Assembly (NCBI GenBank): GCA_028818225.1
Contig: JAPPOG010000003.1
Coordinates: forward strand, 24,572 to 88,571
Direction: 5' to 3'
DNA from: Gammaproteobacteria bacterium
Lineage (GTDB): Bacteria; Pseudomonadota; Gammaproteobacteria; Pseudomonadales; Pseudohongiellaceae
Length of the DNA stretch: 64,000 nucleotides
This document shows, one piece after another, positions 1 through 64,000 of the stretch. The notes under the pieces are model-generated. The model saw only the letters and a list, made by a program, of their open reading frames with translations, did not search any database and was not told the origin of the DNA. Every line of letters begins with the position of its first letter. The stretch's first letter is position 1. Both the position numbers and the translations under genes were made by a program.

Positions 1-144
1 ACCGCGATAGAGCTCTTCCATGGCATCGATGATTTCAATTGCACGGTCATCGGCGCTAACTATGCCCGATAAAAGAGCTACATTCAGGATCAGCAATCCC
101 CGGTGAGCGAAAAGGGCAATACATCGATAGATGCGAAATTTCAT
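1..144 (-). CDS. 5' end of a gene for a probable secreted protein of unknown function (continues past the left window edge)
   Basis: ATG at 144-142 (minus strand) opens a frame with no stop down to base 1: MKFRIYRCIALFAHRGLLILNVALLSGIVSADDRAIEIIDAMEELYRG. The charged N-terminus and hydrophobic core look like a Sec signal. It is too short inside the window for the ORF track, and there is no clear SD. Confidence 0.35.
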   Translation of the reverse strand, partial: MKFRIYRCIALFAHRGLLILNVALLSGIVSADDRAIEIIDAMEELYRG

Positions 145-1148
145 GGGCATTCTCGCTTGGCTAACAGCACACCTTTAAGGTTTGTAGTCAGAGTAAATTG
201 GTTGATCAGCCGAAAATTCTATCGTCTGGCGGCTAGATAGTCCAAATTCATTAGATTTACTGCCCGAAAGCTGACAGCGGGGTAATACAGGTAATTATGA
301 ACCTGGAGACTCGAGAATAAAGCATTCTCAGCCACCAGGCACCTTTAAAACCAGTCCCCTGATCACCACGCGGATAGCAGGCTCAAACAAGAAAAAGCCA
401 TGTTTTTGCAAAAACGCAGAAGTTTCAGCATGTTAGCAGTCATGCTCCACCGCCTGAGGGTCGCCGCCAATCTTCTGCTCTCACTCAAAAATAGTAAACC
501 TGACGGCTGCAACTCTGAAATTAATCCCAATTCCCAAGGGCAGCCCTTTGAAGAAGCCAACTAAATAGAGTTATTGCTTACATCGAAATCATTTCGAACG
601 ACCACCAGTCATCTGGTCGGGGTGTTCCCGGTTCATTGCCAAGCTTGGCGCTCCGCGCTCGCCAGGAAAGATCGAGTTCAGCATCCTGAAAGAGGCGCCG
701 CATGGTAACCGGGTAGATAGTATTTTCTATGCGAATGCGATCCGCAGGATTTGCCAGTAGATATTGTAACTGCGGCCTGACGAATCTGATAGGGCTCGAT
801 CTTCGCTTCAATCCAGGATTAAGAAACATCGAGGCGCTTATGGAAAACCCGGGCCTGGGCGAGGGAGACGTTGTCGAACTCAGACACACTGACGTGTCAT
901 GTGCAGATCAGGCGCGGCTAGTAGTAAAAGGGATAGAGGTTCGTACAGAGTTATTTTCTTCTTGTCTTACCGCAACTCGAGTTAGATAAAAAGCGCAGAC
1001 GTATTAATAGTGGCAGATTTATTTTTCAATTCAATTAAATCTGTTCTGTTTATTACTTGTTTGGCAACATCAAGTTGCAGACAGTAACTTTACCAAGACA
1101 CTTAAAACACCGTATTAAGAGGTAAAGTAAATAAGCTAAATACTATTG

Positions 1149-1538
1149 CTATTCCAATATCTCTATCAACTGAACTAAATTTCCACAGGTGTCATCCAGC
1201 ACGGCCATTTTTACGTTTCCGGCCTCCATAGGGGCTTGGGTAAATTCCACACCGGCCTCACTCAAGCGTTTATGCTCTGCTTCAACGTCATCAACCTGAA
1301 AAGAAGCTAACGGTATTCCATCGGCAACAAGGGCGGAGCGATAGGGGCCTGCGGCAGGGTGTTCACTTGGCTCCAGTAACAGTTCTGTTCCATCTGGTTG
1401 TTCTTTAGAAACCAGGGTGAGCCAACGATGCGCCCCTAGTGGAATATCGTGTTTAACTTCAAAGCCTAGTATGGTGGTATAAAAGTCGAGAGCCTGTGCC
1501 TGGTCATCGACCATTAAACTAGTTACGTATATTCTCAT
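1149..1538 (-). CDS. VOC family protein (glyoxalase/bleomycin-resistance/dioxygenase fold)
   Basis: 129-aa ORF. 'DDQAQALDFYTTILGFEV' and 'FQVDDVEAEHKRLSEAGVEF...VLDDTCGNLVQLIE' are typical VOC beta-alpha-beta-beta-beta modules. Its ATG overlaps the stop of the upstream ArsR gene (ATGA at 1535-1538). Confidence 0.85.
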   Translation of the reverse strand: MRIYVTSLMVDDQAQALDFYTTILGFEVKHDIPLGAHRWLTLVSKEQPDGTELLLEPSEHPAAGPYRSALVADGIPLASFQVDDVEAEHKRLSEAGVEFTQAPMEAGNVKMAVLDDTCGNLVQLIEILE

Positions 1539-1882
1539 TTATGTTCCCTATATTTTGCTATCCAACCACTGAGAGAATCGGATAAGGGTTTAGTGTTTAG
1601 CGAATGGAGTTTCGTATTGCCTTCCCATTCCACTTCGATAATGCCTGCTTCTTCGAGTACGCGCAGGTGCCGCGAAAATGCTTGCCGTGAATGGTTGATG
1701 CCATGTTGGTTGAGTACTCGTGCATATATCTCAAAAAGAGACTGCCGGTCACGCAGTGCCAACTCATCTATAACGCGCCGCCGCGTCGTATCGCCAATCG
1801 CCCGATAGAAACGATTAAGCTGATCATCAGAATCATTCACGGGATAACTATGCAACATTTTTGTTGCATAAGCAATGCCCAT
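1535..1882 (-). CDS. ArsR/SmtB-family winged-helix transcriptional regulator
   Basis: 115 aa. 'GDTTRRRVIDELALRDRQSLFEIYARV...SRQAFSRHLRVLEEAGII' matches the ArsR HTH layout. Translationally coupled to the VOC gene. Confidence 0.8.
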   Translation of the reverse strand: MGIAYATKMLHSYPVNDSDDQLNRFYRAIGDTTRRRVIDELALRDRQSLFEIYARVLNQHGINHSRQAFSRHLRVLEEAGIIEVEWEGNTKLHSLNTKPLSDSLSGWIAKYREHK

Positions 1883-1975
1883 TAGCAGGTGCTAAAAAGC
1901 ACTTTGTGTTGTGAAATTATGAGTACCCCTTAAACTCTGACATTCTCAAAGAGAAAAATCCCTGGAGTTAAAATC

Positions 1976-2422
1976 ATGTTTAGAGTCATCGCCGTATTTT
2001 CCTTGTCGGGCTTGTTGCTATCCTGCCAACCTGAAATACCCGTTGCTGCTGCGGCAGAAGCGAACGAACAATATGCTGCACCGGAATACATGAATCCCAA
2101 TCCCCGTGCACCTTACTCCGAAGGTGTCCGCTACGGTGGGCTGATATTTCTTGCAGGTAAAACTGGCGGGCCAGGAGAGTCTGGCGTACAACCGGAAACA
2201 CGCCGCACCCTGGAATCCATTGAAGACGCTCTCGAGCGCTTCGGTTCATCAATGGAAAAGGTTGTGAAATGTACTGTGTTCCTGGTTGATATGGATGAGT
2301 GGGGTGCCATGAACGAGGTTTATTCTGAGTTCTTTCCTGAAAACAAGCCGGCTCGAACCACAGTCGGTATTAGCCTGGGGGGAGACACCCGAGTTGAGAT
2401 TGAATGCATAGCAGCAGCATAA
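1976..2422 (+). CDS. RidA/YjgF/UK114-family protein with lipoprotein signal peptide
   Basis: 'GGLIFLAGKTG' and 'ARTTVGIS...RVEIECIA' are RidA-type segments. The N-terminus 'VFSLSGLLLSC' ends in a lipobox-like L-L-S-C. Confidence 0.8.
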   Translation: MFRVIAVFSLSGLLLSCQPEIPVAAAAEANEQYAAPEYMNPNPRAPYSEGVRYGGLIFLAGKTGGPGESGVQPETRRTLESIEDALERFGSSMEKVVKCTVFLVDMDEWGAMNEVYSEFFPENKPARTTVGISLGGDTRVEIECIAAA

Positions 2423-2431
2423 ACAAAGGCG

Positions 2432-2472
2432 ACGGATTTATTTTTTTGCACGATTGGGAAAAATAAATCTGT
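2432..2472. terminator. AT-rich inverted repeat between convergent genes; possible bidirectional terminator
   Basis: ACGGATTTATTTTT (2432-2445) and AAAAATAAATCTGT (2459-2472) are complementary at 13 of 14 positions, with a 13-nt loop. The repeat lies between the stop codons at 2422 (+) and 2475 (-). Confidence 0.35.
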
Positions 2473-2474
2473 CC

Positions 2475-4325
2475 CTACTCAATACTCTGCCCCAGCGGCC
2501 CATGCAGCCAAATAGGCGTGCCCTCTTCCCATTGGTTATCAGTCAGTTGCTCTAATTCAGTTCCATCATGGCGCATCACATAAATTTCACCATAGGGCTG
2601 CGGCGCATCGCTGTAGCTCGCTTCGTCTTTGAATCCCTGATGTGAGCCAGCATAAACAATGTATTCACCATCGGGCGACCAGGCCTGGTGGGAATCATTG
2701 CCTTCCGCTGTTGTTAATCTTTTTAGATCAGAACCATCAGGCCTGATTGTATAGATGTCATAATTCTCACCAATTAAACGAGAAAACATAATCTTGTCAC
2801 CTCGTGGTGACCAGAGAGGAAATACATCATAACCGTTGGTTAACTCAGTTATCGCCCCGGAATCCATATCGTAAAGACGTAAGCCAAAATTGGTTCCGTC
2901 GAAAGTTCGGTAAACAAATTTTGACGCATCTGGATTCCACGAAGGAAAAGCATCGTTCCCAGAATCAGGCGTTAATTCTCTATAACCACTTCCGTCCACA
3001 TTAATCATCGCGATCCTGGCACCACCATCGATGCGATCTTCAGGTTCAAGAAACAGATGATCGAAGCCGGCAAAAAACGCATTGAAAGAGCCTATACTGA
3101 AAATCAGTGAAGTTTCGTCGGCCGACCACATGGGCGCCAGCATAAAACGCTGTCCCGACTGGAATACCAATCGCCTCGTTCCTGTTGCGGTATCCATAAC
3201 CATGAGTTGATTGCCGGCGGTCATGGCAGCATATCTTCCGGTGGGGGAAACTGACGGCGTTAAGCCACTTAAAAAATACAACTGAAATGCATCAGAGGGA
3301 TTCCACATCGCGGCGTAACCCACAGAAGTTGCGGCAAGGTTTTTTGCATACACAACAGATTCGCCATCACTGGACCAGCTAACGTCACGAATCGCCGCGA
3401 TCGGGCCGCGGGTTCCGTCAGAGTAATACACACCCCTGCTGGCAGTACCATCCTTGCGGACATGGGCGTAAGCCCCGTCAGCGAATAGGGCTGGTGCAAT
3501 CATTGCGCCGTTTCTTTCCGGCAAGCTAGTTTCTGCGCCAGTCGCAATATCGATTAGCTTGAGCGCAGTATCGCCACCGGCTATCTGTGCACGACGGACA
3601 TGCAAAGTTTCATCGCCACTCATGCAATAAGTTAGCACCTGGCTGCTGTCCGCACTCCAAGCAGGACTGCCACAAAAACCATTACTCTCGGTCAGCTTGC
3701 GCAAATCGGAGCCGTCGGGACGTATGAGGTAAACATCCACCCTGTGGTTTGCCTCCCAGCGCCCATAAGAGAACGGCAGTCCATTTCCGCGGTCCGAGGA
3801 AAAGGCGATCCACTCCCCATCCGGTGACCAGGCCGGCCGAAAATCGCCTCCCTCTCCTGATGTCAGTTGCCTGGTTGCCCCTGTCGCCAAACGCAGAATA
3901 GCCAGATCTGTGGTGCCATCGTAGCGAGAAGTCACGAAGACCAAATGCGAGCCATCGGGAGAAAAATCAGCCTGATCGTCATAGGCCGGGTGATCCGTGA
4001 GCTGCTCGAGATTGCTCCCATCAGGATGCATGCGGTAGAGCTCAGCACCGCCGGAGCGTTCAGAGGTGAACACAATCCATTTATCATCGGTAGACCAGGC
4101 AGGGCTGTAGTCATTGTTTACCTCAGATAGAAATGGACGTTCGTCTGAACCATCCCGGTTTGCCATGAACAGCCCCAGCTGCACGCGGCCATAATTGCTG
4201 GGCCCAAGCCGCAGCGTGGCAATGGAATGTTGTAGTTCACCAGCTAAGCTTTGGCTGCTAACCGGGGATGAAGAAGTAGTTAGATAAAGAATAGATAAAC
4301 TGCACAGCAGGAATGAGCGAAGCAT
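2475..4325 (-). CDS. Secreted TolB-like PD40/WD40-like beta-propeller repeat protein
   Basis: At least nine repeats of the PD40 signature are present, e.g. 'YSPAWSTDDKWIVF', 'FRPAWSPDGEWIAFSS', 'AFPSWNPDASKFVY', 'HQAWSPDGEYIVYA'. The start is trimmed from the track's TTG at 4370 to ATG 4325, which has GAGGAA 6 nt upstream and gives the signal peptide MLRSFLLCSLSILYL. Confidence 0.85.
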   Translation of the reverse strand: MLRSFLLCSLSILYLTTSSSPVSSQSLAGELQHSIATLRLGPSNYGRVQLGLFMANRDGSDERPFLSEVNNDYSPAWSTDDKWIVFTSERSGGAELYRMHPDGSNLEQLTDHPAYDDQADFSPDGSHLVFVTSRYDGTTDLAILRLATGATRQLTSGEGGDFRPAWSPDGEWIAFSSDRGNGLPFSYGRWEANHRVDVYLIRPDGSDLRKLTESNGFCGSPAWSADSSQVLTYCMSGDETLHVRRAQIAGGDTALKLIDIATGAETSLPERNGAMIAPALFADGAYAHVRKDGTASRGVYYSDGTRGPIAAIRDVSWSSDGESVVYAKNLAATSVGYAAMWNPSDAFQLYFLSGLTPSVSPTGRYAAMTAGNQLMVMDTATGTRRLVFQSGQRFMLAPMWSADETSLIFSIGSFNAFFAGFDHLFLEPEDRIDGGARIAMINVDGSGYRELTPDSGNDAFPSWNPDASKFVYRTFDGTNFGLRLYDMDSGAITELTNGYDVFPLWSPRGDKIMFSRLIGENYDIYTIRPDGSDLKRLTTAEGNDSHQAWSPDGEYIVYAGSHQGFKDEASYSDAPQPYGEIYVMRHDGTELEQLTDNQWEEGTPIWLHGPLGQSIE

Positions 4326-4434
4326 TGGAAATTCCTCTTTGTTGCAGAATGTATTTGCTAACAATACCAAATTAGATAGCAGAGTTCAGAATACAAGTAT
4401 TCAAGATTTACTTTTCTTCAAATCTTACAATCTC

Positions 4435-5289
4435 TTATTCGCTCTCTGGAGCGATGCGATATCTACTCCATATAACTATCGCTATTCCACTCAATATAAT
4501 TGCTGTCGCTAAAACCAACCGCAACGTCAGTGGCTCACCGACAAATAATACACCGCCCATTGCAGCAATAACGGGCACACTGAGTTGAACCACCGCTGCC
4601 TGTGTCGCACTAAGATTCTTCAGAGCTGCATACCAAATACTATAACCTACTCCAGAAGCAATTCCGCCGGAAAGCATAGCCAATATTATTCCGGTTACAC
4701 TTAAATTAGCATCAGCAACAGCGATCACAATGAGAATGAGGACGAAGGGCAGAGTGCGGATAAAATTATAAGCAGTATCTGAAAGAGGGTCAGCGCAACC
4801 TCGCCCTTGCAGTGTGTATATTCCCCATGCCGCTCCAGCGATAGCCATTAACAGGAATCCCATCGGCGAAGGAGCGCCGACTCCGGGCAGTATCAGGAAC
4901 ACAAAACCGGTAAACGCCATTAAAACACCAAGCCATTCCCCCTTTTTCAAACGGGTACCACTGAATAATGTGGTCATGATTATCGTAAGCTGCACCGATG
5001 CAAACAGGATTAATGCGCCAGTGCCGGTATCCAGATTGATATAGGCAAGTGAAAAACTAATCGCATAAAGAAATAGCATGATCCCGGCTGTCCAGCTGCC
5101 TCTGGCTTTAGCTGGCTTCACTCCGCTGCTTACCGCGATAATTGCGAAAAGCACCAACACGCCACTGAGCAGCCTGATTGCAGTGAAACTGAGCGCATCG
5201 ATCGTTTCGGCAGCAAGAGCCAAACGGCACAATACGGAATTTGCAGCAAAGGCTATTAATGCCAGGACAGTCTGGACTATGGTTTTCAT
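4435..5289 (-). CDS. DMT-superfamily (EamA-like) permease
   Basis: 284 aa, about 10 hydrophobic segments in two EamA-like halves. The length and architecture are typical for this family. Confidence 0.8.
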   Translation of the reverse strand: MKTIVQTVLALIAFAANSVLCRLALAAETIDALSFTAIRLLSGVLVLFAIIAVSSGVKPAKARGSWTAGIMLFLYAISFSLAYINLDTGTGALILFASVQLTIIMTTLFSGTRLKKGEWLGVLMAFTGFVFLILPGVGAPSPMGFLLMAIAGAAWGIYTLQGRGCADPLSDTAYNFIRTLPFVLILIVIAVADANLSVTGIILAMLSGGIASGVGYSIWYAALKNLSATQAAVVQLSVPVIAAMGGVLFVGEPLTLRLVLATAIILSGIAIVIWSRYRIAPESE

Positions 5290-5494
5290 GCCATAAAGCT
5301 AGCAGCAAGTAATTGCAACGGGGTCAGATTTATAAGGGCTATGCAGAATTTTACCTCTGGCCCTTTATTAAGCAAAACTTCCCTCGAAATTCGTAGTTCC
5401 CGAAAGAAATCCTGCTTCAAAAGCGCTGGAAATAGGAGTAGTGTCTCCACTAGGCTCGCTAAACTGAACAACTATCGCTCTGCCGGAGAAAATC

Positions 5495-6472
5495 ATGACA
5501 AGAATACGGCTTACTCTGCTGATTGTGCTCACCGCACTGAGCTCAATCGCCCTGGCACAGGCAGTTGAAGTACCGCGCACAGAATATGGTCATCCTGACT
5601 TGCAGGGCACCTATACTTTCCGCACCATCACGCCATTGCAACGACCGGCGGAGTTGGCAGACAAGCCAACCCTCACGCGGGAAGAAGCCGCGGAATGGGC
5701 GGCTTTTGAGAATAACCGCCAGAATCGGGATCTTATTATCGACTCGGTAGGCGGTGCCGGCTATCCGCCCGGCGTAATTTCCTATAACGAATTCTGGTAT
5801 GAGCGCGGCACCGACACGGTGGGGGACTTCCGCACTTCACTCATTTACGATCCGCCCAATGGCAGATTGCCGCCCCTGAGCGAAATTGGCAGGGAGCGCG
5901 CTGCCTATACGCAACAAGTCCGAAGAGAAAGCGCCGGACCGGAAGCGCGTACCTTGAACGATCGTTGCATTATTAACAACCGTTCCGGACCACCCATGGT
6001 ATCCGGATCTTATAACAACAATATGCAATTAGTTCAGAATGAAGATTACGTGATGATCATGACGGAAATGGTTCATCACGCGCGTATCATTCCTTTTGCT
6101 GACGAACATGGCAGAGCCCATTCCCAATGGACTGGTCATTCCGTTGCCCGTTGGGAAGGTGACACACTGATAATCAGTACCCAGGATTTTTATCCTGACT
6201 ATGGCTGGCGCAATACTTCTCCACAGATGAAAATCGAAGAGCGCATTAACTGGATTGATGAGAATACCCTCAACTACGAATTCACGGTGGACGATCCCAA
6301 TACCTGGGAAACCACCTGGTCAGCCCGAGTGCCGATGCGCCGCATGGATGATCGAATTTTTGAGTTTGCCTGTCATGAAGGTAATCACGGACTGGCAGGA
6401 ATTTTAGCTGGCTGGCGCCGCTGGGAAATGGAAGGAAAGAATGAAGGGCATATTCCATCGGTTGATGATTAA
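5495..6472 (+). CDS. Secreted protein, unnamed conserved domain (paralogue A of the family also at 31735-33486 and 33562-34392)
   Basis: GGAG lies 6 nt upstream of the ATG. Sec signal 'LLIVLTALSSIALAQA'. Shared motifs with the paralogues: HPDLQGTY, NDRCIINN, GHSVARWEGDTLII, LNYEFTVDDPNTWETTW, FEFACHEGNHG. Confidence 0.85.
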   Translation: MTRIRLTLLIVLTALSSIALAQAVEVPRTEYGHPDLQGTYTFRTITPLQRPAELADKPTLTREEAAEWAAFENNRQNRDLIIDSVGGAGYPPGVISYNEFWYERGTDTVGDFRTSLIYDPPNGRLPPLSEIGRERAAYTQQVRRESAGPEARTLNDRCIINNRSGPPMVSGSYNNNMQLVQNEDYVMIMTEMVHHARIIPFADEHGRAHSQWTGHSVARWEGDTLIISTQDFYPDYGWRNTSPQMKIEERINWIDENTLNYEFTVDDPNTWETTWSARVPMRRMDDRIFEFACHEGNHGLAGILAGWRRWEMEGKNEGHIPSVDD

Positions 6473-6520
6473 CAGTTAAAACTAGCGAAGAATAGAATTG
6501 CAAAAATAAAGGAATCTAAA

Positions 6521-7339
6521 ATGGATCGACGCAAATTCATGCAAAACGCAGCCGCTGTAGCGGCAGCTTCTTTCACTGCAGATATGACATTAAGTCAGCG
6601 TGCTGAAGCTTTTGAAGGAGTGATGATTGAGGGACTGCCCTATCATTTCGCCACGTCGCCAATCTGCGAACCAGATCGAGAGCGATCGATGGCTCCTCCT
6701 GGCAGCAATATCGGTCCAGGTGGCGCACCAACTTCCAAATTAATGGCAGGTATGCATGACCCGCGCCTTCCGCCAATGCCAGAAAAACCTACTCTGCTTG
6801 ATTTCTATCGTTATCGAATCCCTAATCCATCCCATCTTCTGCAAAGTGCAAACTACGCGATGCAAAATAATATGGACGAAAAGGTAATCATGGCGTGTTT
6901 GCTACATGACATTTCTGTGGAGGGATTCATACGCACCGATCATGGATTCTGGGGCGCACAACTGGTGGCACCTTATGTTGATGAAGAAGTGGCCTGGGCG
7001 ATTCAGAAACATCAGGCCCTGCGATTCTTTGCTGATGATTCAGTTGGCTATGACTACCCTGCTGTTTATCGCGAATGGTTCGGCATGGATTATGAAGTTG
7101 AGCCCTGGGTACGAGCTGAATATGAGGAAGCAAGAAATCACCGCTGGTACATGAGTGCGCGATTAATTACCTTAAATGACCTCTATTCATTTGACCCCAA
7201 TGTTACTGATATTGAAATCGATCAATTTGAAGATGTGGTCGGAAGAAATTTCAAGCAACCTAAAGAAGGACTAGGTTTCGATGGATCAGCCGTGGCACAT
7301 ATGTGGCGCACCATGATCTGGCCGAATAGCTGGTTATAG
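6521..7339 (+). CDS. TAT-signal protein with HD-domain-like metal-binding motifs
   Basis: The N-terminus 'MDRRKFMQNAAAVAAASF' fits the twin-arginine consensus. 'PSHLL...MACLLHDISVEG...TDHGFWG...AIQKHQALRF' gives the H...HD...H...H spacing of HD-domain proteins. Confidence 0.6.
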   Translation: MDRRKFMQNAAAVAAASFTADMTLSQRAEAFEGVMIEGLPYHFATSPICEPDRERSMAPPGSNIGPGGAPTSKLMAGMHDPRLPPMPEKPTLLDFYRYRIPNPSHLLQSANYAMQNNMDEKVIMACLLHDISVEGFIRTDHGFWGAQLVAPYVDEEVAWAIQKHQALRFFADDSVGYDYPAVYREWFGMDYEVEPWVRAEYEEARNHRWYMSARLITLNDLYSFDPNVTDIEIDQFEDVVGRNFKQPKEGLGFDGSAVAHMWRTMIWPNSWL

Positions 7340-7373
7340 CAGACTAAATAAGAGTAATTGCCAGGAGTAATTC

Positions 7374-7886
7374 ATGAAGCAACGTAACTGCCTTATATTC
7401 TTTGCGTCACTGTTATCAAGTCTGACATTTAACGCATCAACATTTGGTCAGGAGCTGACAGCAGCTGAAAGAGCACTTATCGAAGCAGAAGCGCAGCGTC
7501 ATGTTGAGTATTACTACGATCTCTACTACGAAAGGAATCCAGAGGCACTTGCTACAGAAGTATTCACTATTCCGTGGTACATCATGGGAGGAAACGGCAT
7601 TATCGCCTACTCGACCGAGCAAGAAAATTTGCAGTATTTTTCCTCAGCTATTCAAGGTCTGCTAGAACGCGGTTGGGACAAATCTACTTTCAGAACTGCA
7701 AACGTTTGTGTCTTGGGCGCAGGTTCTGCGATTGTCAGTGGTACCAACACTCGTTCTCGAGCGGACGGCAGCATCATGTCAGTCGGCGGAGTTTCTTACA
7801 TACTCGGCACGACAGATGCGGGCTGGCGCATCATTTCATTCTCAAGCCATTCGCCTGACAAAGTAGTTCGCTGCGCAGAAGAGTAA
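7374..7886 (+). CDS. Small secreted protein, possibly NTF2-like/SnoaL-like fold
   Basis: 170 aa with Sec signal 'LIFFASLLSSLTFNASTFG'. The size and alternating pattern are compatible with an NTF2-like protein, but I see no diagnostic motif. Confidence 0.6.
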   Translation: MKQRNCLIFFASLLSSLTFNASTFGQELTAAERALIEAEAQRHVEYYYDLYYERNPEALATEVFTIPWYIMGGNGIIAYSTEQENLQYFSSAIQGLLERGWDKSTFRTANVCVLGAGSAIVSGTNTRSRADGSIMSVGGVSYILGTTDAGWRIISFSSHSPDKVVRCAEE

Positions 7887-7927
7887 ATCTTCTCCTGCAA
7901 GGAATAAGTATCGATTCCAGATATTAT

Positions 7928-9190
7928 TCAGCTGCTTAATGCCTTTACTGCTGATACCAGTGAATCAAGCTCGTTAGTAGTGGTATACACATTCGGAGTC
8001 ACCCGTACTCCTCGCACTCCCGGTCGATCAATAGCTGCCGTATAAATACCGTGTTCATTGGTCAATCGATCTGCAAGTTCACTGGGGTCCATTCCTTCAA
8101 TTCCCACGTTTCCAATGCCGCCATGGCGATGCAGTTCTTCCGGCGTATTGATTATTACCTTTGGCAATCCTCGTAACTGACTCGTCCAGTAATGTTGCAG
8201 GTATTGCAGTCTTGCTGCTTTGCGCGCAAGGCCGAGAGTATTCTGATATTCGATGGCATTAAGGATTGCCAAATCCGTATGTACCGGATGAGTACCGGTA
8301 TGATTCAGCCTGCGCATATCGTTGGGTCCAAGATCTCTTGCTGCCAATAGCGGCCAGACAGTGTCGATCTTTTCTTTCTTTACAAACAACATACCCGAGC
8401 CTAATGGCGCACTTAACCATTTATGTAAACTGGTGCCATAGTAATCACAATCCAGATCACTCATTTGAAATTCAATATGTGAATACGCGTGGGCGCCATC
8501 CACCATAACTTCAACACCACGCTCATGAGCCATGTCAGTAATTTTTCGAATCGGTAAAACTTGCCCGGTAATATTGATCATGTGGGACAACATCAATAGC
8601 CGGGTCTTGTCAGTAATCGCTGAGGCATAAAGATCAACGAGTTCCTGATCGCTTTGCGGATGGTTTGGTACAGATACCAAACGATTAACTGTGCCATAAC
8701 GCCGTTCGACCTGCCTGAAATGATTGACCATCGCGCCATAATCCTGCTCTGCCATAACAGCCTCATCATCCCGCTGCCAATCGAGACCACCGATGATCAG
8801 GTCGAGTGATTCAGTTGTATTGCGTGTAATGGCTACTTCATCGGCACTGCAACCTACAATCTCAGCAACAGCGTTTGCTACTTTGTCTTTATTTTCATAC
8901 TGCACGGTACGCATGTAATAGGAGCCTTCATAATTAACGGCGCGCATATGATCAATGAGATGTTCCAATGTCTCACGTGGCAAAAAACAGTAATAACCAT
9001 TCTCAAGATTGATATAGTCCGGCTTGATATCGTAATCGCCGCGAACCTTGAGCCAAAAATCTTCGTCACTAGCCAGATCTGCAGGTGAAACATTTTCAAC
9101 AGCGGCAACTGCTTTGCGCAAATGCGTAAAACCAACCGACAATGCTGCACTCATCATGCCGAAATTTTTGAGGAACGATCGTTTATCCAT
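7928..9190 (-). CDS. Class-V-fold PLP-dependent enzyme (cysteine desulfurase / isopenicillin-N-epimerase-like) with TAT-like signal
   Basis: 'GTSLHKWLSAPLGSGMLF' carries the PLP-lysine context of class V aminotransferases, and 'VMVDGAHA' precedes it. The N-terminus 'MDKRSFLKNFGMMSAALSVG' resembles a K-R variant of the TAT motif. Confidence 0.8.
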   Translation of the reverse strand: MDKRSFLKNFGMMSAALSVGFTHLRKAVAAVENVSPADLASDEDFWLKVRGDYDIKPDYINLENGYYCFLPRETLEHLIDHMRAVNYEGSYYMRTVQYENKDKVANAVAEIVGCSADEVAITRNTTESLDLIIGGLDWQRDDEAVMAEQDYGAMVNHFRQVERRYGTVNRLVSVPNHPQSDQELVDLYASAITDKTRLLMLSHMINITGQVLPIRKITDMAHERGVEVMVDGAHAYSHIEFQMSDLDCDYYGTSLHKWLSAPLGSGMLFVKKEKIDTVWPLLAARDLGPNDMRRLNHTGTHPVHTDLAILNAIEYQNTLGLARKAARLQYLQHYWTSQLRGLPKVIINTPEELHRHGGIGNVGIEGMDPSELADRLTNEHGIYTAAIDRPGVRGVRVTPNVYTTTNELDSLVSAVKALSS

Positions 9191-9496
9191 GGCGCGACTC
9201 TCTGTCTTTTTATTACTAGAATGTAGAGTTAGGAAAGAATAATAAGGAAAGACTCAATATTAAAGTAAAATTTGCCTACCGGTCTGCTCTATTATGAAGA
9301 TGACGACAGAGAAGTAATTTCCTTCTACAATGCCCACTGCTCAAACTGTGAAATCTCAAAAAAGTAATAGGAGCATAATGCGTGTAGCAGCTGCTTCACG
9401 CAAACATTGAAATGCCAGTGCCATGCCAGAGGTTTATGCATCCAGCGGCGTCGCACAGGGCAATGAGACTCCTGAAATTCCCGATATCTGAATGAT

Positions 9497-10684
9497 TTGA
9501 TTCTACAAAACTACAAAACACTGATTGTCCTGACCCTTGCCCAGTGTTTCGGACAAACTGCAGCCCCTATTCTTATCTTGTTAGGCGGAATCGTCGGCGC
9601 ACAACTGGCGCCATCTATCGATCTGGCAACGCTTCCGATTGCCATTCAGATTATAGGCCTGGCCTCTGCAACTCTGCCTGCAACTTTTCTAATGTCAAAA
9701 CTGGGTCGTAAAGCCGGATTCCTCATCGGGAACCTGCTTTGCCTGAGTGGCGCTTTGCTAGCTGCCTGGTCCATCGCGCAGGAGTCCTTTGTATTGTTCT
9801 GTGTGGCTGCATTTATGGTAGGTAACTTCATGGCGTTTTCCCACCAGGTCAGGTTTGCCGTGGCAGAATCCGTTCCGACAGAACAGGTACCAAAAAGCCT
9901 GGCCATACTCATGTTTGCCGGCATCGTGGCAGCTATTCTTGGACCAGAAATAGCAAGACGGTTTAGTGACATTGGTGAGCTTCCTCTTTATGTCGGCTCA
10001 TTTCTCGGCATGGCAATGCTGATAACTTTCTCCTTTGTGATAGTGCTTTTGTTCTATCAGAACAGCATGGCTAAACAGGCAGATCACGACCAAGATGCGC
10101 GGCCCATGGCTCAGATATTTACGCAACCAGCCATTATCCTCGCGATTATTGCGGCCGCCGTTGGTTACTGTGTAATGAGTCTAGTCATGACTGCAACTCC
10201 AGTAAGTATGCATGAGATGGAACAGTATTCCCTGGATGACACTACCCGGGTTATCCAGAGTCATATTCTCGCCATGTTTATCCCGTCCCTGTTTAGTGGA
10301 TTTTTGATCACCTGGTTTGGCGCCCTGCGTATCATCCAGGCAGGTTTCATTTCGCTAGTTGCTTGCGTAGTCATAGGCTGGGGTAAGCCCGAGTTTATTC
10401 ACTATTGGGGATCGCTGGTGCTATTGGGTATTGGCTGGAATTTTTTATATTTAGGCGGCACGACTTTATTGACTCGTAGTTACCGAAGTGCAGAGCGCTT
10501 TAAGGTCCAAGGTGTAAATGACTTTCTGGTCTTCGGTCTGCAAGCGATCGGATCGCTGAGTGCCGGAATTCTCTTAGCAGGATTTGGCTGGAACGGTGTA
10601 ATGGGATTTGCCTTGCCATTGCTGGCATTACTGCTGACAACAATGGTTTTGTCGAATCAGCAGCTGAAAACAGCAGGCAACTAG
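9497..10684 (+). CDS. MFS transporter
   Basis: 395 aa, about 12 TM segments. 'MSKLGRKAGFLIG' matches the MFS loop 2-3 motif. TTG is the only plausible start because the frame opens at 9476, and there is no SD. Confidence 0.8.
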   Translation: MILQNYKTLIVLTLAQCFGQTAAPILILLGGIVGAQLAPSIDLATLPIAIQIIGLASATLPATFLMSKLGRKAGFLIGNLLCLSGALLAAWSIAQESFVLFCVAAFMVGNFMAFSHQVRFAVAESVPTEQVPKSLAILMFAGIVAAILGPEIARRFSDIGELPLYVGSFLGMAMLITFSFVIVLLFYQNSMAKQADHDQDARPMAQIFTQPAIILAIIAAAVGYCVMSLVMTATPVSMHEMEQYSLDDTTRVIQSHILAMFIPSLFSGFLITWFGALRIIQAGFISLVACVVIGWGKPEFIHYWGSLVLLGIGWNFLYLGGTTLLTRSYRSAERFKVQGVNDFLVFGLQAIGSLSAGILLAGFGWNGVMGFALPLLALLLTTMVLSNQQLKTAGN

Positions 10685-10755
10685 AAGAAAGAATTACCTC
10701 ATTAAATGACCTGGGCCGAGAGGGTGCCGCATTTATCTCACAGGGCACTCCTGCA

Positions 10756-11538
10756 TCAATTCACGTAAATACTGGTTTCTGGATTGGGATCATCACCGGG
10801 ATCATGAAATAGACCGGCTTCTACTTGCACCGACACCGCCGGACTCGATTCAGCCAGGCAAGCAATGACATGATTATCAGGATCATCATCACCTAGATGG
10901 ATCGGATTCACCTGCTCACCATTTTCGAGCAGAATGGACATTCCTGCGCGCTGAGGCATGGCAAGATCGGCGTTTTGCGGTCCTGTAACGCCGCCTTCCC
11001 AGGTTAAGAGCACGGCCTGAGCGGTTTGGTCAGGACATTCGTTTTCCAGTCCTGGTGTAGCGGGAGAAAAACGCTCGGCAAAAACCAGGCTAGGGCCGGA
11101 TGCCAAATCCGTTATCGTATCTATGCGCAGACCAACTAAAGAATTGCCATCAATATCTTCCAGTTGCTGTACTACTTCGACACTAACTGGCGGCGCTTCC
11201 GCGGTACCGAATGAACCAACCAGCAGCACTGTTCGTTGTTCGAGTGGTTCAATTGCCGGGCGGAGTGTTGCACAAAGTGGGGTGACAGAATTTCCAGAAC
11301 TTGTTTCAACTGCAAATGCATTGGGAGTCAGGCTTTCATCACTAATCTGTGCAGAGAAAGTTACCGGCATTCCATCTTCGCCAGCCACTTGCATCTGGCA
11401 TAAAAAATTAGCTCGCCCGGGTAATTCATCCAGGCCATGGTAAGCAGAAAGTATGCGAGTACCAGGTGCTTTTCCCTGTGCATACACAAGCAGGGAAAAG
11501 CCTAAAGTGAAAAAGACCGATGCAATTATATTTTTCAT
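10756..11538 (-). CDS. Secreted hypothetical protein
   Basis: 260 aa with Sec signal 'ASVFFTLGFSLLVYAQG'. Its ATG overlaps the stop of the upstream gene by 4 nt. No family recognised. Confidence 0.75.
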   Translation of the reverse strand: MKNIIASVFFTLGFSLLVYAQGKAPGTRILSAYHGLDELPGRANFLCQMQVAGEDGMPVTFSAQISDESLTPNAFAVETSSGNSVTPLCATLRPAIEPLEQRTVLLVGSFGTAEAPPVSVEVVQQLEDIDGNSLVGLRIDTITDLASGPSLVFAERFSPATPGLENECPDQTAQAVLLTWEGGVTGPQNADLAMPQRAGMSILLENGEQVNPIHLGDDDPDNHVIACLAESSPAVSVQVEAGLFHDPGDDPNPETSIYVN

Positions 11539-11915
11539 TGAGCTTTAGGTAGTTTCATCGCTGCTGATACAAGCACAGCCGCTGCAATTATTTCAATTGT
11601 CGTTGGCACCATCGTGGCAGCGCTGAATTCGCCATTGACTGCGGCCAGGCCACGGGCCAGCACCATGACAGCTTCGATTGCCGCCACAGGCAATAGCAGT
11701 ACAGGTGTGCGTTGGATTACAGCATAAAAACACACAGCTCCCATTGCTACATAATGGGCACCAATCATCGCCCGCACCGTGCCCGCTCCCTCCGGGTTCG
11801 CGACTTCCAGGCCTAAACTGCTGGCAAAACCTTCCGGAGTAAACATCCCGGACAATCCAAGTAACAGGAACAAGCCTCCGATTAGAAATACCATTACTTT
11901 TAGTACTGTTTGCAT
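11535..11915 (-). CDS. Small 4-TM membrane protein (DUF4345-like, tentative)
   Basis: 126 aa with four hydrophobic segments. 'GTVRAMIGAHYVAMG' resembles what I remember of DUF4345. Operonic with its neighbours. Confidence 0.65.
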   Translation of the reverse strand: MQTVLKVMVFLIGGLFLLLGLSGMFTPEGFASSLGLEVANPEGAGTVRAMIGAHYVAMGAVCFYAVIQRTPVLLLPVAAIEAVMVLARGLAAVNGEFSAATMVPTTIEIIAAAVLVSAAMKLPKAQ

Positions 11916-11951
11916 TTTGTGTCTCCTGCGATTGGTTTTTGTTGTTAGTTT

Positions 11952-13511
11952 TTACCTGCTCGCTCGCTCAGCCATGTCATTCAATACATCAATATAATGA
12001 ACCTGTGTGCCGAAGCGGCAATGGCCATGGTAAGGAATCCAGTTAAACTTCGCGTCGGCGGCAGGTGCTTCCAGTAGATTCAGTGTCTCCTCGAAAAAGC
12101 GTAATCCATTGGTCAGGTAATAGTTATCCATATCGCCCATCCAGAATTGCAACTTGCCAGATAGTTCGTTACCGATATTCGCCCACTGGTCCCTGACATA
12201 GTAATCCAGGTCCCAGGCACGCCAGGAGTCGGCAACCAATGGATTGATTTCACCTGAAGTCTGGTCCCAAACTGGAATTGGATTGCCAACTTCATCGGGT
12301 TGCCCATAGACCGCATTCCAGGCACCCCATTGTTTACCTGAAACCACATAGCTATTACCCGGCCCGATGGCTGCTTCCATGCTGATTTCATCAGCGATGC
12401 TAAACCGGGGATCGCCATTGATTTCACGAGCGCTGGGCCGAATCATACCGTTGGCACTGTAATAGGCATTGTCATCTTCATAGATATTCACCAACTGATA
12501 GGCGCGAAAGCTGGGAGAGTCAGGACTCAGCGAATAAGCGCCATTAAAATAATCGGGATAGAGAATCTGTAATGCCATGGAAACCCATCCTCCGGTGGAA
12601 CAGCCGGTCACAAAGCGATTGCTGGGAACATCATCAATAGGAAATCTAACTGCCAGGTGAGGAAAGAGTTCGGTGAAATTGGCATCGGCATAGGGGCCAG
12701 AAACAGCACTATTCATTTGATAAGAATCCCCAAAGGGAGATTCACCGTCAAGGAATACGATTACTGCAGGGGGCGTTTCTTCATCGATCCAGTAATCTAC
12801 GAATTCTTCGTCTTCCAATAAGCGTTGACTACGAGTGAAGCGACCGTTAAGCCCGGCAACATGATAGAGCACTGGATAGCGCTCACCTGATCCTTCTATA
12901 TATTGAGTTGGTAACAATACCGAGGCGCGAAGATATATGTCTTTGCCATAGAAACGAGAAAGCAGATCAGACCTGATACGGACAAATTTAAGCAGCTCAG
13001 TATCATCAGGCAATGATTCTTGTGGCACAACTTCGGTCAAACTAAAACTCAGGGATTGTGGAGTAGCGTCAATTTGTGTCAGTTGTGATAACGAATAAAA
13101 ATTTCCCGGTGAGTCGAGATCTGAAAGAGTTTCGTTCACATCAAAAAGTGCCTGCACCTGCCAGCTACCCTCTTCTAACAGCGACAAGGAATTAAGCGGA
13201 AATCCTGCGGTGGGGACAAACTCATAGGCGGCACCATCCCAATCAACTATATCTACCGCAAAGAAGGGAGAGGCATTACGTGGCGCGGCTTCGTCACCAA
13301 TGGTCAAGCGCGGTTCCGATATTTCTTCATCATCAGATTCTTCTGACTCCTCCCGAGTAAACGCGACAAATAGCCTGCCTGAATAGCTTTTATCTGCGCC
13401 GGGTAATGAAATAAGTATTTGAGTTACTTCGGCCTGAAGCGATTGGAGGGGAAGGCAAGAAAGACAAATTGAGCCTATGGCGGCCAAAAAGCGCATGTAA
13501 TATCTCCGCAT
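11952..13511 (-). CDS. Secreted esterase-family alpha/beta hydrolase with an N-terminal extra domain
   Basis: The nucleophile elbow 'VTGCSTGGWVSMA' and 'YPVLYHVAGLNG' are typical of the putative esterase (enterochelin-esterase-like) family. Signal peptide 'FLAAIGSICLSCLPLQSLQA'. Confidence 0.75.
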   Translation of the reverse strand: MRRYYMRFLAAIGSICLSCLPLQSLQAEVTQILISLPGADKSYSGRLFVAFTREESEESDDEEISEPRLTIGDEAAPRNASPFFAVDIVDWDGAAYEFVPTAGFPLNSLSLLEEGSWQVQALFDVNETLSDLDSPGNFYSLSQLTQIDATPQSLSFSLTEVVPQESLPDDTELLKFVRIRSDLLSRFYGKDIYLRASVLLPTQYIEGSGERYPVLYHVAGLNGRFTRSQRLLEDEEFVDYWIDEETPPAVIVFLDGESPFGDSYQMNSAVSGPYADANFTELFPHLAVRFPIDDVPSNRFVTGCSTGGWVSMALQILYPDYFNGAYSLSPDSPSFRAYQLVNIYEDDNAYYSANGMIRPSAREINGDPRFSIADEISMEAAIGPGNSYVVSGKQWGAWNAVYGQPDEVGNPIPVWDQTSGEINPLVADSWRAWDLDYYVRDQWANIGNELSGKLQFWMGDMDNYYLTNGLRFFEETLNLLEAPAADAKFNWIPYHGHCRFGTQVHYIDVLNDMAERASR

Positions 13512-13666
13512 TGGTGACGAGCTATTCAGCTAGCCAGAGTACGCAGTTTTCGAGATGGGTCAAGCAAAAAGCCTCAGATCAGTGACGACATTAATATGAT
13601 CTTCATATGAATGTCGATGGTATCTTTTGCTAGACATTGCGGAACGATTTATATGTTAATTGAACA

Positions 13667-14677
13667 ATGGAAATATTCGCGACTTTATTTAGTGAAGTTA
13701 TAGGCTTTCTTAGAGTATCCCAGGCCTGGGAAATACTGAGAGCGGGCGATTTTAGTTCCTTCACCACCTATGCAGGCATTCGCGCCTTTATCGTTCCCAT
13801 AATTCCCCTGCTCATAATATTTGAAGCGATTCTGGGATTGGCTTATAAAAACCCCCAGGCCAAAGTTTATAAGATTAATTTTCTGATCTATGTCTTTAAT
13901 CGATTTATCGGAAGATTCATCGCGCTTGGGATGGTAGTTTTCTGCATCGGCTTGTTCCAGGCCTATGCTCCCTTTCAAACAGAATTGACCTGGTACTGGT
14001 TTATCTATGGCTATATTGTTTGGGAGTTCGGACATTTTATTTATCACTACCTTGGACATAAGGTACGTTTGTTCTGGTGTCTGCATTCCACTCATCATGC
14101 TCCGGAAGAAATGAACCTGTCTGTTACCCATGCGCACTTTTTCCTGGAAGCACCTTATGCTGACACCATTCGTACGACTGTATGTATCCTGGCGGGTGTG
14201 CAGCCAGATTTACTCTTCATCATCATGTTCATCGATGGAACCTATGGTGCATTTATTCATATTGGGGAAAACATGATTAAAGATGCACGTTTTGGATTTC
14301 TGAACAAGCTCATGCTGACACCATCACACCATCGAGTTCACCATGCACGCAATTCCTTATATATAGATACCAACTTCTGCAATCTGCTGAATATTTGGGA
14401 TCGGGTATTTGGCACTTATCAAGAAGAACAAAGGGATGTGGAAATCGAGTATGGCATTACTCGCGAAATGGATTCGGGGAACTTCTTCGATGTATATTTT
14501 GGTGAAATAATTTTCCTTGCCAAAGATGTACTCAATGCTCCGGGGCTGGCAAACAAATTTCTCTACTTAATTATGCCGCCGGGATGGCACCATTCTGGAG
14601 ATCACAAAACCGCGAGTAGTATAAGAAAAGCATACCTGCAAAATAGTAGAAACGAGCCCATAGCTGAAAGGATGTAA
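13667..14677 (+). CDS. Fatty acid hydroxylase / sterol desaturase superfamily membrane di-iron enzyme
   Basis: The histidine boxes 'HFIYHYLGH', 'HSTHH' and 'HHRVHH' sit in a multi-TM protein. Confidence 0.85.
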   Translation: MEIFATLFSEVIGFLRVSQAWEILRAGDFSSFTTYAGIRAFIVPIIPLLIIFEAILGLAYKNPQAKVYKINFLIYVFNRFIGRFIALGMVVFCIGLFQAYAPFQTELTWYWFIYGYIVWEFGHFIYHYLGHKVRLFWCLHSTHHAPEEMNLSVTHAHFFLEAPYADTIRTTVCILAGVQPDLLFIIMFIDGTYGAFIHIGENMIKDARFGFLNKLMLTPSHHRVHHARNSLYIDTNFCNLLNIWDRVFGTYQEEQRDVEIEYGITREMDSGNFFDVYFGEIIFLAKDVLNAPGLANKFLYLIMPPGWHHSGDHKTASSIRKAYLQNSRNEPIAERM

Positions 14678-14684
14678 AGACATA

Positions 14685-16238
14685 GTGACTTGGAAAGAAG
14701 AAACAGATGAAATTGTGCGCCGACGGGAGTTAGCGCTTGAGCAGGGTGGCGCGGAATCCATTGCCAAACACCATGGTAAAGGCAAACTCACAATTCGAGA
14801 GCGAATCAACAAATTATTGGATCCGGACAGCTTTGAAGAAGTTGGCCCAACAGCTGGAGCTGGTAATTACGATGAAAACGGTGAGCTCATAAGCCTGGAT
14901 CCAGCTAATTTTGTACTTGGTTTTGGCACAGTAGATGGCCGCAGAATCATTGTGGGTGGTGAAGACTTCACCATGCGTGGTGGTTCACCTTCTCCTGCCG
15001 GTTTGCGTAAAAGTGTCTATGCCGAAGAACTGGCAGTGCAATACAAGCTACCTCTGGTGCGCTTGCATGAAGGCTCTGGCGGCAGTGTAGGTGGCACTGG
15101 GGGCAAAGGTCAGAATTTACCAGGCCCGGTAAATGCTCCCGCCCGCTTTCGTTCTGTAGCGGAAGCAATGGCTACCGTACCGGTTGCTACGGCTGCGCTT
15201 GGCGCAGTCGCTGGATTACCGGCAGGAAGACTGGTTGCCTCCCATTTCTCAGTAATGTCAAAAGCGACAGCCCAAATATTGACGGCCGGTCCTGCCGTGG
15301 TTGAACGAGCCATGGGCGAGAAGAAAACCAAGGAAGAGCTTGGTGGCTGGAAAGTTCATACCAAGAACGGCACTGTTGACAATGGCGCTGAAAATGAAGA
15401 AGCCTGCCTGGCCGAAATTCGTCGTTTTCTTTCTTTTATGCCTGATAATATTGAACAGCTTGCCCCCGTTATCGAATGTGATGATCCCATAGAAAGGACT
15501 GACGAAGCGCTATTAGACATAGTGCCAAAAGATCGAAGACAGGCATTCGATATGCGCCGCATCATTCATACTGTCATGGATGAAAACAGTTTCTTCGAAA
15601 TGGGTGCTGGTTATGGCCGTTCACAAATTACTGGTCTTGCCCGCTTGAATGGACAGGTAGTTGGTGTCTGGGGTAATAATTGCAAATTTCTTGCCGGCTC
15701 CATGACTACAGATGGTGCGCAGAAAGCCCGACGCTTTATGGAACTTTGTGAAACTTTCAGCCTGCCTATTGTGAGTTTGGTAGACGAACCCGGATTCATG
15801 ATCGGCAGCCAGGCAGAACGGGAAGCGACTATTCGCCATGGCACCGCTGCAGTTCTTACTGCAGCTATGACAACTGTGCCATGGGCATCAGTCATGATTC
15901 GCCGCTCATTCGGTGTTGCCCAGGCTGCCCACTATGGCCCTGAAGGGTTTGTACTTGCCTGGCCATCAGCAGAGAGCGGACCATTACCGGTAGAAGGCGG
16001 TGTTGCGGTTGCCTTCCAGAGAGAGATTGCAGCAGCGCCAGACCCCGAAGCGCGAAGAAAAGAGTTGGAAGAAGAACTGGCAGCAAAACAATCACCGTTT
16101 CCGAGAGCAGAGGCATTCGGCGTTCATGATCTTATCGATCCAAGACAAACCAGGCCCGAGCTATGTCGCTGGATTGATCGTATTCAACCCCTACTGCCAG
16201 CATTACTTGGCAAGGCGAATTTTTCCATCCGACCTTAA
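14685..16238 (+). CDS. Acyl-CoA carboxylase carboxyltransferase (beta) subunit
   Basis: 'HGKGKLTIRERINKLLDP', 'GGEDFTMRGGS' and 'ARLNGQVVGVWGNN' follow the PccB/MccB/MmdA-type carboxyltransferase pattern. GTG start 8 nt after the upstream stop. Confidence 0.85.
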   Translation: MTWKEETDEIVRRRELALEQGGAESIAKHHGKGKLTIRERINKLLDPDSFEEVGPTAGAGNYDENGELISLDPANFVLGFGTVDGRRIIVGGEDFTMRGGSPSPAGLRKSVYAEELAVQYKLPLVRLHEGSGGSVGGTGGKGQNLPGPVNAPARFRSVAEAMATVPVATAALGAVAGLPAGRLVASHFSVMSKATAQILTAGPAVVERAMGEKKTKEELGGWKVHTKNGTVDNGAENEEACLAEIRRFLSFMPDNIEQLAPVIECDDPIERTDEALLDIVPKDRRQAFDMRRIIHTVMDENSFFEMGAGYGRSQITGLARLNGQVVGVWGNNCKFLAGSMTTDGAQKARRFMELCETFSLPIVSLVDEPGFMIGSQAEREATIRHGTAAVLTAAMTTVPWASVMIRRSFGVAQAAHYGPEGFVLAWPSAESGPLPVEGGVAVAFQREIAAAPDPEARRKELEEELAAKQSPFPRAEAFGVHDLIDPRQTRPELCRWIDRIQPLLPALLGKANFSIRP

Positions 16239-16256
16239 TTGACAGAAAGCTAAGAG

Positions 16257-16484
16257 GTGGCTCAGGACATGACAAATGTTGAATTAGAAACCGGTGGCTC
16301 AGTTTGGAAAGTGCTGACAAAGGTTGGCGATAAAGTAGCGGCTGGCGATGTGTTATTCATTCTCGAAGTCATGAAAATGGAAGTGCCATATGAAGCTCCT
16401 GTTGCAGGAGAAATTATGGCAGTACATATTGCTGAAGGCGAAGTGGTAGAAGAAGAGCAGGTGGCCATGGAAATTTCAGGCTAG
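16257..16484 (+). CDS. Stand-alone biotin carboxyl carrier (biotinyl/lipoyl) domain protein
   Basis: About 71-75 aa. 'LFILEVMKMEVPYEAPVAGEI' contains the (A/V)MKM biotinyl-lysine motif. The start is either GTG 16257 or in-frame ATG 16269. Confidence 0.8.
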   Translation: MAQDMTNVELETGGSVWKVLTKVGDKVAAGDVLFILEVMKMEVPYEAPVAGEIMAVHIAEGEVVEEEQVAMEISG

Positions 16485-16685
16485 CAATTATCAATGTCTG
16501 AATTTGAAGTCTTGTCAGCTCTCATTTCAATCGTAATTGGCCGGGGCTTAACGCAATTGTTATCCGGATTCGGTAATGCCTTTTATTACCGCAAGACCAA
16601 CAGAATCAATTCGGTGCATAGCGCCCGGAGTTTTGGGTTTCCTCAAATTCCTTGATCTCACTGCCCTGCGGAAATCGCTCGATCC

Positions 16686-17150
16686 CTATAATCTCATAAG
16701 CCGATAAACCGCTGATTCAATTAAGTACTCATCGGCGGCAGAAGAGTTGAAGAATTCTGGATAGCCTGCTGTGTATTTTGCTTCCCAAGCCTGCAGCACC
16801 TCTGCTGTACCTGCACTGACTCTTTCTGCCAGCAAAGGATAAGTTAAGTCTTCGATACGCATATGGATTGGGCCACCATCGCCTAGCATTGAAGTCCAAC
16901 CGTTGGCTCTTGAACCAACAATATACATATCGTTATCGACTTCGACGAACCAGATTATAACAACTCTGGGTATGATCCCTGGCACCCTGATTTTAGTTTC
17001 AAGAATTGAAGACGTGTCAGGCCAGTTTGCTGGTGCGACGCTGGCATTACCGAAAATGAAAAATCCTGGAGTCGTGGTAATGGGTAAACTAAACACCAGC
17101 ACAACAAGTGTTACTACAATAACACCTACTCCAATCTTCAATGCTTTCAC
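16686..17150 (-). CDS. Membrane-anchored hypothetical protein
   Basis: GTG start with AGGAG 7 nt upstream. One N-terminal TM segment 'IGVGVIVVTLVVLVFSL'. No family recognised. Confidence 0.65.
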   Translation of the reverse strand: MKALKIGVGVIVVTLVVLVFSLPITTTPGFFIFGNASVAPANWPDTSSILETKIRVPGIIPRVVIIWFVEVDNDMYIVGSRANGWTSMLGDGGPIHMRIEDLTYPLLAERVSAGTAEVLQAWEAKYTAGYPEFFNSSAADEYLIESAVYRLMRL

Positions 17151-17172
17151 TTCAATTCTCCTTTACCAGTGA

Positions 17173-18030
17173 TTATGAAAACTCACGCTCTTCCCACCAG
17201 GGAAAAAACTCCGGCATGTCTTTACTAACTTGCAATGGAAACTCGGCAGGGCGTTTTTCAAGAAAAGATTCTACCCCCTCTTTTACATCATCGGATTTGC
17301 CGCAGTAATAAATGCCCCGTGAATCCACCTTGTGTGCTTCCATGGGATGATCGGTGCCCAACATCTTCCACAACATCTGCCGAATCAGTGCGACGGAAAC
17401 TGGAGCAGTATTTTCAGCTATTTCCTGAGCGATGGCTTTTGCGGCTGAAAGTAGTTCGTCAGGCTGATGCACACTACGCACCAATCCACCTGCCAGTGCT
17501 TCATCAGCCGGAAACACCCGGCCGCTAAAGCACCACTCCAAGGCCTGACTAATTCCAACGATTTTTGGCAGGAAATAACTGGAGCAGGCTTCGGGGACAA
17601 TGCCGCGGCGAGAGAAAACAAAGCCAATTTTTGCTTCCGTAGAACAAAGCCGAATATCCATTGGCAACAACATGGTGGCACCGATACCAACTGCCGGGCC
17701 GTTGATTGCCGCAATGACTGGTTTCTTGCTTTCAAATATACGGAGCGTTAAGCGGCCGCCGCCATCTCGCTGCAATCCACTTTCACGATCTCCCCGCGCA
17801 TCGGCATTAAACGTATTACCTCCTTCTGCGAGATCGGCACCGGCGCAAAAGCCGCGGCCCGAACCAGTGACGATAATCGCTCGTACATCATCGTCGGCAT
17901 CGGCTCGATCGAATGCATCGATTAACTCTTGCATCATATCGCGGGTAAAGGCATTGAGTTTATCTGGACGATTCAGAGTAATGGTTAGAACCTTGTCTTC
18001 CAGATGGTAGAGGATGGTGGAGTAATCCAT
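17173..18030 (-). CDS. Enoyl-CoA hydratase/isomerase (crotonase) family protein
   Basis: 'ITLNRPDKLNAF' and the oxyanion-hole motif 'GSGRGFCAGADL'. The start is trimmed to ATG 18030 (GGAG 6 nt upstream) from the track's GTG at 18093. Confidence 0.85.
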   Translation of the reverse strand: MDYSTILYHLEDKVLTITLNRPDKLNAFTRDMMQELIDAFDRADADDDVRAIIVTGSGRGFCAGADLAEGGNTFNADARGDRESGLQRDGGGRLTLRIFESKKPVIAAINGPAVGIGATMLLPMDIRLCSTEAKIGFVFSRRGIVPEACSSYFLPKIVGISQALEWCFSGRVFPADEALAGGLVRSVHQPDELLSAAKAIAQEIAENTAPVSVALIRQMLWKMLGTDHPMEAHKVDSRGIYYCGKSDDVKEGVESFLEKRPAEFPLQVSKDMPEFFPWWEEREFS

Positions 18031-18182
18031 GAACAGCTCCAAATTGCTTGTCTGAGTGATATATCGATCCTTTATGGTGCCCCAGGGAAGCACTAACTGC
18101 CAGTTATGCCCATCGAGATGTCTCCGGGAGCAGCAAAACCGGATTCCTTTATATTGAATTCTTCAGTCTCAATCCGCGCCTG

Positions 18183-18198
18183 ATTGATCTAGATCAAT
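18183..18198. promoter_or_regulatory. Perfect 16-bp palindrome in a divergent promoter region
   Basis: ATTGATCT|AGATCAAT at 18183-18198, between the crotonase start (18030, -) and the start of the heme/copper fusion gene (18330, +). Confidence 0.35.
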
Positions 18199-18329
18199 TT
18201 CTTTTGCCTTCGATTAGAACAAAGTAGAAGTTGCGGTAAAAAGTCCTGAATCCTTTGATATTACTGGAATAGATGACCATTCAGGGCGTTTTTTGGGGAA
18301 CTACAGCGATTCCTGTTTGGGGGAAAATT

Positions 18330-20045
18330 ATGCATAAATTTGTCATTGGATTATTAACAGTCTGCTTACCTTCGCTTGCCGGTGCGGTGGAGCGAGTGGG
18401 CGACTTTACCCTGTTAGACCAACACGGGGATGCCCACTCCATGAGTTGGTATGATGACCAGCAGGCAGTAGTCTTCCTGACCCAAGCCAATAATTGCGCG
18501 GCTAATCAAGCTGCCGCATTGGAGTTTGAAGCAGTTCGGTCTCGCTATGCTAATGCCAATATGCAGTTCATGTTGTTGAATGCGGAAGGTAACCGGGATC
18601 GCAGCGCGGTTGCAGCAGCAGCGACCAGCTATGGTACCGATCTGCCGGTATTAATGGATGAATCCCAGACCATCTCCCAGGCCATGGAAATTGCCCAGGC
18701 AGGCGAAGCCATTATTTTCGACCCCAGGTCATTCCAGATCAAATATCGAGGACCCGTTGCCAATCACCTCGCCGCGGCACTCGATCAAATTACTGCCGGT
18801 GAAGAAGTATCTAACCCAGTGCTTGCTGTAAGTGGTTGTGAAATCGCCTATGAAATGACCAGTGAGACAACTATTTCTTACGCTGAAGATATCGCTCCTC
18901 TACTTGCCGAAAATTGCGCGACCTGCCACCGGGAAAAGGGTATCGCCCCTTTCGCCCTGAATAACTATCAATCGGTGCAGGGCTGGTCCCCAATGATCAG
19001 GGAAGTCGTCATGACCCGACGCATGCCTCCAGGTCAAATCGATCATCAGGTTGGCAAATTCGATGGCGCACCGGGGATGACCAACCTGGAAATTCAAAAG
19101 CTTATGAATTGGATAGAAGCTGGCTCAAACAACCAATCAAACAGCGATCCCCTTACCCAATTAAGTTGGCCCGAAAGCAAGTGGACACTGGGTGAGCCTG
19201 ACCTGGTTGTGAAAATTCCAGCGCAACAAATCCCAGCAACCGGTGTGTTAGATTACCGTAATCTTGCAGTTCCGCTTACTGAGCTAACCGAATCCCGCTG
19301 GGTTAGAGGCAGTGAAGTCTCTCCTGGCGATCCAACGGTGGTGCATCACGTAATTCCTTCAGTAATACCGCCTGCCGGTGGTGAGGCGCGCGGTGAAGGT
19401 CGCAATAGTGTGCTGGATTTGAATCCCGAGGTACCTACCCTTGCCGGCTATGCACCAGGTTATTTAAATCGCATACAAGATGAGAATACCGGTGCTTTGC
19501 TCGAAGCCGGTTCAACCATCGTATTCCAGATGCACTACACCACTTCAGGTAAAGAGACAGTGGATGAAACGGAGCTGGGAATTTATTTCTATCCCGAAGG
19601 TGTGATTCCGGAAGAAAGAATTTCCGGAAGACCTGCGGTGAGCTGGGATATCAATATACCGCCGGGCGCAAAGGACCATCCCATGTCAGCCAGCCTGGTA
19701 TTAGACAGAGATGTATACCTGCAAAGTGTATTACCGCACATGCACTTTCGCGGCAAGCGGGTGAAATACATTGCGCAATTACCGGATGGAACCGAGCAAC
19801 TTTTATTTAACCAGCCTCATTACAATTTCAACTGGCAGTTAACATACCATTTTGAAGAGCCTGTATTCTTACCGGAAGGAACTGCTATTCTGGTAGACGG
19901 TAGCTTTGACAATTCGGCCCAGAATCCATTCAACCCTGATCCATCGATAAGCGTTTATGGTGGCGAGCAGAGTTGGGAAGAAATGTTCTTCGGATTCATG
20001 ACCTGGAAAGATGCCGACCAGAGTCAGTGGGCAGTAAATAAGTAA
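18330..20045 (+). CDS. Secreted fusion: degenerate thioredoxin/redoxin-like domain + c-type heme motif + PHM/DBH-like copper monooxygenase domain
   Basis: ATG 18330 has GGGGGA 6 nt upstream and gives the signal 'FVIGLLTVCLPSLAGA'. The N-terminal AhpC/redoxin-like region has a single Cys ('QANNCAANQ'). 'CATCH' is at nt 18915-18929, followed by 'RRMPP'. His-His is at 19344-19349, His at 19533, His-x-His at 19737-19745, and 'WEEMFF' Met at 19983. Confidence 0.8.
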   Translation: MHKFVIGLLTVCLPSLAGAVERVGDFTLLDQHGDAHSMSWYDDQQAVVFLTQANNCAANQAAALEFEAVRSRYANANMQFMLLNAEGNRDRSAVAAAATSYGTDLPVLMDESQTISQAMEIAQAGEAIIFDPRSFQIKYRGPVANHLAAALDQITAGEEVSNPVLAVSGCEIAYEMTSETTISYAEDIAPLLAENCATCHREKGIAPFALNNYQSVQGWSPMIREVVMTRRMPPGQIDHQVGKFDGAPGMTNLEIQKLMNWIEAGSNNQSNSDPLTQLSWPESKWTLGEPDLVVKIPAQQIPATGVLDYRNLAVPLTELTESRWVRGSEVSPGDPTVVHHVIPSVIPPAGGEARGEGRNSVLDLNPEVPTLAGYAPGYLNRIQDENTGALLEAGSTIVFQMHYTTSGKETVDETELGIYFYPEGVIPEERISGRPAVSWDINIPPGAKDHPMSASLVLDRDVYLQSVLPHMHFRGKRVKYIAQLPDGTEQLLFNQPHYNFNWQLTYHFEEPVFLPEGTAILVDGSFDNSAQNPFNPDPSISVYGGEQSWEEMFFGFMTWKDADQSQWAVNK

Positions 20046-20074
20046 ACCAAAAAAAATAATAAACAGGTATCGAA

Positions 20075-20104
20075 GGGCCTGGTCTTGCGACCAGGCCCTT
20101 TTTT
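20075..20104 (+). terminator. Rho-independent terminator
   Basis: Perfect 10-bp GC-rich stem GGGCCTGGTC / GACCAGGCCC (20075-20084 / 20089-20098), loop TTGC, then TTTTTT (20099-20104). It lies 30 nt after the stop at 20045. Confidence 0.85.
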
Positions 20105-20212
20105 CGTGGGCGCAGAAAAAGTGGCAGAGGGATTTATTTTTAGGATAGGATCCCCGTCTCCCAAGAAACCGAGAGCAGCTGGAGAAATCGAGCTGAAGTT
20201 CCCGTATTCCCT

Positions 20213-21136
20213 ATGATTATCATCATTCATGAGAATAACGAATGGATTGAGCCATTCGAGACTGCCCTAGAAAAATACGGCTTTGACTACCAGATCTGGT
20301 ACGTGCCAGAAATGAGCCTCGACCTTTCAAGCACGCCACCGAAAGCAGTGTACTGGAACCGAATGAGCGCCTCATCCCATACCAGGGGTCATCGTTATAC
20401 ACCGGAACTGGTTGGTGGAATTCTTGCCTGGTTAGAGCGGCATGGAAGAACGGTCATAAACGGCCCTAAAGCGCTAGACCTGGAAATCAGCAAGATGCGT
20501 CAATATCAGGAGCTGGAAAAACTGGGCATCCAGACACCAAAAACTTTTTGTGCAATTGAAAAAGAACAATTGCTTTCAGGGGCAGACAAGATTGGATTCC
20601 CACTGATTACCAAACACAATCGCGCGGGCAAGGGCCTTGGTGTCATGAAATTTGATAATCCTGATGCTCTCGAAGATTATCTCTTTGGTGCATCATTCGA
20701 TGACTCTCCTGACGGCATTACCCTGTTGCAGGAATATATAGAATCACCAACGCAATCTATTTTTCGAATGGAGTTTGTAAACGGAAAATTTCTGTATTGT
20801 GTTGAAGTAGATACTTCACAAGGATTTGAGTTATGTCCGGCGGAAGCCTGCGAATTGGAATCGAATTGCCCAACTGGAGAATATGAAAAATTCAAAATAC
20901 GAGAGGATTTTTTGATTCCAAATATTGATGCCTATGAAAAATTTCTGAAGCAAAACGATATTCAAATTGCAGGCATTGAAATAATTTTCGATAGTAAGGG
21001 GGGATATTGGACCTATGACGTTAATACCAATACAAATTACAACCCTCAAGCGGAAGCATTAGCCAATCAAAGCGCACCCGAAGAGATTGCTCGCTACTTG
21101 CAATCGCTTACGGCAGAAGCTGCATGTTTAGTTTAG
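20213..21136 (+). CDS. ATP-grasp fold protein (RimK/glutathione-synthetase-like ligase)
   Basis: 307 aa. 'KMRQYQELEKLGIQTPKT...GFPLITKHNRAGKGLGVMKF' matches the ATP-grasp central domain layout. Substrate unknown. Confidence 0.7.
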   Translation: MIIIIHENNEWIEPFETALEKYGFDYQIWYVPEMSLDLSSTPPKAVYWNRMSASSHTRGHRYTPELVGGILAWLERHGRTVINGPKALDLEISKMRQYQELEKLGIQTPKTFCAIEKEQLLSGADKIGFPLITKHNRAGKGLGVMKFDNPDALEDYLFGASFDDSPDGITLLQEYIESPTQSIFRMEFVNGKFLYCVEVDTSQGFELCPAEACELESNCPTGEYEKFKIREDFLIPNIDAYEKFLKQNDIQIAGIEIIFDSKGGYWTYDVNTNTNYNPQAEALANQSAPEEIARYLQSLTAEAACLV

Positions 21137-21241
21137 AAATGCTGCGCAACCCGGTTGGGAAGGCTATATCCTGATTTACCAACCTCGATTCATCCATGAG
21201 CTTGATTCAATATTTCAGGTAATCACTGATTCTTATAACTA

Positions 21242-21255
21242 TCTGACCGGTCAGA
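21242..21255. promoter_or_regulatory. Perfect 14-bp palindrome upstream of the TPR gene
   Basis: TCTGACC|GGTCAGA at 21242-21255, 36-60 nt upstream of the candidate starts at 21291 and 21315. Confidence 0.3.
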
Positions 21256-21314
21256 ATTTCAATGCTACTGATTACTATTGATTCGACACTTTGAAAATTC
21301 TTTTGGAGCTTACT

Positions 21315-22256
21315 TTGAAAGTTCACAGAACAACACTTTTTCTTGTTTTACTCACTAGTTGTTTTTATGCATTAAACGCAGCAACTGCTGCTGAGCTTCT
21401 GCCTGAAGTTCCAGCCGATGCACAAGCACTATCACTGCAAGGTGAACCGTTATTCGCTGCCGAACCGAACGCTGGCATAGTAGCGAATCTCGAAGCGGCA
21501 AGAGTGGACTATATGGCAGATCCAAATACTGCTGAAAACATCATCTGGTATGGTCGGCGTATTGCCTATGCCGGCGATTATCGTCGAGCAATTGAAATAT
21601 TTACCGAGGGAATAGAAAAATTCCCCGATGACCCTCGATTCTATCGTCATCGTGGACACCGTTATATTTCTATCAGGGAATTTGATCGAGCCATTGCAGA
21701 TTTTGAAATGGCAGCTGAAAAAATGGCTGACTTGCCAGTTCAGGTTGAGCCCGATGGCTTACCAAACCCACAAAACATTCCACTCACTACAACCCAAGGC
21801 AATGTCTGGTATCACCTTGGATTAGCTTATTACCTTAAACAAGACTGGCCTCGCGCATTGTCAGCGTTTCGCAACGGCTACAATCTTGGAGGCTATGACG
21901 ACAATCTGGTCTCTACAGGGCATTGGATTTACATGATTCTCCGCCGCATGGGCAATGATGCCGAGGCAACTGCAGCTCTCAATGACATTACTGCCGAGAT
22001 GAACATCATCGAGAATATGAGCTATCACCAGCTCTGTCTACTTTATAAAGGCGAAATGGAAATTGAAGACATGATGGCTGCCAATGGAGATGATCCCAGC
22101 AACGCCGCAGTTGCTTATGGCATTGCCAACTATTTCTATTACAACGGGGACCGACAGCGCTCAGACCAATTACTTGAGCGAATTGTTTCAGGGTCCAGTT
22201 GGAGTGCATTCGGATTTATTGCCGCAGAAGCGGATCTTGCGAATCCTCAGCGTTAG
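21315..22256 (+). CDS. Secreted tetratricopeptide-repeat (TPR)-like protein
   Basis: 'AENIIWYGRRIAYAGDYRRAIEIFTEGIEKFPDDPRFYRHRGHRYISIREFDRAIADFEMA' reads as consecutive TPR helices. TTG 21315 (GGAG 6 nt upstream) is preferred over the track's TTG 21291. Signal 'LFLVLLTSCFYALNA'. Confidence 0.7.
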   Translation: MKVHRTTLFLVLLTSCFYALNAATAAELLPEVPADAQALSLQGEPLFAAEPNAGIVANLEAARVDYMADPNTAENIIWYGRRIAYAGDYRRAIEIFTEGIEKFPDDPRFYRHRGHRYISIREFDRAIADFEMAAEKMADLPVQVEPDGLPNPQNIPLTTTQGNVWYHLGLAYYLKQDWPRALSAFRNGYNLGGYDDNLVSTGHWIYMILRRMGNDAEATAALNDITAEMNIIENMSYHQLCLLYKGEMEIEDMMAANGDDPSNAAVAYGIANYFYYNGDRQRSDQLLERIVSGSSWSAFGFIAAEADLANPQR

Positions 22257-22261
22257 AAAAA

Positions 22262-23563
22262 TCAGAAACGCGCTGATACACCGAGTATTAGTACACCCCC
22301 TACCAGCAAGGGGGCTATGTATCGAACAATGTACCGCCAGACAGAAAACAGGGTTTCACTCAGGCCAGAGAGCTCCTTGCGCATCACCTCTCTTGGAGCA
22401 ATCCACCCTGCAAACACTGCAATCAGAATTCCTCCTATAGGCAGAATAACCTGCCCCGATAAGAAATCTAATTCCTCATTTAAATTTGGATAGAAGACGC
22501 AGAACGCGCCCACTACCCAGGCAATAGTGCCGAGAGCAATAACTGCAGTCTTGCGTTGAAGCTCTAATTGTTCTTCGACTGCTACAGCAGAAAGCAGCAG
22601 CATAGTAATCGAGGATGTAAGGGCACCTAGTGCAGCCAGAGTAAAAAACAATCCACCAACAAATGATCCGGCCGGCATTTGTAAAAATGACAGAGGCATA
22701 GTGCTAAAGATCAAGCCCATGCCCATGGCCGGATCGAGGCCAAATTGAAAAACAATGGGGAAAATCATGAGTCCCGCTACCAATGCCACAATGGTGTCGG
22801 ATGTCGCGATAAATACTCCGTCGTTAGCTATATTTGCTTGCTTATCCATATAAGCGCCAATAGTTAACATGGCAGCACCGCCAACAACCACTGAGAAAAA
22901 TGCCTGACCAAAAGCAGCGAGCATTATCGCCGGTGTTAATTCATCAAATCGCGGACTAAGCAAATAATCAAACGCATCACCGGCACGACCATTTAGGAGC
23001 GAATAGATAGAGAGCAAAACCAGCATGACAAAAAATGCCGGCATGGCGATTCGAGTAAAACTTTCTATGCCCTTATTCAATCCTCGCCAAACAATGGAAA
23101 CCGTGATGATCATGAATAAGGTCTGCCAGAAAAATGCTCGCAGTGGTGTCGCATATATTTCCGGCATCGCACCTTCAACATATCCGCCAGTGAAACCTGC
23201 AAATGCAAATGCCAGCACCCGACCAGATATGACCCCGTAAATGCATAACACCATGTAGGTTGCAAAGGCGCCAATACCTCCTACCAATCCCCACCAGGGA
23301 GACCGCCCGGCAGCCACTGCCATTTCCTTGGTTGAGCCGACGGCCGATAATCCCATGTGCCTGCCAACCGCAAGCTCGCCTATGAGCACGGGATAAACAA
23401 TGACGATAATGCAAAGCAGATAGACCAACACAAATGCTGAACCGCCATTCTCTCCCGCCTGAAATGGAAATCGCCAGAGATTACCGAGACCTACTGCAGC
23501 GCCGATACCAATCATCAGAAAAGAGAAGCGGCTGGTCCAGCGCTCGGTAGTGGGTGTTGCCAT
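22262..23563 (-). CDS. Sodium-dependent transporter, neurotransmitter:sodium symporter (NSS/SNF) family
   Basis: 'GAAVGLGNLWRFPFQAGENGGSAFVLVYL' is the hallmark NSS TM1 segment. 433 aa, about 11-12 TM. Confidence 0.9.
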   Translation of the reverse strand: MATPTTERWTSRFSFLMIGIGAAVGLGNLWRFPFQAGENGGSAFVLVYLLCIIVIVYPVLIGELAVGRHMGLSAVGSTKEMAVAAGRSPWWGLVGGIGAFATYMVLCIYGVISGRVLAFAFAGFTGGYVEGAMPEIYATPLRAFFWQTLFMIITVSIVWRGLNKGIESFTRIAMPAFFVMLVLLSIYSLLNGRAGDAFDYLLSPRFDELTPAIMLAAFGQAFFSVVVGGAAMLTIGAYMDKQANIANDGVFIATSDTIVALVAGLMIFPIVFQFGLDPAMGMGLIFSTMPLSFLQMPAGSFVGGLFFTLAALGALTSSITMLLLSAVAVEEQLELQRKTAVIALGTIAWVVGAFCVFYPNLNEELDFLSGQVILPIGGILIAVFAGWIAPREVMRKELSGLSETLFSVWRYIVRYIAPLLVGGVLILGVSARF

Positions 23564-23650
23564 AGAGATACTCGTTATTATTCTATTGAATTATTAGTTA
23601 ACTGAAGTTAAATGAATCCAATTAGGTGAGCAGACTGAAGTTTGATAAAT

Positions 23651-24382
23651 TCAAAGTGGAAACCTGGTACGGGCTATGAATTCATTCAACACTTCAATCA
23701 AGTTGGTGCTGTCATCCCTTACAACGAAAACGGATTCTTCTCTCTGGCCTGGATAAAGATCGTGGTGATCAATTAAAACGACATCGTCACCATAAGATGG
23801 GATTACTTCACCATCCAGGGAGTAATATTCGGCTTCAGCTATTGCATCGAGTTCACCGGCATCAAACTCAGCATAGAGTTCAGCGAATGTGTTTGTGGTT
23901 CTTATAAGCACTCCATCGGGGGCACGACGAAGGACATCACGCTCTGCGGCCATGCCTGATACCACACCAACCCGCTTGCCAATAAAGTCATTAATATGGC
24001 TATAGATATCTTGATCTTCGGGTCTGATACGTAATGCTCTGCGTTCGAAAAGAAAGGGCGAAGAAAATGTACCACCGGCACTTATTCGGTCAGCAAAGCT
24101 GGCAACATTTGTTGCCACCAGATCAACTTCGTCACTACCGGCGAGCAACCAGGATTCATTAAAGGGAACAACAATCCAGGAAATTGTGAAGTTATATTCT
24201 TCGGCAAACCTTTCAACATAGCGCCGGATCCATAATTGTGAATCGTACTCATTGGTAGGTGCACCGGAGGTTACCGCGACAGTTAACACGCCGGGGCTAA
24301 TTGTCTCTATGTTTTGCGCAATTGCATTGCCACTAATTACAAACAAAACCGCCAGGAATATTATGCGTATTTTTTTTATCAT
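23651..24382 (-). CDS. Periplasmic substrate-binding protein, family 3 (amino-acid/polar-solute type), with no cognate ABC partner nearby
   Basis: 243 aa with Sec signal 'IIFLAVLFVISGNAIA'. The two-lobe SBP_bac_3-like layout includes 'GVLTVAVTSGAP' and 'IGKRVGVVSG'. Its ATG overlaps the upstream stop (TAATG at 24382). Confidence 0.65.
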   Translation of the reverse strand: MIKKIRIIFLAVLFVISGNAIAQNIETISPGVLTVAVTSGAPTNEYDSQLWIRRYVERFAEEYNFTISWIVVPFNESWLLAGSDEVDLVATNVASFADRISAGGTFSSPFLFERRALRIRPEDQDIYSHINDFIGKRVGVVSGMAAERDVLRRAPDGVLIRTTNTFAELYAEFDAGELDAIAEAEYYSLDGEVIPSYGDDVVLIDHHDLYPGQREESVFVVRDDSTNLIEVLNEFIARTRFPL

Positions 24383-25404
24383 TAGTCTAACTGATCCACT
24401 ACATCTGCTTCGGTAAAAATTTCTGTACCCTCTCCACCCGCTTCACCGACCCGAATCTCATCCCCAATAAAAAGGGTCATCAAATCTTCAGCCACTAACA
24501 TTGGCCCATTGTAATCTGTCGCTTCAAGTATTTCATCGGAAGTGAGTTCCGGCGGAATGATATGTGAATAGACGCCAAGTCGCGGTCGAGTCTGTCTAAA
24601 TACTTCGGCAACCTGGGCAGGTGTGGAATGAACCGACAAGCTGACATTGGCAAGTTGTGCTTCCGGCGAATTTCCGGGAGCAGGTACCTGAACTTCATGA
24701 ATCAACACATCAACCTCGGCACCCTGTTCGATAATGCTTGAGGCCTCTGTTGATCGTGTATCTCCAGAAAAAACCACGCTTCGTCCAGCATAATCGATTC
24801 TAAAACCCAGGGTGCTTCCTTCTAATCCTAATAGCTCTCCGGTACTGACGTCTATTGGCATATGCTCTACAGAAAAAGCTGTTATCTTAAGTCCATCATT
24901 ATCATAAAAAACGCCAGAGCTGACATCTTCCGCAATCAGATCGGAACCTTCTTCATGAACGCCAACAATTTCCCGATAGCGTATATCCCAGGCATAGGCT
25001 GACTCAAAATTTTCCATCATTGCGGTCGTACCTTCCGGTCCGTATACATACATTGGAAACTTTCGACCATAGAGCCACCCACTCAACCACAAGCCGGGCA
25101 CACTGATGGTATGGTCGAAGTGTAAGTGAGTGAGGATGATCATATTTATATCAGTAAGTAATTCAAATCCTCCTGCCTGAAACAGACGCTCTCGCATTCC
25201 AGGCCCAGCATCCACCAGCAAGCGGTGACTGCCTGCTTCTACTAATATTGAGGGACCATAACGATCAAGGGATGGTCGGGGTGCTCCGGTCCCCAGGAAA
25301 GTGAGTTTAATCACTTCTTCTTCAGCAGCAAGAGTAGTACTGGGTGCTGGCATCCACAGCACAGCAACTAATGCTAGTTGTAGCCTTAATCTCATAGTAC
25401 CCAT
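24382..25404 (-). CDS. Secreted metallo-beta-lactamase-fold hydrolase
   Basis: 'IILTHLHFDHT' is the HxHxDH motif, with later 'FSGDT' and 'LIHEV'. A hydrophobic signal follows ATG 25404. The track start is TTG 25440. Confidence 0.8.
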   Translation of the reverse strand: MGTMRLRLQLALVAVLWMPAPSTTLAAEEEVIKLTFLGTGAPRPSLDRYGPSILVEAGSHRLLVDAGPGMRERLFQAGGFELLTDINMIILTHLHFDHTISVPGLWLSGWLYGRKFPMYVYGPEGTTAMMENFESAYAWDIRYREIVGVHEEGSDLIAEDVSSGVFYDNDGLKITAFSVEHMPIDVSTGELLGLEGSTLGFRIDYAGRSVVFSGDTRSTEASSIIEQGAEVDVLIHEVQVPAPGNSPEAQLANVSLSVHSTPAQVAEVFRQTRPRLGVYSHIIPPELTSDEILEATDYNGPMLVAEDLMTLFIGDEIRVGEAGGEGTEIFTEADVVDQLD

Positions 25405-25558
25405 TAAGCGTTCCGATAATTTTATATTTTCTATATCCAAATTCTGGAATATTAACTTTCAGAATTAAATGAATCATCCCATTGGGCAGCTGTTTTCACA
25501 ATGCCAGAGATGTTAGTTTCTCTATTTAGGAGTCGATAGCAAGAGTACGGAGCTGGCC

Positions 25559-27247
25559 TTGAATTCGCAGTCAAACAAGAACATAACGGGTAAATCTGCA
25601 TTTTTATCCCTGTTAAAGCAGGAAGGCATTACGCATCTTTTTGGTAATCCCGGCACCACTGAGTTACCAGTCATGGATGCATTACCGGATCATCCCGATC
25701 TTAAGTATGTGCTGGGCTTGCAGGAAGCAACAGTGGTAGCTATGGCCGATGGTTTTTCCCGTGCCACCGGGCGATTAACTGCCTGCAATGTGCATGTCGC
25801 ACCCGGACTGGGTAATGCCATGGGTTCGCTTTACAACGCCAAGTTTTTTGGCTCACCGATAATAATCACAGCTGGCCAGCAGGAACAAGGGCATGGTCTA
25901 ACGGAGCCGATGCTCTATGACCCGCTAGTGCCAATTGCAGAGCCTTTAGTGAAGTGGGCAGTAGAAGTAACACGACTGGAAGACTTGCCTCGCATTGTTC
26001 ACCGTGCCGCCAAGATTGCCTTGACCCCGCCCACCGGTCCCGTGTTTATTTCCTTACCGGGAGACATTCTCAATGCAGAAGCACCATTAGAACTGGGCAG
26101 CGCTACACGCATAGATACTACTGCCCGCCCTACAGACGAAGTTTTAAATTCCATTGCGCAACGACTGCTACGAGCAGAGTCACCTATTATTGTAAGTGGT
26201 CATGAAGTTGCGACGCATGACGCTCTTGAAGAAGTTGGTAATCTGGCTGAAGCTCTTGGCGCACCCATTTACCAACAATCGGTTCCTTACGGAGCGCATG
26301 CTTATTCGGAGCACTCTTGTTTTATCGGTGGGGTTTCTCGGGTTCAAGCTCAGGCGCGAGAACTTCTTGAAAAACACGATCTGATGATTTGTATCGGGGC
26401 TGACGTACTGCGAATGTCAGTCTTTAGTGAAGTTGATCCCTTGCCTGCATCAACCAGCATTGTGCAAATAGGTTTGCGTGATTGGGAGATGGGCAAAAAC
26501 TATCCAACAGAACTGGCTATCAGAGCTGACGTGAAATCTACTCTTAAGTCCTTAATCCCAGTAATTGGTAGCCAACAATCTCCAGATCAACAAGCAAAGG
26601 TTGCCGCTGCAGTTTCTGAACTGAGAACAAGAAACTGGACAACACAGCGCGAAAAACATAGAGAATCACTAATTCAATCTGCCGATCTTGATGCTAATCC
26701 AATCGACCCTGAACTTTTAATGTTACAGATTTCAGAATCGATTCCGGCCAATGCGGTTATCGTCGATGAAGCCCTAGTATCGGGCACAACAATGCTGCGC
26801 TATTTAGCACGGCGTGATGCCCAGAGTTATTTTGGGCTTGCCAGCGGTGGTATTGGCTTCGCCGTGGCTGGCGCAGTGGGTATTCAATTGGCGCTGCCGG
26901 ATCGTCCAGTTGTTGCAGTTATTGGTGATGGCAGTTCGATGTATAACATCCAGGCCTTGTGGACTGCCGCTAATCTTGAACTGCCAATAACTTATGTCAT
27001 CGCTAACAATCGTGGTTATCGCATTTTGAAAGAGCGGCTAATTGCTTTTCATGACAACTATAATTTTATTGGTATGGATTTTCATTCACCTGAGTTGGAT
27101 TTTGTTTCGCTTGCCGAATCCATGGGCGTGAAATCGAGAAGAATAGAAAAAGCCGCAGACTTTCCGGCGGCATTTAAGGACTCGATAAATACTAAAGGAC
27201 CAACTTTGCTAGAAGTAATGGTTGATGATGGTTTCGGAAATCAGTAA
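25559..27247 (+). CDS. Thiamine-diphosphate enzyme, benzoylformate-decarboxylase-like
   Basis: 'ITHLFGNPGTTELP', 'LQEATVVAMADGFSRA', 'GNAMGSLYNA...PIIITAGQQ', 'GPVFISLPGD' and the ThDP motif 'GDGSSMYNIQALWTAANLELPITYVIANN'. The layout parallels MdlC as I remember it. TTG start with GGAG 6 nt upstream. Confidence 0.8.
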   Translation: MNSQSNKNITGKSAFLSLLKQEGITHLFGNPGTTELPVMDALPDHPDLKYVLGLQEATVVAMADGFSRATGRLTACNVHVAPGLGNAMGSLYNAKFFGSPIIITAGQQEQGHGLTEPMLYDPLVPIAEPLVKWAVEVTRLEDLPRIVHRAAKIALTPPTGPVFISLPGDILNAEAPLELGSATRIDTTARPTDEVLNSIAQRLLRAESPIIVSGHEVATHDALEEVGNLAEALGAPIYQQSVPYGAHAYSEHSCFIGGVSRVQAQARELLEKHDLMICIGADVLRMSVFSEVDPLPASTSIVQIGLRDWEMGKNYPTELAIRADVKSTLKSLIPVIGSQQSPDQQAKVAAAVSELRTRNWTTQREKHRESLIQSADLDANPIDPELLMLQISESIPANAVIVDEALVSGTTMLRYLARRDAQSYFGLASGGIGFAVAGAVGIQLALPDRPVVAVIGDGSSMYNIQALWTAANLELPITYVIANNRGYRILKERLIAFHDNYNFIGMDFHSPELDFVSLAESMGVKSRRIEKAADFPAAFKDSINTKGPTLLEVMVDDGFGNQ

Positions 27248-28455
27248 CGTCTGATTAATTGAAATTCTCTGTCTGGTCGATAGTTGCGTAGCTCTGGTAA
27301 TTCGCGATTCTCAATGAGTTCCAGTGTTGCTAGTTGTCCGGCCAGGGGTGCCAGAGTAACCCCACTATGCATCACTGCCATATAAACGCGCGGATTTACT
27401 GTCGACCGGCCTATAACGGGATGGCCATCAAGCGGTAATGGTCTCCAGCCAATCTCTGCCCACTCAAGTCGCGCGCCTCTTATTTCAGGTACCACCTGAG
27501 CGGCAGCGTTTAACAATCGATAACCATGCTCTACTGCCAAAGACTCGGTAGGAAATTCTGTTGGCCGTCCAACCAGACGTTCATTATGAGCTGCAGTATC
27601 TGGAGGTCCTGCCTGCTCGCCAATGATAAATCTTCCGTCTTGCATCTGGTGCATATGCACACCGGGAGCGGCAATGACTCGTGAAATCAATTGTGGCAGC
27701 GGATTTGTTACAGCTATTACGCCGGGTGTCGACCGTTGCGGAACTGTCATGCCCGCAAACTCCTCCATGGCATCCGGGTCGGCGCCTGTTGCCAACACCA
27801 CCGCATCTGCCTGAATAGCTCCGGTAGAAGTGTTTAAAAAAATGCTGTTTTCAGTACGAATAACCTGTTGAAGTTCACAGGGAAATCGTTCGATAGCTCC
27901 GCGCGCCTTTGCGCCATCCAACAACATATTCACTGCCAGTACCGGATCCACCGCACCATCATTTTCCGAGTAAGCGACTTGCTGATCGCCAAAGACGACA
28001 TTCGGTTCCAGATTTCTTAGCTGCTCTGCACGCACCATACTCGCATCTTCTCCCCACAAAGCCTGTTCTTCAATTTGGTTGCGTAGTAATGCAGTACGTT
28101 CGGAATCGGCGAACCATTCCAGAGAGCCTTCCCAGAGTATTGGTATGTCGAGCTCAACTTCGAGAGTCTTCCAGCTATTCATCGAGTTTTGATTAAAGGC
28201 GTGATAAGTGCGCGGCTGTTTTGCCCACGTTGCGTTAATCCAGGCAAAAGTTGCCCTGCTGGCATGACTGGCTGGCCCCACCCTGTCAATGATTTCAACC
28301 TGTACCCCGGCTCTGGACAGGAAATAGGCTATTGCAGAACCAACGATTCCTGCTCCCACAACAACCACTTTCATATCCGTCTGAGCTCGCACTGGAGTAG
28401 TCAGGTTCAGCGTCGAAATTGCCGCAAGAAATTTTAAGACGTCTCTGCGATGCAT
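27241..28455 (-). CDS. TAT-exported FAD-dependent oxidoreductase (DAO family)
   Basis: Twin-arginine N-terminus 'MHRRDVLKFLAAISTLNL...VRAQ'. Dinucleotide fold 'VVVVGAGIVGSAIAYFLSRAG'. The convergent stop overlaps the ThDP gene by 7 nt. Confidence 0.85.
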   Translation of the reverse strand: MHRRDVLKFLAAISTLNLTTPVRAQTDMKVVVVGAGIVGSAIAYFLSRAGVQVEIIDRVGPASHASRATFAWINATWAKQPRTYHAFNQNSMNSWKTLEVELDIPILWEGSLEWFADSERTALLRNQIEEQALWGEDASMVRAEQLRNLEPNVVFGDQQVAYSENDGAVDPVLAVNMLLDGAKARGAIERFPCELQQVIRTENSIFLNTSTGAIQADAVVLATGADPDAMEEFAGMTVPQRSTPGVIAVTNPLPQLISRVIAAPGVHMHQMQDGRFIIGEQAGPPDTAAHNERLVGRPTEFPTESLAVEHGYRLLNAAAQVVPEIRGARLEWAEIGWRPLPLDGHPVIGRSTVNPRVYMAVMHSGVTLAPLAGQLATLELIENRELPELRNYRPDREFQLIRRY

Positions 28456-28497
28456 AGTATTATTCGTAGCTACGGGCTAATGAGAATACAACCTAAT

Positions 28498-29664
28498 TTA
28501 CACGACCGGACTAAGCCACAAAAGTATTTCAGCTACTGTCAGGCCGACAAAGGATCCAAGCATGGATCCGATTAGTGCCATGATAATGGCAATAGGTATT
28601 AATTGTCGGCCATAGGCGGCCCCTACAACCGCTGCCGAAGGAGCGCTACCAATATTGGCAATGGAAGCAATACCAGTAAGCAATAAATTCATGCGCAATA
28701 ACCTGGCAACTCCTAATAATAGCGCTCCATGGATAGTAAGTATGATGAAGCCCGAAACAATGTACATCGGCGCCTGGCGAATCGCGCCCAGACTCACTTC
28801 AGCACCGATTAGTGCCACAATCACATAAAGCATGATGCCAGAGACTTCTTCGCTACCAGCGGTTCTACCAAGTTGAGTTGGTGCCCCAGCCATACCCAAT
28901 ACCGACGAAAATATAATGACCCAGATCATTTCATTCAGAATACCAGCGCTGGCGACAGCCGCGCCCATGTGATTACTGATTAATGCAACGACAAGAGACA
29001 AGCCGAGCATAAAAAGCAACGAAGGCATTTCAACGCTTGCGGAGTTTTCCTGTCCCTGCAAAGATTGCACAACATGCTCCAAGCCATTGTCATCTGCCCG
29101 AAGAAATTGATCGAACTTCGATTTAAATGGTTTAAGTGCAAGGATGACCACTAACCAGATTGAATAACAAACTGCTCCCATCAGCAGGGTGTAAGTCATC
29201 GCTTCATCCGTTACCAACAAAGCTTCTTTAACTGCAACAAAATTTTGCGTACCACCTGTCCAACCGGCGGACATAGTGGCAAAGGTAAGCGCAGTTTCAG
29301 AACCCAGGAATCCCTGCATCAATTGCTGAGTAATGATGAAACCCACCATAATCGATAAAGTAGAAGCAATGCATAAGGCGATTAGACGGATTCCAAGTTT
29401 GCGAATAATCACCAAATTAAACTTGAGCGACATAAGAAAAAGCATGGCTGGTATCAAATTGTCTCTGAGTGATTCCCTTGCCTGGCGAACCTCATCGGTA
29501 AATTGCCAAATTCCGAGGGTATAGAGCGCCATTGAGGCAAACATCACGAGCACAATCGAAGGAAACCAACGAAAAAAGTTAGACTCAGAGCGAGCCTCCA
29601 GCCAGACTAATACGCCGCAAAGTCCTATTATGACTGCTATAAAATCAAAACCCTGAGTAATCAT
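28498..29664 (-). CDS. Polytopic membrane protein (DUF819-like, tentative)
   Basis: 388 aa, about 11 hydrophobic segments. The family assignment is from memory only. Confidence 0.7.
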   Translation of the reverse strand: MITQGFDFIAVIIGLCGVLVWLEARSESNFFRWFPSIVLVMFASMALYTLGIWQFTDEVRQARESLRDNLIPAMLFLMSLKFNLVIIRKLGIRLIALCIASTLSIMVGFIITQQLMQGFLGSETALTFATMSAGWTGGTQNFVAVKEALLVTDEAMTYTLLMGAVCYSIWLVVILALKPFKSKFDQFLRADDNGLEHVVQSLQGQENSASVEMPSLLFMLGLSLVVALISNHMGAAVASAGILNEMIWVIIFSSVLGMAGAPTQLGRTAGSEEVSGIMLYVIVALIGAEVSLGAIRQAPMYIVSGFIILTIHGALLLGVARLLRMNLLLTGIASIANIGSAPSAAVVGAAYGRQLIPIAIIMALIGSMLGSFVGLTVAEILLWLSPVV

Positions 29665-29764
29665 GAGTAAAGGGAACCCTAAATGGCCGATTCAAGTCAG
29701 TAATTGCTCAAACTCGCTGGCATGCCGTCAGTCAACTATTCCTGACCCAAGCAGGTTAAAAGAA

Positions 29765-31174
29765 CTACTGAGCTCCGCGCCAATTTCCATGAAAACCAAA
29801 AGGAACACGATGGTCTAAGCTTGCTCGCGCCAAAGGGCCGGAGTCGATGTTTTCTGCATCCAGAATTATCAGATGGCTTTTGTCAGTACTTGCATCATAG
29901 ACGGTAGCAAGCAGATATCCCTCGCCTTCTGCTGATTTTTCTCCTCGAGGAACAAAGACAGGTTCAGAAATAGCGAATTGATTACCCGCGGTGTAGGTCT
30001 TGGTTGAGCCGCTGGTAAAGTCGATATGACCAAGGGCATTATAGCGATCACCTTCTGCGCCACCATCAACGACACAGGCATAATAGCCATGGCGATAAGA
30101 TAAACCCGTAAATCGTTCATCCAGTCTTGGAAATTCTGAGCGCATATCATCTAGTTGCTCGACTTTGTAAGTGTTGGTGTTACTTGCCAGGTCAAAAGTC
30201 CATCGTGTTAATTTCGCCGCACTTTTTTTAGGATCTGGCTTTGAACCATCTGCGTGAGGAAATAACGGCGCCTCTTCGTATTGGCAGACTTCGCAAATTA
30301 CTTTTTGTCCCACTGTGCGCGCATTCATGGGATGAAATACATAAGCTGGATCACCTTCAAACCAACGTATGTCTGCCACGGTACCCGCGCGCGGCATGAT
30401 GCCGATGTAACTTCTTTTCTCTGGTTCCCATGCATACACAGGTCCTCCCTGCATAGCGCGTTCCATCGAGCCTGTAAGCGGCATAATTGGGAAAATTACA
30501 TGATCCCTGGTGGTGATAAAGTCATGCACCATGGCTGCGTATGGCGCATCGAACCACTCACTTCGAATAAGTGTCCCGTCCCGGGCCGCAACATGAAATG
30601 CCATGCGCGGCGAAATGTTTCCATCAGCGTTATAAGCAAAAAACAGCATTTCTCCAGTCTCTGGATCGATTTTCGGGTGGGCGGTCATTGCGCCTTTCAG
30701 TTTGTCATCAAAGGTCCAGCTTCCAATAGACTCCAAAGTTTGAGGATCCATCTCGAATGGCGCATTTGATTCGACCAGAGCAAGCAGTTTATCGCCGTGC
30801 CAGACGATGTTGGTATTGGCGATGCCATCGGTTTTAACACCGGCCACCCGCGGATCGTTATCCATTGGATTAAAGATTCCGAACAGTGACTCACCTGCTT
30901 CATTTTCCAGTTTCCACTTTACCGTTCGAACCCAACGATTAAGATAAGAAACCCTGCCCTGCTCGAGATGAAAGCCGTGTATCATGCCATCGCCTCCAAA
31001 CCAGTGATACTGGCCGCGGGGAGCAAATTGTGGATTAGGTCCAATTCGGTAGAGGGTACCATTTAGATCTTCAGGAATTTCTCCCTCGACAATCAGATCA
31101 GGTGCGTCACACTCCATTTGGATTGGAGCATATCCTCCAACAAGATTAGGATGGGTAGGAAAAGGTCTGGCCAT
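29765..31174 (-). CDS. Carotenoid/stilbene cleavage oxygenase family (RPE65/CCO; lignostilbene-dioxygenase-like)
   Basis: 'EGEIPEDLNGTLYRIGPNPQF', 'FGGDGMIHGFH', 'AAMVHDF', 'VFHPMNA' and 'PFGFHGNW' supply the four Fe-ligand His contexts of CCOs. No signal peptide. Confidence 0.9.
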   Translation of the reverse strand: MARPFPTHPNLVGGYAPIQMECDAPDLIVEGEIPEDLNGTLYRIGPNPQFAPRGQYHWFGGDGMIHGFHLEQGRVSYLNRWVRTVKWKLENEAGESLFGIFNPMDNDPRVAGVKTDGIANTNIVWHGDKLLALVESNAPFEMDPQTLESIGSWTFDDKLKGAMTAHPKIDPETGEMLFFAYNADGNISPRMAFHVAARDGTLIRSEWFDAPYAAMVHDFITTRDHVIFPIMPLTGSMERAMQGGPVYAWEPEKRSYIGIMPRAGTVADIRWFEGDPAYVFHPMNARTVGQKVICEVCQYEEAPLFPHADGSKPDPKKSAAKLTRWTFDLASNTNTYKVEQLDDMRSEFPRLDERFTGLSYRHGYYACVVDGGAEGDRYNALGHIDFTSGSTKTYTAGNQFAISEPVFVPRGEKSAEGEGYLLATVYDASTDKSHLIILDAENIDSGPLARASLDHRVPFGFHGNWRGAQ

Positions 31175-31185
31175 TTTTTAGTTCC

Positions 31186-31244
31186 TAAAAAGACAGGGTC
31201 AGGGCAGAAATACATCAAGGTATTTCTGCCCTGACCCCTTTTTA
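31186..31244 (-). terminator. Strong intrinsic terminator (usable in both orientations)
   Basis: Perfect 18-bp stem GGGTCAGGGCAGAAATAC / GTATTTCTGCCCTGACCC (31196-31213 / 31220-31237) with a 6-nt loop. There are T5 runs on both sides: the minus strand reads UGUCUUUUU after the stem. It lies just downstream of the stop at 31260. Confidence 0.85.
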
Positions 31245-31259
31245 CTCTTTACGTCCTAC

Positions 31260-31691
31260 TTACTGTTCGGTTGGATCAGCACCATCAAGTGGCGCGCCGG
31301 TCCCGGATGAGCCGGCAAAGAGTCGACGGCCATCAGGGAATGTCACTTCCCTGCCATTGGCTTTATTAGTGCCATCGATTGCGCGATAACCCTGAACAAC
31401 TAATTCGATGCCCGGGATTACGGAATCTTTGCGCCAGCCTCTTCGAACTAATGCACCCGGAGGACCGGCTTCAATCATCCACACTTCTTCCTCACCATCG
31501 TCGTTAACCACGCCAAGATGCAGCCAGGCATGGGGATTAATCCACTCCATTCGCACAACCTTGCCACGCAAATTGATTGGCTGAGTCGAATCGAATTCAC
31601 CTGAGAAAGCATGGTGCGCCTGTAGCGTTGTAAAGGCAAAGAGAGACATGCCCATGGCACCAATTACACTGATTAGTAATCGCATTCGCAT
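31260..31691 (-). CDS. Small secreted protein, predicted mature N-terminus His-His (DUF6152-like, tentative)
   Basis: The start is trimmed to ATG 31691 (GAGG about 8 nt upstream), so it no longer overlaps the upstream gene. Signal 'MRMRLLISVIGAMGMSLFAFTTLQA', then 'HHAFSGEFDSTQPINLRGKVVRMEWINPHAWLHL'. Confidence 0.75.
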   Translation of the reverse strand: MRMRLLISVIGAMGMSLFAFTTLQAHHAFSGEFDSTQPINLRGKVVRMEWINPHAWLHLGVVNDDGEEEVWMIEAGPPGALVRRGWRKDSVIPGIELVVQGYRAIDGTNKANGREVTFPDGRRLFAGSSGTGAPLDGADPTEQ

Positions 31692-31734
31692 TGGTTTTAC
31701 CTCAATCGTTCTAAACTTAAATTTTGTTTGCCGA

Positions 31735-33486
31735 CTATTCCTGATAGTCAGCTTCTTCAGCTTCACGTGCATCAAGTGTACGTGCGGCACTTAAAGTATT
31801 CGTCATACCGTAGTTACCTTCGTGGCATGCATACTCAACTAACTCATACTGACTGTCGTCTCTGATGAAATTGAACATGCCAGTCCAGGGCTCAGTCCAT
31901 ACAGCCGGATCCTCCACGGTAAATTCATAACGTAAAGTATCTGGACCGATGCGGGTAAACCGTTGGGTTAGCTTCATATCTTCGCTTGAACCAAGATAGG
32001 AAGTTCTGCCGTTCAGGTTTCTCACTTCAACTACCAGCGTGTCGCCTTCCCAACGTCCGTGGGAATCACCCAGCCAGGTCTTAAGTCCGTCACCAAAACC
32101 TTCTCGTGGTTCAGTAGAAATGACTCGTGTTTCATGAATCATTTCCTTTTGTATGGCGATATTGCCCGGGCTCTGGATGATCTGCAGACCATTGTTGTAA
32201 ATGCTGGGCATCATCATGCCTACCGGTCCGCGGGTAATACAACGTACGTAAGTACCTAAATCCACCGGTGTTCTCGCTCTTTGCGGCGGAATTCTTGGCG
32301 GCGCATTGGCTGCCAGTTGTTTATAGGCTTCAGTGGTTTCCGGCAACTGGCCATTAGGCGGATCGATTACCATGGCGGCCTGGGTGGAAGGCGCCGATCT
32401 TACATAGCCGAGAGTAGTATCACGCCATTCCCGATCGTAACCCCAGATGCTATTTAAGGTACCCCTTTCACGACGTGCGGCGGCTTCTTCCGGAGTAAGT
32501 TCTCCTGCTTCGCCAGCACCAACGCCACGTTGTAAAGGAATGCCATGCGCCGCGTCGGCGGTCCAGATACCCTGAAAATCTGGTTCACCCCAGGGTGTGC
32601 GCGGCACTACGTACAGTTCTTCAGAATCACTTGAGTCTGCAATGAAGACTTCTTCTTCAATGCCTGCCCAACCCGGTTCAACCACAGCGATCATGACACC
32701 ATCAGGCCCAAGAATGAACGCTTGATTGACCTCGGAACGTGCCCCTTCTGGCACCATGGGTTCCTGCATAAATTCAACATTAAGCTGATTCATTTGTGCT
32801 GCGGCCGCACTCAAATCTGCAACCTGAAAACCAATATGATCGATTGTGCGGCCCTGGGTAATTCCTGGTCGACCATCAGTGAAGAGGCTGGCAAGTACCC
32901 AGATGTCGCCAAAGCGAACGCCGTCTAACATTCCCTTGAGACTTTCCCGCTCACCACCTAATACCTGGTTATACCAGTCAAGTGCTGCAACCGGATCTAC
33001 CGAATTCAGATGGATGTGATGAAAACCAATTACGGCCTCATCCTGCACCAACTCAATTTTGGTTCCCCAGGGATCGGTAATAAACGCAATCTTGAATAAA
33101 CCGGGAATATCACGAACGAGAGCACCGTCGTCGAAACGAATTAGTCTGACTCCGGAACCACGAACACCAACGGATTCCAGTTCAGCCATTTTTGCGTCGA
33201 GGTCTTCAACAGAAAATCCGATGTGATCCACAGCAGATCCCTGACTGCCGCCAACGGTGCGACCCACGAAAAATTCAATATTGGTATCACCACATACAAC
33301 TGCATCATTGCGATCTATGACACGTTCACAATCCAGGTATTCTTCATACCAGCTGACAGCTTCGTTGGTACTGGAAAGTGCAATCTGAATGTGGTTTGGC
33401 TCAGCAGCATTAACTGCAAATGGAATTACCATTGCTAACGCTGATATTAACTTAAAACTTACTTTATAAATGGAGCGACACTTCAT
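31735..33486 (-). CDS. Secreted fusion: two VOC (glyoxalase/extradiol-dioxygenase-fold) modules + unnamed conserved domain (paralogue B)
   Basis: ATG with GGAGG 8 nt upstream and a Sec signal. VOC modules: 'VDHIGFSVEDLD...AFITDPWGTKIELV' and 'FHHIHLNSVDP...IDHIGFQVADLS...FILGPDGVMIAVVE'. The C-terminal ~300 aa align with 5495-6472: 'VVPRTPWGEPDFQGIW', 'GDSHGRWEGDTLVV', 'LRYEFTVEDPAVWTEPW', 'VEYACHEGNYG'. Confidence 0.85.
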   Translation of the reverse strand: MKCRSIYKVSFKLISALAMVIPFAVNAAEPNHIQIALSSTNEAVSWYEEYLDCERVIDRNDAVVCGDTNIEFFVGRTVGGSQGSAVDHIGFSVEDLDAKMAELESVGVRGSGVRLIRFDDGALVRDIPGLFKIAFITDPWGTKIELVQDEAVIGFHHIHLNSVDPVAALDWYNQVLGGERESLKGMLDGVRFGDIWVLASLFTDGRPGITQGRTIDHIGFQVADLSAAAAQMNQLNVEFMQEPMVPEGARSEVNQAFILGPDGVMIAVVEPGWAGIEEEVFIADSSDSEELYVVPRTPWGEPDFQGIWTADAAHGIPLQRGVGAGEAGELTPEEAAARRERGTLNSIWGYDREWRDTTLGYVRSAPSTQAAMVIDPPNGQLPETTEAYKQLAANAPPRIPPQRARTPVDLGTYVRCITRGPVGMMMPSIYNNGLQIIQSPGNIAIQKEMIHETRVISTEPREGFGDGLKTWLGDSHGRWEGDTLVVEVRNLNGRTSYLGSSEDMKLTQRFTRIGPDTLRYEFTVEDPAVWTEPWTGMFNFIRDDSQYELVEYACHEGNYGMTNTLSAARTLDAREAEEADYQE

Positions 33487-33561
33487 GGTGCGAACCTCCG
33501 CTTGGTTAGTCTTCTATTCTTTTAATTAACTAAAAATTTGTCTTATCTAAATAAGTCGATT

Positions 33562-34392
33562 CTATTCTTCTGATTCTTCTCGCTTCATTAAATGGCCATA
33601 CAAAATCTCTTCCGAGAACTCGACACATTTGTATTCTATGACACGTGCGTTTGGTTCCAGCCTTCTATACAAAGGCATACGAATCTGCCAGGGGCGGGAA
33701 AACACGGTTGGGTCTTCAATAGTTGCTTCGTATAACATGGCGTCGGGACTGATAGGTGTGTAACGCTCGGTTACTACCAGATTGCTACTGGCAAAATTGC
33801 CGGCACGATCGAACCAGGCTTCACCGTTAAATCCGCGGGCATCAACAACTAAAGTATTACCTTCCCAATGACCATGGGAGCGACCCATATAGGTATCCAA
33901 TGGGGCCGGTTCCGGGTTTTCTACATTCATATGAATGGTGCGATTCGCCTCGGCGAACCCATAGACAATCATGATCTTGTCGGTGCCCTGCAGTATCTGA
34001 AACGGATAAGGCAGGTAAGTGGCACGTGGCACACCAGGCAGATAGCACTTGGTTTCGGGATCACCAGTCGGCCTGCTTTCCCAATTAGCTTGTTTCTGTT
34101 CCAGGGCAGAAGCCAGATAAGGAATTTCTCCACCTACCACAACCCCCTGGCCGGGCGGCACCGCACCAATCGCGCCCATTTCCGGCAGACCCGCGCTGGC
34201 TTCATGATCCTGCAGGTCCCAGTGGGCAGTGCCAATGGCCTGCCAGACACCATTAATATCGGGATTACCATCCCAGGCTTCTTGCGGATCGTAGTTGCCG
34301 ATTTCCTGGGCCATAACTGAAGTGCTCAACAGGAAAGCAGCAAGAAGTGCCTTGAGAGGAAGGAAAACAGTGGGCTTAAGTCGTATTACCAT
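33562..34392 (-). CDS. Secreted protein, unnamed conserved domain (paralogue C)
   Basis: Sec signal 'LLAAFLLSTSVMAQE'. Motifs 'NPDINGVW', 'ETKCYLPG', 'GRSHGHWEGNTLVV', 'MLYEATIEDPTVFSRPW' and 'IEYKCVEFSEE' parallel paralogues A and B. Confidence 0.85.
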   Translation of the reverse strand: MVIRLKPTVFLPLKALLAAFLLSTSVMAQEIGNYDPQEAWDGNPDINGVWQAIGTAHWDLQDHEASAGLPEMGAIGAVPPGQGVVVGGEIPYLASALEQKQANWESRPTGDPETKCYLPGVPRATYLPYPFQILQGTDKIMIVYGFAEANRTIHMNVENPEPAPLDTYMGRSHGHWEGNTLVVDARGFNGEAWFDRAGNFASSNLVVTERYTPISPDAMLYEATIEDPTVFSRPWQIRMPLYRRLEPNARVIEYKCVEFSEEILYGHLMKREESEE

Positions 34393-34527
34393 TAGCGAGC
34401 CCCTTCATTATTATTGTTGGAATTAAGGAATTAATCCCTTCGATTTTCCCAGCTAGTGTGGAGAGGGTCAAGCGGCTTAAGCATCCGAATTAACTGGCTT
34501 TTACTCCAAATTCATCAAGTGGAAGCA

Positions 34528-34815
34528 CTAACTTTGCGACCTGCTCTTGAATACAAAATTGCGGAAAAGAATTGTAATCAGCACAAATAAGGAAATAAGC
34601 GGGTAGACACTAATGAATATGATGAGTGCAAAGATTAGGAGCACGAACATTGGATTAGTTACATTGTTAATAAGTACCAAATCCAGGTTGGCGTCTACAG
34701 TCAATATACCGCTAATAAGCGAGATTGCTCCAATTAATAGAAGGACAAGTAAAAACACTCCCCACCACTTCATGAAACGGTTGGTTTTTTGAAAGCATTG
34801 TTTCAGCGTATTCAA
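34528..34815 (-). CDS. Small hydrophobic membrane protein, AT-rich gene (hypothetical)
   Basis: 95-aa ORF with a TTG start (or internal ATG at 'MKWWGVF'). It has 2-3 TM segments, is markedly more AT-rich than its neighbours, and is separated from the upstream operon by a terminator. Confidence 0.4.
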   Translation of the reverse strand: MNTLKQCFQKTNRFMKWWGVFLLVLLLIGAISLISGILTVDANLDLVLINNVTNPMFVLLIFALIIFISVYPLISLFVLITILFRNFVFKSRSQS

Positions 34816-34825
34816 AATTTAATCC

Positions 34826-34866
34826 CCTAAAAGAAAAAGGCCAGAGTAACAATTACCCTGGCCTCT
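34826..34866 (-). terminator. Rho-independent terminator of the molybdoenzyme operon
   Basis: On the minus strand the stem is AGGCCAGGGTA / TACTCTGGCCT (34838-34864, one G-U pair), followed by TTTTTCTTTT. It lies 20 nt after the stop at 34884. Confidence 0.7.
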
Positions 34867-34883
34867 TATTCCAGTTACAGCGG

Positions 34884-37154
34884 TTAAGCTACGTCACCAG
34901 TCTCTTCAACGATAGTATTCAGATCGAAGTTGTTAATTGGTAACTGTCGAACCCGAACACCGGTGGCATCGAATACGGCATTGGCTAATGCGGGACCGAT
35001 GCCAGGAGTACCAGGCTCACCGGCACCACCAATAGCATGCCCACTGTTGATTACATGGGTTTCGATTTCAGGTGCCTGATTCATTCTTACCGATGGGTAG
35101 TCATGGAAGTTTGATTGCTCTACCGCACCATTTTCGATGGTGATCTCACCGTGCAGTGCAGCAGTTAGTCCATAAATTATGCCGGACTCCAATTGCGCTG
35201 CGATACCATCAGGCGCAACCGCCAAACCCGGATCGATTACAGCAACCACGCGATCCACTGCAACTTCACCGTCTTCAATCGTCACTTCAACCACCTGGGC
35301 AACGAGTGAGCCAAAAGACTCTTGCAGAGAGATGCCGCGGCCACGACCAGCCGGAAGTGTTCTGTTCCAGCCAGCTTCTTCAGCGGCTCTGGTTAACACT
35401 GCCAGGTGTCGAGGGCTGTCCTGCAGAAGTTCGGCGCGGAACTCGAATGGGTCTTTTTCCGCCGCATGGGCAGCTTCGTCAATAAATGACTCGGTGAAGA
35501 ATCCATGTTGAGAATGATCCACACTGCGCCATGCACCAAACGGAACATGAGCAGGACTGCTTACATATCCAATATCCTGCGCAGGAACTGCATAAGGAAT
35601 TAAAGGTGCCTCGATTGGTTCGTTCTTGTTGGTGTAAGTGTTTTCCCAGGCAAGCAGATTATTGTCCGAGTCGAAGGCAGCACGGAAGCGACTCTGTACT
35701 GCAGGACGGTAAAAATCCTGACGCACATCTTCCTCCCGCGACCAGATAAGTTGCACAGGCCGCCGGACTAATTGGGAAATTTGTGCTGCCTGAATCGCAT
35801 AATCAGGGCGTGCCTTACGACCAAAGCCGCCACCCATAGCATGGTTATGCAGAGTAACAGCCTCTTCGTCCAGGCCCAGAATTAGCGCTATATCACGGCG
35901 AAATCCCAGCGGATTTTGACAACCGACCCAGACTTCCGCCTTACCATCGCGTACATCTGCAGTTGCATTCAACGGCTCCATGCACGTGTGAGCAAGATAG
36001 GGTACGTGATAGTCGGCATCGATGACTTTCGCTGCGCTCGAGAACAATGAACCGGCGTCACCCTGGACACGATCAGTTTGCCGTTCTGTTTTTGCAGTAA
36101 TGTCGCGATCGAATTGGGCAAAGATGTCATCGCTGGAAGTTGATTCAAAGCCAGTTTCGGTCCATTCGACTTTGATTTCCTGTAATGCCCGATTAGCAGT
36201 CCAGTAGCTGTCGGCAACAACTGCTACCGCTTCCCCTGAAATAGTGCCGCCGAGCATACTTTCCACGGTCGATTCCGGAACGATTACGACGTCGACAACA
36301 CCTTCCATGGCCCGTGCTGCACCTGCATCAATGCTGGCGATGCCACCACCAGAAACCGGTGAGCGCATAATCGATGCATAGAGCATGTCGGGAACACGCA
36401 CATCCAGGGCAAATTCCAGGGAGCCATCAACCTTTGCCGGAATGTCATGGCGAGGTTTATGGGTACCTACGATTTTATATTCAGAAGGATCTTTAAGTGT
36501 TGGTGTTTGAGAAGGAGTCATCTCCGCAATCGTTGCGGCAAAAGTGGCGTATGGCTCTCTTCTGTTAGTAGCTGCATGAATCAGATGACTGTTTTCCGTA
36601 GTAATTTCGCTTACCGGAACACCCCAGGAACTTGCCGCCGCTTCCTGCAACATCTCCCGAGTTGCGGCACCGGCAATACGCATTGCCAATGTTCCAGTGG
36701 TCCGCACACTCATGCTGCCACCGGTAATTTGCATGTTGAGGGAATCCGCAACACGCATCATGGCGCCATCTACCGTTGGAATTAAGATTTCCGGAAAGTC
36801 GATGCCGGCGAGTAGATAGCCGCGACCCGCAGAATAGGTAGAGTATTCACCTATGGCTGGCGCTTCCTCTGTTAATAAATTATCCCAGTCAGCATCGAGT
36901 TCTTCTGCCAGCATTTGACCCAAGGCAGTTTGCACACCCTGTCCCATTTCGGAGTGAGGAATAATTGCAGTAATTGTGTTGTCAGAGTCGATTCTGACGT
37001 AAGAGTGAACTAATTGGCCGCCCTCGTCTCCTAATTTGCCGGCCAGGTCTTTAACCTGGTTGCCGGGACGCATGGCGACACCAACGACAACTCCGCCGCC
37101 AGCGACTAAACCAGTTGTTATGAATGCGCGTCTGGTCCACTTACCCATGATCAA
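34884..37154 (-). CDS. Molybdopterin-binding large subunit of an aldehyde-oxidase/xanthine-dehydrogenase-family enzyme (IorB-type), TAT signal
   Basis: '[22 protein letters not shown]' is a twin-arginine signal. At 756 aa, with 'GGGFGRK' and '[18 protein letters not shown]' near the C-terminus, it is typical of IorB-like subunits. It overlaps the small-subunit gene by 14 nt. Confidence 0.85.
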
Positions 37155-37683
37155 CCTCCTCAGCGCTATTTGTCACGCTTTCGCTGTCCACACTTGCTAC
37201 GTTATAGAAGAGTTTGTCTTCTGACGACGCAACATCGACTGCTTTGATGGCATTACGAATGCGCCCGTACATACCGCAGCGACAAATATTGCCTTGCATG
37301 GCTGCGTCGATGTCGGCATCAGTGGGATTAGGATTGCTGGCAAGCAATGCTGAGGCTGACATGATTTGTCCTGATTGGCAGTATCCACATTGTGGCACCT
37401 GGTGATCAATCCAGGCTTGCTGCACTGGATGCAGTTCTCCAGACTGCGAGGATAATCCTTCGATAGTCGTCACGTCTCTGCCTTCTACTGAAGAAATGGG
37501 CGTGACACAGGAACGTATAGCCTGGCCATCGATATGGACGGTGCAAGCACCACACTGGGCGATACCGCAACCAAATTTCGTTCCCGTGAGCGCCAGTTGC
37601 TCACGAATAACCCACAGCAACGGCTTGGAGGGATCCACGTCCACTGTCTGCTGTACGCCATTAACTCTAAAAGTCGTACTCAT
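37141..37683 (-). CDS. [2Fe-2S]-binding small subunit (IorA-type) of the same oxidoreductase
   Basis: '[12 protein letters not shown]', '[10 protein letters not shown]' and 'NICRCGMY' form the two 2Fe-2S cysteine clusters. ATG 37683 (GGAG 6 nt upstream) is preferred over the track's TTG 37695. Confidence 0.9.
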
Positions 37684-37754
37684 CAAATTCTCCAACTGTT
37701 AAATCAGATTGAATTCATTTTCAGCCTGGTCTGTTGATATTGGATGAATATTAC

Positions 37755-37795
37755 CAAAAAAAACAAGCAGCAAGAGGCTGGAACTTGCTGCTTGT
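37755..37795 (-). terminator. Terminator-like hairpin plus U-run lying upstream of the oxidoreductase operon (possible attenuator or insulator)
   Basis: Perfect 12-bp stem ACAAGCAGCAAG / CTTGCTGCTTGT (37763-37774 / 37784-37795) with a 9-nt loop. On the minus strand it is followed by 7-8 T (complement of A56-A63). It sits 72-112 nt upstream of ATG 37683. Confidence 0.5.
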
Positions 37796-37811
37796 AGTGT
37801 GTTCCGATTTA

Positions 37812-37847
37812 ACATTCTGACATTTTAGGTTCCATTTGTCAGAATGT
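37812..37847. promoter_or_regulatory. Perfect 11-bp inverted repeat, candidate TetR operator
   Basis: ACATTCTGACA (37812-37822) and TGTCAGAATGT (37837-37847) with a 14-nt spacer, in the divergent region between the oxidoreductase operon and the TetR gene. The right arm overlaps a TTGTCA hexamer. Confidence 0.55.
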
Positions 37848-37879
37848 AATGGCACAATACTACACTATAAATTCAGAAA

Positions 37880-38506
37880 GTGCACTCAACTCAGTATTTC
37901 GTTATGGTCAGGTCTAAGCAGTCGACAGAGCAATCTCAGGCGAAAAAGGATGCAGTATTCGAAGCCGCAGCCGAAGTTTTTGCCCGTTATGGTTACCGAC
38001 GGACGACAATGAATGACATTGCAGAGGCAGCCGGTATCTCCCGCCCCGCCCTATACCTGATATTCGAAAACAAGGAAAACCTCTTTTGCGAACTCTCTGA
38101 CTTTCGCCTGAATCAGGCCATCGATGTCGCGATTGATGCTTTGGCAACTAGCGGAGAACTTAGAAGAAGATTTATCCAGGCACTATTGATCTTCGAAAAG
38201 GTTTATTACGAACCCGTATCCAATTCTCCCCATGGTGAGGAATTAATGGATACTAATCAGAGTCTGGCTGCCGATGTGATGATGAAAGGATTCGCCAGAT
38301 TGGTAACTGCATTTGCGAACGAATTAAAAGAAGCAGAACAAAATGGTGAGGCCAGTTTTGACAATACGCCACTTACCCCTAAAACATTTGTTGAGTTACT
38401 AATTTCCGCCTTAGGGGGAATTAAAAAGAAAGCAAAAAATACCGCGGACTTCAGAAGACAAACCGAACAAGTAGCACAGATATTTTTAAGTTCGATTGTA
38501 GATTAA
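37880..38506 (+). CDS. TetR/AcrR-family transcriptional regulator
   Basis: 'AAAEVFARYGYRRTTMNDIAEAAGISRPALYLIF' is a classic TetR HTH. The start is GTG 37880 or ATG 37904. Confidence 0.9.
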   Translation: MHSTQYFVMVRSKQSTEQSQAKKDAVFEAAAEVFARYGYRRTTMNDIAEAAGISRPALYLIFENKENLFCELSDFRLNQAIDVAIDALATSGELRRRFIQALLIFEKVYYEPVSNSPHGEELMDTNQSLAADVMMKGFARLVTAFANELKEAEQNGEASFDNTPLTPKTFVELLISALGGIKKKAKNTADFRRQTEQVAQIFLSSIVD

Positions 38507-38518
38507 ATCTGCGCCCGT

Positions 38519-39562
38519 TTACTGCCAGACACAAAGTCCCAGTGACTGTGAGTCATCAGCTTCCAGATCGTCCGGAGCCAACAAGCGCTCGATACCATCT
38601 GCGCAGACTAGAATCCGATCTCCCTGTCCGGCCAGGTCCAGGAGAATTTGATCGAGATGTCGGTATTGCACATCGTGACCACCATCCGGGTATATTCTTA
38701 CCGTCACATCCGCGTTCGGATAGGCCTCATACCAGTCTTCCGGGTTTAATGTCCTCAATACCTGATCTTGCAGGCCCAGGTACACGTAGACCGGTGCAGT
38801 GATATGGGCGGAATCAAGCTCATTTTCAGTACAATACAACCCGATTTCATGTAGCAGCGGCGCTGGATCGGCAGACTGTCCTCTCAGATTGTGAGCCCTT
38901 GCCGCCTCATCGAAGGCAGTTGCCTGAAAGCCTTCGATCTGATGCAGGGGACTGTCTGGCGGAAAACCAAAAAACTCCATGGGATAGCGCAGCATTTCAG
39001 TATAAGCATTGGCTGCTGAATTATTACAGCCTTGAGGATTTCCAATTGCAGGATTGGTTGCAGCCATATGAATCGATAACAATCTCTGGGAATTAGTCTC
39101 GGCAATTTTTGCTGTATAAGGTCCGCCTCCCGAGATACCAAACAACGCAAATTCTTCAATGTTTAAATGGGCCAAGACCTGTTCAACGTCATTGACATAG
39201 TCGCTCATGTCCAAGTTTTCATCGAACTCCGTTTGACCGAAACCGTTTCTTTCAATAGTAATGAAGCGAAGATTAAGATCAGCTCGCATCGTTTCTAAAA
39301 AATCCAATAAACGGACGGCACGAACTGAAGTGCCGAGCCCACCGGTAAACACGACAGGTATTCCACTCTCATTGGCATCGTCGATGTAGTTAATTACTCG
39401 ACCGTCTGTCGCAGTTAATTGTTCAACGGTCGGTCCCAGGCTATCGAAATTAGCTTGATAATCTATTTGAGCAAGCAAGCCAGGTGAGCCAACTACAAAC
39501 AAGAAAACAAGAGATGTTGTTAAATTCCTTTTGATTCGCAACCAACAAGTGAATATGTCCAT
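38519..39562 (-). CDS. Secreted alpha/beta-fold hydrolase
   Basis: Nucleophile elbow 'LFGISGGGPY', 'VVFTGGLGTS', and the C-terminal His context 'YPDGGHDV'. Signal 'LVFLFVVGSPGLLAQ'. Confidence 0.8.
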   Translation of the reverse strand: MDIFTCWLRIKRNLTTSLVFLFVVGSPGLLAQIDYQANFDSLGPTVEQLTATDGRVINYIDDANESGIPVVFTGGLGTSVRAVRLLDFLETMRADLNLRFITIERNGFGQTEFDENLDMSDYVNDVEQVLAHLNIEEFALFGISGGGPYTAKIAETNSQRLLSIHMAATNPAIGNPQGCNNSAANAYTEMLRYPMEFFGFPPDSPLHQIEGFQATAFDEAARAHNLRGQSADPAPLLHEIGLYCTENELDSAHITAPVYVYLGLQDQVLRTLNPEDWYEAYPNADVTVRIYPDGGHDVQYRHLDQILLDLAGQGDRILVCADGIERLLAPDDLEADDSQSLGLCVWQ

Positions 39563-39629
39563 AGTAGCGCGTCGTCAAGATATAAAAATTGGCAAACCTA
39601 ACAGCCTGTAAAAAAGAGACGAAAAATAA

Positions 39630-40700
39630 TTACTCTAAAAAATCCACGATTGTTTGATTGATAAATGCTGCATCGTCAGGTGAACTTCCACCTCCGGCAA
39701 AATGCCCCCAGGAAGTGGGTATGACTGTGAACTGGACGTCCGGAATAAACTGAGCCTCATGCCTTAATGCATCGATATGAAAATACATGTCAGTCTCACA
39801 GGGCATATAAAGTACTTTTGCCTTTATGGATCTTAGTGCTGCGGCGTAGTCACCGTTAAATCCCGGAGTGTCTCCAACATTATTGTTCTGCCAGGTATTT
39901 GCCAGCCAGATATAATCATTGGCATCCAGGTTGGAAAAAAGATTCTGAAAGAAAGTATTTACTTCCTCCAGGGAGCTTAAGCCCAACTGTTCAAATTCTC
40001 TGTTTCGATACCATTCCTGGGAAGTCCCCCAGGCCGACCAGTGAGTACCCCCTGCTGCCAAGCCTACTAAAGGTTGCTCTGTGTAGTTGCCACCGTTATA
40101 AGCGGCATCGGCCATGATTGCAGACTTGAATCCTTCCAGACGCATCACTCCGTGCGGATGCTCGACCGCCGAGCCACACCAACCTACTGAATACTCCATA
40201 AAATCCGGGTAGCTTACTGCCCATTGGAAGGCCTGTTGTGCGCCCATGGAAAATCCAAGTACGGCGACAATTGATGACACACCAAATTCTTCAGTCAGTA
40301 AACGATACCCCGCTTCTATATTGTCTCTGATGGCGATGGCTGGAAAGTTTGGTCCACTGAAAGGAGGTGGGGTATTACTGGGAGAGCTGGATAGTCCATT
40401 TTGAAACATATCCGTGGCGACAATAAAATACTTCGATGAATCGAGCGCTCTACCCTCACCAATCAGGAAATCGTAGCCGTGGTGATCACCGCCATAGAAT
40501 GAAGGAACCAGTAAAACGTTATCCCGGGAGGCATTAAGCGATCCATGAGTGACATAGGAAATTCGGGCAAGCGGCAACACGGTTCCGCTCTCTAGCTGAA
40601 AATCATTTATCTCAAAAACTTTATGATCGCCGTCGGCCCTGACACTTTGGGCGAACGTGAGAGTACTTAGCAAAATAAGCTGGAAAACTGATCTTTTCAT
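39630..40700 (-). CDS. Secreted alpha/beta-fold hydrolase (homoserine-acetyltransferase-like subfamily)
   Basis: 'VLGFSMGAQQAFQWAVSYPDFM' (GxSxG) and the C-terminal 'SWGHFAGGG'. Signal 'LILLSTLTFAQSVRA'. Confidence 0.75.
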   Translation of the reverse strand: MKRSVFQLILLSTLTFAQSVRADGDHKVFEINDFQLESGTVLPLARISYVTHGSLNASRDNVLLVPSFYGGDHHGYDFLIGEGRALDSSKYFIVATDMFQNGLSSSPSNTPPPFSGPNFPAIAIRDNIEAGYRLLTEEFGVSSIVAVLGFSMGAQQAFQWAVSYPDFMEYSVGWCGSAVEHPHGVMRLEGFKSAIMADAAYNGGNYTEQPLVGLAAGGTHWSAWGTSQEWYRNREFEQLGLSSLEEVNTFFQNLFSNLDANDYIWLANTWQNNNVGDTPGFNGDYAAALRSIKAKVLYMPCETDMYFHIDALRHEAQFIPDVQFTVIPTSWGHFAGGGSSPDDAAFINQTIVDFLE

Positions 40701-40964
40701 TATCGATTCCTCTTATCGGGGTACTAAGCCTTGGGTTTTAAGCACAAATTAACTAAATGGCAATGCAAAGGGGCGTTCAATCCGATAGTAAATAGTGGCT
40801 CCTATCATGCCATGTCGACACTTTATTTTCAGAGCCGGCGCTTTACAATGGCTAAATAAGTAACCGAAGCTGCTCCTGCCGTGCTGCTACCGCCTCCGTA
40901 TCCATTAGTGCAGCAGTAGATTGAATTCACGAGGTGGTAGACGTGAATCATTAGGAATCTTGCC

Positions 40965-41330
40965 GTGAGCGACGCTGAACAAAAATTTTATAGCGATTTG
41001 AATAGCCTGCCCTCTCTGCCCCGAGATGAAGAGGGTCCGGTATTTGCCGAGCCCTGGCAGGCGCAGGCTTTTGCTATGGCGGTAGATCTTTCCAAGCAGG
41101 GACTATTCTCATGGAAAGAGTGGGCGCAGGCATTAGCTGACGAATTGAAACTGGCCGCCGAGCGTGGTGATCCCGATGACGGATCCCGCTACTATTACCA
41201 CTGGGTGACGGCATTAGAAAAATTAATTCTGGCAAAGAATGTCGCGGCACAAACTGAATTAACCGATATTAAATCTGCCTGGGAACAAACCTACCTGCGC
41301 ACTCCGCATGGCGAAGCTGTAGAACTCTAG
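40965..41330 (+). CDS. Nitrile-hydratase accessory/activator-like protein (orphan)
   Basis: 'LPRDEEGPVFAEPWQAQAFAMAVDLSKQGLFSWKEWAQALADEL...YYYHWVTALEKLI...TPHGEAVEL' follows the conserved pattern of NHase accessory proteins as I remember it. GTG start with AGGA 8 nt upstream. Confidence 0.6.
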   Translation: MSDAEQKFYSDLNSLPSLPRDEEGPVFAEPWQAQAFAMAVDLSKQGLFSWKEWAQALADELKLAAERGDPDDGSRYYYHWVTALEKLILAKNVAAQTELTDIKSAWEQTYLRTPHGEAVEL

Positions 41331-41353
41331 TGTTTCATGCAAAAAAATGAACG

Positions 41354-41812
41354 CTAGCGACGATAAAATGGTTTACGATTTTTAACTGCATCCAGTAAGG
41401 ACCAATCCCCTTCAATCACAACATAGCCTTCAGGAAATGGTGGCCCCGGTCGTCGATCATAGGCAATCAATACACGCGCATCTTGATAGTAAGCACGTAG
41501 CAACATTGCAATGTAAACCTTAAAGAACGAATGCACTTGTTTCGGCCATTGCTTTTCATAGTCAGCAATCCAGTTATCAAAATGGGTCCTATCCCAAGCA
41601 GTTACTACAGCAGCCCCTCCTTCTTGCTTTATTAGCTCAAAAAGAAGACTTTGTAGTTGTATTAATTGTTCGGCGGGATTTTCGAGTACGCATTGAAAAA
41701 TTACTTCATCGTCAGCGGCTGGAAGCCCACCCTCTTCCGACGCAGGAATTAAAGCACTCGCAATCCGCTTGAGTAGACTTAATTCTTCTGCACTAAAAAC
41801 TTTTTCTTTCAT
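41354..41812 (-). CDS. Small partner protein of the GMC oxidoreductase (gluconate-2-dehydrogenase subunit-3-like, tentative)
   Basis: 152 aa, 18 nt downstream of the GMC gene. 'LLKRIASALIPASEEGGLPAADDEVI' resembles the N-terminal motif of that family. No signal peptide. Confidence 0.5.
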   Translation of the reverse strand: MKEKVFSAEELSLLKRIASALIPASEEGGLPAADDEVIFQCVLENPAEQLIQLQSLLFELIKQEGGAAVVTAWDRTHFDNWIADYEKQWPKQVHSFFKVYIAMLLRAYYQDARVLIAYDRRPGPPFPEGYVVIEGDWSLLDAVKNRKPFYRR

Positions 41813-41830
41813 TCTGGTACTTATTCTTTC

Positions 41831-43429
41831 CTAATCAAAAAGGGACGCATCACCAAGTCGCTGTTTAATTGCATCAGCAATATAGAGTGCCGTTGCCTGA
41901 ATAGTAGACGTTGGATTCACACCACCGCTGGTTACAAACAGACTTCCGTCAATTATGAAGAGGTTTTTGACATCGTGAGTTCTGCCCCATTCATTCACCA
42001 CCGAAGCCTGGCGGTCATTTCCCATACGAGCTGTGCCCAGGTTGTGCCAACCGGCATAAGGCAATGGATTTTCGACTCGGGTTATTTCAGCTGCACCTGC
42101 TGCTTCGAATAATTCTCGTCCTCGTTCCGCAGCAAAAGCCAGTATCTTCTTACTGTTTTCGCTGATACGGTATTCAATCTTTGCCGCTGGTATGCCATTT
42201 GAATCTGTCAGTGATTCATCAAGCGTCACGCGATTGGTTTCTTCCGGCAGGTCCTCGCAAACGGCAGCAACCGCCATCATGCGGTCGGCCAGTTTTCTAT
42301 AACCAGCATGATGCCCTTCACCCCAGGGAACTCGATTTCCAAGCATACCGAGCATTGCCGTGGTAACTGGCCCATGACCTCGATGCATTTCAAAGGAAAA
42401 ACCACGGACAAAGCCGCGCGACTCATCGGTTTCATAAAATTCATGTGATTGGATGCCCTTATGGGGGCCGCGACTTCCATCCAGTTGTTCTTCGAACAGG
42501 GCTTCGACAACTGTGTATGGGTGGAACATTAAATTTTTACCAACTAATCCACTGCTATTAGCCAGGCCATCAGGAAACAAATTTGATTTTGAATTTAGCA
42601 ATAAACGTGGTGTACCAATTCCATTACAGGCAAGTACAACCATCTGTGCTGATTGATGCTGTTCTTTTCCTTCTTTGTCGAAGTAAGTCACACCAGTCGC
42701 CATGCCATTACGACCAAGCGTAATTTCACGTACTCTACAATTCGTTAATAAATGAATGCCCTGACGCTGGGCTTCGGGCCAGTAAGTAATATCCACACTG
42801 GCCTTTGCACCCTGGGCACAGCCAATGCCACACAAGCCCATGTTTATGCACTTGTCGCGGCCGCCATAAGCTTCGGTATTGATTGCAACGTCCGCCGGCC
42901 ACCAGTGCCAATTCAGGGCATTGTAACCACGCGCCAGTGCAGTACCTGATCGTCCTAAAGGAAGCGGCGGCATCGGCGGTTGTTTAGGTGGGTAGGCGGG
43001 ATCACCAGCCAATCCCGCTACCCCCATCATTCTGTCATTCACTTCGTAAAATGGAGCAAGGGTTTCGTAATCGATAGGCCAATCGTCAGCTACGCCATCC
43101 AGAGTTTTCACTTTAAAGTCTGAAGGATGCAAGCGAGGGAAATGAGCAGCGTATAAAATCGTCCCCCCTCCTACACCATTAAAATTAGCTACTGCTATAT
43201 CTGATTGTTCGTTATTTATTGGATAGTCCGCTGGTGCGCGGCGTATATTGGGATCGGAACTGAAGTCATTACGCATTTCCCAATTGGAACTCGTGGCTGG
43301 GTATTGTGTATGGTCGATCCAATCGCCTTGCTCCATACAAACGATTTTCATCCTGGTATCGGCAAGACTCCAGGCAAAGGCTGCGGCTGAAGCTCCTCCG
43401 CCTACGATTAGTACATCGACATCATCCAT
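41831..43429 (-). CDS. GMC-family FAD oxidoreductase
   Basis: 'VDVLIVGGGASAAAFAWSLAD' near the N-terminus and the C-terminal 'GGVNPTSTIQATALYIAD'. The start is set at ATG 43429 to avoid overlap with the upstream gene. ATG 43489 or TTG 43549 are possible but lack an SD. Confidence 0.85.
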   Translation of the reverse strand: MDDVDVLIVGGGASAAAFAWSLADTRMKIVCMEQGDWIDHTQYPATSSNWEMRNDFSSDPNIRRAPADYPINNEQSDIAVANFNGVGGGTILYAAHFPRLHPSDFKVKTLDGVADDWPIDYETLAPFYEVNDRMMGVAGLAGDPAYPPKQPPMPPLPLGRSGTALARGYNALNWHWWPADVAINTEAYGGRDKCINMGLCGIGCAQGAKASVDITYWPEAQRQGIHLLTNCRVREITLGRNGMATGVTYFDKEGKEQHQSAQMVVLACNGIGTPRLLLNSKSNLFPDGLANSSGLVGKNLMFHPYTVVEALFEEQLDGSRGPHKGIQSHEFYETDESRGFVRGFSFEMHRGHGPVTTAMLGMLGNRVPWGEGHHAGYRKLADRMMAVAAVCEDLPEETNRVTLDESLTDSNGIPAAKIEYRISENSKKILAFAAERGRELFEAAGAAEITRVENPLPYAGWHNLGTARMGNDRQASVVNEWGRTHDVKNLFIIDGSLFVTSGGVNPTSTIQATALYIADAIKQRLGDASLFD

Positions 43430-43451
43430 AGTATTGCCAAGTTCTACGTTT

Positions 43452-44642
43452 CTATTTATTAACCCGATATTGTTCGAGTACCGACTCATTGAGTTCGGCC
43501 CCAATTCCGGGGCTGGTCGGCACAAGCAGGTCGCCCTCTTCCCATACAAGTGGCTCCTTTAAAATTTCGTTAAAGAAACCATCTGATTTTCCAATGCTCT
43601 CCTGAATCAGGAAGTTTGGAATACAGGCATCAATCTGCAGTGCCGCAGCAGTGATGATGGGGCCACCCCAAACATGGGGCGCCATTAATACGTAGTAAGT
43701 TTCCGCCAGCGCTGCAATTTTCTTAACAGCTGTAATACCGCCGGCGCTGCCCATATCAGGTTGAGCAATGGCGCAGGCACCTGCAGCGAATAATCGCTGA
43801 AATTCATGGGGAGTGACCAAGCGTTCTCCGGTTGAAACGGGAATGCTGGTAGCCGCTGCCACGCGCGCCATCTCTTCGCAGTTTTCCGGCGGGCAGGGTT
43901 CTTCCAACCATAATGGATCATAAGCTTCGATGCGTTTAGCGAATCGAATTGCAGCCGACGGCGTTATCTGCCCATGAGTACCTATTAGAATATCTGCTTT
44001 ATCGCCGATTGCTTCTCTCACTGCGGCGACAGTTCGCTCGGCCATGCCAAGTTCGCTTTGCGGCAAGTCCCATGGCATTTGAATGTCTAGTTTTTCTTTA
44101 TTTTGAATCAGCGGATCAAACTTTAATCCAGTAAAACCCTGCTCTACATATTCTGCTGCCAGTTCACCGAGCCTCTCCGGATTCGCTGTCCAGGCAACGG
44201 CAGTTGCTCGCAAGCTGGTTTGGTCAGAATCATCGTAGATATAAGTGTAAGTCCGAATACGGTCGCGACACGTACCTCCAAGCAAATTGTAAACGGGGGT
44301 ATTGAAGTACTTGCCGCAAATATCCCAGAGTGCGGTATCGAACGCACTGATTAATCCGAAGGTAAAATAGTCAGGATGTAATTGAGTGAGCTTACGATAT
44401 AGATTGTGATAAAGGCGTTCTCTATCGAGCGCTTCTTCACCTTTGAGATGAGTGTTAAATATGTCCTGAACCAATGCTTCGTAGCCCTTTTCCAAACCAT
44501 AAAAAGAAGCAAGAACGGCGGTCTCCCCCCAACCTTCCAAACCGTCTTCAGTTTCGAGTTTCAGAAAGTACCAGCGTAACCCTCCCTTATGGGGTGGCGC
44601 CGTCTCAATCGCAAAAGCCCTGACATTGCTTAGTTTTGGCAT
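43452..44642 (-). CDS. Enolase-superfamily enzyme (mandelate racemase/muconate-lactonizing family; acid-sugar dehydratase-like)
   Basis: 'GLEGWGE', 'GLKFDPL', 'DPLWLEEPCPP' and 'PVSTGERL' give the metal-ligand contexts. ATG 44642 has AGGAGG upstream. The track start 44729 adds 29 unlikely residues. Confidence 0.85.
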   Translation of the reverse strand: MPKLSNVRAFAIETAPPHKGGLRWYFLKLETEDGLEGWGETAVLASFYGLEKGYEALVQDIFNTHLKGEEALDRERLYHNLYRKLTQLHPDYFTFGLISAFDTALWDICGKYFNTPVYNLLGGTCRDRIRTYTYIYDDSDQTSLRATAVAWTANPERLGELAAEYVEQGFTGLKFDPLIQNKEKLDIQMPWDLPQSELGMAERTVAAVREAIGDKADILIGTHGQITPSAAIRFAKRIEAYDPLWLEEPCPPENCEEMARVAAATSIPVSTGERLVTPHEFQRLFAAGACAIAQPDMGSAGGITAVKKIAALAETYYVLMAPHVWGGPIITAAALQIDACIPNFLIQESIGKSDGFFNEILKEPLVWEEGDLLVPTSPGIGAELNESVLEQYRVNK

Positions 44643-44859
44643 TTTTATCCTCCTGAAGACAAACTGCTTAATCCGGTATTGCCAGCCAGGCTGCACACAA
44701 GTATTCAGTATAGTTATACCGAAATGCATGCCGACTCAAACCCTGGTAACTGGATTGGGTCTCTACTGGCTGCGTTGCCGTTGGCTTGCCTATTATAGCT
44801 ATGCTTTAATAGGAAATTCAGCTACAAGTTAACGAACTCGATTGCAGGAGGACAGTCTT

Positions 44860-45933
44860 TTGACTCTGCGTTACGGCATTATTGGTACCGGCATGATGGG
44901 CTGCGAACATATTCGGAATCTGGTCGGCATCGATGACATTGCAATCGTTGCCATCGCAGATCCCAACGAAGAACCTCGAGAGTGGGCACTTAAGGCTTGT
45001 GGAGATCGCTTCTCGCCACGGGTTCACGCAGACTACCAGGACATTCTCGGCGCCGATGATATCGATGCGCTTGTTATCGCTTCTCCGAACTATACCCACA
45101 TTGATGTGATGCGCGACGTGTTCAAAACCGACAAGCATGTGATGCTGGAAAAGCCCATGTGCACGACCCTTGAAGACGCGATCGAACTGGACGCTTCCGC
45201 CCAATCCCATAAAGGCTTAGTCTGGGTGGGACTGGAGTATCGCTACATCTCCACCATCAGTTCTTTAATCCAGCATTTGCCCGAAGTAGGCGAAGTGAAG
45301 ATGTGTGCCATTCGTGAGCATCGCTTTCCTTTTCTAAAAAAGGTGGGTGACTGGAACCGATTTAATCGTAACACCGGCGGTACTCTGGTAGAAAAGTGCT
45401 GCCACTTTTTCGATCTGATGAACCAGGTTGTTCCCGGGAATCCAAAAAGAGTGCTGGCCTCCGGAGCACAATCCGTTAATCACCTCGACGAAGAATATAA
45501 TGGCGAAGTGCCAGACATTCTTGATAACGCTTATGTCATTGTAGAATACGACAGCGGCGCCCGAGCAATGCTGGACCTTTGTATGTTTGCAGAAGGGTCT
45601 CGTCACGAGCAGAATATTGCAGTCACTGGCGATGTCGGAAAAGTGGAAACCACAGTTCCTGGCGATGAGCTATACATCAGTAAGCGTGACAAAGGATTTA
45701 GAAGCAAAGGTGAAGCTGTACCGATCACACTTGATCCAAGGGTGAAGCATACTGGCATGCATCATGGTTCAAGTTTTCTCGAACACATAGAATTTATTGA
45801 AGCAATTAAAGATGGTACACCTGCAAAAGTGACTACCCATGACGGACTCATGTCGGTACTGGTAGGCTTGGCCGGCCAGCAAGCGATTGAATCTGGTGAA
45901 CCAGTAGATATCGCTTCACTTTTGCATCAATAG
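44860..45933 (+). CDS. Gfo/Idh/MocA-family NAD(P)-dependent oxidoreductase
   Basis: 'RYGIIGTGMMGCEHIRN' Rossmann start and the 'MLEKPM' motif. TTG 44860 lies 8 nt after AGGAGG (44846-44851). Confidence 0.85.
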   Translation: MTLRYGIIGTGMMGCEHIRNLVGIDDIAIVAIADPNEEPREWALKACGDRFSPRVHADYQDILGADDIDALVIASPNYTHIDVMRDVFKTDKHVMLEKPMCTTLEDAIELDASAQSHKGLVWVGLEYRYISTISSLIQHLPEVGEVKMCAIREHRFPFLKKVGDWNRFNRNTGGTLVEKCCHFFDLMNQVVPGNPKRVLASGAQSVNHLDEEYNGEVPDILDNAYVIVEYDSGARAMLDLCMFAEGSRHEQNIAVTGDVGKVETTVPGDELYISKRDKGFRSKGEAVPITLDPRVKHTGMHHGSSFLEHIEFIEAIKDGTPAKVTTHDGLMSVLVGLAGQQAIESGEPVDIASLLHQ

Positions 45934-45952
45934 GGCGTTTAAAAGGACATAC

Positions 45953-46921
45953 ATGGCATTCGAATCAATTAAAGATATACCCGCTGTCGGTTTTGGGCTC
46001 TGGAAAATCGGGCCCGAAATTTGTGAAGACACCGTGTATGAAGCGATCAAATGCGGTTATAGGCATCTCGATGCTGCCTGTGATTATGGCAATGAAGTAG
46101 AAGTTGGTCGAGGCATTCAGAGAGCATTAGCCGATGGAATTTGTACCCGGGAAGAGTTATGGGTGACTTCGAAACTATGGAACACCTATCACCGTGCTGA
46201 ACATGTCACTCCTGCCCTGGATCGCACACTTAATGATTTGCAATTAGAGTACCTTGATCTCTACCTCATTCACTTTCCGATTGCGCTGGAGTTTGTCCCT
46301 TTCGAAACTCGTTATCCTCCTGAATGGTTCTTTGATCCCGACACTTCCGATCCATGTATGAAACCATCGCGGGTGCCCCTGTCTGATACCTGGCACTCCA
46401 TGGAAAAATTAAAAGCAGAAGGAAAAGCCAAGCACATCGGCGTGTGCAATTACTCCAGTGGCTTACTCCATGACCTGATGAACTATTGCACGACTCCGCC
46501 GGAACTTTTGCAGATTGAATCCCATCCATACCTTACGCAAGAGAAATTGGTTCGCCTCGCCAAGCAGTATGGACTGGAAGTGACTGCATTCTCTCCACTC
46601 GGCTCCCTGTCCTATGTGGAACTGGACATGGCGAGTCAGGATGAGTCAATTCTCGAACAGGCGGTTGTACAGGAAATCGCTTCCAGATTGGAATGCTCTG
46701 CAGCACAGGTAGTACTGGCCTGGGGAGTGCAGCGCGGCACTTCTGTTGTGGTCAAGAGTATGAACCCAGAGCGTATGGAACAAAATCTCGCAGCTGCTGA
46801 AATCGAACTTAGCGAAAATGATATACAAGCTATTTCAGCATTAAATCAAAACCGCAGATACAATGACCCTGGTGTCTTTTGTGAAGGCGCATTTAATACA
46901 TTTCATCCAATCTATGACTGA
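45953..46921 (+). CDS. Aldo/keto reductase
   Basis: 'GYRHLDAACDYGNE', 'LWVTSKLWNT', 'LDLYLIHFP' and 'IESHPYL' are AKR signature segments. Confidence 0.9.
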   Translation: MAFESIKDIPAVGFGLWKIGPEICEDTVYEAIKCGYRHLDAACDYGNEVEVGRGIQRALADGICTREELWVTSKLWNTYHRAEHVTPALDRTLNDLQLEYLDLYLIHFPIALEFVPFETRYPPEWFFDPDTSDPCMKPSRVPLSDTWHSMEKLKAEGKAKHIGVCNYSSGLLHDLMNYCTTPPELLQIESHPYLTQEKLVRLAKQYGLEVTAFSPLGSLSYVELDMASQDESILEQAVVQEIASRLECSAAQVVLAWGVQRGTSVVVKSMNPERMEQNLAAAEIELSENDIQAISALNQNRRYNDPGVFCEGAFNTFHPIYD

Positions 46922-47858
46922 AACAAATTTTCCAATAATTGAATCCAATGACAGCGGCATAAAAGATATGCCTGGTGTATTGAATTGGCTTTCTCATAAT
47001 ACCGATACATATAAAGACCAACTAGCTTCTGCTGGTGCAATCCTGTTTCGCGGTTTTCCTGTAAACACTGCCAATGACTTTGATGCCTTTAGTGCTGCCT
47101 TCAATTACCAGGATTTCACTTACGAAGAATCTTTATCCAATGCGGTCCGTATTAATTTTACGCCAAGAGTATTTACCGCGAATGAAGCGCCGCCTGAAGT
47201 TGAAATTTTCCTGCATCACGAAATGGCGCAAACACCAATCTCGCCGGAAAAGATTTTTATATGCTGTCTGAGTGCGGCTGAGTCTGGAGGGGAAACGCCG
47301 ATCTGCCGTTCTGATCTCTTGTATGCCGCCTTCAAAGAAAAATTTCCTGACTGGGCGGATCAATTTAAGTCTTTAGGTCTAAAATACCGGCTGCGTATGC
47401 CCGAGCAAGAAGATCTGTCATCAGGTCAGGGGCGCAGTTGGCATAGCACTCTGAATGTAGCTTCAAGGGAAGAAGCAGAAGAAAAACTGCGCGAGCTTGG
47501 CTACAGCTGGCAGTGGCAAGAAGACAATTCGTTGATAACCACGACGCCGGTACTGCAGGCAGTAAAACAATTGCCGGATGGCTCGGAGTCCTTTTACAAC
47601 CAGGTACTAGCGGTTCATCTCGGTTGGCAGAAGGTTGGTGGCGGTGTCGGCAATGCGCTGACCTTTGGCAACGACGAAGCTATCCCTGAAGAAGCGCTCA
47701 GGGAGTTAGCCAAGCTGGCGCAAGAGTACACGATTCCGCTGGACTGGCAGGATGGAGACGTTGCGCTGGTAGATAACCATCGTGTGATGCATGGACGGTA
47801 TCCATTTAGCGGGTCACGCAAACGCCAGGTGGTAGTTTGTTTAGCCAGGGATGTCTAA
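46914..47858 (+). CDS. TauD/TfdA-family Fe(II)/2-oxoglutarate dioxygenase
   Basis: 'GAILFRGFPVN', 'FLHHEMAQ' (H-x-E) and 'VDNHRVMHGR'. ATG 46914 overlaps the AKR stop (ATGACTGA). Confidence 0.8.
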   Translation: MTETNFPIIESNDSGIKDMPGVLNWLSHNTDTYKDQLASAGAILFRGFPVNTANDFDAFSAAFNYQDFTYEESLSNAVRINFTPRVFTANEAPPEVEIFLHHEMAQTPISPEKIFICCLSAAESGGETPICRSDLLYAAFKEKFPDWADQFKSLGLKYRLRMPEQEDLSSGQGRSWHSTLNVASREEAEEKLRELGYSWQWQEDNSLITTTPVLQAVKQLPDGSESFYNQVLAVHLGWQKVGGGVGNALTFGNDEAIPEEALRELAKLAQEYTIPLDWQDGDVALVDNHRVMHGRYPFSGSRKRQVVVCLARDV

Positions 47859-47878
47859 CTACTACCTTCACTAGTGCG

Positions 47879-48865
47879 TTAAGCAGCACTTTGCTTGGCA
47901 ACAATCCTGTCAATCAAGCTATCTAATTTCTTATCTGGTCTGTAGTCGTCCGCCATTAGTTGTTTGCTATACCCGGAAGCTTTTGCCAGGCCAGTTTCTA
48001 AACTAATCGTGCAATGCCAGTCACCAATCAGGGTTTTTAACTTACTGTTATCAAAAACCAGTGAGTTGGCTTTATCGCCTTTTAGTGGTCCGCGCCAGAG
48101 CTCACTGTATTCGATTAATGTATCCGTAGGCACATGAACCGGGCAAATGGAATGGCCCAGAGCCATACTTACCTGCTTCACAATCTGATTCCACGAATAG
48201 GCGTTATCGTTGGTGATGTGAAAGTCTTCACCGATTGCCCCTGCATTACCAAAAAGTTCAACAAAGGCGCGGGCAAAGTCATCGGCGTGAGTCAGTGTCC
48301 ACAATGACTCGCCATTGTCATGCACGATAATCGGCCTATCATGCAAAATGCGCCAGGCCATGTGATCCCCGGGAAAACAGGTTCCAGGCAGGCGTTTACG
48401 ATAGGTATGGCTGGGACGAATGATGGTGACCGGAAACTGCTTGTCGGCATGGGCGCGCCATAATAATGCTTCGCATTCCGCCTTGATGCGGCTGTATTCC
48501 CAGAATGGATTATTTAGGGGGGTCTCTTCTGTTATGACTCCTTTGTGCCATGGTTTTTGATAAGCCGATGCGGTAGAAATAAAAATATATTGATTACAGT
48601 TGCCTGCAAACGAATCGATGTCGCGCTTTACCGTGCTTGTGTCGTAGGCAATGAACTGGCATACGGTATCGAAGTGCCGCGAGGCAAGCGCTGAATATTG
48701 TGCTTCATTGGCAATATCGCCAATTATTAATTCAACGCCTGAGGGTAAAACCTCTCTGCTGTTGCCGCGGTTAAATACGCTTACCTGGTGCCCTGCTCTG
48801 ACAGAAGCTTCTGCACAGGCGAAAGAGATTTCACCGGTGCCTCCTACAAAAAGCACTTTGGCCAT
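47879..48865 (-). CDS. NAD-dependent epimerase/dehydratase (extended SDR)
   Basis: 'VLFVGGTGEISFA' glycine-rich start. 328 aa, with a typical extended-SDR layout. Confidence 0.8.
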   Translation of the reverse strand: MAKVLFVGGTGEISFACAEASVRAGHQVSVFNRGNSREVLPSGVELIIGDIANEAQYSALASRHFDTVCQFIAYDTSTVKRDIDSFAGNCNQYIFISTASAYQKPWHKGVITEETPLNNPFWEYSRIKAECEALLWRAHADKQFPVTIIRPSHTYRKRLPGTCFPGDHMAWRILHDRPIIVHDNGESLWTLTHADDFARAFVELFGNAGAIGEDFHITNDNAYSWNQIVKQVSMALGHSICPVHVPTDTLIEYSELWRGPLKGDKANSLVFDNSKLKTLIGDWHCTISLETGLAKASGYSKQLMADDYRPDKKLDSLIDRIVAKQSAA

Positions 48866-48870
48866 GGAAG

Positions 48871-49869
48871 TTACTCTTCGATGCCGACGCGTGCACCACC
48901 CCTGGAATGGGCATCCACCAGATGATTCACCTCTTCATCAACGAATTTCACATTGCGGTTCACGCCATGAAGGGAATCCGTTGCGAATGCCAGGCGGGCG
49001 CTTGCATGAAAGACCAGGCGTCCGTCCCCAACGCCACCCTCATCCAGTAACTTCAGAGCAGGATTACTAATAATCTGTTCGCTATCTTCAGCGGAAATAT
49101 CATGGACAAGCCGGCCACGCCAGTGATTGGCTAGCGCTGAATGATAAGTAAGGCCAAGCATCGCACGAGGTTTATCGGAATGATTCGGTACCCCGCGGTG
49201 CCACATGCGGGGATCTCGAAAACAAACTGCACCGGCAGGAATTTCCATTCTCCCGGGTGGGCCCCAGGCCGCCAACAAATCGGGTCGATCTTTAAGACGA
49301 TTGCTAGTCCAGGTAGCTACTTCCGTTTCCCGCTGGGAACCGGGATAAATCTCCGTTGCGCCGGTTTCCTCAGTAATTTCAGCCAGGGCTACGGAACAGG
49401 AAAGCGTCGTCGTGGGTGGTGGCCAGGACTGACCATGTGCCTCGGCTTCTTCTGGTGTTCTCCAGGAATAGGGGCGATCGAAATGTAATGGCTGACTGGT
49501 GCTGCCAGGGCAGTTCACATTGCCATTGTAAAAACCAAGCCAGGCACCATCGCCAAGAACTTCTTCAACAACGCTTTCAATAAGGGGATTGGCTGCCAGA
49601 TCCGCCCGAACATAGGGAGCATAGCGACGGAGTCCTAATTGCAGATGTCCCACACCGGTGTGCTGTTCGTGGGGAGTTAACTCCCCATCAGCACGGACAA
49701 TATCGACATCTTCAAGAATAGTTGGAAGTAGCAATTCCCTTGTTTCTTCAGAAACAAGGTTGCTAACCAGGGCGTAGCCGGTGGTGAGGATTGCCTCATG
49801 AATCTCCGCAAGAATTTCTTTTGGCAGTGTGCCTGCTTCATGATCTGCCCTTGTTGCGATGTAGTGCAC
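48871..49869 (-). CDS. Phytanoyl-CoA dioxygenase (PhyH)-family Fe(II)/2-oxoglutarate oxygenase
   Basis: 'QPLHFDRPY' (H-x-D) and 'RMWHRGVPNHS'. GTG start with AGGAG 9 nt upstream. Ends 5 nt before the SDR gene. Confidence 0.75.
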   Translation of the reverse strand: MHYIATRADHEAGTLPKEILAEIHEAILTTGYALVSNLVSEETRELLLPTILEDVDIVRADGELTPHEQHTGVGHLQLGLRRYAPYVRADLAANPLIESVVEEVLGDGAWLGFYNGNVNCPGSTSQPLHFDRPYSWRTPEEAEAHGQSWPPPTTTLSCSVALAEITEETGATEIYPGSQRETEVATWTSNRLKDRPDLLAAWGPPGRMEIPAGAVCFRDPRMWHRGVPNHSDKPRAMLGLTYHSALANHWRGRLVHDISAEDSEQIISNPALKLLDEGGVGDGRLVFHASARLAFATDSLHGVNRNVKFVDEEVNHLVDAHSRGGARVGIEE

Positions 49870-49997
49870 TACCTATTACTCCTGCAATCTTCGAATTTAG
49901 TCGCCAGGTCTTTCTTCTTTATAGATGGCGTACTCTCAAAATTTATTTTAGTTGAGCTATAACAATAGAATAATAAAGCTTAGGGGCAAAAGCCACA

Positions 49998-50603
49998 CTA
50001 TTTGGCGCTATGAGATTGGAATCCCTGCTGGATGAATTTCATGGCGGTTGCAATGGCTTCTTCCCTACCCAGATTGTTATCGTGGGCGAATTGCGCTGCT
50101 GCTATAGACGATGCTGACGCCATACGCACCAGCATGGCGGCTTTCTTCCGTTTGATACCGAGATCATCCGCGACAGCATTAACGAGGAGTTTCCTTCGTT
50201 GTTTATGATGTTCTTGCTGACGCGCTTCAACGGCTGTGGCGATATGGGGTTCGGCAAGCAACATGTCCATTACAATATCTTCATCGTGATGGTCATAGTT
50301 ACGAGCCACGAATACCCGACAAACTTCCTCGAGGGTAATGGCCTTAGCCAATGAATTCTTGATTGCATCTAAATAAGAATCATATTCCCTGATCAGTAGC
50401 TGCCGTAACAGATCCTCGCCAGAGGAGAAGTAGTGAAAAAGAAGCGGTTCACTAATCCCAGCCATGGCAACCAGTTTTTTCAGGGAAAACTTCTGCAAGC
50501 CGTCACTGGCTATAACCTTTTTGGCTACATCCAGTATTTGCTTGCGACGGGCCTCTGGCGACAGTCGAGTGCGTTTTTGCAGAATGTTAGTAGCGCTGTT
50601 CAT
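49998..50603 (-). CDS. TetR/AcrR-family transcriptional regulator
   Basis: 'ILDVAKKVIASDGLQKFSLKKLVAMAGISEPLLFHYF' HTH. Divergent from the VOC/ABC operon. Confidence 0.9.
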   Translation of the reverse strand: MNSATNILQKRTRLSPEARRKQILDVAKKVIASDGLQKFSLKKLVAMAGISEPLLFHYFSSGEDLLRQLLIREYDSYLDAIKNSLAKAITLEEVCRVFVARNYDHHDEDIVMDMLLAEPHIATAVEARQQEHHKQRRKLLVNAVADDLGIKRKKAAMLVRMASASSIAAAQFAHDNNLGREEAIATAMKFIQQGFQSHSAK

Positions 50604-50786
50604 GGAAATATTAGTACTTCTACAGTGCTTTATTTAAGCAGTTACGGGGGCAGGCGGCACAGTGGCCATCTGCTTGTTATTTTTGTACAGGTATAATAAC
50701 GTGCTTTGCCATGCATACAATGCTTAGAGCTACCAAAGTGGGCTGATTTCAAGCTGCCATGACAAGAAAAAGAGGATGCTCAAGGA

Positions 50787-51227
50787 ATGACTCAGGCACC
50801 AAACCCTGCAACTCTGCTTGGCCAGGACCATGTAGTTTTAGTTGTTGCTGATATTGAATCGGCCATAGCGAACTGGAGAGATCAGTTCGGCCTGCCGCTG
50901 CAGTATGAAGTCACCCATGAGGAACAGGGTATTAGTCAGGCTTTTTTCCCTTTGGCTGATGGCACCTTCATGGAGCTAATTGCTCCAACCAGCAGCGAAT
51001 CCCGCGTTGCGGAAATTCTCAGAGAGAAGGGTGAAGGTATTCATGTGCTGGCAATGCAAGTTGATGACCTGGATTCCTCGGTGAACTCGCTACAGGAAAA
51101 AGGGGTCGAGCTAATCGGTGCTGGCACAGACCGGGTTTTTATTCACCCCGATTCGGCAAACGGTGTCATGATTCAGTTATGGCCAAAAGATCGACCCCAT
51201 CGCTGGCGAGATGGAAACAATGCCTGA
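50787..51227 (+). CDS. VOC-family protein, methylmalonyl-CoA-epimerase-like
   Basis: 'DHVVLVVADIESAIANWRDQFGL', 'GTFMELIAP' and 'GEGIHVLAMQVDDLD...GVELIG'. Confidence 0.8.
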   Translation: MTQAPNPATLLGQDHVVLVVADIESAIANWRDQFGLPLQYEVTHEEQGISQAFFPLADGTFMELIAPTSSESRVAEILREKGEGIHVLAMQVDDLDSSVNSLQEKGVELIGAGTDRVFIHPDSANGVMIQLWPKDRPHRWRDGNNA

Positions 51228-51255
51228 ACCGTTGATTGCTTTTACGCGAAGTATC

Positions 51256-53154
51256 ATGAGCAAGCTGGCGCTGCTGCTTTGCATACTCCAAAGCATTTTT
51301 GTTTATGCCGCTGACTATCCAGAACTCTGGCTTGAACCAGCGCGCAGTGCTGCTCAGCTTGGCATTGCTACTTTCACCCAAAGCCCATTTCTGGAAGAAC
51401 AGAACCTGCCACCCGTTGCGGAAAGATTGCCAGACAATCCTCCTGTCATCTTACCACTGGATGATATTGGCACTTACGGTGGCACCGCCTACATTATCGC
51501 CGATGACATTCCGATGTTCTTCTCCCATGAAGGGCTGGTCACGATTGCGCCAGACCTCAAAACCATTCTGCCTAACCTGGCGGAATCTTTTTCTTATAGT
51601 GACGATGGTCGCGAGCTAACCCTCAGGTTGCGCGCAGGATTAAAGTGGTCTGATGGGCACCCTCTCACTGCCGAAGACTTTTTATTCACTGTAAACGAAC
51701 TACAACTCAATACTGAATTTTTACCGGTTACCTTTCGTGATTTTGTTGGTGTGGAGTTACGCGCACTGGATGAACTGACATTAGTGTTCAGTTTTGAGAA
51801 TCCAAATCCATTTTTTGTAAACTACATGGCGCAATCGCCAGACTTGTTTATGCTGCCCAAGCATTACTTCCAGGATTTTCACCCGAACTATACAGATAGG
51901 GAAGTAATTGGCGAACGCATGGAGGAGATGGGATTCAGTAACTGGTCCGCTTTCATTTTTACCAGTATGCAACAGCGGCGATTCCCGGATCTGGTTAATC
52001 AACCCACCATGCGAGCATACAAAGCTGAGAGTCTGACACCAGGCCTTTTTACCTATAAGCGCAATCCCTACTACTTCAAGATTGATCCCGCTGGCCAGCA
52101 ACTACCTTACATCGATACCATCGAAGCGCAGGATATTAGAGACAATGCAGTCGCTACGGGGCAGGCATCGACCGGTCAATTGGATTTTTCTGGTGTTCGT
52201 ATGCAGACGTCAGAAATACCACTGTTAAAATTAGGCGAACGCAACAGCGGTATTAAAGTCAGCATATGGAATCGAATACATGGCAGCGATTTATCCATCC
52301 AGGCCAATCTAAACTATGCCGACGAGAAGAAACGCAAACTTTTTGAAGATGTCAGATTCCGCCGTGCGCTATCCATTGCCATAGATCGCGACGAGATGAA
52401 TGAAATAATTTATTTTGGCCGCGGCACACCCCGACAGGTCACAGTTCTTCCCAATAGCGATTATTTCGAACCCGAATTTGCCAGCGCCTATACCCAATAT
52501 GATCCTGCGGCCGCCAATGCACTGCTGGACGAAATGGGTCTGATTGATGTAAACGAAGATGGCTTTCGTGAGTTTGCGGATGGCAGCCAGCTGACTTTTG
52601 CCCTTGAGTTTGTGGAAACAGAGACCCCTAAACAGGTGTCCATGGAACTGGTTACCAGCTACTGGAATGCCGTTGGTGTCGATATAAGGATGCGCATCAT
52701 CGATCGCAACCTGCAATATGCCCGTGCTATTGCTGGCGAATTTGAAATGACTCTGTGGCACGCGGATAGAACCACCGACATCCTCTTCCCAATCAATCCT
52801 GACTTCTGGGTACCGCGAAAACTCGCTGCCAGTTTAGCCCATTGGAGCGAATGGTCACGCTGGTATTTAACCGGCGGCGAACTGGGTGAAGAGCCGCCTC
52901 CAAACATCCGTCAGCTGCAAGCATGGGCCGATGAAATGAGCACTTCCATGGACCCGGCCCGCCGCGTTCAGCTTGGCAAGCAAATTCTCGCCGCCAATGC
53001 AGAAAACGTCTGGACTATTGGCACTATCGGCATGGCACCCCACCCGGTCGTCACTTCTGCGCGCTTAAAAAACGTAGTCGATACAGGCTTCTGGGGGTGG
53101 GACATCCGCTGGACCATGCCGTACCACCCTGCCACCTGGTATTTGGCCCAGTGA
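51256..53154 (+). CDS. ABC transporter substrate-binding protein, family 5 (peptide/opine/nickel type)
   Basis: About 630 aa with the signal 'MSKLALLLCILQSIFVYA'. Family-5 SBP architecture, followed by two permease and two ATPase genes. The alternative start ATG 51211 overlaps the VOC gene. Confidence 0.8.
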   Translation: MSKLALLLCILQSIFVYAADYPELWLEPARSAAQLGIATFTQSPFLEEQNLPPVAERLPDNPPVILPLDDIGTYGGTAYIIADDIPMFFSHEGLVTIAPDLKTILPNLAESFSYSDDGRELTLRLRAGLKWSDGHPLTAEDFLFTVNELQLNTEFLPVTFRDFVGVELRALDELTLVFSFENPNPFFVNYMAQSPDLFMLPKHYFQDFHPNYTDREVIGERMEEMGFSNWSAFIFTSMQQRRFPDLVNQPTMRAYKAESLTPGLFTYKRNPYYFKIDPAGQQLPYIDTIEAQDIRDNAVATGQASTGQLDFSGVRMQTSEIPLLKLGERNSGIKVSIWNRIHGSDLSIQANLNYADEKKRKLFEDVRFRRALSIAIDRDEMNEIIYFGRGTPRQVTVLPNSDYFEPEFASAYTQYDPAAANALLDEMGLIDVNEDGFREFADGSQLTFALEFVETETPKQVSMELVTSYWNAVGVDIRMRIIDRNLQYARAIAGEFEMTLWHADRTTDILFPINPDFWVPRKLAASLAHWSEWSRWYLTGGELGEEPPPNIRQLQAWADEMSTSMDPARRVQLGKQILAANAENVWTIGTIGMAPHPVVTSARLKNVVDTGFWGWDIRWTMPYHPATWYLAQ

Positions 53155-53170
53155 GCCAGAACACGATTCT

Positions 53171-54160
53171 ATGAAAAAGTATATTCTGCGTCGCGTGCTG
53201 GGCATGGTTCCCACCCTGGCTGTTATCTCAGTACTGGTCTTTATCGTTATCCAACTCCCTGAAGGGGATATTGTTACTTCTACTGTTGGTCAGTTAGAGG
53301 CTACCGGTGTCGATATGAGCGATGATCGTATCGAGAGCCTTCGTGCGCAGTACTACCTGGACCAGCCCTTACCTATTCAGTATTTGTACTGGATTGGAAA
53401 TTTCATAACGGGTGATATGGGATTTTCCTATCTCTATGCACAACCAGTGAATGAACTCGTGTGGGAACGATTAGGATACACCCTGCTTATTTCTATCGGT
53501 GCTCTGCTATTCACCTGGTTATTGGCATTGCCCATCGGTATTTATTCTGCAGTAAGGCAGTATTCAACTGCTGATTATGCGTTTACTACCGTAGGCCTGA
53601 TTGGTCTCGCCACACCAAACTTTCTTATCGCCTTGATTCTGATGTACCTGGGTTACAACTGGTTTGGCTTGAGTTTTGGTGGCCTGTTCTCTCCAGAATA
53701 CATTAATGCACCATGGAGTTGGGCACGTTTTACAGATTTGTTAGCTCACCTGTGGATTCCGGTGATCGTTATAGGGACATCCGGAATGGCTATTACCATG
53801 CGCCTGATGCGAGCCAATTTGCTTGATGAATTAGAAAAACCCTACGTGACGACGGCAAGAGCCAAGGGCGTACCACCACTGAAGTTACTCTTGAAGTACC
53901 CGGTTCGCATCGCCATCAATCCGTTTATCAGCACTATTGGTCTGCTCCTACCAACCCTGATTTCTGGTGAAGCAATTGTTGCAGTTGTACTTAACTTACC
54001 AACTACGGGCCCATTATTGATTCAATCGTTGATTACCCAGGACATGTACCTTGCTGGCAGTCTCATCATGTTACTTAGTGTACTTACTGTCATAGGAATG
54101 TTGTTATCAGATTTACTGCTCGCCTGGGTCGATCCAAGGATTCGTTATGAGCGAACTTAA
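53171..54160 (+). CDS. ABC transporter permease (DppB/OppB-like)
   Basis: 'MKKYILRRVLGMVPTLAVISVLVFIVIQL' is a typical DppB N-terminus. 6 TM. Also 'YVTTARAKG'. Confidence 0.9.
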   Translation: MKKYILRRVLGMVPTLAVISVLVFIVIQLPEGDIVTSTVGQLEATGVDMSDDRIESLRAQYYLDQPLPIQYLYWIGNFITGDMGFSYLYAQPVNELVWERLGYTLLISIGALLFTWLLALPIGIYSAVRQYSTADYAFTTVGLIGLATPNFLIALILMYLGYNWFGLSFGGLFSPEYINAPWSWARFTDLLAHLWIPVIVIGTSGMAITMRLMRANLLDELEKPYVTTARAKGVPPLKLLLKYPVRIAINPFISTIGLLLPTLISGEAIVAVVLNLPTTGPLLIQSLITQDMYLAGSLIMLLSVLTVIGMLLSDLLLAWVDPRIRYERT

Positions 54161-55253
54161 CGAATTAACGCCGGGTCAACTGGCCTGGTTAAGGTTCCGG
54201 CGTCATAAGCTGGCCATGGTGGCTGGCGGTGTACTGATAATATTTTATCTATTTGCCATCTTTTGCGAGTTTATCAGCCCCTATACACCTGATCAGAGAA
54301 ATGCCAGGGCAATTAATGCCCCACCAATGGACATTCGCTTCTTCGATGCGGACGGTCAGTTTCATCCAAGACCTTTCGTTTATGGCTGGGAGCTGAATAT
54401 CAATGAAGATACCTGGATGCGTGAGTACCAGGAAGACACTTCTACCCGTTATGACATTCAATTTTTCTCCCGCGGTGAGCCCTATGAGTTCTGGGGATTA
54501 ATTCCAACTGAGCGCCATCTATTTACCGTAGATTCGGAAAGTGAGGGTTACATCCACTGGTTTGGCACTGACTCATTAGGACGGGACATGTTTTCCCGCG
54601 TGCTCTATGGTGCACGGGTATCGCTTTCCATCGGTATTCTGGGTGTGGGGTTAACACTGTTTCTTGGCGTACTGCTGGGCGGATTCGCCGGCTATCTGGG
54701 TGGTGTGTTTGATAATGTCGTACAAAGAATAACGGAAGTATTGCAATCTATACCTACACTTCCTCTGTGGATGGCGTTGTCGGCTGCGCTGCCAGCAGCA
54801 TGGTCTCCACTAGCCACCTACTTTGGCATAACCATTATTTTATCCTTGTTCGGCTGGACTACGCTGGCAAGACAAGTGCGTGGCAGGTTCCTGGCAATGC
54901 GCGAAGAAGACTTCGTAGTGGCTGCACGACTGGTGGGTGCGAATGACAGGCGTATCATTTTTCGCCATATGCTACCCAGTTTTGTCAGTCATATTATCAC
55001 CACGGCAACTCTGGCAGTGCCAGCCATGATACTTGGTGAAACTGCGTTAAGTTTTCTGGGAATCGGTTTGCGAGCGCCAGTTGTCAGTTGGGGTGTGTTG
55101 TTACAACAGGCACAGAACTATCAGGTTATTGTGATGACACCCTGGCTATTGCTGCCCGGCGCATTCATTGTGATTACGGTAATTGCCTTTAACTTGCTGG
55201 GTGATGGTTTGCGGGATGCCGCCGACCCCTACAGCAGTTTGAGTAAGACTTGA
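54147..55253 (+). CDS. ABC transporter permease (DppC/OppC-like)
   Basis: Overlaps the preceding permease gene by 14 nt. 'HWFGTDSLGRDMFSRVLYGARVSL' is the DppC hallmark. Confidence 0.9.
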   Translation: MSELNELTPGQLAWLRFRRHKLAMVAGGVLIIFYLFAIFCEFISPYTPDQRNARAINAPPMDIRFFDADGQFHPRPFVYGWELNINEDTWMREYQEDTSTRYDIQFFSRGEPYEFWGLIPTERHLFTVDSESEGYIHWFGTDSLGRDMFSRVLYGARVSLSIGILGVGLTLFLGVLLGGFAGYLGGVFDNVVQRITEVLQSIPTLPLWMALSAALPAAWSPLATYFGITIILSLFGWTTLARQVRGRFLAMREEDFVVAARLVGANDRRIIFRHMLPSFVSHIITTATLAVPAMILGETALSFLGIGLRAPVVSWGVLLQQAQNYQVIVMTPWLLLPGAFIVITVIAFNLLGDGLRDAADPYSSLSKT

Positions 55254-55272
55254 GGCCGGTTCGGATTAACAT

Positions 55273-56199
55273 ATGAGTGCTAATAACCTGGTTTCAATAA
55301 ACAATCTTACTGTCGAATTCAAGACTGAATTGGGCAGTGTAACTGCTTTAAAAGATGTCTCTTTCGATCTGCCTCGCAATTGTATTACTGCCGTAGTGGG
55401 TGAATCAGGTTCCGGGAAATCTGTCACCAGCAACAGTATTATGCGCCTGCTTCCGGATTCTGCTCAGACATCAGGTGAAATAATTCTCTATCCGCAAAAA
55501 TCTGAACCAATTTCTATTACATCTCTTGCCGAAAAAGACCCGCGGCTACGCAGCCTTCGCGGAGGATTAGTAAGCATGGTTTTTCAGGAACCGATGACGG
55601 CGCTATCTCCAGTACATCGAATCGGTGATCAGGTGGCAGAAGCAGTCTTGTGTCATCGGGAAGTCAGCAAAGAAGCTGCGTGGTCTGAAGCAGCAAGCAT
55701 GCTGGAACAGGTTGGGCTCACAGATGTTCAGCAAAAAATGCGTATGTACCCTTTCGAGTTTTCTGGTGGAATGCGCCAGCGAGTTATTATCGCCATGGCG
55801 CTAATCTGTCATCCGCAATTACTGATTTGTGATGAACCCACTACCGCACTGGATGTCACCATTCAGGCGGAGATACTGGTACTTATAAAATCCCTGCAAC
55901 AAAAGCTGCAGAACTCAGTTTTGTTTATAACTCATGATCTCGGAGTGGTCGCTCAGGTAGCTGATCGTGTTGTGGTTATGTATGACGGGCAGGTTCTGGA
56001 AGTTGGCGATGTAAAGCAGATACTCAAGAATCCCCAGCACCCCTACACCTGCCATTTACTGGCATCGATGCCTGGCGCCGAAAGAAGAACTACAAAAGAG
56101 TCTAAGCAGAAAAATTGGGCAGCCGGAGCAGCGCTTGGCGGCGGTACCGCATTAGCCACCGCCGAAGACGGTCGCCAGGTGCGGGAGTTTGTGCGATGA
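55273..56199 (+). CDS. ABC transporter ATP-binding protein (DppD-like)
   Basis: Walker A 'GESGSGKS', signature 'FSGGMRQR', Walker B 'LLICDEPT'. Confidence 0.9.
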   Translation: MSANNLVSINNLTVEFKTELGSVTALKDVSFDLPRNCITAVVGESGSGKSVTSNSIMRLLPDSAQTSGEIILYPQKSEPISITSLAEKDPRLRSLRGGLVSMVFQEPMTALSPVHRIGDQVAEAVLCHREVSKEAAWSEAASMLEQVGLTDVQQKMRMYPFEFSGGMRQRVIIAMALICHPQLLICDEPTTALDVTIQAEILVLIKSLQQKLQNSVLFITHDLGVVAQVADRVVVMYDGQVLEVGDVKQILKNPQHPYTCHLLASMPGAERRTTKESKQKNWAAGAALGGGTALATAEDGRQVREFVR

Positions 56200-57017
56200 C
56201 GCAACTACTCTCAGTAAAAAATCTTTGTAAATCCTTTGGCGATCAGCTAATCGTTAATTCAGTTTCATTCGATGTGAACGAATCCTCTACCCTGGGAATT
56301 GTTGGTGAATCAGGGTCTGGCAAAACAACTTTGGTGCGCTCAATTCTCCGGGCCATAGACCCTGATTCAGGATCGGTACGCTATAATGGCGAAGCTGGCT
56401 GGCAAAATCTTCATGAGCTTTCGGCAAAGGAACTGTTGCCACTACGCCGCGAAGTACAAATGATCTTTCAGGATCCATTCGCGTCGCTGAATCCTCGCAT
56501 GACGGTGCAAACCATTCTGGAAGAACCACTCGTTATCCATGATCTTGGCGACAAAGCCTGGCGTAAACAAAGAGTGATGGAGATGTTGGAGAAGGTCCAA
56601 CTGGACCCCTCCTCTGCTGCGCGATTTCCCCATGCATTTTCTGGCGGACAAAGACAACGTATCGGCATTGCGCGGGCACTCATACTGGAACCGCGCCTGG
56701 TGGTTTGCGATGAGTCTGTTTCTGCACTCGATGTTTCGGTACAGTCCCAGATTCTTGATCTGCTAAAAGCGCTACAGAGCGAACTAGGCCTCACCTACTT
56801 ATTTGTGGCCCATGATCTCAGGGTCGTAAGAGAATTCTGTGATGAAGTACTGGTTATGTACTCGGGAAATGTCGTGGAACAAGGGCCGGTTGAAGAAGTT
56901 TTTAACAGCCCTGACCATGACTACACACGCTTATTACTTTCCGCAATTCCTTCCCCGGATCCTGATGAAAAACTGGACCCGCTTGATCGCGCAACCCTCA
57001 ATCTGCAGCTAGCTTAA
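56196..57017 (+). CDS. ABC transporter ATP-binding protein (DppF-like)
   Basis: ATG 56196 overlaps the previous stop (ATGA). Walker A 'GESGSGKTT', signature 'FSGGQRQR', Walker B 'LVVCDESV'. Confidence 0.9.
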   Translation: MTQLLSVKNLCKSFGDQLIVNSVSFDVNESSTLGIVGESGSGKTTLVRSILRAIDPDSGSVRYNGEAGWQNLHELSAKELLPLRREVQMIFQDPFASLNPRMTVQTILEEPLVIHDLGDKAWRKQRVMEMLEKVQLDPSSAARFPHAFSGGQRQRIGIARALILEPRLVVCDESVSALDVSVQSQILDLLKALQSELGLTYLFVAHDLRVVREFCDEVLVMYSGNVVEQGPVEEVFNSPDHDYTRLLLSAIPSPDPDEKLDPLDRATLNLQLA

Positions 57018-57171
57018 TTTAATATTTTCAAAGATAGTGGGTGTAGCATCCTCTCGATAAACAGCTGAATTAATGCTGGCCAATCCAGTTCAGTTCACAC
57101 TTGCATCTGCACCAATCCTTTGGTCTTAGGACAGACATTGTGCCCACTGCAGGCTGACGGATTTGAAGTAT

Positions 57172-57208
57172 AAAAAAACGGCGATGTTTCCACCGCCGTT
57201 TTCATTTT
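57172..57208. terminator. Probable bidirectional terminator between convergent ABC and TonB-receptor genes
   Basis: AAACGGCG / CGCCGTTT stem (57176-57183 / 57194-57201) with a 10-nt loop, flanked by A7 on the left and TTTTCATTTT on the right. Confidence 0.5.
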
Positions 57209-57234
57209 ACTGACTGATTACTCAGCCCTGAAAC

Positions 57235-60200
57235 TTAAAAGCTCCAGTTCAGCCTTGCGTACCAGCGTCGACCGCGACCATCGAAGACAGACGTATCAAA
57301 AGAAGAACGTCTGAACAGTGGCAGATCGGCATTGGTAGCGTCGATCACTCCAACAGAGAACCGGGCCGTGCCCATATTCTCATTGGCCCAATCGTGGGTG
57401 TAACTGTACTGGATATCCCAGGTATCATAGCTGTCCACTTTGGGTCGAGCGTACAACAGGTCCAGATCAGTTCGCTGGTCTTCGGCAATGTAAGCCCGAT
57501 GACCAAGAATCTGGTAGGAACCGATGTGACGATTAAAGATCGATACACGATGGTCGTTATTGGACCAGCTCAGACTGATGGTGCCCTTGTTATCAGGAGC
57601 TTCACGGACGATGTTTTGCTCACCGTCAGTGCCTGCCGCATCGAACTTACCAGTTTCCTGTAGACCTAATTCAAGCCCAGGCACATCTTTTACCATGTAC
57701 TCATCGATGTGGGTGTAGTCCAGACCAATTCTCCAGTTACCCCAGTCAGTATCCCAGGTGTAGCCGGCAGACACATCGATACCCTGAACCTGGATATTAC
57801 CGGCGTTAACCGCAGGCAAGGCGATGGTAATCAAACCACCGTTGGTATCATTCAGGTTACGCTGAATGTTCTGGGAACCGTCCGGGTTAAAGAATCGATA
57901 AGCGAATGGGCTTACCACACAGTTACGACGCTCAGCAGAATCAATACCGAATTGGGCAGCGATGGCATTCGGATCACAGGCAATTGGATTGCCATCCGGT
58001 CCACGTGCGTCAATTGGAAGTGAATCATTCAATACGTAAACTGAAGGATCGTTTACTACCGAGTTAAACAACTCGATTTCCGGATCCAGTGCTGCACGTG
58101 GAATCTGTGGCAATACACGGTCTTCCACGTCAAAGCGCCAGATATCGGCACCAACACTCAAGCCATCCAGGTCTCCGGTAGGAGTCCACTGGAAGCCAAC
58201 ACTATAAGTATCGGCTGTTTCGTTACCCAAGAATGGATTCGGTTTGCCCACAGTAAACGAGAAGTTGTTTTGCGCATTCTCGTTGGTGGCTGGCAATAAA
58301 CCGGCACGTACGTCCTGATTACGCAGTGGATCGAGCAAGGTTGTACCGAATGCTTCGAAAGCCTGGTTAACTACACCAATATTCGGAGCTCGGAAAGAAC
58401 GTGAATAGGATCCTCGAACGAGTAATTCTTCAACCGGACGCCAGCTAAGTGCGAACTTCGGAGAAACGTCGCTACCGATATCGCCGTAGTCTTCCCAACG
58501 TACTGCAATCTGGGATTCTACGTTTTCAGCGAACGGCAATGACAATTCGAAGTAAACCGCATCGATGTCACGCTCATCAGCAAAGTTGAAGATACAGTTT
58601 GCACATTCGAGGTTATTGGTAATTTCAGTGGCAAACTGATTCGGTGGGCCGTAAGGAAATTCATGCCCGGTAATCACCGTCAAACCTGGAAAGTGCAGAT
58701 CAGGTGCTCTACCAGTAGCACGACGGGAACGATGTTGGTAACCCGCCGCGAACTGGGCAGTACCGCCAGCCATCTCCATTAACTCACCGGTTACAACCGC
58801 ATCAAATACTTCCAGCTCGTTACGCTTGTCGGCGCGAAGCAGGTCTCTTGCGGTAATCCATTCGACTAACTCAGGAGAGTTTGCCAGGCTAGGATCCACC
58901 AGAGAAGTCAGGTATGGGTTGAAAAATTCACAACCACCCTGGCCGTGGTTGGTACTGGTAAGCGCCAATGACCAACCTTCGCGAGTATTCAAAATGTAAT
59001 TCGGGAATACGATATCGAAAATTCCGCTCAGAGCCCCAAAGCCCGGAACCGACAGGAAGTCGAAGTTTGGCGTTCCGTTTGGCGTACAGTTGGGCCCACC
59101 CAATCCATACAGGGCCAACTCAGTGCGGTCACGAATCATGGTTTCATACTGTTGCTCAACACTGGATTGACTCAATGAATAGGACACATCATAGGTCATG
59201 GCCCGGTCACCCCATTCGAAGTCACCGCGTAAACCCATTTGCACACCCATGGTTTCGGTCTCAGTGATCCGATCGTCACCCTGCCGCGGCCAACCAGTGG
59301 CAATGGTGTTACCTGATGTCAGAAAGCCTTCACCAAAACCACCATTCGAAATTAAATGGGGGTTGTTGGCCGCCGGAGCAAGAACCGGTGGGTTGCCGAT
59401 AAAAGTAGAAAGGACACCTAATAAGTTAGGTCCAGGAATACCGTGCAATGTTCTTGAGAATGCATAGCCACTTCCTTCTCGGATAGTATCGATGTCCGAG
59501 TACTGCCAGAAAGAGTAAAACTCCGCGTTCTCACTGAAGGTATGCTCGAAGCTGGCCGCGAAGGAGGAACGTTCTTGACCAATGGCGATAAACTGCTCGC
59601 CGATTGTATCCTCGACACAGGTACCACTGCGCCGGCCCACACCAGTAAAGCGGTTATCGATAAAGAAATCGCCATTAGGACCGGACAGGGTCTCACAAAG
59701 CGGGTCAGCCCAAACTATACCCTGAGTGCCTGAAATACTCTCACCCAAAGCAAATCGCTCTGCCTTATTTTGTGCAGTCAACGGGAAGTTGATGTACGCA
59801 GGATTGAAATTAGCACCGAAAGGCGTGCTTACTGAAAATGAGCCGACTCGACCAGTTGAGGTAATACGATCAGGATCGTAATAGCTGGCATGCTCCAGTA
59901 GTACCGGTTCCCGTTCAAAGTATTCACCGGAAATAACGAGGCGTGTATCACCGTCGTTAAAGCTAGTGCCCCAGATGCCACTAAACGTGTCTTCATAGGT
60001 GCCACCAGCCGCATCAATACCCTGAGTATCCGCCTGGAATTCAAGACCTTCGAAATCGGTGCGCATAATGATGTTTACCACACCGGCCACCGCGTCAGAT
60101 CCATAAAGTGCCGAACCTCCGTCGGTCAATACTTCAACCCGGTCGGTCATAACCAGCGGGATGGAGTTAAGGTCGACGAATTCCTGACCGGAACTGGACA

Positions 60201-60582
60201 CGATCGCCGCAGGAGTAAAACGCTTACCGTTGATGAGGGTAAGTGTGGAGTTACCACCCAGATTTCTCAGGTTAACGTTTGCCGCGCCCGCAAGCTGGCC
60301 TGCATCATTTGAACCAGCGACACTGGTATCAGAGCCCTGGTTAACTTCGAGGTTGCTAATGACATCCCAGATGGTTGATGCACCCTGTGCCTCAATGGAG
60401 TCACGGGAAATTACATCAACTGGGGATGGGGCGTCTTCCGGGCTGCCTCGTAAAAAGGAACCCGTTACGACTATCTCTTCGACTTCTTCATCTTGTGCAA
60501 CTACCGGCAAGGCCAGGGTAGATCCAGCAAGCATTACGGCAAGCGATAAAGCTTTTCGTTTGCCGGGAATATTTTTGCGCAA
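57235..60582 (-). CDS. TonB-dependent outer-membrane receptor (large, 1115 aa)
   Basis: TTG start with GGGGGA 8 nt upstream and a signal peptide. Plug motifs 'EEIVVTGSF' and 'DRVEVLTDGGSALYGSDAVAGVVNII'. The C-terminus 'RRWYARLNWSF' ends in Phe. Confidence 0.9.
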   Translation of the reverse strand: MRKNIPGKRKALSLAVMLAGSTLALPVVAQDEEVEEIVVTGSFLRGSPEDAPSPVDVISRDSIEAQGASTIWDVISNLEVNQGSDTSVAGSNDAGQLAGAANVNLRNLGGNSTLTLINGKRFTPAAIVSSSGQEFVDLNSIPLVMTDRVEVLTDGGSALYGSDAVAGVVNIIMRTDFEGLEFQADTQGIDAAGGTYEDTFSGIWGTSFNDGDTRLVISGEYFEREPVLLEHASYYDPDRITSTGRVGSFSVSTPFGANFNPAYINFPLTAQNKAERFALGESISGTQGIVWADPLCETLSGPNGDFFIDNRFTGVGRRSGTCVEDTIGEQFIAIGQERSSFAASFEHTFSENAEFYSFWQYSDIDTIREGSGYAFSRTLHGIPGPNLLGVLSTFIGNPPVLAPAANNPHLISNGGFGEGFLTSGNTIATGWPRQGDDRITETETMGVQMGLRGDFEWGDRAMTYDVSYSLSQSSVEQQYETMIRDRTELALYGLGGPNCTPNGTPNFDFLSVPGFGALSGIFDIVFPNYILNTREGWSLALTSTNHGQGGCEFFNPYLTSLVDPSLANSPELVEWITARDLLRADKRNELEVFDAVVTGELMEMAGGTAQFAAGYQHRSRRATGRAPDLHFPGLTVITGHEFPYGPPNQFATEITNNLECANCIFNFADERDIDAVYFELSLPFAENVESQIAVRWEDYGDIGSDVSPKFALSWRPVEELLVRGSYSRSFRAPNIGVVNQAFEAFGTTLLDPLRNQDVRAGLLPATNENAQNNFSFTVGKPNPFLGNETADTYSVGFQWTPTGDLDGLSVGADIWRFDVEDRVLPQIPRAALDPEIELFNSVVNDPSVYVLNDSLPIDARGPDGNPIACDPNAIAAQFGIDSAERRNCVVSPFAYRFFNPDGSQNIQRNLNDTNGGLITIALPAVNAGNIQVQGIDVSAGYTWDTDWGNWRIGLDYTHIDEYMVKDVPGLELGLQETGKFDAAGTDGEQNIVREAPDNKGTISLSWSNNDHRVSIFNRHIGSYQILGHRAYIAEDQRTDLDLLYARPKVDSYDTWDIQYSYTHDWANENMGTARFSVGVIDATNADLPLFRRSSFDTSVFDGRGRRWYARLNWSF

Positions 60583-61145
60583 TGTACTTTCCCCCTTGAT
60601 TATTGGAATTTTGCTAATTATTTAGGGTCCACGCATGTCCGTGATCGTGGGATTTTAATAGGAAGTATCATTCTTATTATAGAACTCCCTGATGGCATAC
60701 GCCGCTAGCGATATACTAACTTTGCTAACTTTCCCTGTATGGCCGCTGGAATTCACCAACTCCGCAAGTATGAAGAAAATAAAGCGCTCCAGCAACAAGC
60801 AATCATGGCTTATAAGGCTTATTTTTTCTGCATGTTTCCATAGGAAACACCCGAATTAGAGCGGGCTTTTTCAGTGTTTTGGCAGCGTGATTTTGCTTTT
60901 CTCCGTAAGTTTCCGTCAATAAGTCAGTAATTCCCCCAAAATTCGCCATTTTTGCCGTCAGTTGGGCTGTTTTAGTGCTGCAAATGGCTCGATTTTGCAG
61001 GTAGCTGCAAAAATCCTGGAATCGGGGAAACTGGCTCGGGTGAACGGGCAGTGACACAGTAATAAGCAGGAAGCGGTTTTTCGGCGCGACAAGCGTAAAA
61101 TTTCTCAATGCTGACGTGTTTTCGAGTAGCCTAGAATCGCGGCAG

Positions 61146-63113
61146 TTATCTGGAATTGGCTACCGCGGAAGAATCCGCGCCTACAGTGCTGGCCCGGCTC
61201 ATCACTATGCCGGTTACGGCGGCTACGGCGCCAACAATTACGAGGGTCAGCGGCCCCACACTAATATTTATGACGTCTGTTGCCGGTAGCGCAATAAGCC
61301 CACCACCAATTGCGATGAGAATGCGGCCCGCAATTCCCAGCGGTCCTTGTCGGTCGATAAATCCCACACCAATCAGGTAGCTCTGCAAACAGCTGGCAAT
61401 AAGTACGATACCAATAGCGACCTTGGTTGTGGCAATTAGTGTATCTGTCAAAGAGCCCGACATGACCATCGCTGGTTCAAGTACGAAGAAAAATGGAATG
61501 AAATAAATAATGCTGCCCAGGCGCATGGCGGTGAAGCCTGTAGCAAGTGCCGAAGAACCTGCAATGCTGGCCGCAGCAAAAGCACCCAATGCCACCGGCG
61601 GGGTAATAAAGGAGAGCATGCCCCAGTAAAGAATAAACAGATGGACGCTCATGGGCTCTAACCCGCCCTGAATTAGCGCCGGCGCCAAGACGATTGCCAA
61701 AAAAACATAGGCGGCGGTCACCGTCATACCGATGCCTAACAGAAAGCTGCTAAAAGCACCCATTAGTAAAAGGAGCAAGTTCGAGTCACCGGCTAGATAG
61801 AGCAGATCGTTAACAAGGGTTCCTGATAAACCCGTTACTGACAATGCGCCGACAATTAATCCTACTCCTGCCATGATGGTTAATAACTCCATCAGCAACC
61901 TGCCGGTAGCCACCAGAAATGAACCCAGCTGTTTTATATTCCAGCGATGATCGGTCGAAAATTGGTTAAGCACCAAAAGCAATCCCGTCGCAATAAACGG
62001 AGCAACTGCTTCTCGTTGCAAATACACCAGCAGAAAAATTAACACCATGAAGGCGGCGATATAAAACCAACCCTGCTTCATAGTCTCGCCGAGGCTGGGA
62101 AGCTCTTCCTTCGGGGTACCTACCAGGCCTTTGCGCGCGGCATAAGCATCCACCTGCACAAACAGTCCAAAGAAATAGAGCAAGGCAGGAATAGCGGCTG
62201 CTAATGCCACCGTTGTATATGGCACATTTAAAAATGTCGCCATGACAAAAGCAGTAGAGCCCATGATTGGTGGTAATAAGACACCGCCAGTCGATGCACA
62301 GGATTCCACGCCAGCAGCATATTCCTTTTCCATGCCATTGTTTTGCATGGCGGGAATAGTCATCTGCCCGGTAGTTAAAACGTTGGTAATAACGCTACCG
62401 CTCATTGACCCCATTAAGCCACTGGACACGATGGCGACCTTGGCAGAACCGCCTCGAACATGACCGAAAATGGCAAAAGCCAGGTTTATAAAGAAGCGAC
62501 CGCCACCAGTTTGCTGCAGGGCAATGCCAAAAATCAGAAATCCGATAACCAATTGTGCAAATGCGCGAAAGGGCAAACCGAGAATACTCTCGATGCTCAT
62601 GACGTGATAGGCGGCGGTTTCCGCCGGAGTCGACGCCATACCAGAGATCGGACCAGGCAAACTTTCGGCAAAAATTGGATAAAGTGAAAAAACTAAAACA
62701 AGCCCAAACAGCACCATGCCGCCACTGCGTCGCACCGCTTCCATGATGAGTATCCAGAGCAAGTAGCTTACATAAACGGCATGGTCTGGGGCGGCGAATT
62801 CCCAGCCAAAGTCCAGCATGGTTTCTGCGTTAATAAAAAAGAAAATGCAGGCACCACAGGCGGCAACCGCAAGCACACTATCGATAAAAATGCTTTTAGG
62901 ATTTTTTAATGTGGGGTTGAGCAAGTAGCACAGCGGTAATAACAAAGCCATTAATGCGTAGTAGTAATGATTTTGTACAGTAATAATAAATTCGAGTAAT
63001 GGGCGCTCGGAAAACAGGCGCAAGGAATCCATCGCAAGAAAAGCGCTGCCCAGGGCAGCAAGGCCTGTCAGCCATCGCAGCGCGGTTGGTAATTCCCCGG
63101 GCTTATCTGACAC
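61146..63113 (-). CDS. TRAP transporter fused permease (TAXI-type DctQM-like)
   Basis: 655 aa, about 18 hydrophobic segments. The GTG start overlaps the stop of the upstream TAXI-type binding-protein gene (TAGTG). Confidence 0.8.
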   Translation of the reverse strand: MSDKPGELPTALRWLTGLAALGSAFLAMDSLRLFSERPLLEFIITVQNHYYYALMALLLPLCYLLNPTLKNPKSIFIDSVLAVAACGACIFFFINAETMLDFGWEFAAPDHAVYVSYLLWILIMEAVRRSGGMVLFGLVLVFSLYPIFAESLPGPISGMASTPAETAAYHVMSIESILGLPFRAFAQLVIGFLIFGIALQQTGGGRFFINLAFAIFGHVRGGSAKVAIVSSGLMGSMSGSVITNVLTTGQMTIPAMQNNGMEKEYAAGVESCASTGGVLLPPIMGSTAFVMATFLNVPYTTVALAAAIPALLYFFGLFVQVDAYAARKGLVGTPKEELPSLGETMKQGWFYIAAFMVLIFLLVYLQREAVAPFIATGLLLVLNQFSTDHRWNIKQLGSFLVATGRLLMELLTIMAGVGLIVGALSVTGLSGTLVNDLLYLAGDSNLLLLLMGAFSSFLLGIGMTVTAAYVFLAIVLAPALIQGGLEPMSVHLFILYWGMLSFITPPVALGAFAAASIAGSSALATGFTAMRLGSIIYFIPFFFVLEPAMVMSGSLTDTLIATTKVAIGIVLIASCLQSYLIGVGFIDRQGPLGIAGRILIAIGGGLIALPATDVINISVGPLTLVIVGAVAAVTGIVMSRASTVGADSSAVANSR

Positions 63114-64000
63114 TAGCGCCAGACCGGATCGAACCCGGCTGCCTCCAGGCGTTGGGCTCGAATCTGCATCCAGGAAGTCTGAAACTGATCAGCATCACGG
63201 ATGTTTTGCGCCGTCGCTTCTGACCATGCAGCGGCCAGTACTTCCTGACGACGAATTAATTCCTCATTGTGTGCATCGATTTCGTCAGTCCATACACCAA
63301 GTTCGCGCCAGTAGTTGACAGCTCCCTCATGGTAAGGCACGACCCATTCGAATACCTGACGATCAAGAGCCCAACCGATGGCACCCGGGTCTGAATCTTT
63401 GTAGTCATCGTAATTTTCGTTTATGGCCTTGGTCAGTGCATAAACCAGATCAGTATCCTGCGAGTCCAGTGTGGTTAATAGTGGATAAGGGTAGGTCCCC
63501 GCCTCATGAGGATTGTCCTCATTGATCGCGGCACCTCGTGTTGCATTATGTTTAGTGAAGTAAGGGGTAATAGAAAGCATCCTGTTCCAACACTCTTCAT
63601 CGTCATGGGGAACTGGTAACCAGGTAATCCCTCTTGGTGAAGCTTCGAGCCGATAGGGTGGCCCCGAAACCGTAGCGCCAAATGCTACATCCACGTCACC
63701 ATTTATCAGTCCGTTCCAGTTAGCTTCATATCCAGGAAAATCAACTCGCACGACATCGTCCCACCCCAGTCCGGCGCAGGCCATATGTGCTTCAACAGCA
63801 ACATTCAGTGCAGGAGCTGCCCTGACAAAGGGCACCCGCAAACCACGCAAATCAGCAATGGTGGTTGCGCCAGTGTCAGTCGCCACGGCAACCGCCTGAT
63901 TGCTCAACCCATTAGAAACCATTAACAGCCGTAATGGTTGCGGCCCCCATTCAGAGACTGCGAACTGGAAAGCACCCTCCTGGGCGAAGTATGTGGCAAC
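63113..64000 (-). CDS. TAXI-family TRAP solute-binding protein (5' end lies beyond the right window edge)
   Basis: The frame stays open from 63922 up to base 64000 (VATYFAQEGAFQFAVSEWGPQPLRLLMVSN...), so the track's ATG is internal. 'LRGLRVPFVRAAPALNV...DFPGYEANWNGLINGDVDVAFG' fits the TAXI layout from memory. Confidence 0.7.
   Translation of the reverse strand, partial: VATYFAQEGAFQFAVSEWGPQPLRLLMVSNGLSNQAVAVATDTGATTIADLRGLRVPFVRAAPALNVAVEAHMACAGLGWDDVVRVDFPGYEANWNGLINGDVDVAFGATVSGPPYRLEASPRGITWLPVPHDDEECWNRMLSITPYFTKHNATRGAAINEDNPHEAGTYPYPLLTTLDSQDTDLVYALTKAINENYDDYKDSDPGAIGWALDRQVFEWVVPYHEGAVNYWRELGVWTDEIDAHNEELIRRQEVLAAAWSEATAQNIRDADQFQTSWMQIRAQRLEAAGFDPVWR

Follow-up and report, generated by a model that had tools for sequence, protein, structure and literature searches.

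The copper enzymes PHM (the catalytic core of animal PAM) and DBH are textbook proteins that have been treated as eukaryotic, and their core makes peptide hormones and noradrenaline in animals. The ligand numbering of PHM gives spacings of 64, 70 and 70 residues between the elements of its two copper sites, CuH and CuM. Copper enzymes fed by cytochromes are also known, e.g. LPMOs, which receive electrons from the cytochrome domain of cellobiose dehydrogenase (CDH), cytochrome-c-fused NirK and cNosZ. In DBH the core is accompanied by DOMON and dimerisation domains, and the donor is ascorbate (PMC12164859). A review of the metalloproteome places PHM/DBM under eukaryotes only (PMC7435645), and two recent reviews, on how PAM evolved and how it works, say nothing of bacterial relatives (PMC6529398, PMC12164859). 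The initial annotation of the DNA studied here had stated that, to its author's knowledge, neither a cytochrome-fused PHM-like architecture nor its substrate is characterised in bacteria, and within the scope of our search this held: neither a characterised or crystallised bacterial PHM-like member (literature and PDB) nor any publication on PHM-like enzymes of bacteria, with or without a fused cytochrome, was found, although subscription journals were thinly covered and absence is thus not proven.

In this study, one gene of a 64,000-nucleotide window (the whole stretch of DNA that was analysed) was compared with these systems. Its product is probably a c-type cytochrome and a PHM/DBH-type copper monooxygenase in one exported protein, and the best overall explanation, which we favour with reasonable confidence, is a Sec-exported, periplasmic, three-domain metalloenzyme (Table 1). 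Translation of the forward strand gave 571 codons and a stop, with five Cys in the whole protein, and a script check of residue positions confirmed the pattern described earlier, namely C196-A-T-C199-H200 (CATCH), RRMPP (230–234), H339/H340, H402, H470/H472 and M552 within WEEMFF. A longer reading frame starts with an ATG at 18273, and this start was rejected because all homologues begin at the position equivalent to 18330, with a signal-peptide-like segment. By sequence reading, the N-terminal segment, MHKFVIGLLTVCLPSLAGA followed by VE, is basic at its start, then hydrophobic, and includes an AGA motif; the N-termini of the homologues are all similarly hydrophobic, and residues 1–20 are disordered (pLDDT <50) in the AF2 model of the protein (pLDDT 80.8, pTM 0.79). 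c-type cytochromes mature in the periplasm (Ccm system), which the signal peptide fits. The relatives are named "redoxin domain-containing protein", "peroxiredoxin" or "hypothetical protein" in databases, ten distant relatives are annotated as "cytochrome c" or "hypothetical protein", and an NCBIfam scan of the protein matched no family model.

Table 1. Features of the cytochrome–copper protein gene and its flanks (positions in the window).
Feature	Position	Strand	Remarks
16-bp perfect palindrome ATTGATCTAGATCAAT	18183..18198		Contains FNR/ANR/FixK-type box TTGAT-N4-ATCAA at 18184-18197
Coding sequence	18330..20045	+	571 aa plus stop: signal peptide, thioredoxin-fold, cytochrome c, PHM/DBH-like copper core
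Predicted Sec signal peptide, residues 1-19, MHKFVIGLLTVCLPSLAGA	18330..18386	+	Read from sequence; likely cleavage after AGA
Thioredoxin-fold (AhpC-TSA/TlpA/ResA-like) domain, residues 22-175	18393..18854	+	Pfam, PDB sequence matches, Foldseek
Mono-haem c-type cytochrome domain, residues ~184-266	18879..19127	+	Pfam in relatives, conservation, helical model
Haem attachment C196/C199, proximal H200	18915-18929	+	CATCH motif
Probable distal ligand M232 in RRMPP	19023-19025	+	Invariant Met
PHM-like N-terminal beta-sandwich subdomain, CuH-type site	19182..19604	+	Foldseek, hmmsearch, hhalign, conservation
H339/H340 (CuH-type)	19344-19349	+	Aligned to PHM VHHML
H402 (CuH-type)	19533-19535	+	Aligned to PHM QVHYG
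PHM-like C-terminal beta-sandwich subdomain, CuM-type site	19605..20024	+	Pfam Cu2_monoox_C, hhalign, conservation
H470/H472 (CuM-type)	19737-19745	+	PHMHfRGK aligned to PHM RtHTHhLGK
M552 (CuM-type)	19983-19985	+	QSwDEMf aligned to PHM TSSDEMC
Intrinsic terminator, GC-rich hairpin then U run	20072..20104	+	Starts 27 nt after stop codon

The C-terminal half shares with PHM (PDB 1PHM, 1OPM, 3MIH) the two-subdomain beta-sandwich fold, the HH+H (CuH) and HxH+M (CuM) ligand patterns and the S-x-(D/E)-E-M context, and the same catalytic core is found in DBH, tyramine beta-monooxygenase and MOXD (PDB 4ZEL). Both proteins are extracytoplasmic, PHM in the animal secretory lumen and this one, by prediction, in the periplasm. 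The 29 top PDB matches of the AF2 model in Foldseek were rat PHM entries and one human DBH chain (E 2.9e-12 to 1.5e-8); the best PHM match had an E-value of 2.9e-12 and DBH (4zel_B) was third with 7.5e-12, at a probability of 1.00 over ~300 columns, while the target-normalised TM-score against PHM/DBH was 0.59–0.60. At the sequence level, a copper-domain family profile matched PHM sequences with E 1.9e-7 (hmmsearch), and a broader full-length profile found DBH in the PDB (E 6.5e-5) as its sole non-redoxin family match besides a short haem-motif match. Alignment of the family to 20 animal PHMs with hhalign gave a probability of 97.6 % (E 4.6e-12, 239 columns) and put all six ligands in register, H339/H340/H402/H470/H472/M552 falling onto PHM H107/H108/H172/H242/H244/M314. 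The PHM/DBH-type core proposed in the initial annotation was therefore borne out at the level of fold and ligands: residues ~300–571 match the copper type II monooxygenase fold, and the model as a whole was matched by Foldseek to the PHM/DBH catalytic cores.

These sequence matches arose solely with more diverse or domain-restricted profiles, and a PDB search with the single protein or a profile of close homologues returned thioredoxin-fold proteins only and no PHM. A profile of the last 114 residues had no match in the PDB, and the alignment of the Met was thus settled by hhalign. The Pfam scan suggested earlier gave a mixed outcome: AhpC-TSA (PF00578) passed its cut-off of 26 (E 5.4e-8, 33.3 bits), Cu2_monoox_C (PF03712; residues 460–557, E 0.0038, 17.1 bits, cut-off 23) and Cytochrom_C (PF00034; E 0.008, 17.9 bits, cut-off 21.3) remained below theirs, and Cu2_monooxygen (PF01082) had no match in this protein at E up to 10, nor in 30 close relatives. 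Cu2_monoox_C was matched in 22 of 30 relatives (best E 5.4e-6), and three distant relatives exceed its gathering score (24.6–31.6 bits). Taken from alignment and model, a PHM/DBH-like fold with complete predicted CuH and CuM ligand sets is supported.

The residues assigned to haem and copper are strongly conserved. An alignment of 41 relatives (29–46 % identity) shows no substitution of C196, C199, H200, M232, H339, H340, H402, H470, H472 or M552, nor of W502, Q503, D527, N528, S529, N532, N535 or P536. In a larger set of 208 relatives, the six Cu ligands, CxxCH and M232 are each kept in 206–208 sequences (H339 and H402 in every one, H340 in 207 and the CuM ligands in 206–207), and R474 and E551 are invariant. 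The pattern is not a product of chance, given this (near-)invariance. The ligand spacings of 62, 68 and 80 residues are also comparable with those of PHM, as had been claimed.

Nevertheless, the protein differs from PHM in several respects, beginning with an identity of just 16–18 %. The PHM anchors R240, N316 and Y318, invariant in 20 PHMs, correspond to the family positions 468, 554 and 556, which show L/M/T/S, F/I/M and F/A/Y, respectively, across 208 relatives; with these peptide-anchoring residues not conserved, a glycine-extended peptide is improbable as the substrate. Counterparts of the invariant disulfide cysteines of PHM (C37, C70, C82, C87, C183, C249 and C271) are absent from the five Cys found here, and, conversely, the invariant polar cluster of the CuM subdomain (R474, NWQ and DNS..N..NPDP) has no counterpart in PHM. 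Ascorbate is the electron source of PHM, whereas here it is apparently the fused haem c; a thioredoxin-fold domain is additional, and, unlike in animal PAM, no PAL lyase partner is encoded nearby. DBH resembles this protein in having its core joined to an extra N-terminal domain, but the added parts are DOMON and dimerisation domains in the former and a thioredoxin fold and a c-type cytochrome in the latter. By analogy, a haem domain acting as one-electron donor to an extracytoplasmic copper site may be a design shared with CDH/LPMO, cytochrome-c-fused NirK and cNosZ, although the copper folds and chemistries of those systems (histidine brace, cupredoxin type 1/type 2 and CuZ) are unrelated and no homology to the PHM core was seen.

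The c-type haem site previously read from CATCH at residues 196–200 gains support from the relatives, of which 207 of 208 keep CxxCH, and from the 41-sequence alignment, in which C196, C199, H200, M232, P233 and P234 (the last three forming the MPP motif) are invariant. Cytochrome_CBB3 (PF13442) was matched in 27 of 30 relatives (best E 2.1e-6) and Cytochrom_C in 18, and the region is helical in the AF2 model. From these residues we infer axial haem ligation by His200 and Met232; such His/Met ligation is typical of electron-transfer haem, not of catalytic haem. An architecture survey, also proposed beforehand, placed CxxCH ~143 residues before the HH pair in 126 of the 150 best-scoring relatives, and this constancy of spacing marks the haem–copper module as a conserved unit, unlike the N-terminal domain, which differs or is missing among wider relatives.

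Residues 22–175 resemble, in fold and sequence, TlpA/ResA/CcmG-type oxidoreductases and the 2CVB/3U5R/2YWI subfamily: thioredoxin-like PDB entries were matched with E down to 9.4e-21 (diverse profile), the hits being 2cvb, 3u5r and 2ywi by sequence, and 3u5r, 2ywi and ResA by Foldseek. However, A53 stands where 2cvb has the first Cys of its CNHC motif, and at this aligned position none of the 208 relatives has Cys, the residue being A/G/S/D/V. The redoxin-like domain with a lost CxxC and a single Cys, as first described, was thus recovered except for the Cys count, since, besides residue 56 (in QANNCAANQ), a second one, C170, lies in an extension of the domain; 2CVB/3U5R/2YWI-type proteins also have such a C-terminal extension with a "GC" motif. 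C56 and C170 co-vary (both present in 74, neither in 125 and one in 9 of the 208 relatives), and so, compared with TlpA/ResA/CcmG, the domain has lost the canonical CxxC nucleophile but probably retains C56, the second Cys of that motif, paired with C170 from the "GC" motif, a pair that survives in about one third of members. With the nucleophilic Cys lost and C56/C170 alone left, normal thiol-disulfide exchange is unlikely; the domain probably has a structural, docking or substrate-binding role, and a C56–C170 disulfide perhaps stabilises it.

The family defined by the copper core is prokaryotic, very large (10,777 clusters at 50 % identity) and apparently unstudied. Its members were found in MAGs labelled Pseudohongiella, SAR86 and Verrucomicrobiota, and several genomes carry 2–3 diverged paralogues, which suggests diversification of substrates. 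Pseudohongiella and SAR86 are mainly aerobic heterotrophs. No conserved partner gene was detected in the window, in four loci of two homologues or in an all-against-all clustering of 80 genome loci. Just two neighbours recurred, a ferrochelatase (28 of 84 loci, or of 85 when the window is counted) and a PTP-like protein (25 loci); the ferrochelatase gene lies several kb from the copper-enzyme gene, and an operon link to either was rejected, as the co-occurrence was judged to be lineage synteny, mostly within Pseudohongiella.

It had been stated that the gene context gives no clue to the substrate. This stands as far as the substrate is concerned, since no neighbouring gene points to one; the upstream 16-bp palindrome, present as reported, does contain an FNR-type box, which is a regulatory clue. 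The box lies 133–146 nt upstream of the ATG and is the sole perfect match to TTGAT-N4-ATCAA in the window. A related box is kept in the orthologues L001 (TTGACATAGGTCAT) and L005 (TTGATATAGGTCAT) as a conserved island within an otherwise diverged intergenic region. Boxes with at most two mismatches occurred in 20 of 83 upstream regions of the family (~10 expected) at scattered positions, and the box was therefore rejected as a family-wide feature; it holds for close orthologues only. Judging from its sequence, the palindrome may be bound by an FNR-type regulator, which suggests low-oxygen control, odd beside an O2-consuming monooxygenase and yet compatible with one. Downstream, the strong terminator noted previously was confirmed by RNA folding (13-bp stem at 20072–20101, −25.6 kcal/mol, z = −4.9), with none of 200 shuffles folding as well.

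On this basis, we infer metal loading, electron flow, O2 chemistry and substrate class as follows. Periplasmic respiratory carriers or another c-type cytochrome would reduce the built-in haem, which would pass single electrons to CuH, replacing the ascorbate or cytochrome b561 of the animal enzymes. CuH would then reduce CuM, where activated O2 would abstract a hydrogen atom from the substrate, leading to C–H hydroxylation. As the PHM carboxylate anchors are absent and several diverged paralogues exist, the substrate is probably a small organic molecule or a polymer met in the periplasm. The R474/NWQ/DNS..N..NPDP cluster could, on the other hand, be a sign of a small inorganic or common polar substrate and not of C–H hydroxylation.

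This cluster enters the case for a different function, that of a cytochrome-c-dependent periplasmic oxidase or peroxidase that scavenges O2, H2O2 or superoxide without an organic substrate, the thioredoxin/peroxiredoxin-like domain being left over from an antioxidant ancestor. Periplasmic cytochrome c peroxidases (E. coli YhjA, Pseudomonas CcpR) and high-affinity oxidases are among the targets activated by FNR/ANR regulators, and a scavenger would suit the perfect upstream FNR-type box retained in orthologues, the AhpC/TSA score of the N-terminal domain, the lack of substrate-related genes among the neighbours, and invariant polar residues around CuM that are common to all paralogues, as expected for one small substrate. 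We consider it unlikely, however: the FNR-like box is confined to close orthologues, several diverged paralogues per genome are hard to square with a single function, and the peroxidatic/nucleophilic Cys is missing in all 208 aligned relatives, so that the N-terminal domain cannot act as a peroxiredoxin. Scavenging is also at odds with what is known of PHM-type sites, at which O2 is reduced in tight coupling with the hydroxylation of a substrate (PMC9064607).

Much less probable is the reduction of a small N or S oxyanion or gas (nitrite, NO) at a His2Met copper, fed perhaps by the fused cytochrome c in the manner of cytochrome-c-fused NirK and of cNosZ. The PDB includes nitrite- and azide-bound PHM (3mib, 3mlk and 3mih, by entry titles), Dnr/NnrR regulators also have boxes of the TTGAT-N4-ATCAA type, and the invariant R474 beside the CuM His pair could bind an anion; against this, no denitrification genes were found in the window or in the four loci of two homologues, the family occurs, often in multiple copies, in SAR86- and Pseudohongiella-labelled MAGs, lineages known as mainly aerobic heterotrophs, and to our knowledge no nitrite reductase has the PHM fold. 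A non-catalytic protein retaining the PHM fold and ligands for periplasmic copper binding or buffering, or as a pure electron shuttle, is very improbable. Activity is not known for any member, and copper chaperones, Sco among them, also have a thioredoxin fold, but both sites, many second-shell residues and a dedicated haem are near-fully conserved over ~10,000 clusters, which is typical of an enzyme active site, and buffering has no need of a fixed haem–Cu–Cu chain. Finally, a chance resemblance of His, Met and CxxCH in an ordinary redoxin-domain protein might be read from the redoxin, peroxiredoxin and hypothetical database names, the missing NCBIfam model and the sub-threshold Cu2_monoox_C and Cytochrom_C scores; it is refuted by the significant Foldseek, hmmsearch and hhalign matches to PHM/DBH, with ligands in register and invariant, and its probability is negligible.

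The reading of a haem-fed PHM/DBH-type monooxygenase leads to a broader and more tentative proposal, namely that these proteins may form a very large unrecognised prokaryotic branch of the non-coupled binuclear copper monooxygenases of PHM/DBH type (~10,800 clusters), which uses haem c in place of ascorbate, is linked to the respiratory chain, and hydroxylates or oxidatively dealkylates periplasmic organics in abundant aquatic heterotrophs, and which is maybe ancestral to the eukaryotic hormone and neurotransmitter enzymes. The names "redoxin domain-containing protein" and "peroxiredoxin", borne by thousands of database entries, are misleading. If the proposal is true, the bacterial family would outnumber the eukaryotic one, with all the ligands and its own haem c as donor, and it would offer a soluble bacterial system in which the debated CuH-to-CuM electron transfer could be triggered and tracked optically via the haem. 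It would also be a candidate for an O2-dependent oxidation in the periplasm of common aquatic heterotrophs that has so far gone unaccounted for, and the evolutionary roots of peptide amidation and of catecholamine hydroxylation would shift to prokaryotes.

The motifs listed in the initial annotation (CATCH at residues 196–200, RRMPP at 230–234, HH at 339/340, H402, H470/H472 and M552 within WEEMFF) were recovered by a script check at those residue numbers, counted from the ATG at 18330. This start codon was retained, and the first residues were read as a putative Sec signal peptide, because close and distant homologues all begin at the equivalent position, with an N-terminus that is basic, then hydrophobic, and ends AGA/VE. 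An alternative in-frame ATG at 18273, adding 19 residues, was dropped, since the homologue N-termini match 18330 instead. The strong terminator 3' of the gene was likewise found (a hairpin and U run of -25.6 kcal/mol, z = -4.9). A Pfam search with the window protein alone identified AhpC-TSA (residues 23–135, E 5.4e-8) over the cut-off, while Cu2_monoox_C (residues 460–557, E 0.0038, 17.1 bits vs a cut-off of 23) and Cytochrom_C (residues 191–263, E 0.008) were sub-threshold. No NCBIfam model matched, and a PDB sequence search with this one sequence retrieved thioredoxin-fold proteins only (2cvb, 3u5r and 2ywi); its own sequence is therefore only suggestive of the copper and haem assignments.

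Features of the PHM-like gene, its upstream boxes and its neighbours
Feature	Position	Strand	Remarks
CDS	18330-20045	+	uninterrupted translation, 571 residues
Putative Sec signal peptide	residues 1-19		basic then hydrophobic, ends AGA/VE
C56	18495-18497		thioredoxin-fold domain; second Cys of former CxxC
C170	18837-18839		thioredoxin-fold domain; 'GC' motif of domain extension
Palindrome	18183-18198		ATTGATCTAGATCAAT; 16 bp, 5' of gene
Terminator hairpin	20072-20101		followed by U run
Related box, orthologous locus L001	9858-9871		TTGACATAGGTCAT; about 143 nt 5' of ATG
Related box, orthologous locus L005	about 5834-5847		TTGATATAGGTCAT; 160 nt 5' of ATG
Fatty-acid hydroxylase family gene, acyl-CoA carboxyltransferase, 75-aa biotin carrier	within 13667-18093	+	upstream
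Unannotated 154-aa ORF, enoyl-CoA hydratase	within 13667-18093	-	upstream
RimK-like ATP-grasp gene, TPR protein, SNF transporter			downstream of PHM-like gene

The case for a copper type II monooxygenase fold comes from structure and from profiles of the family. An AlphaFold2 model built from a 30-sequence alignment (mean pLDDT 80.8, pTM 0.79) was compared with the PDB using Foldseek, and the top 29 matches were rat PHM entries and one human DBH chain (E 2.9e-12 to 1.5e-8, probability 1.00, about 300 aligned columns, 15–19 % identity), followed by thioredoxin-fold proteins matching the N-terminal domain. A diverse full-length profile matched human DBH (4zel, E 6.5e-5), and a copper-core-only profile matched rat PHM (1yjk, 1opm, 1phm and others, E 1.9e-7), placing HH on VHHML, HY on QVHYG and HMH on HTH. 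Animal PHMs were then gathered using a PHM segment rebuilt from the profile-search alignment, and hhalign of the family core against 20 of them gave a probability of 97.6 % (E 4.6e-12, 239 columns), pairing VvHH with vHHM and fQmHYT with LQVHY on the CuH side, and PHMHfRGK with RtHTHhLGK and G.QSwDEMf with GgTssDEMC on the CuM side. Given the register of the profile and hhalign alignments, all six copper ligands of PHM, in the established numbering H107, H108 and H172, and H242, H244 and M314, have aligned, invariant counterparts in the bacterial family. The fold proposed for the C-terminal part thus has significant matches by Foldseek, profiles and hhalign, and these exclude a chance resemblance of the motif pattern. 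We consider the architecture and the PHM/DBH homology, taken jointly, highly probable.

More than 2,900 relatives were found among the candidates scored from a 5.8-billion-protein collection, mainly in marine and freshwater gammaproteobacterial MAGs (Pseudomonadales, Pseudohongiellaceae, SAR86), under names such as 'redoxin domain-containing protein', 'peroxiredoxin', 'mono/diheme cytochrome c family protein' and 'hypothetical protein'. In 30 of them (48–83 % identity) C196, C199, H200, M232, H339, H340, H402, H470, H472 and M552 are invariant; searched singly against Pfam, 22 of the 30 matched Cu2_monoox_C (best E 5.4e-6) and 27 matched Cytochrome_CBB3 (best E 2.1e-6). In 41 representatives at 29–46 % identity, the haem motif, M232-P-P, the six His/Met residues and E551 are invariant, as are R474, W502-Q503, D527-N528-S529, N532 and N535-P536, and the ligand residues are kept in 206–208 of 208 aligned sequences. 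With a profile built on the last 290 residues, a search of 1.84 billion 50 %-identity representatives retrieved 10,777 clusters at E <= 1e-3 (6,536 at E <= 1e-10 and 2,012 at E <= 1e-30). Among the best 150 of these, 126 have a CxxCH about 143 residues ahead of the HH pair, and about 96 of those 126 carry an N-terminal redoxin-like region of 150–250 residues. This region is absent in 19 of the best representatives, which are cytochrome and copper-core proteins of about 430 aa, and 21 have longer N-termini. The haem-copper module also occurs with TPR repeats in front, with Ig-like or He_PIG domains behind, with a BlaR1-type M56 membrane domain in front and a C-terminal CBM48, and as a tandem duplication of the whole three-domain unit (1,251 aa). 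Variant architectures, the redoxin-less form included, are represented by P0123, P0182, P0214, P0169, P0173 and P0165, and three distant relatives exceed the Pfam gathering score of Cu2_monoox_C. Judged by these architecture counts and the ligand conservation, what the family conserves as a unit is haem c plus copper core, to which a thioredoxin-fold domain is often added. A subfamily of 613–630 aa (P0026, P0029, P0056, P0070, P0100, P0101, P0105 and P0109) is marked by an insertion of about 45 residues that directly follows the HH pair in its CuH subdomain (alignment columns about 375–420, e.g. ...LPEERAQEVRTTLFAAAASGQEP...), which the window protein lacks.

The haem domain, helical in the model, comprises CxxCH and, 32 residues on, an MPP motif whose Met is invariant; this His/Met pattern suggests a cytochrome of the electron-transfer type. 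The thioredoxin-fold domain belongs to the 2cvb/3u5r/2ywi subfamily (diverse profile, E 9.4e-21). Loss of its CxxC, proposed in the initial annotation, holds (none of the 30 relatives at 48–83 % identity has the motif), and the Cys in QANNCAANQ is C56; it is not the sole Cys, however, as C170 lies in the domain extension, in a 'GC' motif shared with 2cvb, 3u5r and 2ywi. The first Cys of CNHC in those proteins corresponds to A53, a position without Cys in all 208 aligned relatives. C56 and C170 co-vary (both in 74 of the 208, neither in 125, one only in 9) and, in the window protein and roughly a third of the family, likely form a structural disulfide in the periplasm; the two do not amount to a normal thiol-disulfide exchange site.

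The family also departs from PHM. In PHM, R240, N316 and Y318 grip the C-terminal carboxylate of the substrate, and all three are invariant across the 20 animal PHMs, whereas the corresponding family positions 468, 554 and 556 hold L/M/T/S, F/I/M and F/A/Y, with no Arg tallied at 468 in the 208-sequence alignment. The N-terminal Pfam model PF01082 matched neither the window protein nor any of the 30 relatives, and PHM has no counterpart of the invariant polar cluster of the CuM subdomain (R474, two residues past H472, NWQ and DNS..N..NPDP). For these reasons the window protein is filed as a member of the PHM/DBH superfamily rather than a PHM or DBH orthologue, and its substrate is expected to differ from theirs.

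In the mechanism that the evidence favours, the periplasmic enzyme would take electrons from the respiratory chain through its c-type haem and pass them to CuH and on to CuM, where O2 would be activated and a substrate other than a glycine-extended peptide hydroxylated. Such monooxygenase chemistry is the reading we lean towards, by a modest degree. Its strongest rival would be a role as oxidase or peroxidase in scavenging oxygen species, which the peroxiredoxin-like ancestry and an FNR-type box upstream support. The reported 16-bp palindrome is indeed perfect and constitutes the sole perfect copy, within the 64-kb window, of TTGAT-N4-ATCAA, the consensus of FNR/ANR/FixK/Dnr regulators. At the two orthologous loci the intergenic region has diverged except for one conserved island with a related box at its core, and a conserved CA(A/C)AGTAGA(A/G)G block about 22 nt downstream could hold a -10 element; the island is assigned to the PHM-like gene because the gene upstream in L001 runs co-directional. 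Across the upstream regions of family loci the box is not a general feature, and the pattern suggests clade-specific, oxygen-responsive control through predicted binding of an FNR-type regulator.

The absence of substrate genes nearby also favours an oxidase or peroxidase, while the lost catalytic Cys and the multiple paralogues speak against it. Different neighbours flank both an 82 %-identical orthologue and a 48 %-identical relative, and clustering of all ORFs around 84 loci and the window revealed no conserved partner gene. Two or three diverged paralogues, not linked to one another, are present in many genomes, chiefly MAGs of Pseudohongiella and other Pseudomonadales (L007/L067, L028/L032/L037, L045/L060/L065 and L006/L072), one MAG pairing a 46 % paralogue with a 90 %-identical orthologue. 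Hence, as had been anticipated, context is silent on the substrate. The lipid/acyl-CoA gene group at 13667-18093 is not kept beside homologues. A ferrochelatase gene lies about 6–7 kb upstream of one paralogue group (28 of the 84 loci, mostly Pseudohongiella, e.g. 2352-3395 in L004), which is probably a matter of synteny within the lineage and not of a functional tie to the haem domain. Both the monooxygenase and its main rival are more likely than a non-catalytic protein or a reductase acting on small N- or S-oxides.

No bacterial protein matched the copper core among the 50 Foldseek matches listed (PDB to April 2026), and the full-text literature searched, which covers a minority of subscription journals, contained no paper on a bacterial PHM-like or cytochrome-fused protein, in agreement with the claim that the three-domain architecture is uncharacterised in bacteria; a published characterisation could exist outside that literature. 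A metalloproteome review places PHM and DBM under eukaryotes only (PMC7435645), the words 'bacteria' and 'prokaryot' are absent from a review of PAM evolution (PMC6529398), and a 2025 mechanistic review mentions bacteria solely in relation to antibiotics (PMC12164859). Databases already contain the domain combination implicitly, since Pfam sees members as Cu2_monoox_C matches. What is new is an uncharacterised form of the known PHM/DBH enzyme type rather than a categorically new system.

What the first reader, a model, noticed from the sequence alone, without database searches (positions are those of the whole stretch)
31735..34392. Unnamed secreted domain family (three paralogues in the window), one copy fused behind two VOC metalloenzyme modules
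Seen: ORF 33562-34392 (276 aa), the C-terminal ~300 aa of ORF 31735-33486, and ORF 5495-6472 (325 aa) align by eye end to end. The domain starts with HPDLQGTY / EPDFQGIW / NPDINGVW. There is a mid-domain Cys: NDRCIINN / YVRCITRG / ETKCYLPG. The core block is GHSVARWEGDTLII / GDSHGRWEGDTLVV / GRSHGHWEGNTLVV. Next comes LNYEFTVDDPNTWETTW / LRYEFTVEDPAVWTEPW / MLYEATIEDPTVFSRPW. The C-terminal motif is FEFACHEGNHG / VEYACHEGNYG / IEYKCVEFSEE. All three proteins have Sec signal peptides, and the two conserved Cys would suit a periplasmic disulfide. I cannot assign the domain to any named family. In 31735-33486 it is fused directly after two VOC (glyoxalase/extradiol-dioxygenase-fold) modules. That is a Rosetta-stone hint that the domain works with metal-dependent ring-cleavage or isomerase-type chemistry outside the cytoplasm. 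The two adjacent copies form a tight minus-strand operon with the His-His protein at 31260-31691, closed by a perfect 18-bp terminator. The neighbourhood is aromatic-flavoured: a lignostilbene-dioxygenase-like CCO and a benzoylformate-decarboxylase-like ThDP enzyme.
Basis: partly seen in the sequence, partly recalled or inferred. Interest (0 to 1): 0.7.

Follow-up and report, generated by a model that had tools for sequence, protein, structure and literature searches.

The report
Unnamed periplasmic barrel family, metal-linked cassette
The three look-alike proteins belong to a very large secreted protein family that no database names. Two of them form a gene cassette, conserved across phyla, with a small protein that starts with two histidines, and related cassettes often sit next to metal-permease-type membrane genes, so the family probably handles a metal in the periplasm rather than breaking down aromatic compounds.

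Summary
ORFs 5495-6472 (A), 33562-34392 (C) and the C-terminal half of 31735-33486 (B) are homologous (BLASTP E 7e-39, 2e-21, 1e-12). They match nothing in Pfam, NCBIfam or the PDB. A profile finds about 25,000 clusters (50% identity), mainly marine Gammaproteobacteria and Acidobacteriota. Two AlphaFold models resemble FABP/lipocalin-type beta-barrels only weakly (best Foldseek E 1.7e-3). Both Cys are near-invariant.

The family has two types. The long type (A, B) carries R157/H194/H294/N297, residues kept or lost as a block. The short type (C) lacks them.

The order short type, long type, DUF6152 recurs across phyla: 53 of 68 DUF6152 genes have a family gene directly upstream. Mature DUF6152 begins with an invariant His-His. 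DUF6152 loci are enriched for tandem DUF6644 membrane genes or HupE/UreJ_2 permease genes (23/97 against 2/67). The VOC fusion is a conserved but minority variant. The CCO and ThDP genes lie outside the operon and are not conserved neighbours.

Best reading (confidence about 0.4): a periplasmic barrel protein with a His-based site that works with an N-terminal-His metal-binding partner. Function is inferred, not shown.

The parts
5495..6472 (+). Protein A (325 aa). Stand-alone long-type family member. Signal peptide ends at AQA|V. Carries the full R157/E191/H194/H294/N297 site and the Cys158/Cys293 pair.
33562..34392 (-). Protein C (276 aa). Short-type member and first gene of the cassette. 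Signal peptide ends at VMA|Q. Keeps the Cys pair, R197, Y261, D267 and E295. Lacks the ~35-residue insert, and has Gly, Glu, Val and Ser at the positions equivalent to E191, H194, H294 and N297.
31735..33486 (-). Protein B (583 aa). Signal peptide, two VOC domains, then a long-type family domain. Second gene of the cassette.
32632..33402 (-). VOC (glyoxalase/dioxygenase-fold) half of B, residues about 29-285. Candidate metal ligands are conserved in the B subfamily: H32 and H88 in at least 90%, E145, H156/H157, H217 and E270 in at least 98%.
31738..32619 (-). Family domain of B, residues about 290-583, with the full His-bearing site (key residues read C-E-H-R-Y-D-E-C-H-E-N).
31260..31691 (-). 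DUF6152 protein (143 aa), third gene of the cassette. Signal peptide ends at LQA|HH, so the mature protein begins His-His. A third invariant His lies in W-I-N-P-H.
31195..31238 (-). Intrinsic-terminator-like hairpin (18-19 bp stem, 6-nt loop, T-run) that closes the C-B-DUF6152 unit and separates it from the CCO gene.
34443..34471 (-). Promoter-like site (TTGACC, 17 nt, GAAAAT, with TG) upstream of C. This is a weak consensus match only.
   Evidence: The region has 4 such sites where shuffles give 6.8, so it is not significant on its own.

Best explanation
The shared domain defines a very large, unnamed family of Sec-exported periplasmic proteins.

Its core is predicted to be an up-and-down beta-barrel of the calycin (FABP/lipocalin) kind. 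It has a G-x-W first strand, a helical insert and a C-terminal helix. The helix is probably stapled to the barrel by the conserved Cys158-Cys293 pair.

The long type (A, and the C-terminal half of B) carries a polar site made of R157, H194, H294 and N297, usually with E191. I infer that this site binds a transition metal or a metal-bound ligand. The short type (C) has lost the site and probably acts as a non-binding partner of the long type.

In the operon, C and B would work with DUF6152. Signal-peptide cleavage exposes a His-His N-terminus on DUF6152, the hallmark of histidine-brace-like metal chelators. DUF6152 would capture the metal in the periplasm and hand it on. In many relatives the cassette lies next to HupE/UreJ_2 permease genes or paired DUF6644 membrane genes, which suggests exchange of metal with the inner membrane. 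In B the barrel is fused to a VOC domain that also keeps its metal ligands.

Shown here: homology, family size, the two types, the block-wise loss of the site, the gene order and the enrichment of membrane partners. Inferred: the fold, the disulfide, that the site residues cluster in space, metal binding, and the direction of any metal transfer.
For: Family and fold:
- Homology and lack of any name.
- Family size of 25,074 clusters at E <= 1e-3.
- Two independent AlphaFold models (pLDDT 75 and 79) show eight consecutive strands. Their top Foldseek hits are FABP-type barrels (CRABP2, CRBP4, SAHS; probability up to 1.0, TM up to 0.58 on the target).
- G38 is 96% conserved and position 40 is aromatic in 97%.

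The site:
- Cys158, Cys293 and E295 are present in 219 of 223 domains.
- Over E191/H194/H294/N297, 128 domains keep all four, 36 keep only E191 and 18 keep none. R157 is lost along with them. R197, E249, Y261 and D267 stay universal.
- R157 and H294 are the sequence neighbours of the two Cys.

The cassette:
- The order short type, long type, DUF6152 occurs in Gammaproteobacteria, Acidobacteriota and Gemmatimonadales.
- 53 of 68 DUF6152 genes have a family gene directly upstream.
- DUF6152 has invariant H26 and H27 immediately after an A-x-A site, plus N52-P53-H54, E32 and D34.
- DUF6644 pairs or HupE/UreJ_2 genes occur in 23 of 97 DUF6152 loci against 2 of 67 family-only loci (odds ratio 10, p 2.5e-4).

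Precedents from the literature:
- A conserved N-terminal His exposed by signal-peptide cleavage chelates metals, and N-terminal-His domains on HupE/UreJ-2 permeases capture metals: PMC12537917.
- The histidine brace becomes functional only after cleavage: PMC10952591.
- ZinT/AdcA-C is a lipocalin-like barrel with a three-His zinc site: PMC7858048.
- VOC ligand conservation in B.
Against: - No metal binding has been measured, and no model coordinates were available, so the clustering of the site residues is inferred from strand topology only.
- No Foldseek hit reaches E <= 1e-3. There is no similarity to ZinT (hhalign probability 0.3%).
- About three quarters of the long-type genes sampled are solitary, with no DUF6152, permease or regulator nearby.
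- Genomes carry many paralogues (up to six family genes in 17 kb, L043). That pattern is more typical of substrate-diversified enzymes or binding proteins than of metal chaperones.
- The window's own cassette has no DUF6644 or HupE gene.
- Importing metal to the cytoplasm would not obviously serve Sec-exported proteins.
- The loci are not phylogenetically independent and my gene calling was crude.
Confidence: 0.4

Rival explanations
1. The barrel is a substrate-binding or catalytic module for metal-dependent ring-cleavage or isomerase-type chemistry on hydrophobic or aromatic small molecules (lignin-derived aromatics, stilbenoids, apocarotenoids) in the periplasm. It presents the substrate to the VOC domain or another metal centre.
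For: - The VOC fusion is ancient and conserved, with its ligands intact.
- The weak structural hits are retinoid and fatty-acid binders.
- A CCO lies next to the window cassette and near two related cassettes, L054 and L035.
- Other fusions are to Lipocalin_5 and squalene-cyclase-like repeats.
- Many paralogues share an invariant polar site, which fits enzymes with one chemistry and many substrates.
Against: - The CCO is separated from the cassette by a strong terminator and has no signal peptide.
- No aromatic-catabolic family is enriched among 150 plus 81 neighbours.
- VOC is fused in only 2 of 31 DUF6152-seeded cassettes.
- The L054 CCO is a close orthologue, so that synteny is not independent evidence.
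Confidence: 0.2
2. A non-metal carrier or envelope protein. The barrel would bind a lipid, a cofactor or another hydrophobic periplasmic ligand, like Blc or LolA-type carriers. The conserved polar residues would recognise a head group, and the link to DUF6152 would be incidental to metal.
For: - Calycin-like prediction and G-x-W motif.
- Conserved R197, E249-R250 and Y261 on barrel strands recall the Arg/Tyr carboxylate clamp of FABPs (my own knowledge, untested).
- Most copies are solitary.
Against: - The block-wise loss of two His, one Asn and one Arg, the tight coupling to an N-terminal His-His protein and the enrichment of permease-type neighbours are not explained by this reading.
- No lipid-trafficking genes were found among the neighbours.
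Confidence: 0.15
3. A membrane-coupled periplasmic redox module. The paired DUF6644 proteins would be small haem- or metal-binding inner-membrane proteins that pass electrons to DUF6152 and the barrel proteins, in the way MsrQ serves MsrP. The cassette would then be an oxidoreductase rather than a metal transporter.
For: - DUF6644 genes occur as tandem pairs beside DUF6152 in 17 loci.
- Their predicted helices carry conserved His and Glu residues.
- Histidine-brace copper centres are redox-active in LPMOs (PMC10952591).
Against: - DUF6644 is uncharacterised and gives only sub-threshold hits to other small membrane families.
- In six loci HupE/UreJ_2, a permease family, takes the same position.
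- The window has no such membrane gene.
Confidence: 0.1
4. A cysteine hydrolase. Cys158 (or Cys293) would be a nucleophile acting with H294 and N297 as a papain-like Cys-His-Asn triad.
For: Cys, His and Asn are all near-invariant in the long type, and the Cys is preceded by a conserved Arg.
Against: - Both Cys are kept in the short type, which has lost His and Asn. That fits a structural disulfide better than a nucleophile.
- The location is the oxidising periplasm.
- There is no fold or sequence resemblance to any cysteine peptidase.
Confidence: 0.05

Closest known systems
Calycin superfamily barrels (FABP/CRABP/CRBP, lipocalins, SAHS)
   Same: A predicted run of eight antiparallel strands with helices. 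G-x-W motif on the first strand. These barrels are the top Foldseek hits for two independent models.
   Different: No sequence similarity. The proteins are about twice the size, with a long N-terminal segment, a helical insert and a C-terminal helix. They have a conserved Cys pair and a His/Asn/Arg site, and they are periplasmic bacterial proteins. No Foldseek E-value reaches 1e-3.
ZinT/YodA and the AdcA C-terminal domain (lipocalin-like periplasmic zinc binders)
   Same: Periplasmic location, a barrel scaffold carrying a His-based site, and (in ZinT) a His-rich mature N-terminus straight after the signal peptide. This is the same idea as in DUF6152.
   Different: No detectable homology (hhalign probability 0.3%). 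ZinT is not among the top 50 Foldseek hits. The ligand residues and their positions differ.
Histidine-brace and N-terminal-His metal binders (CopC, YcnI, LPMOs, DUF4198, DUF6702, Ang-1/Ang-2 on HupE/UreJ-2)
   Same: DUF6152 has an invariant His as the first mature residue plus a second conserved His and acidic residues. Some cassettes neighbour HupE/UreJ_2 proteins that themselves start with His.
   Different: DUF6152 matches none of these families and is mentioned in no searchable paper. It has His-His rather than a single His. Its fold could not be modelled here. It is coupled to two barrel paralogues, which none of the known systems has.
VOC superfamily (glyoxalase I, extradiol dioxygenases, methylmalonyl-CoA epimerase, FosA)
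   Same: The N-terminal half of B is a bona fide member with two Pfam domains and conserved His and Glu ligand positions. It aligns with human glyoxalase I around His126.
   Different: It is Sec-exported and fused to the barrel domain. It falls far below every NCBIfam equivalog cut-off, so its substrate is unknown.
CopC-CopD / YcnI-YcnJ copper import
   Same: A periplasmic N-terminal-His protein encoded beside small polytopic inner-membrane proteins rich in His.
   Different: DUF6644 gives only weak sub-threshold hits to DUF2214 and UPF0093. That those two families are CopD-like is from my memory and was not tested. No CopC or CopD model matches.

Membership tests
VOC superfamily (Pfam PF00903 / PF13669) - N-terminal half of B | Match to the family HMM above the gathering score | tested here: met
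   PF00903 scores 60.9 bits (cut-off 20.6) and PF13669 scores 39.7 bits (cut-off 27).
VOC superfamily - N-terminal half of B | Conserved His/Glu metal ligands on the paired beta-alpha-beta-beta-beta modules | tested here: inconclusive
   In 121 B-type sequences, H32 and H88 are conserved in at least 90%, and E145, H156/H157, H217 and E270 in at least 98%. H217 aligns with glyoxalase I His126. The geometry and metal binding were not tested.
Any characterised VOC enzyme (glyoxalase I, catechol 2,3-dioxygenase, FosA and others) | Score above the NCBIfam equivalog cut-off | tested here: not met
   The best hit is TIGR00068 at 44.5 bits against a cut-off of 120.
DUF6152 (PF19649) - ORF 31260-31691 | Match to the family HMM above the gathering score | tested here: met
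   102.7 bits against a cut-off of 27, E 1.2e-29. NCBI also names it a DUF6152 family protein.
Calycin / FABP / lipocalin fold - shared domain | Closed 8-10-stranded antiparallel barrel similar to solved members | tested here: inconclusive
   Both models show eight consecutive strands. The top hits are FABP-type (probability up to 1.0, TM 0.47-0.58 on the target), but the best E-value is 1.7e-3 and none reaches 1e-3.
Calycin / FABP / lipocalin fold - shared domain | G-x-W motif on the first strand, and a basic residue at the end of the last strand (the signature as I recall it) | tested here: inconclusive
   G38 is 96% conserved and position 40 is W/Y/F in 97%. Position 283 is R or K in only 66%.
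Lipocalin / FABP sequence families (Pfam) | Match to any Pfam lipocalin or FABP model | tested here: not met
   No Pfam family at E <= 1 for A or C, and none for the C-terminal half of B.
ZinT/YodA | Detectable sequence or profile homology | tested here: not met
   hhalign of the family profile against E. coli ZinT gives probability 0.3%. ZinT is absent from the top 50 Foldseek hits.
Histidine-brace-like N-terminal-His metalloproteins - DUF6152 | His as the first residue after signal-peptide cleavage, conserved across homologues | tested here: met
   H26 and H27 are invariant in 21 sequences and directly follow an A-x-A site. The cleavage site is predicted from the sequence pattern, not measured.
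Histidine-brace-like N-terminal-His metalloproteins - DUF6152 | A second conserved His or acidic ligand, and actual metal binding | not testable with these tools
   H54 (in N-P-H), E32 and D34 are invariant or nearly so. Binding needs biochemistry.
HupE/UreJ-2 'anglerase' metal-uptake systems | A HupE_UreJ_2 permease encoded with the N-terminal-His protein | tested here: not met
   Such a gene lies next to DUF6152 in six related loci (Pfam E 7e-53 and 3.5e-47), but none is in the window.
Anti-phage defence systems (PADLOC) | Match to any PADLOC model | tested here: not met
   No hits for A, B, C or DUF6152.

The most novel reading that the evidence does not exclude
The cassette of short barrel, long barrel and DUF6152, with or without a fused VOC domain, and with or without paired DUF6644 or HupE/UreJ_2 membrane proteins, would be a previously unrecognised and widespread periplasmic metal-acquisition or metallo-oxidase system of marine Gammaproteobacteria and soil Acidobacteriota. 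The barrel family would be a new metal-binding or metal-dependent catalytic fold family. Its hundreds of solitary paralogues would be client proteins of one shared chemistry.
Probability: 0.3. Interest if true: 0.8.

Novelty: new variant of a known kind. Interest (0 to 1): 0.66.

Why it matters
- This is one of the larger protein families with no model in any curated library: about 25,000 clusters at 50% identity.
- It is abundant in organisms that dominate carbon turnover in the open ocean (the Pseudohongiella and SAR86 lineages) and in soil (Vicinamibacterales, Bryobacterales).
- Its link to DUF6152, DUF6644 and HupE/UreJ_2 turns four 'unknowns' into one testable system. It also gives a concrete first experiment: metal binding by the mature His-His protein and by the long-type barrel.
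- If the metal reading holds, it would add a new component to the N-terminal-His metal-capture systems described only recently. It would also bear on how oligotrophs acquire or use trace metals.
- If the reading fails, the conserved, block-inherited polar site still marks the family as a good target for structure and function work.

Tried and rejected
Searches with the shared domain that found nothing:
- Pfam and NCBIfam at E <= 1.
- PDB by single sequence and by profile.
- PADLOC.
- Foldseek against the PDB for two models gave nothing at E <= 1e-3.
- hhalign of the family profile against ZinT gave probability 0.3%.

DUF6152:
- The PDB profile search returned only spurious ribosomal hits.
- No paper mentions DUF6152 or DUF6644. 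DUF6152 is also absent from the supplements of the signal-strapping paper.

Neighbourhood ideas rejected:
- TonB receptors, CCO, ThDP enzymes and aromatic catabolism are not enriched.
- The genes next to A (Tat-signal HD-domain protein, NTF2-like protein, EamA) have no homologues beside other family genes.

Other points:
- The apparent long N-terminal extensions in L018, L019 and L021 have no Pfam content. They are probably stop-to-stop read-through artefacts in high-GC DNA.
- My first greedy ORF caller failed in high-GC loci. I replaced it with HMM searches of all stop-to-stop ORFs.
- A cysteine-hydrolase reading was considered and rated unlikely, because the His-less short type keeps both Cys.
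Full report
**1. Observation**

The four ORFs exist as described.
- A is 5495-6472 (+), 325 aa.
- B is 31735-33486 (-), 583 aa.
- C is 33562-34392 (-), 276 aa.
- D is 31260-31691 (-), 143 aa.

BLASTP gives these pairwise results:
- A against B: 33% identity over 305 aa, E 7e-39.
- C against B: 31% over 205 aa, E 2e-21.
- A against C: 27% over 128 aa, E 1e-12.

A family HMM covers all three nearly from end to end, and these are the only three copies in the window. C differs from A and B by a deletion of about 35 residues and by lacking the His-containing motifs.

B has two VOC Pfam domains in residues about 30-270, and D is DUF6152 (E 1.2e-29).

A hairpin with an 18-19 bp stem and a T-run lies at 31195-31238, between D and the CCO gene. 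A second terminator-like hairpin (34835-34867) follows the upstream molybdoenzyme gene. C, B and D therefore look like a single transcription unit that excludes the CCO.

All four proteins have N-termini that look like Sec signal peptides with A-x-A sites. About 95% of full-length homologues pass a simple hydrophobic-run test. This is a heuristic, not SignalP.

**2. The family is real, very large and unnamed**

The shared domain has no hit in Pfam or NCBIfam at E <= 1, none in PADLOC, and none in the PDB by sequence or by profile.

Word-indexed searches returned more than 7,000 hits for A, more than 3,000 for B and about 8,000 for C. Where a source names them at all, it calls them 'hypothetical' or, for B, 'VOC family protein'. 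A profile of all three subfamilies, scored against 1.84 billion representative proteins, found 25,074 clusters at E <= 1e-3 and 12,400 at E <= 1e-10.

Named genomes that carry the family are marine Gammaproteobacteria (Pseudohongiella, including the cultured P. nitratireducens, SAR86 and Pseudomonadales MAGs), Acidobacteriota (Vicinamibacterales, Bryobacterales, Thermoanaerobaculia, Holophagales) and Gemmatimonadales.

The window's own proteins are identical to entries from a marine Gammaproteobacteria MAG. Those entries are annotated as hypothetical, VOC family and DUF6152 family proteins.

**3. Fold**

I made two independent AlphaFold2 models: A (pLDDT 75, pTM 0.75) and C (pLDDT 79, pTM 0.76). 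Both show the same layout:
- a short first strand that carries the P-D-x-x-G-x-W motif;
- helices;
- eight consecutive antiparallel strands;
- a C-terminal helix.

No Foldseek hit against the PDB reaches E <= 1e-3. For both models, however, the top hits are mostly small up-and-down barrels of the FABP and calycin kind. They include CRABP2, CRBP4, bile-acid-binding protein, tardigrade SAHS, NanoLuc, streptavidin and nitrophorin. Probabilities reach 1.0 and TM-scores on the target reach 0.49-0.58.

G38 is 96% conserved and position 40 is aromatic in 97% of representatives. As I recall, G-x-W on the first strand is part of the calycin signature. A basic residue at the end of the last strand is present in only 66%.

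I treat the calycin-like fold as likely but not established.

**4. Two types and one block-inherited site**

In 150 representatives that are no more than 50% identical to each other, the following residues (numbering of A) are conserved at 87-100%: R157, C158, E191, H194, R197, E249, Y261, D267, E290, C293, H294, E295 and N297.

In 223 domains taken from fetched loci, C158, C293 and E295 occur together in 219.

Presence or absence over E191/H194/H294/N297 falls into a few patterns:
- all four present: 128 domains;
- only E191 present: 36;
- none present: 18;
- only H194 missing: 20.

H194, H294 and N297 are therefore lost together in 54 domains, and R157 is lost along with them. R197, E249, Y261, D267 and the Cys pair remain universal.

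Residues that are inherited or discarded as a block most simply form one functional site. R157 and H294 are the immediate sequence neighbours of C158 and C293, so a C158-C293 disulfide would bring them together. By strand topology, the loop between strands 2 and 3 (E191, H194) and the exit of strand 8 (E290 to N297) lie at the same end of an up-and-down barrel. Both of these points are inference, because the tools gave me no model coordinates.

A and B are 'long type', with the site and the insert. C is 'short type', with neither.

**5. A conserved cassette**

The short type followed by the long type followed by DUF6152, all on one strand, recurs widely:
- in Acidobacteria;
- in Gammaproteobacteria and Gemmatimonadales;
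- with and without the VOC fusion.

In Acidobacteria further B-type copies follow in tandem.

I ran the reciprocal test on 80 metagenome loci seeded on DUF6152.
- Of 68 DUF6152 genes with at least 300 nt of upstream sequence, 53 have a family gene directly upstream.
- Of 31 with at least 2.2 kb upstream, 20 have two or more family genes.
- Only 2 of those 31 carry the VOC fusion.

Typing by position shows a pattern. The gene just upstream of DUF6152 has the full site in 29 of 54 cases. The genes one or two positions further upstream are mostly short type. Of 121 solitary genes, 87 have the full site together with the insert, and another 5 have the full site in other arrangements.

**6. The DUF6152 partner**

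In 21 DUF6152 sequences the two residues that follow the A-x-A cleavage site are invariably His-His, in the motif HHAFxAEFD. N52-P53-H54 is invariant, and E32 and D34 are nearly so.

The literature supports a metal-binding reading. A conserved His exposed as residue 1 by signal-peptide cleavage is a natural metal chelator. It was used to discover Ni-, Cu- and Co-binding families, including N-terminal-His domains attached to HupE/UreJ-2 permeases (PMC12537917). The histidine brace becomes competent only after cleavage (PMC10952591).

DUF6152 is not mentioned in that paper, in its supplements, or in any searchable paper. Its fold could not be modelled here.

**7. Membrane partners**

A census of genes flanking whole cassettes found DUF6644 in 8 of 81 and HupE_UreJ_2 in 3 of 81.

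A full search gave a clearer picture.
- DUF6644-like genes lie beside DUF6152 in 17 loci. In most of these they form a tandem pair of about 185 and 157 aa; in a few short contigs only one copy is visible.
- HupE/UreJ_2 genes lie beside DUF6152 in 6 loci. The three read in full begin with His after their own signal peptides.
- One of those six loci is L054, a gammaproteobacterial cassette that also has a close homologue of the window's CCO.

In total, 23 of 97 DUF6152-containing loci (638 kb) have such a membrane gene, against 2 of 67 family-only loci (1,005 kb). The odds ratio is 10 and Fisher p is 2.5e-4.

DUF6644 is uncharacterised. It gives only sub-threshold hits to DUF2214 and UPF0093. 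That these are CopD-like families is my recollection and was not tested. The window itself has no DUF6644 or HupE gene.

**8. What is not conserved**

The nearest neighbours of family genes in 64 genomes (150 proteins) matched 108 Pfam families, and none occurred in more than three proteins.

The window's CCO, ThDP enzyme, DUF819 protein, DAO oxidase, molybdenum aldehyde-oxidase-like enzyme and TetR regulator are therefore local context. A CCO recurs only in L054 (a close orthologue) and L035 (a distant one).

The genes beside A have no counterparts next to other family genes.

**9. The VOC half of B**

It is a bona fide VOC domain pair. In 121 B-type sequences H32 and H88 are conserved in at least 90%, and E145, H156/H157, H217 and E270 in at least 98%. 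H217 aligns with the metal ligand His126 of human glyoxalase I. No characterised VOC equivalog comes close to its cut-off.

It is thus a probable exported metal-binding VOC module of unknown substrate.

**10. Interpretation**

The data fit best a periplasmic, disulfide-stapled barrel family whose long type carries a His-based site. In the cassette it would work with a site-less paralogue and an N-terminal-His metal-binding protein, often next to permease-type membrane proteins.

I put about 0.4 on this metal-handling reading. ZinT and AdcA-C are functional precedents for a lipocalin-like barrel with a His metal site (PMC7858048). There is, however, no homology to ZinT (hhalign probability 0.3%).

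Several things count against the reading:
- most copies are solitary;
- genomes carry many paralogues;
- the window has no permease gene;
- no biochemistry exists;
- my neighbourhood statistics are not phylogenetically corrected.

Comparative context does not support it for the family as a whole. Other rivals are a non-metal carrier (0.15), a membrane-coupled redox module (0.1) and a cysteine hydrolase (0.05).

**11. Novelty**

The domain belongs to no named family, and the cassette has not been described. In kind it resembles the recently described N-terminal-His metal-capture systems and barrel-type periplasmic metal binders. I therefore rate it a new variant of a known kind. I give roughly 0.3 to the chance that it is a genuinely new periplasmic metal-acquisition or metallo-oxidase system.

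Noticed in passing
window 6521-7339 (+) and 7374-7886 (+): Directly downstream of A lies a 272-aa protein with a twin-arginine-type signal (MDRRKFMQ...) and a weak HD-domain match (E 2e-4). After it comes a signal-peptide-bearing NTF2-like DUF6841 protein. An exported HD-domain protein is unusual. No homologue of either was found beside other family genes.
   Followed up: partly
window 34884-37154 (-) and 37141-37695 (-): The large subunit of a molybdopterin aldehyde-oxidase/xanthine-dehydrogenase-type enzyme has a Tat-like N-terminus ([11 protein letters not shown]). With it is a 2Fe-2S small subunit. The pair ends in its own terminator-like hairpin at 34835-34867, just upstream of the cassette.
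   Followed up: no
window 34528-34815 (-): A 95-aa strongly hydrophobic ORF with no Pfam hit lies between the molybdoenzyme terminator and gene C. It is unclear whether this is a real small membrane protein.
   Followed up: no
L043 1-16834 (MAG of Candidatus Rariloculaceae): One 17-kb stretch holds at least six family genes and three DUF6152 genes, including two complete cassettes in tandem. This is an extreme local expansion.
   Followed up: no
L094, L121, L131, L132, L138, L154 and others (17 loci): DUF6644 genes lie beside DUF6152, in most loci as two adjacent paralogues of about 185 and 157 aa. Their predicted helices carry conserved HES and ESxHV motifs. The family is uncharacterised and is mentioned in no searchable paper.
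   Followed up: partly
L054 95-7549: A gammaproteobacterial relative has a cassette without VOC (short type, long type, DUF6152). It is flanked on one side by a close homologue of the window's CCO (E 7e-221) and on the other by a HupE/UreJ_2 gene.
   Followed up: partly
L037 5162-7370: Upstream of a DUF6152 gene, the two family genes appear as seven short fragments in different frames. These are either decaying pseudogenes or frameshift errors in the assembly.
   Followed up: no
L004 and L173; L005-L008: Several B-type loci sit beside toxin-antitoxin genes (PIN/PhdYeFM, HepT/MNT), McrBC and DruA. The setting looks like a defence island. The cassette proteins themselves have no PADLOC match.
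   Followed up: partly
P0383 and P0491 (profile-search hits): Other fusions of the family domain exist. P0383 has squalene-hopene-cyclase-like repeats at its N-terminus, and P0491 has a Lipocalin_5 domain at its C-terminus.
   Followed up: no
L174 3376-4026 (E. coli zinT): ZinT also exposes a His-rich N-terminus straight after its signal peptide (AFS|HGHHSHG) and has a D-G-V-W-Q motif that resembles N-G-V-W-Q in protein C. The profile comparison nevertheless finds no homology.
   Followed up: yes
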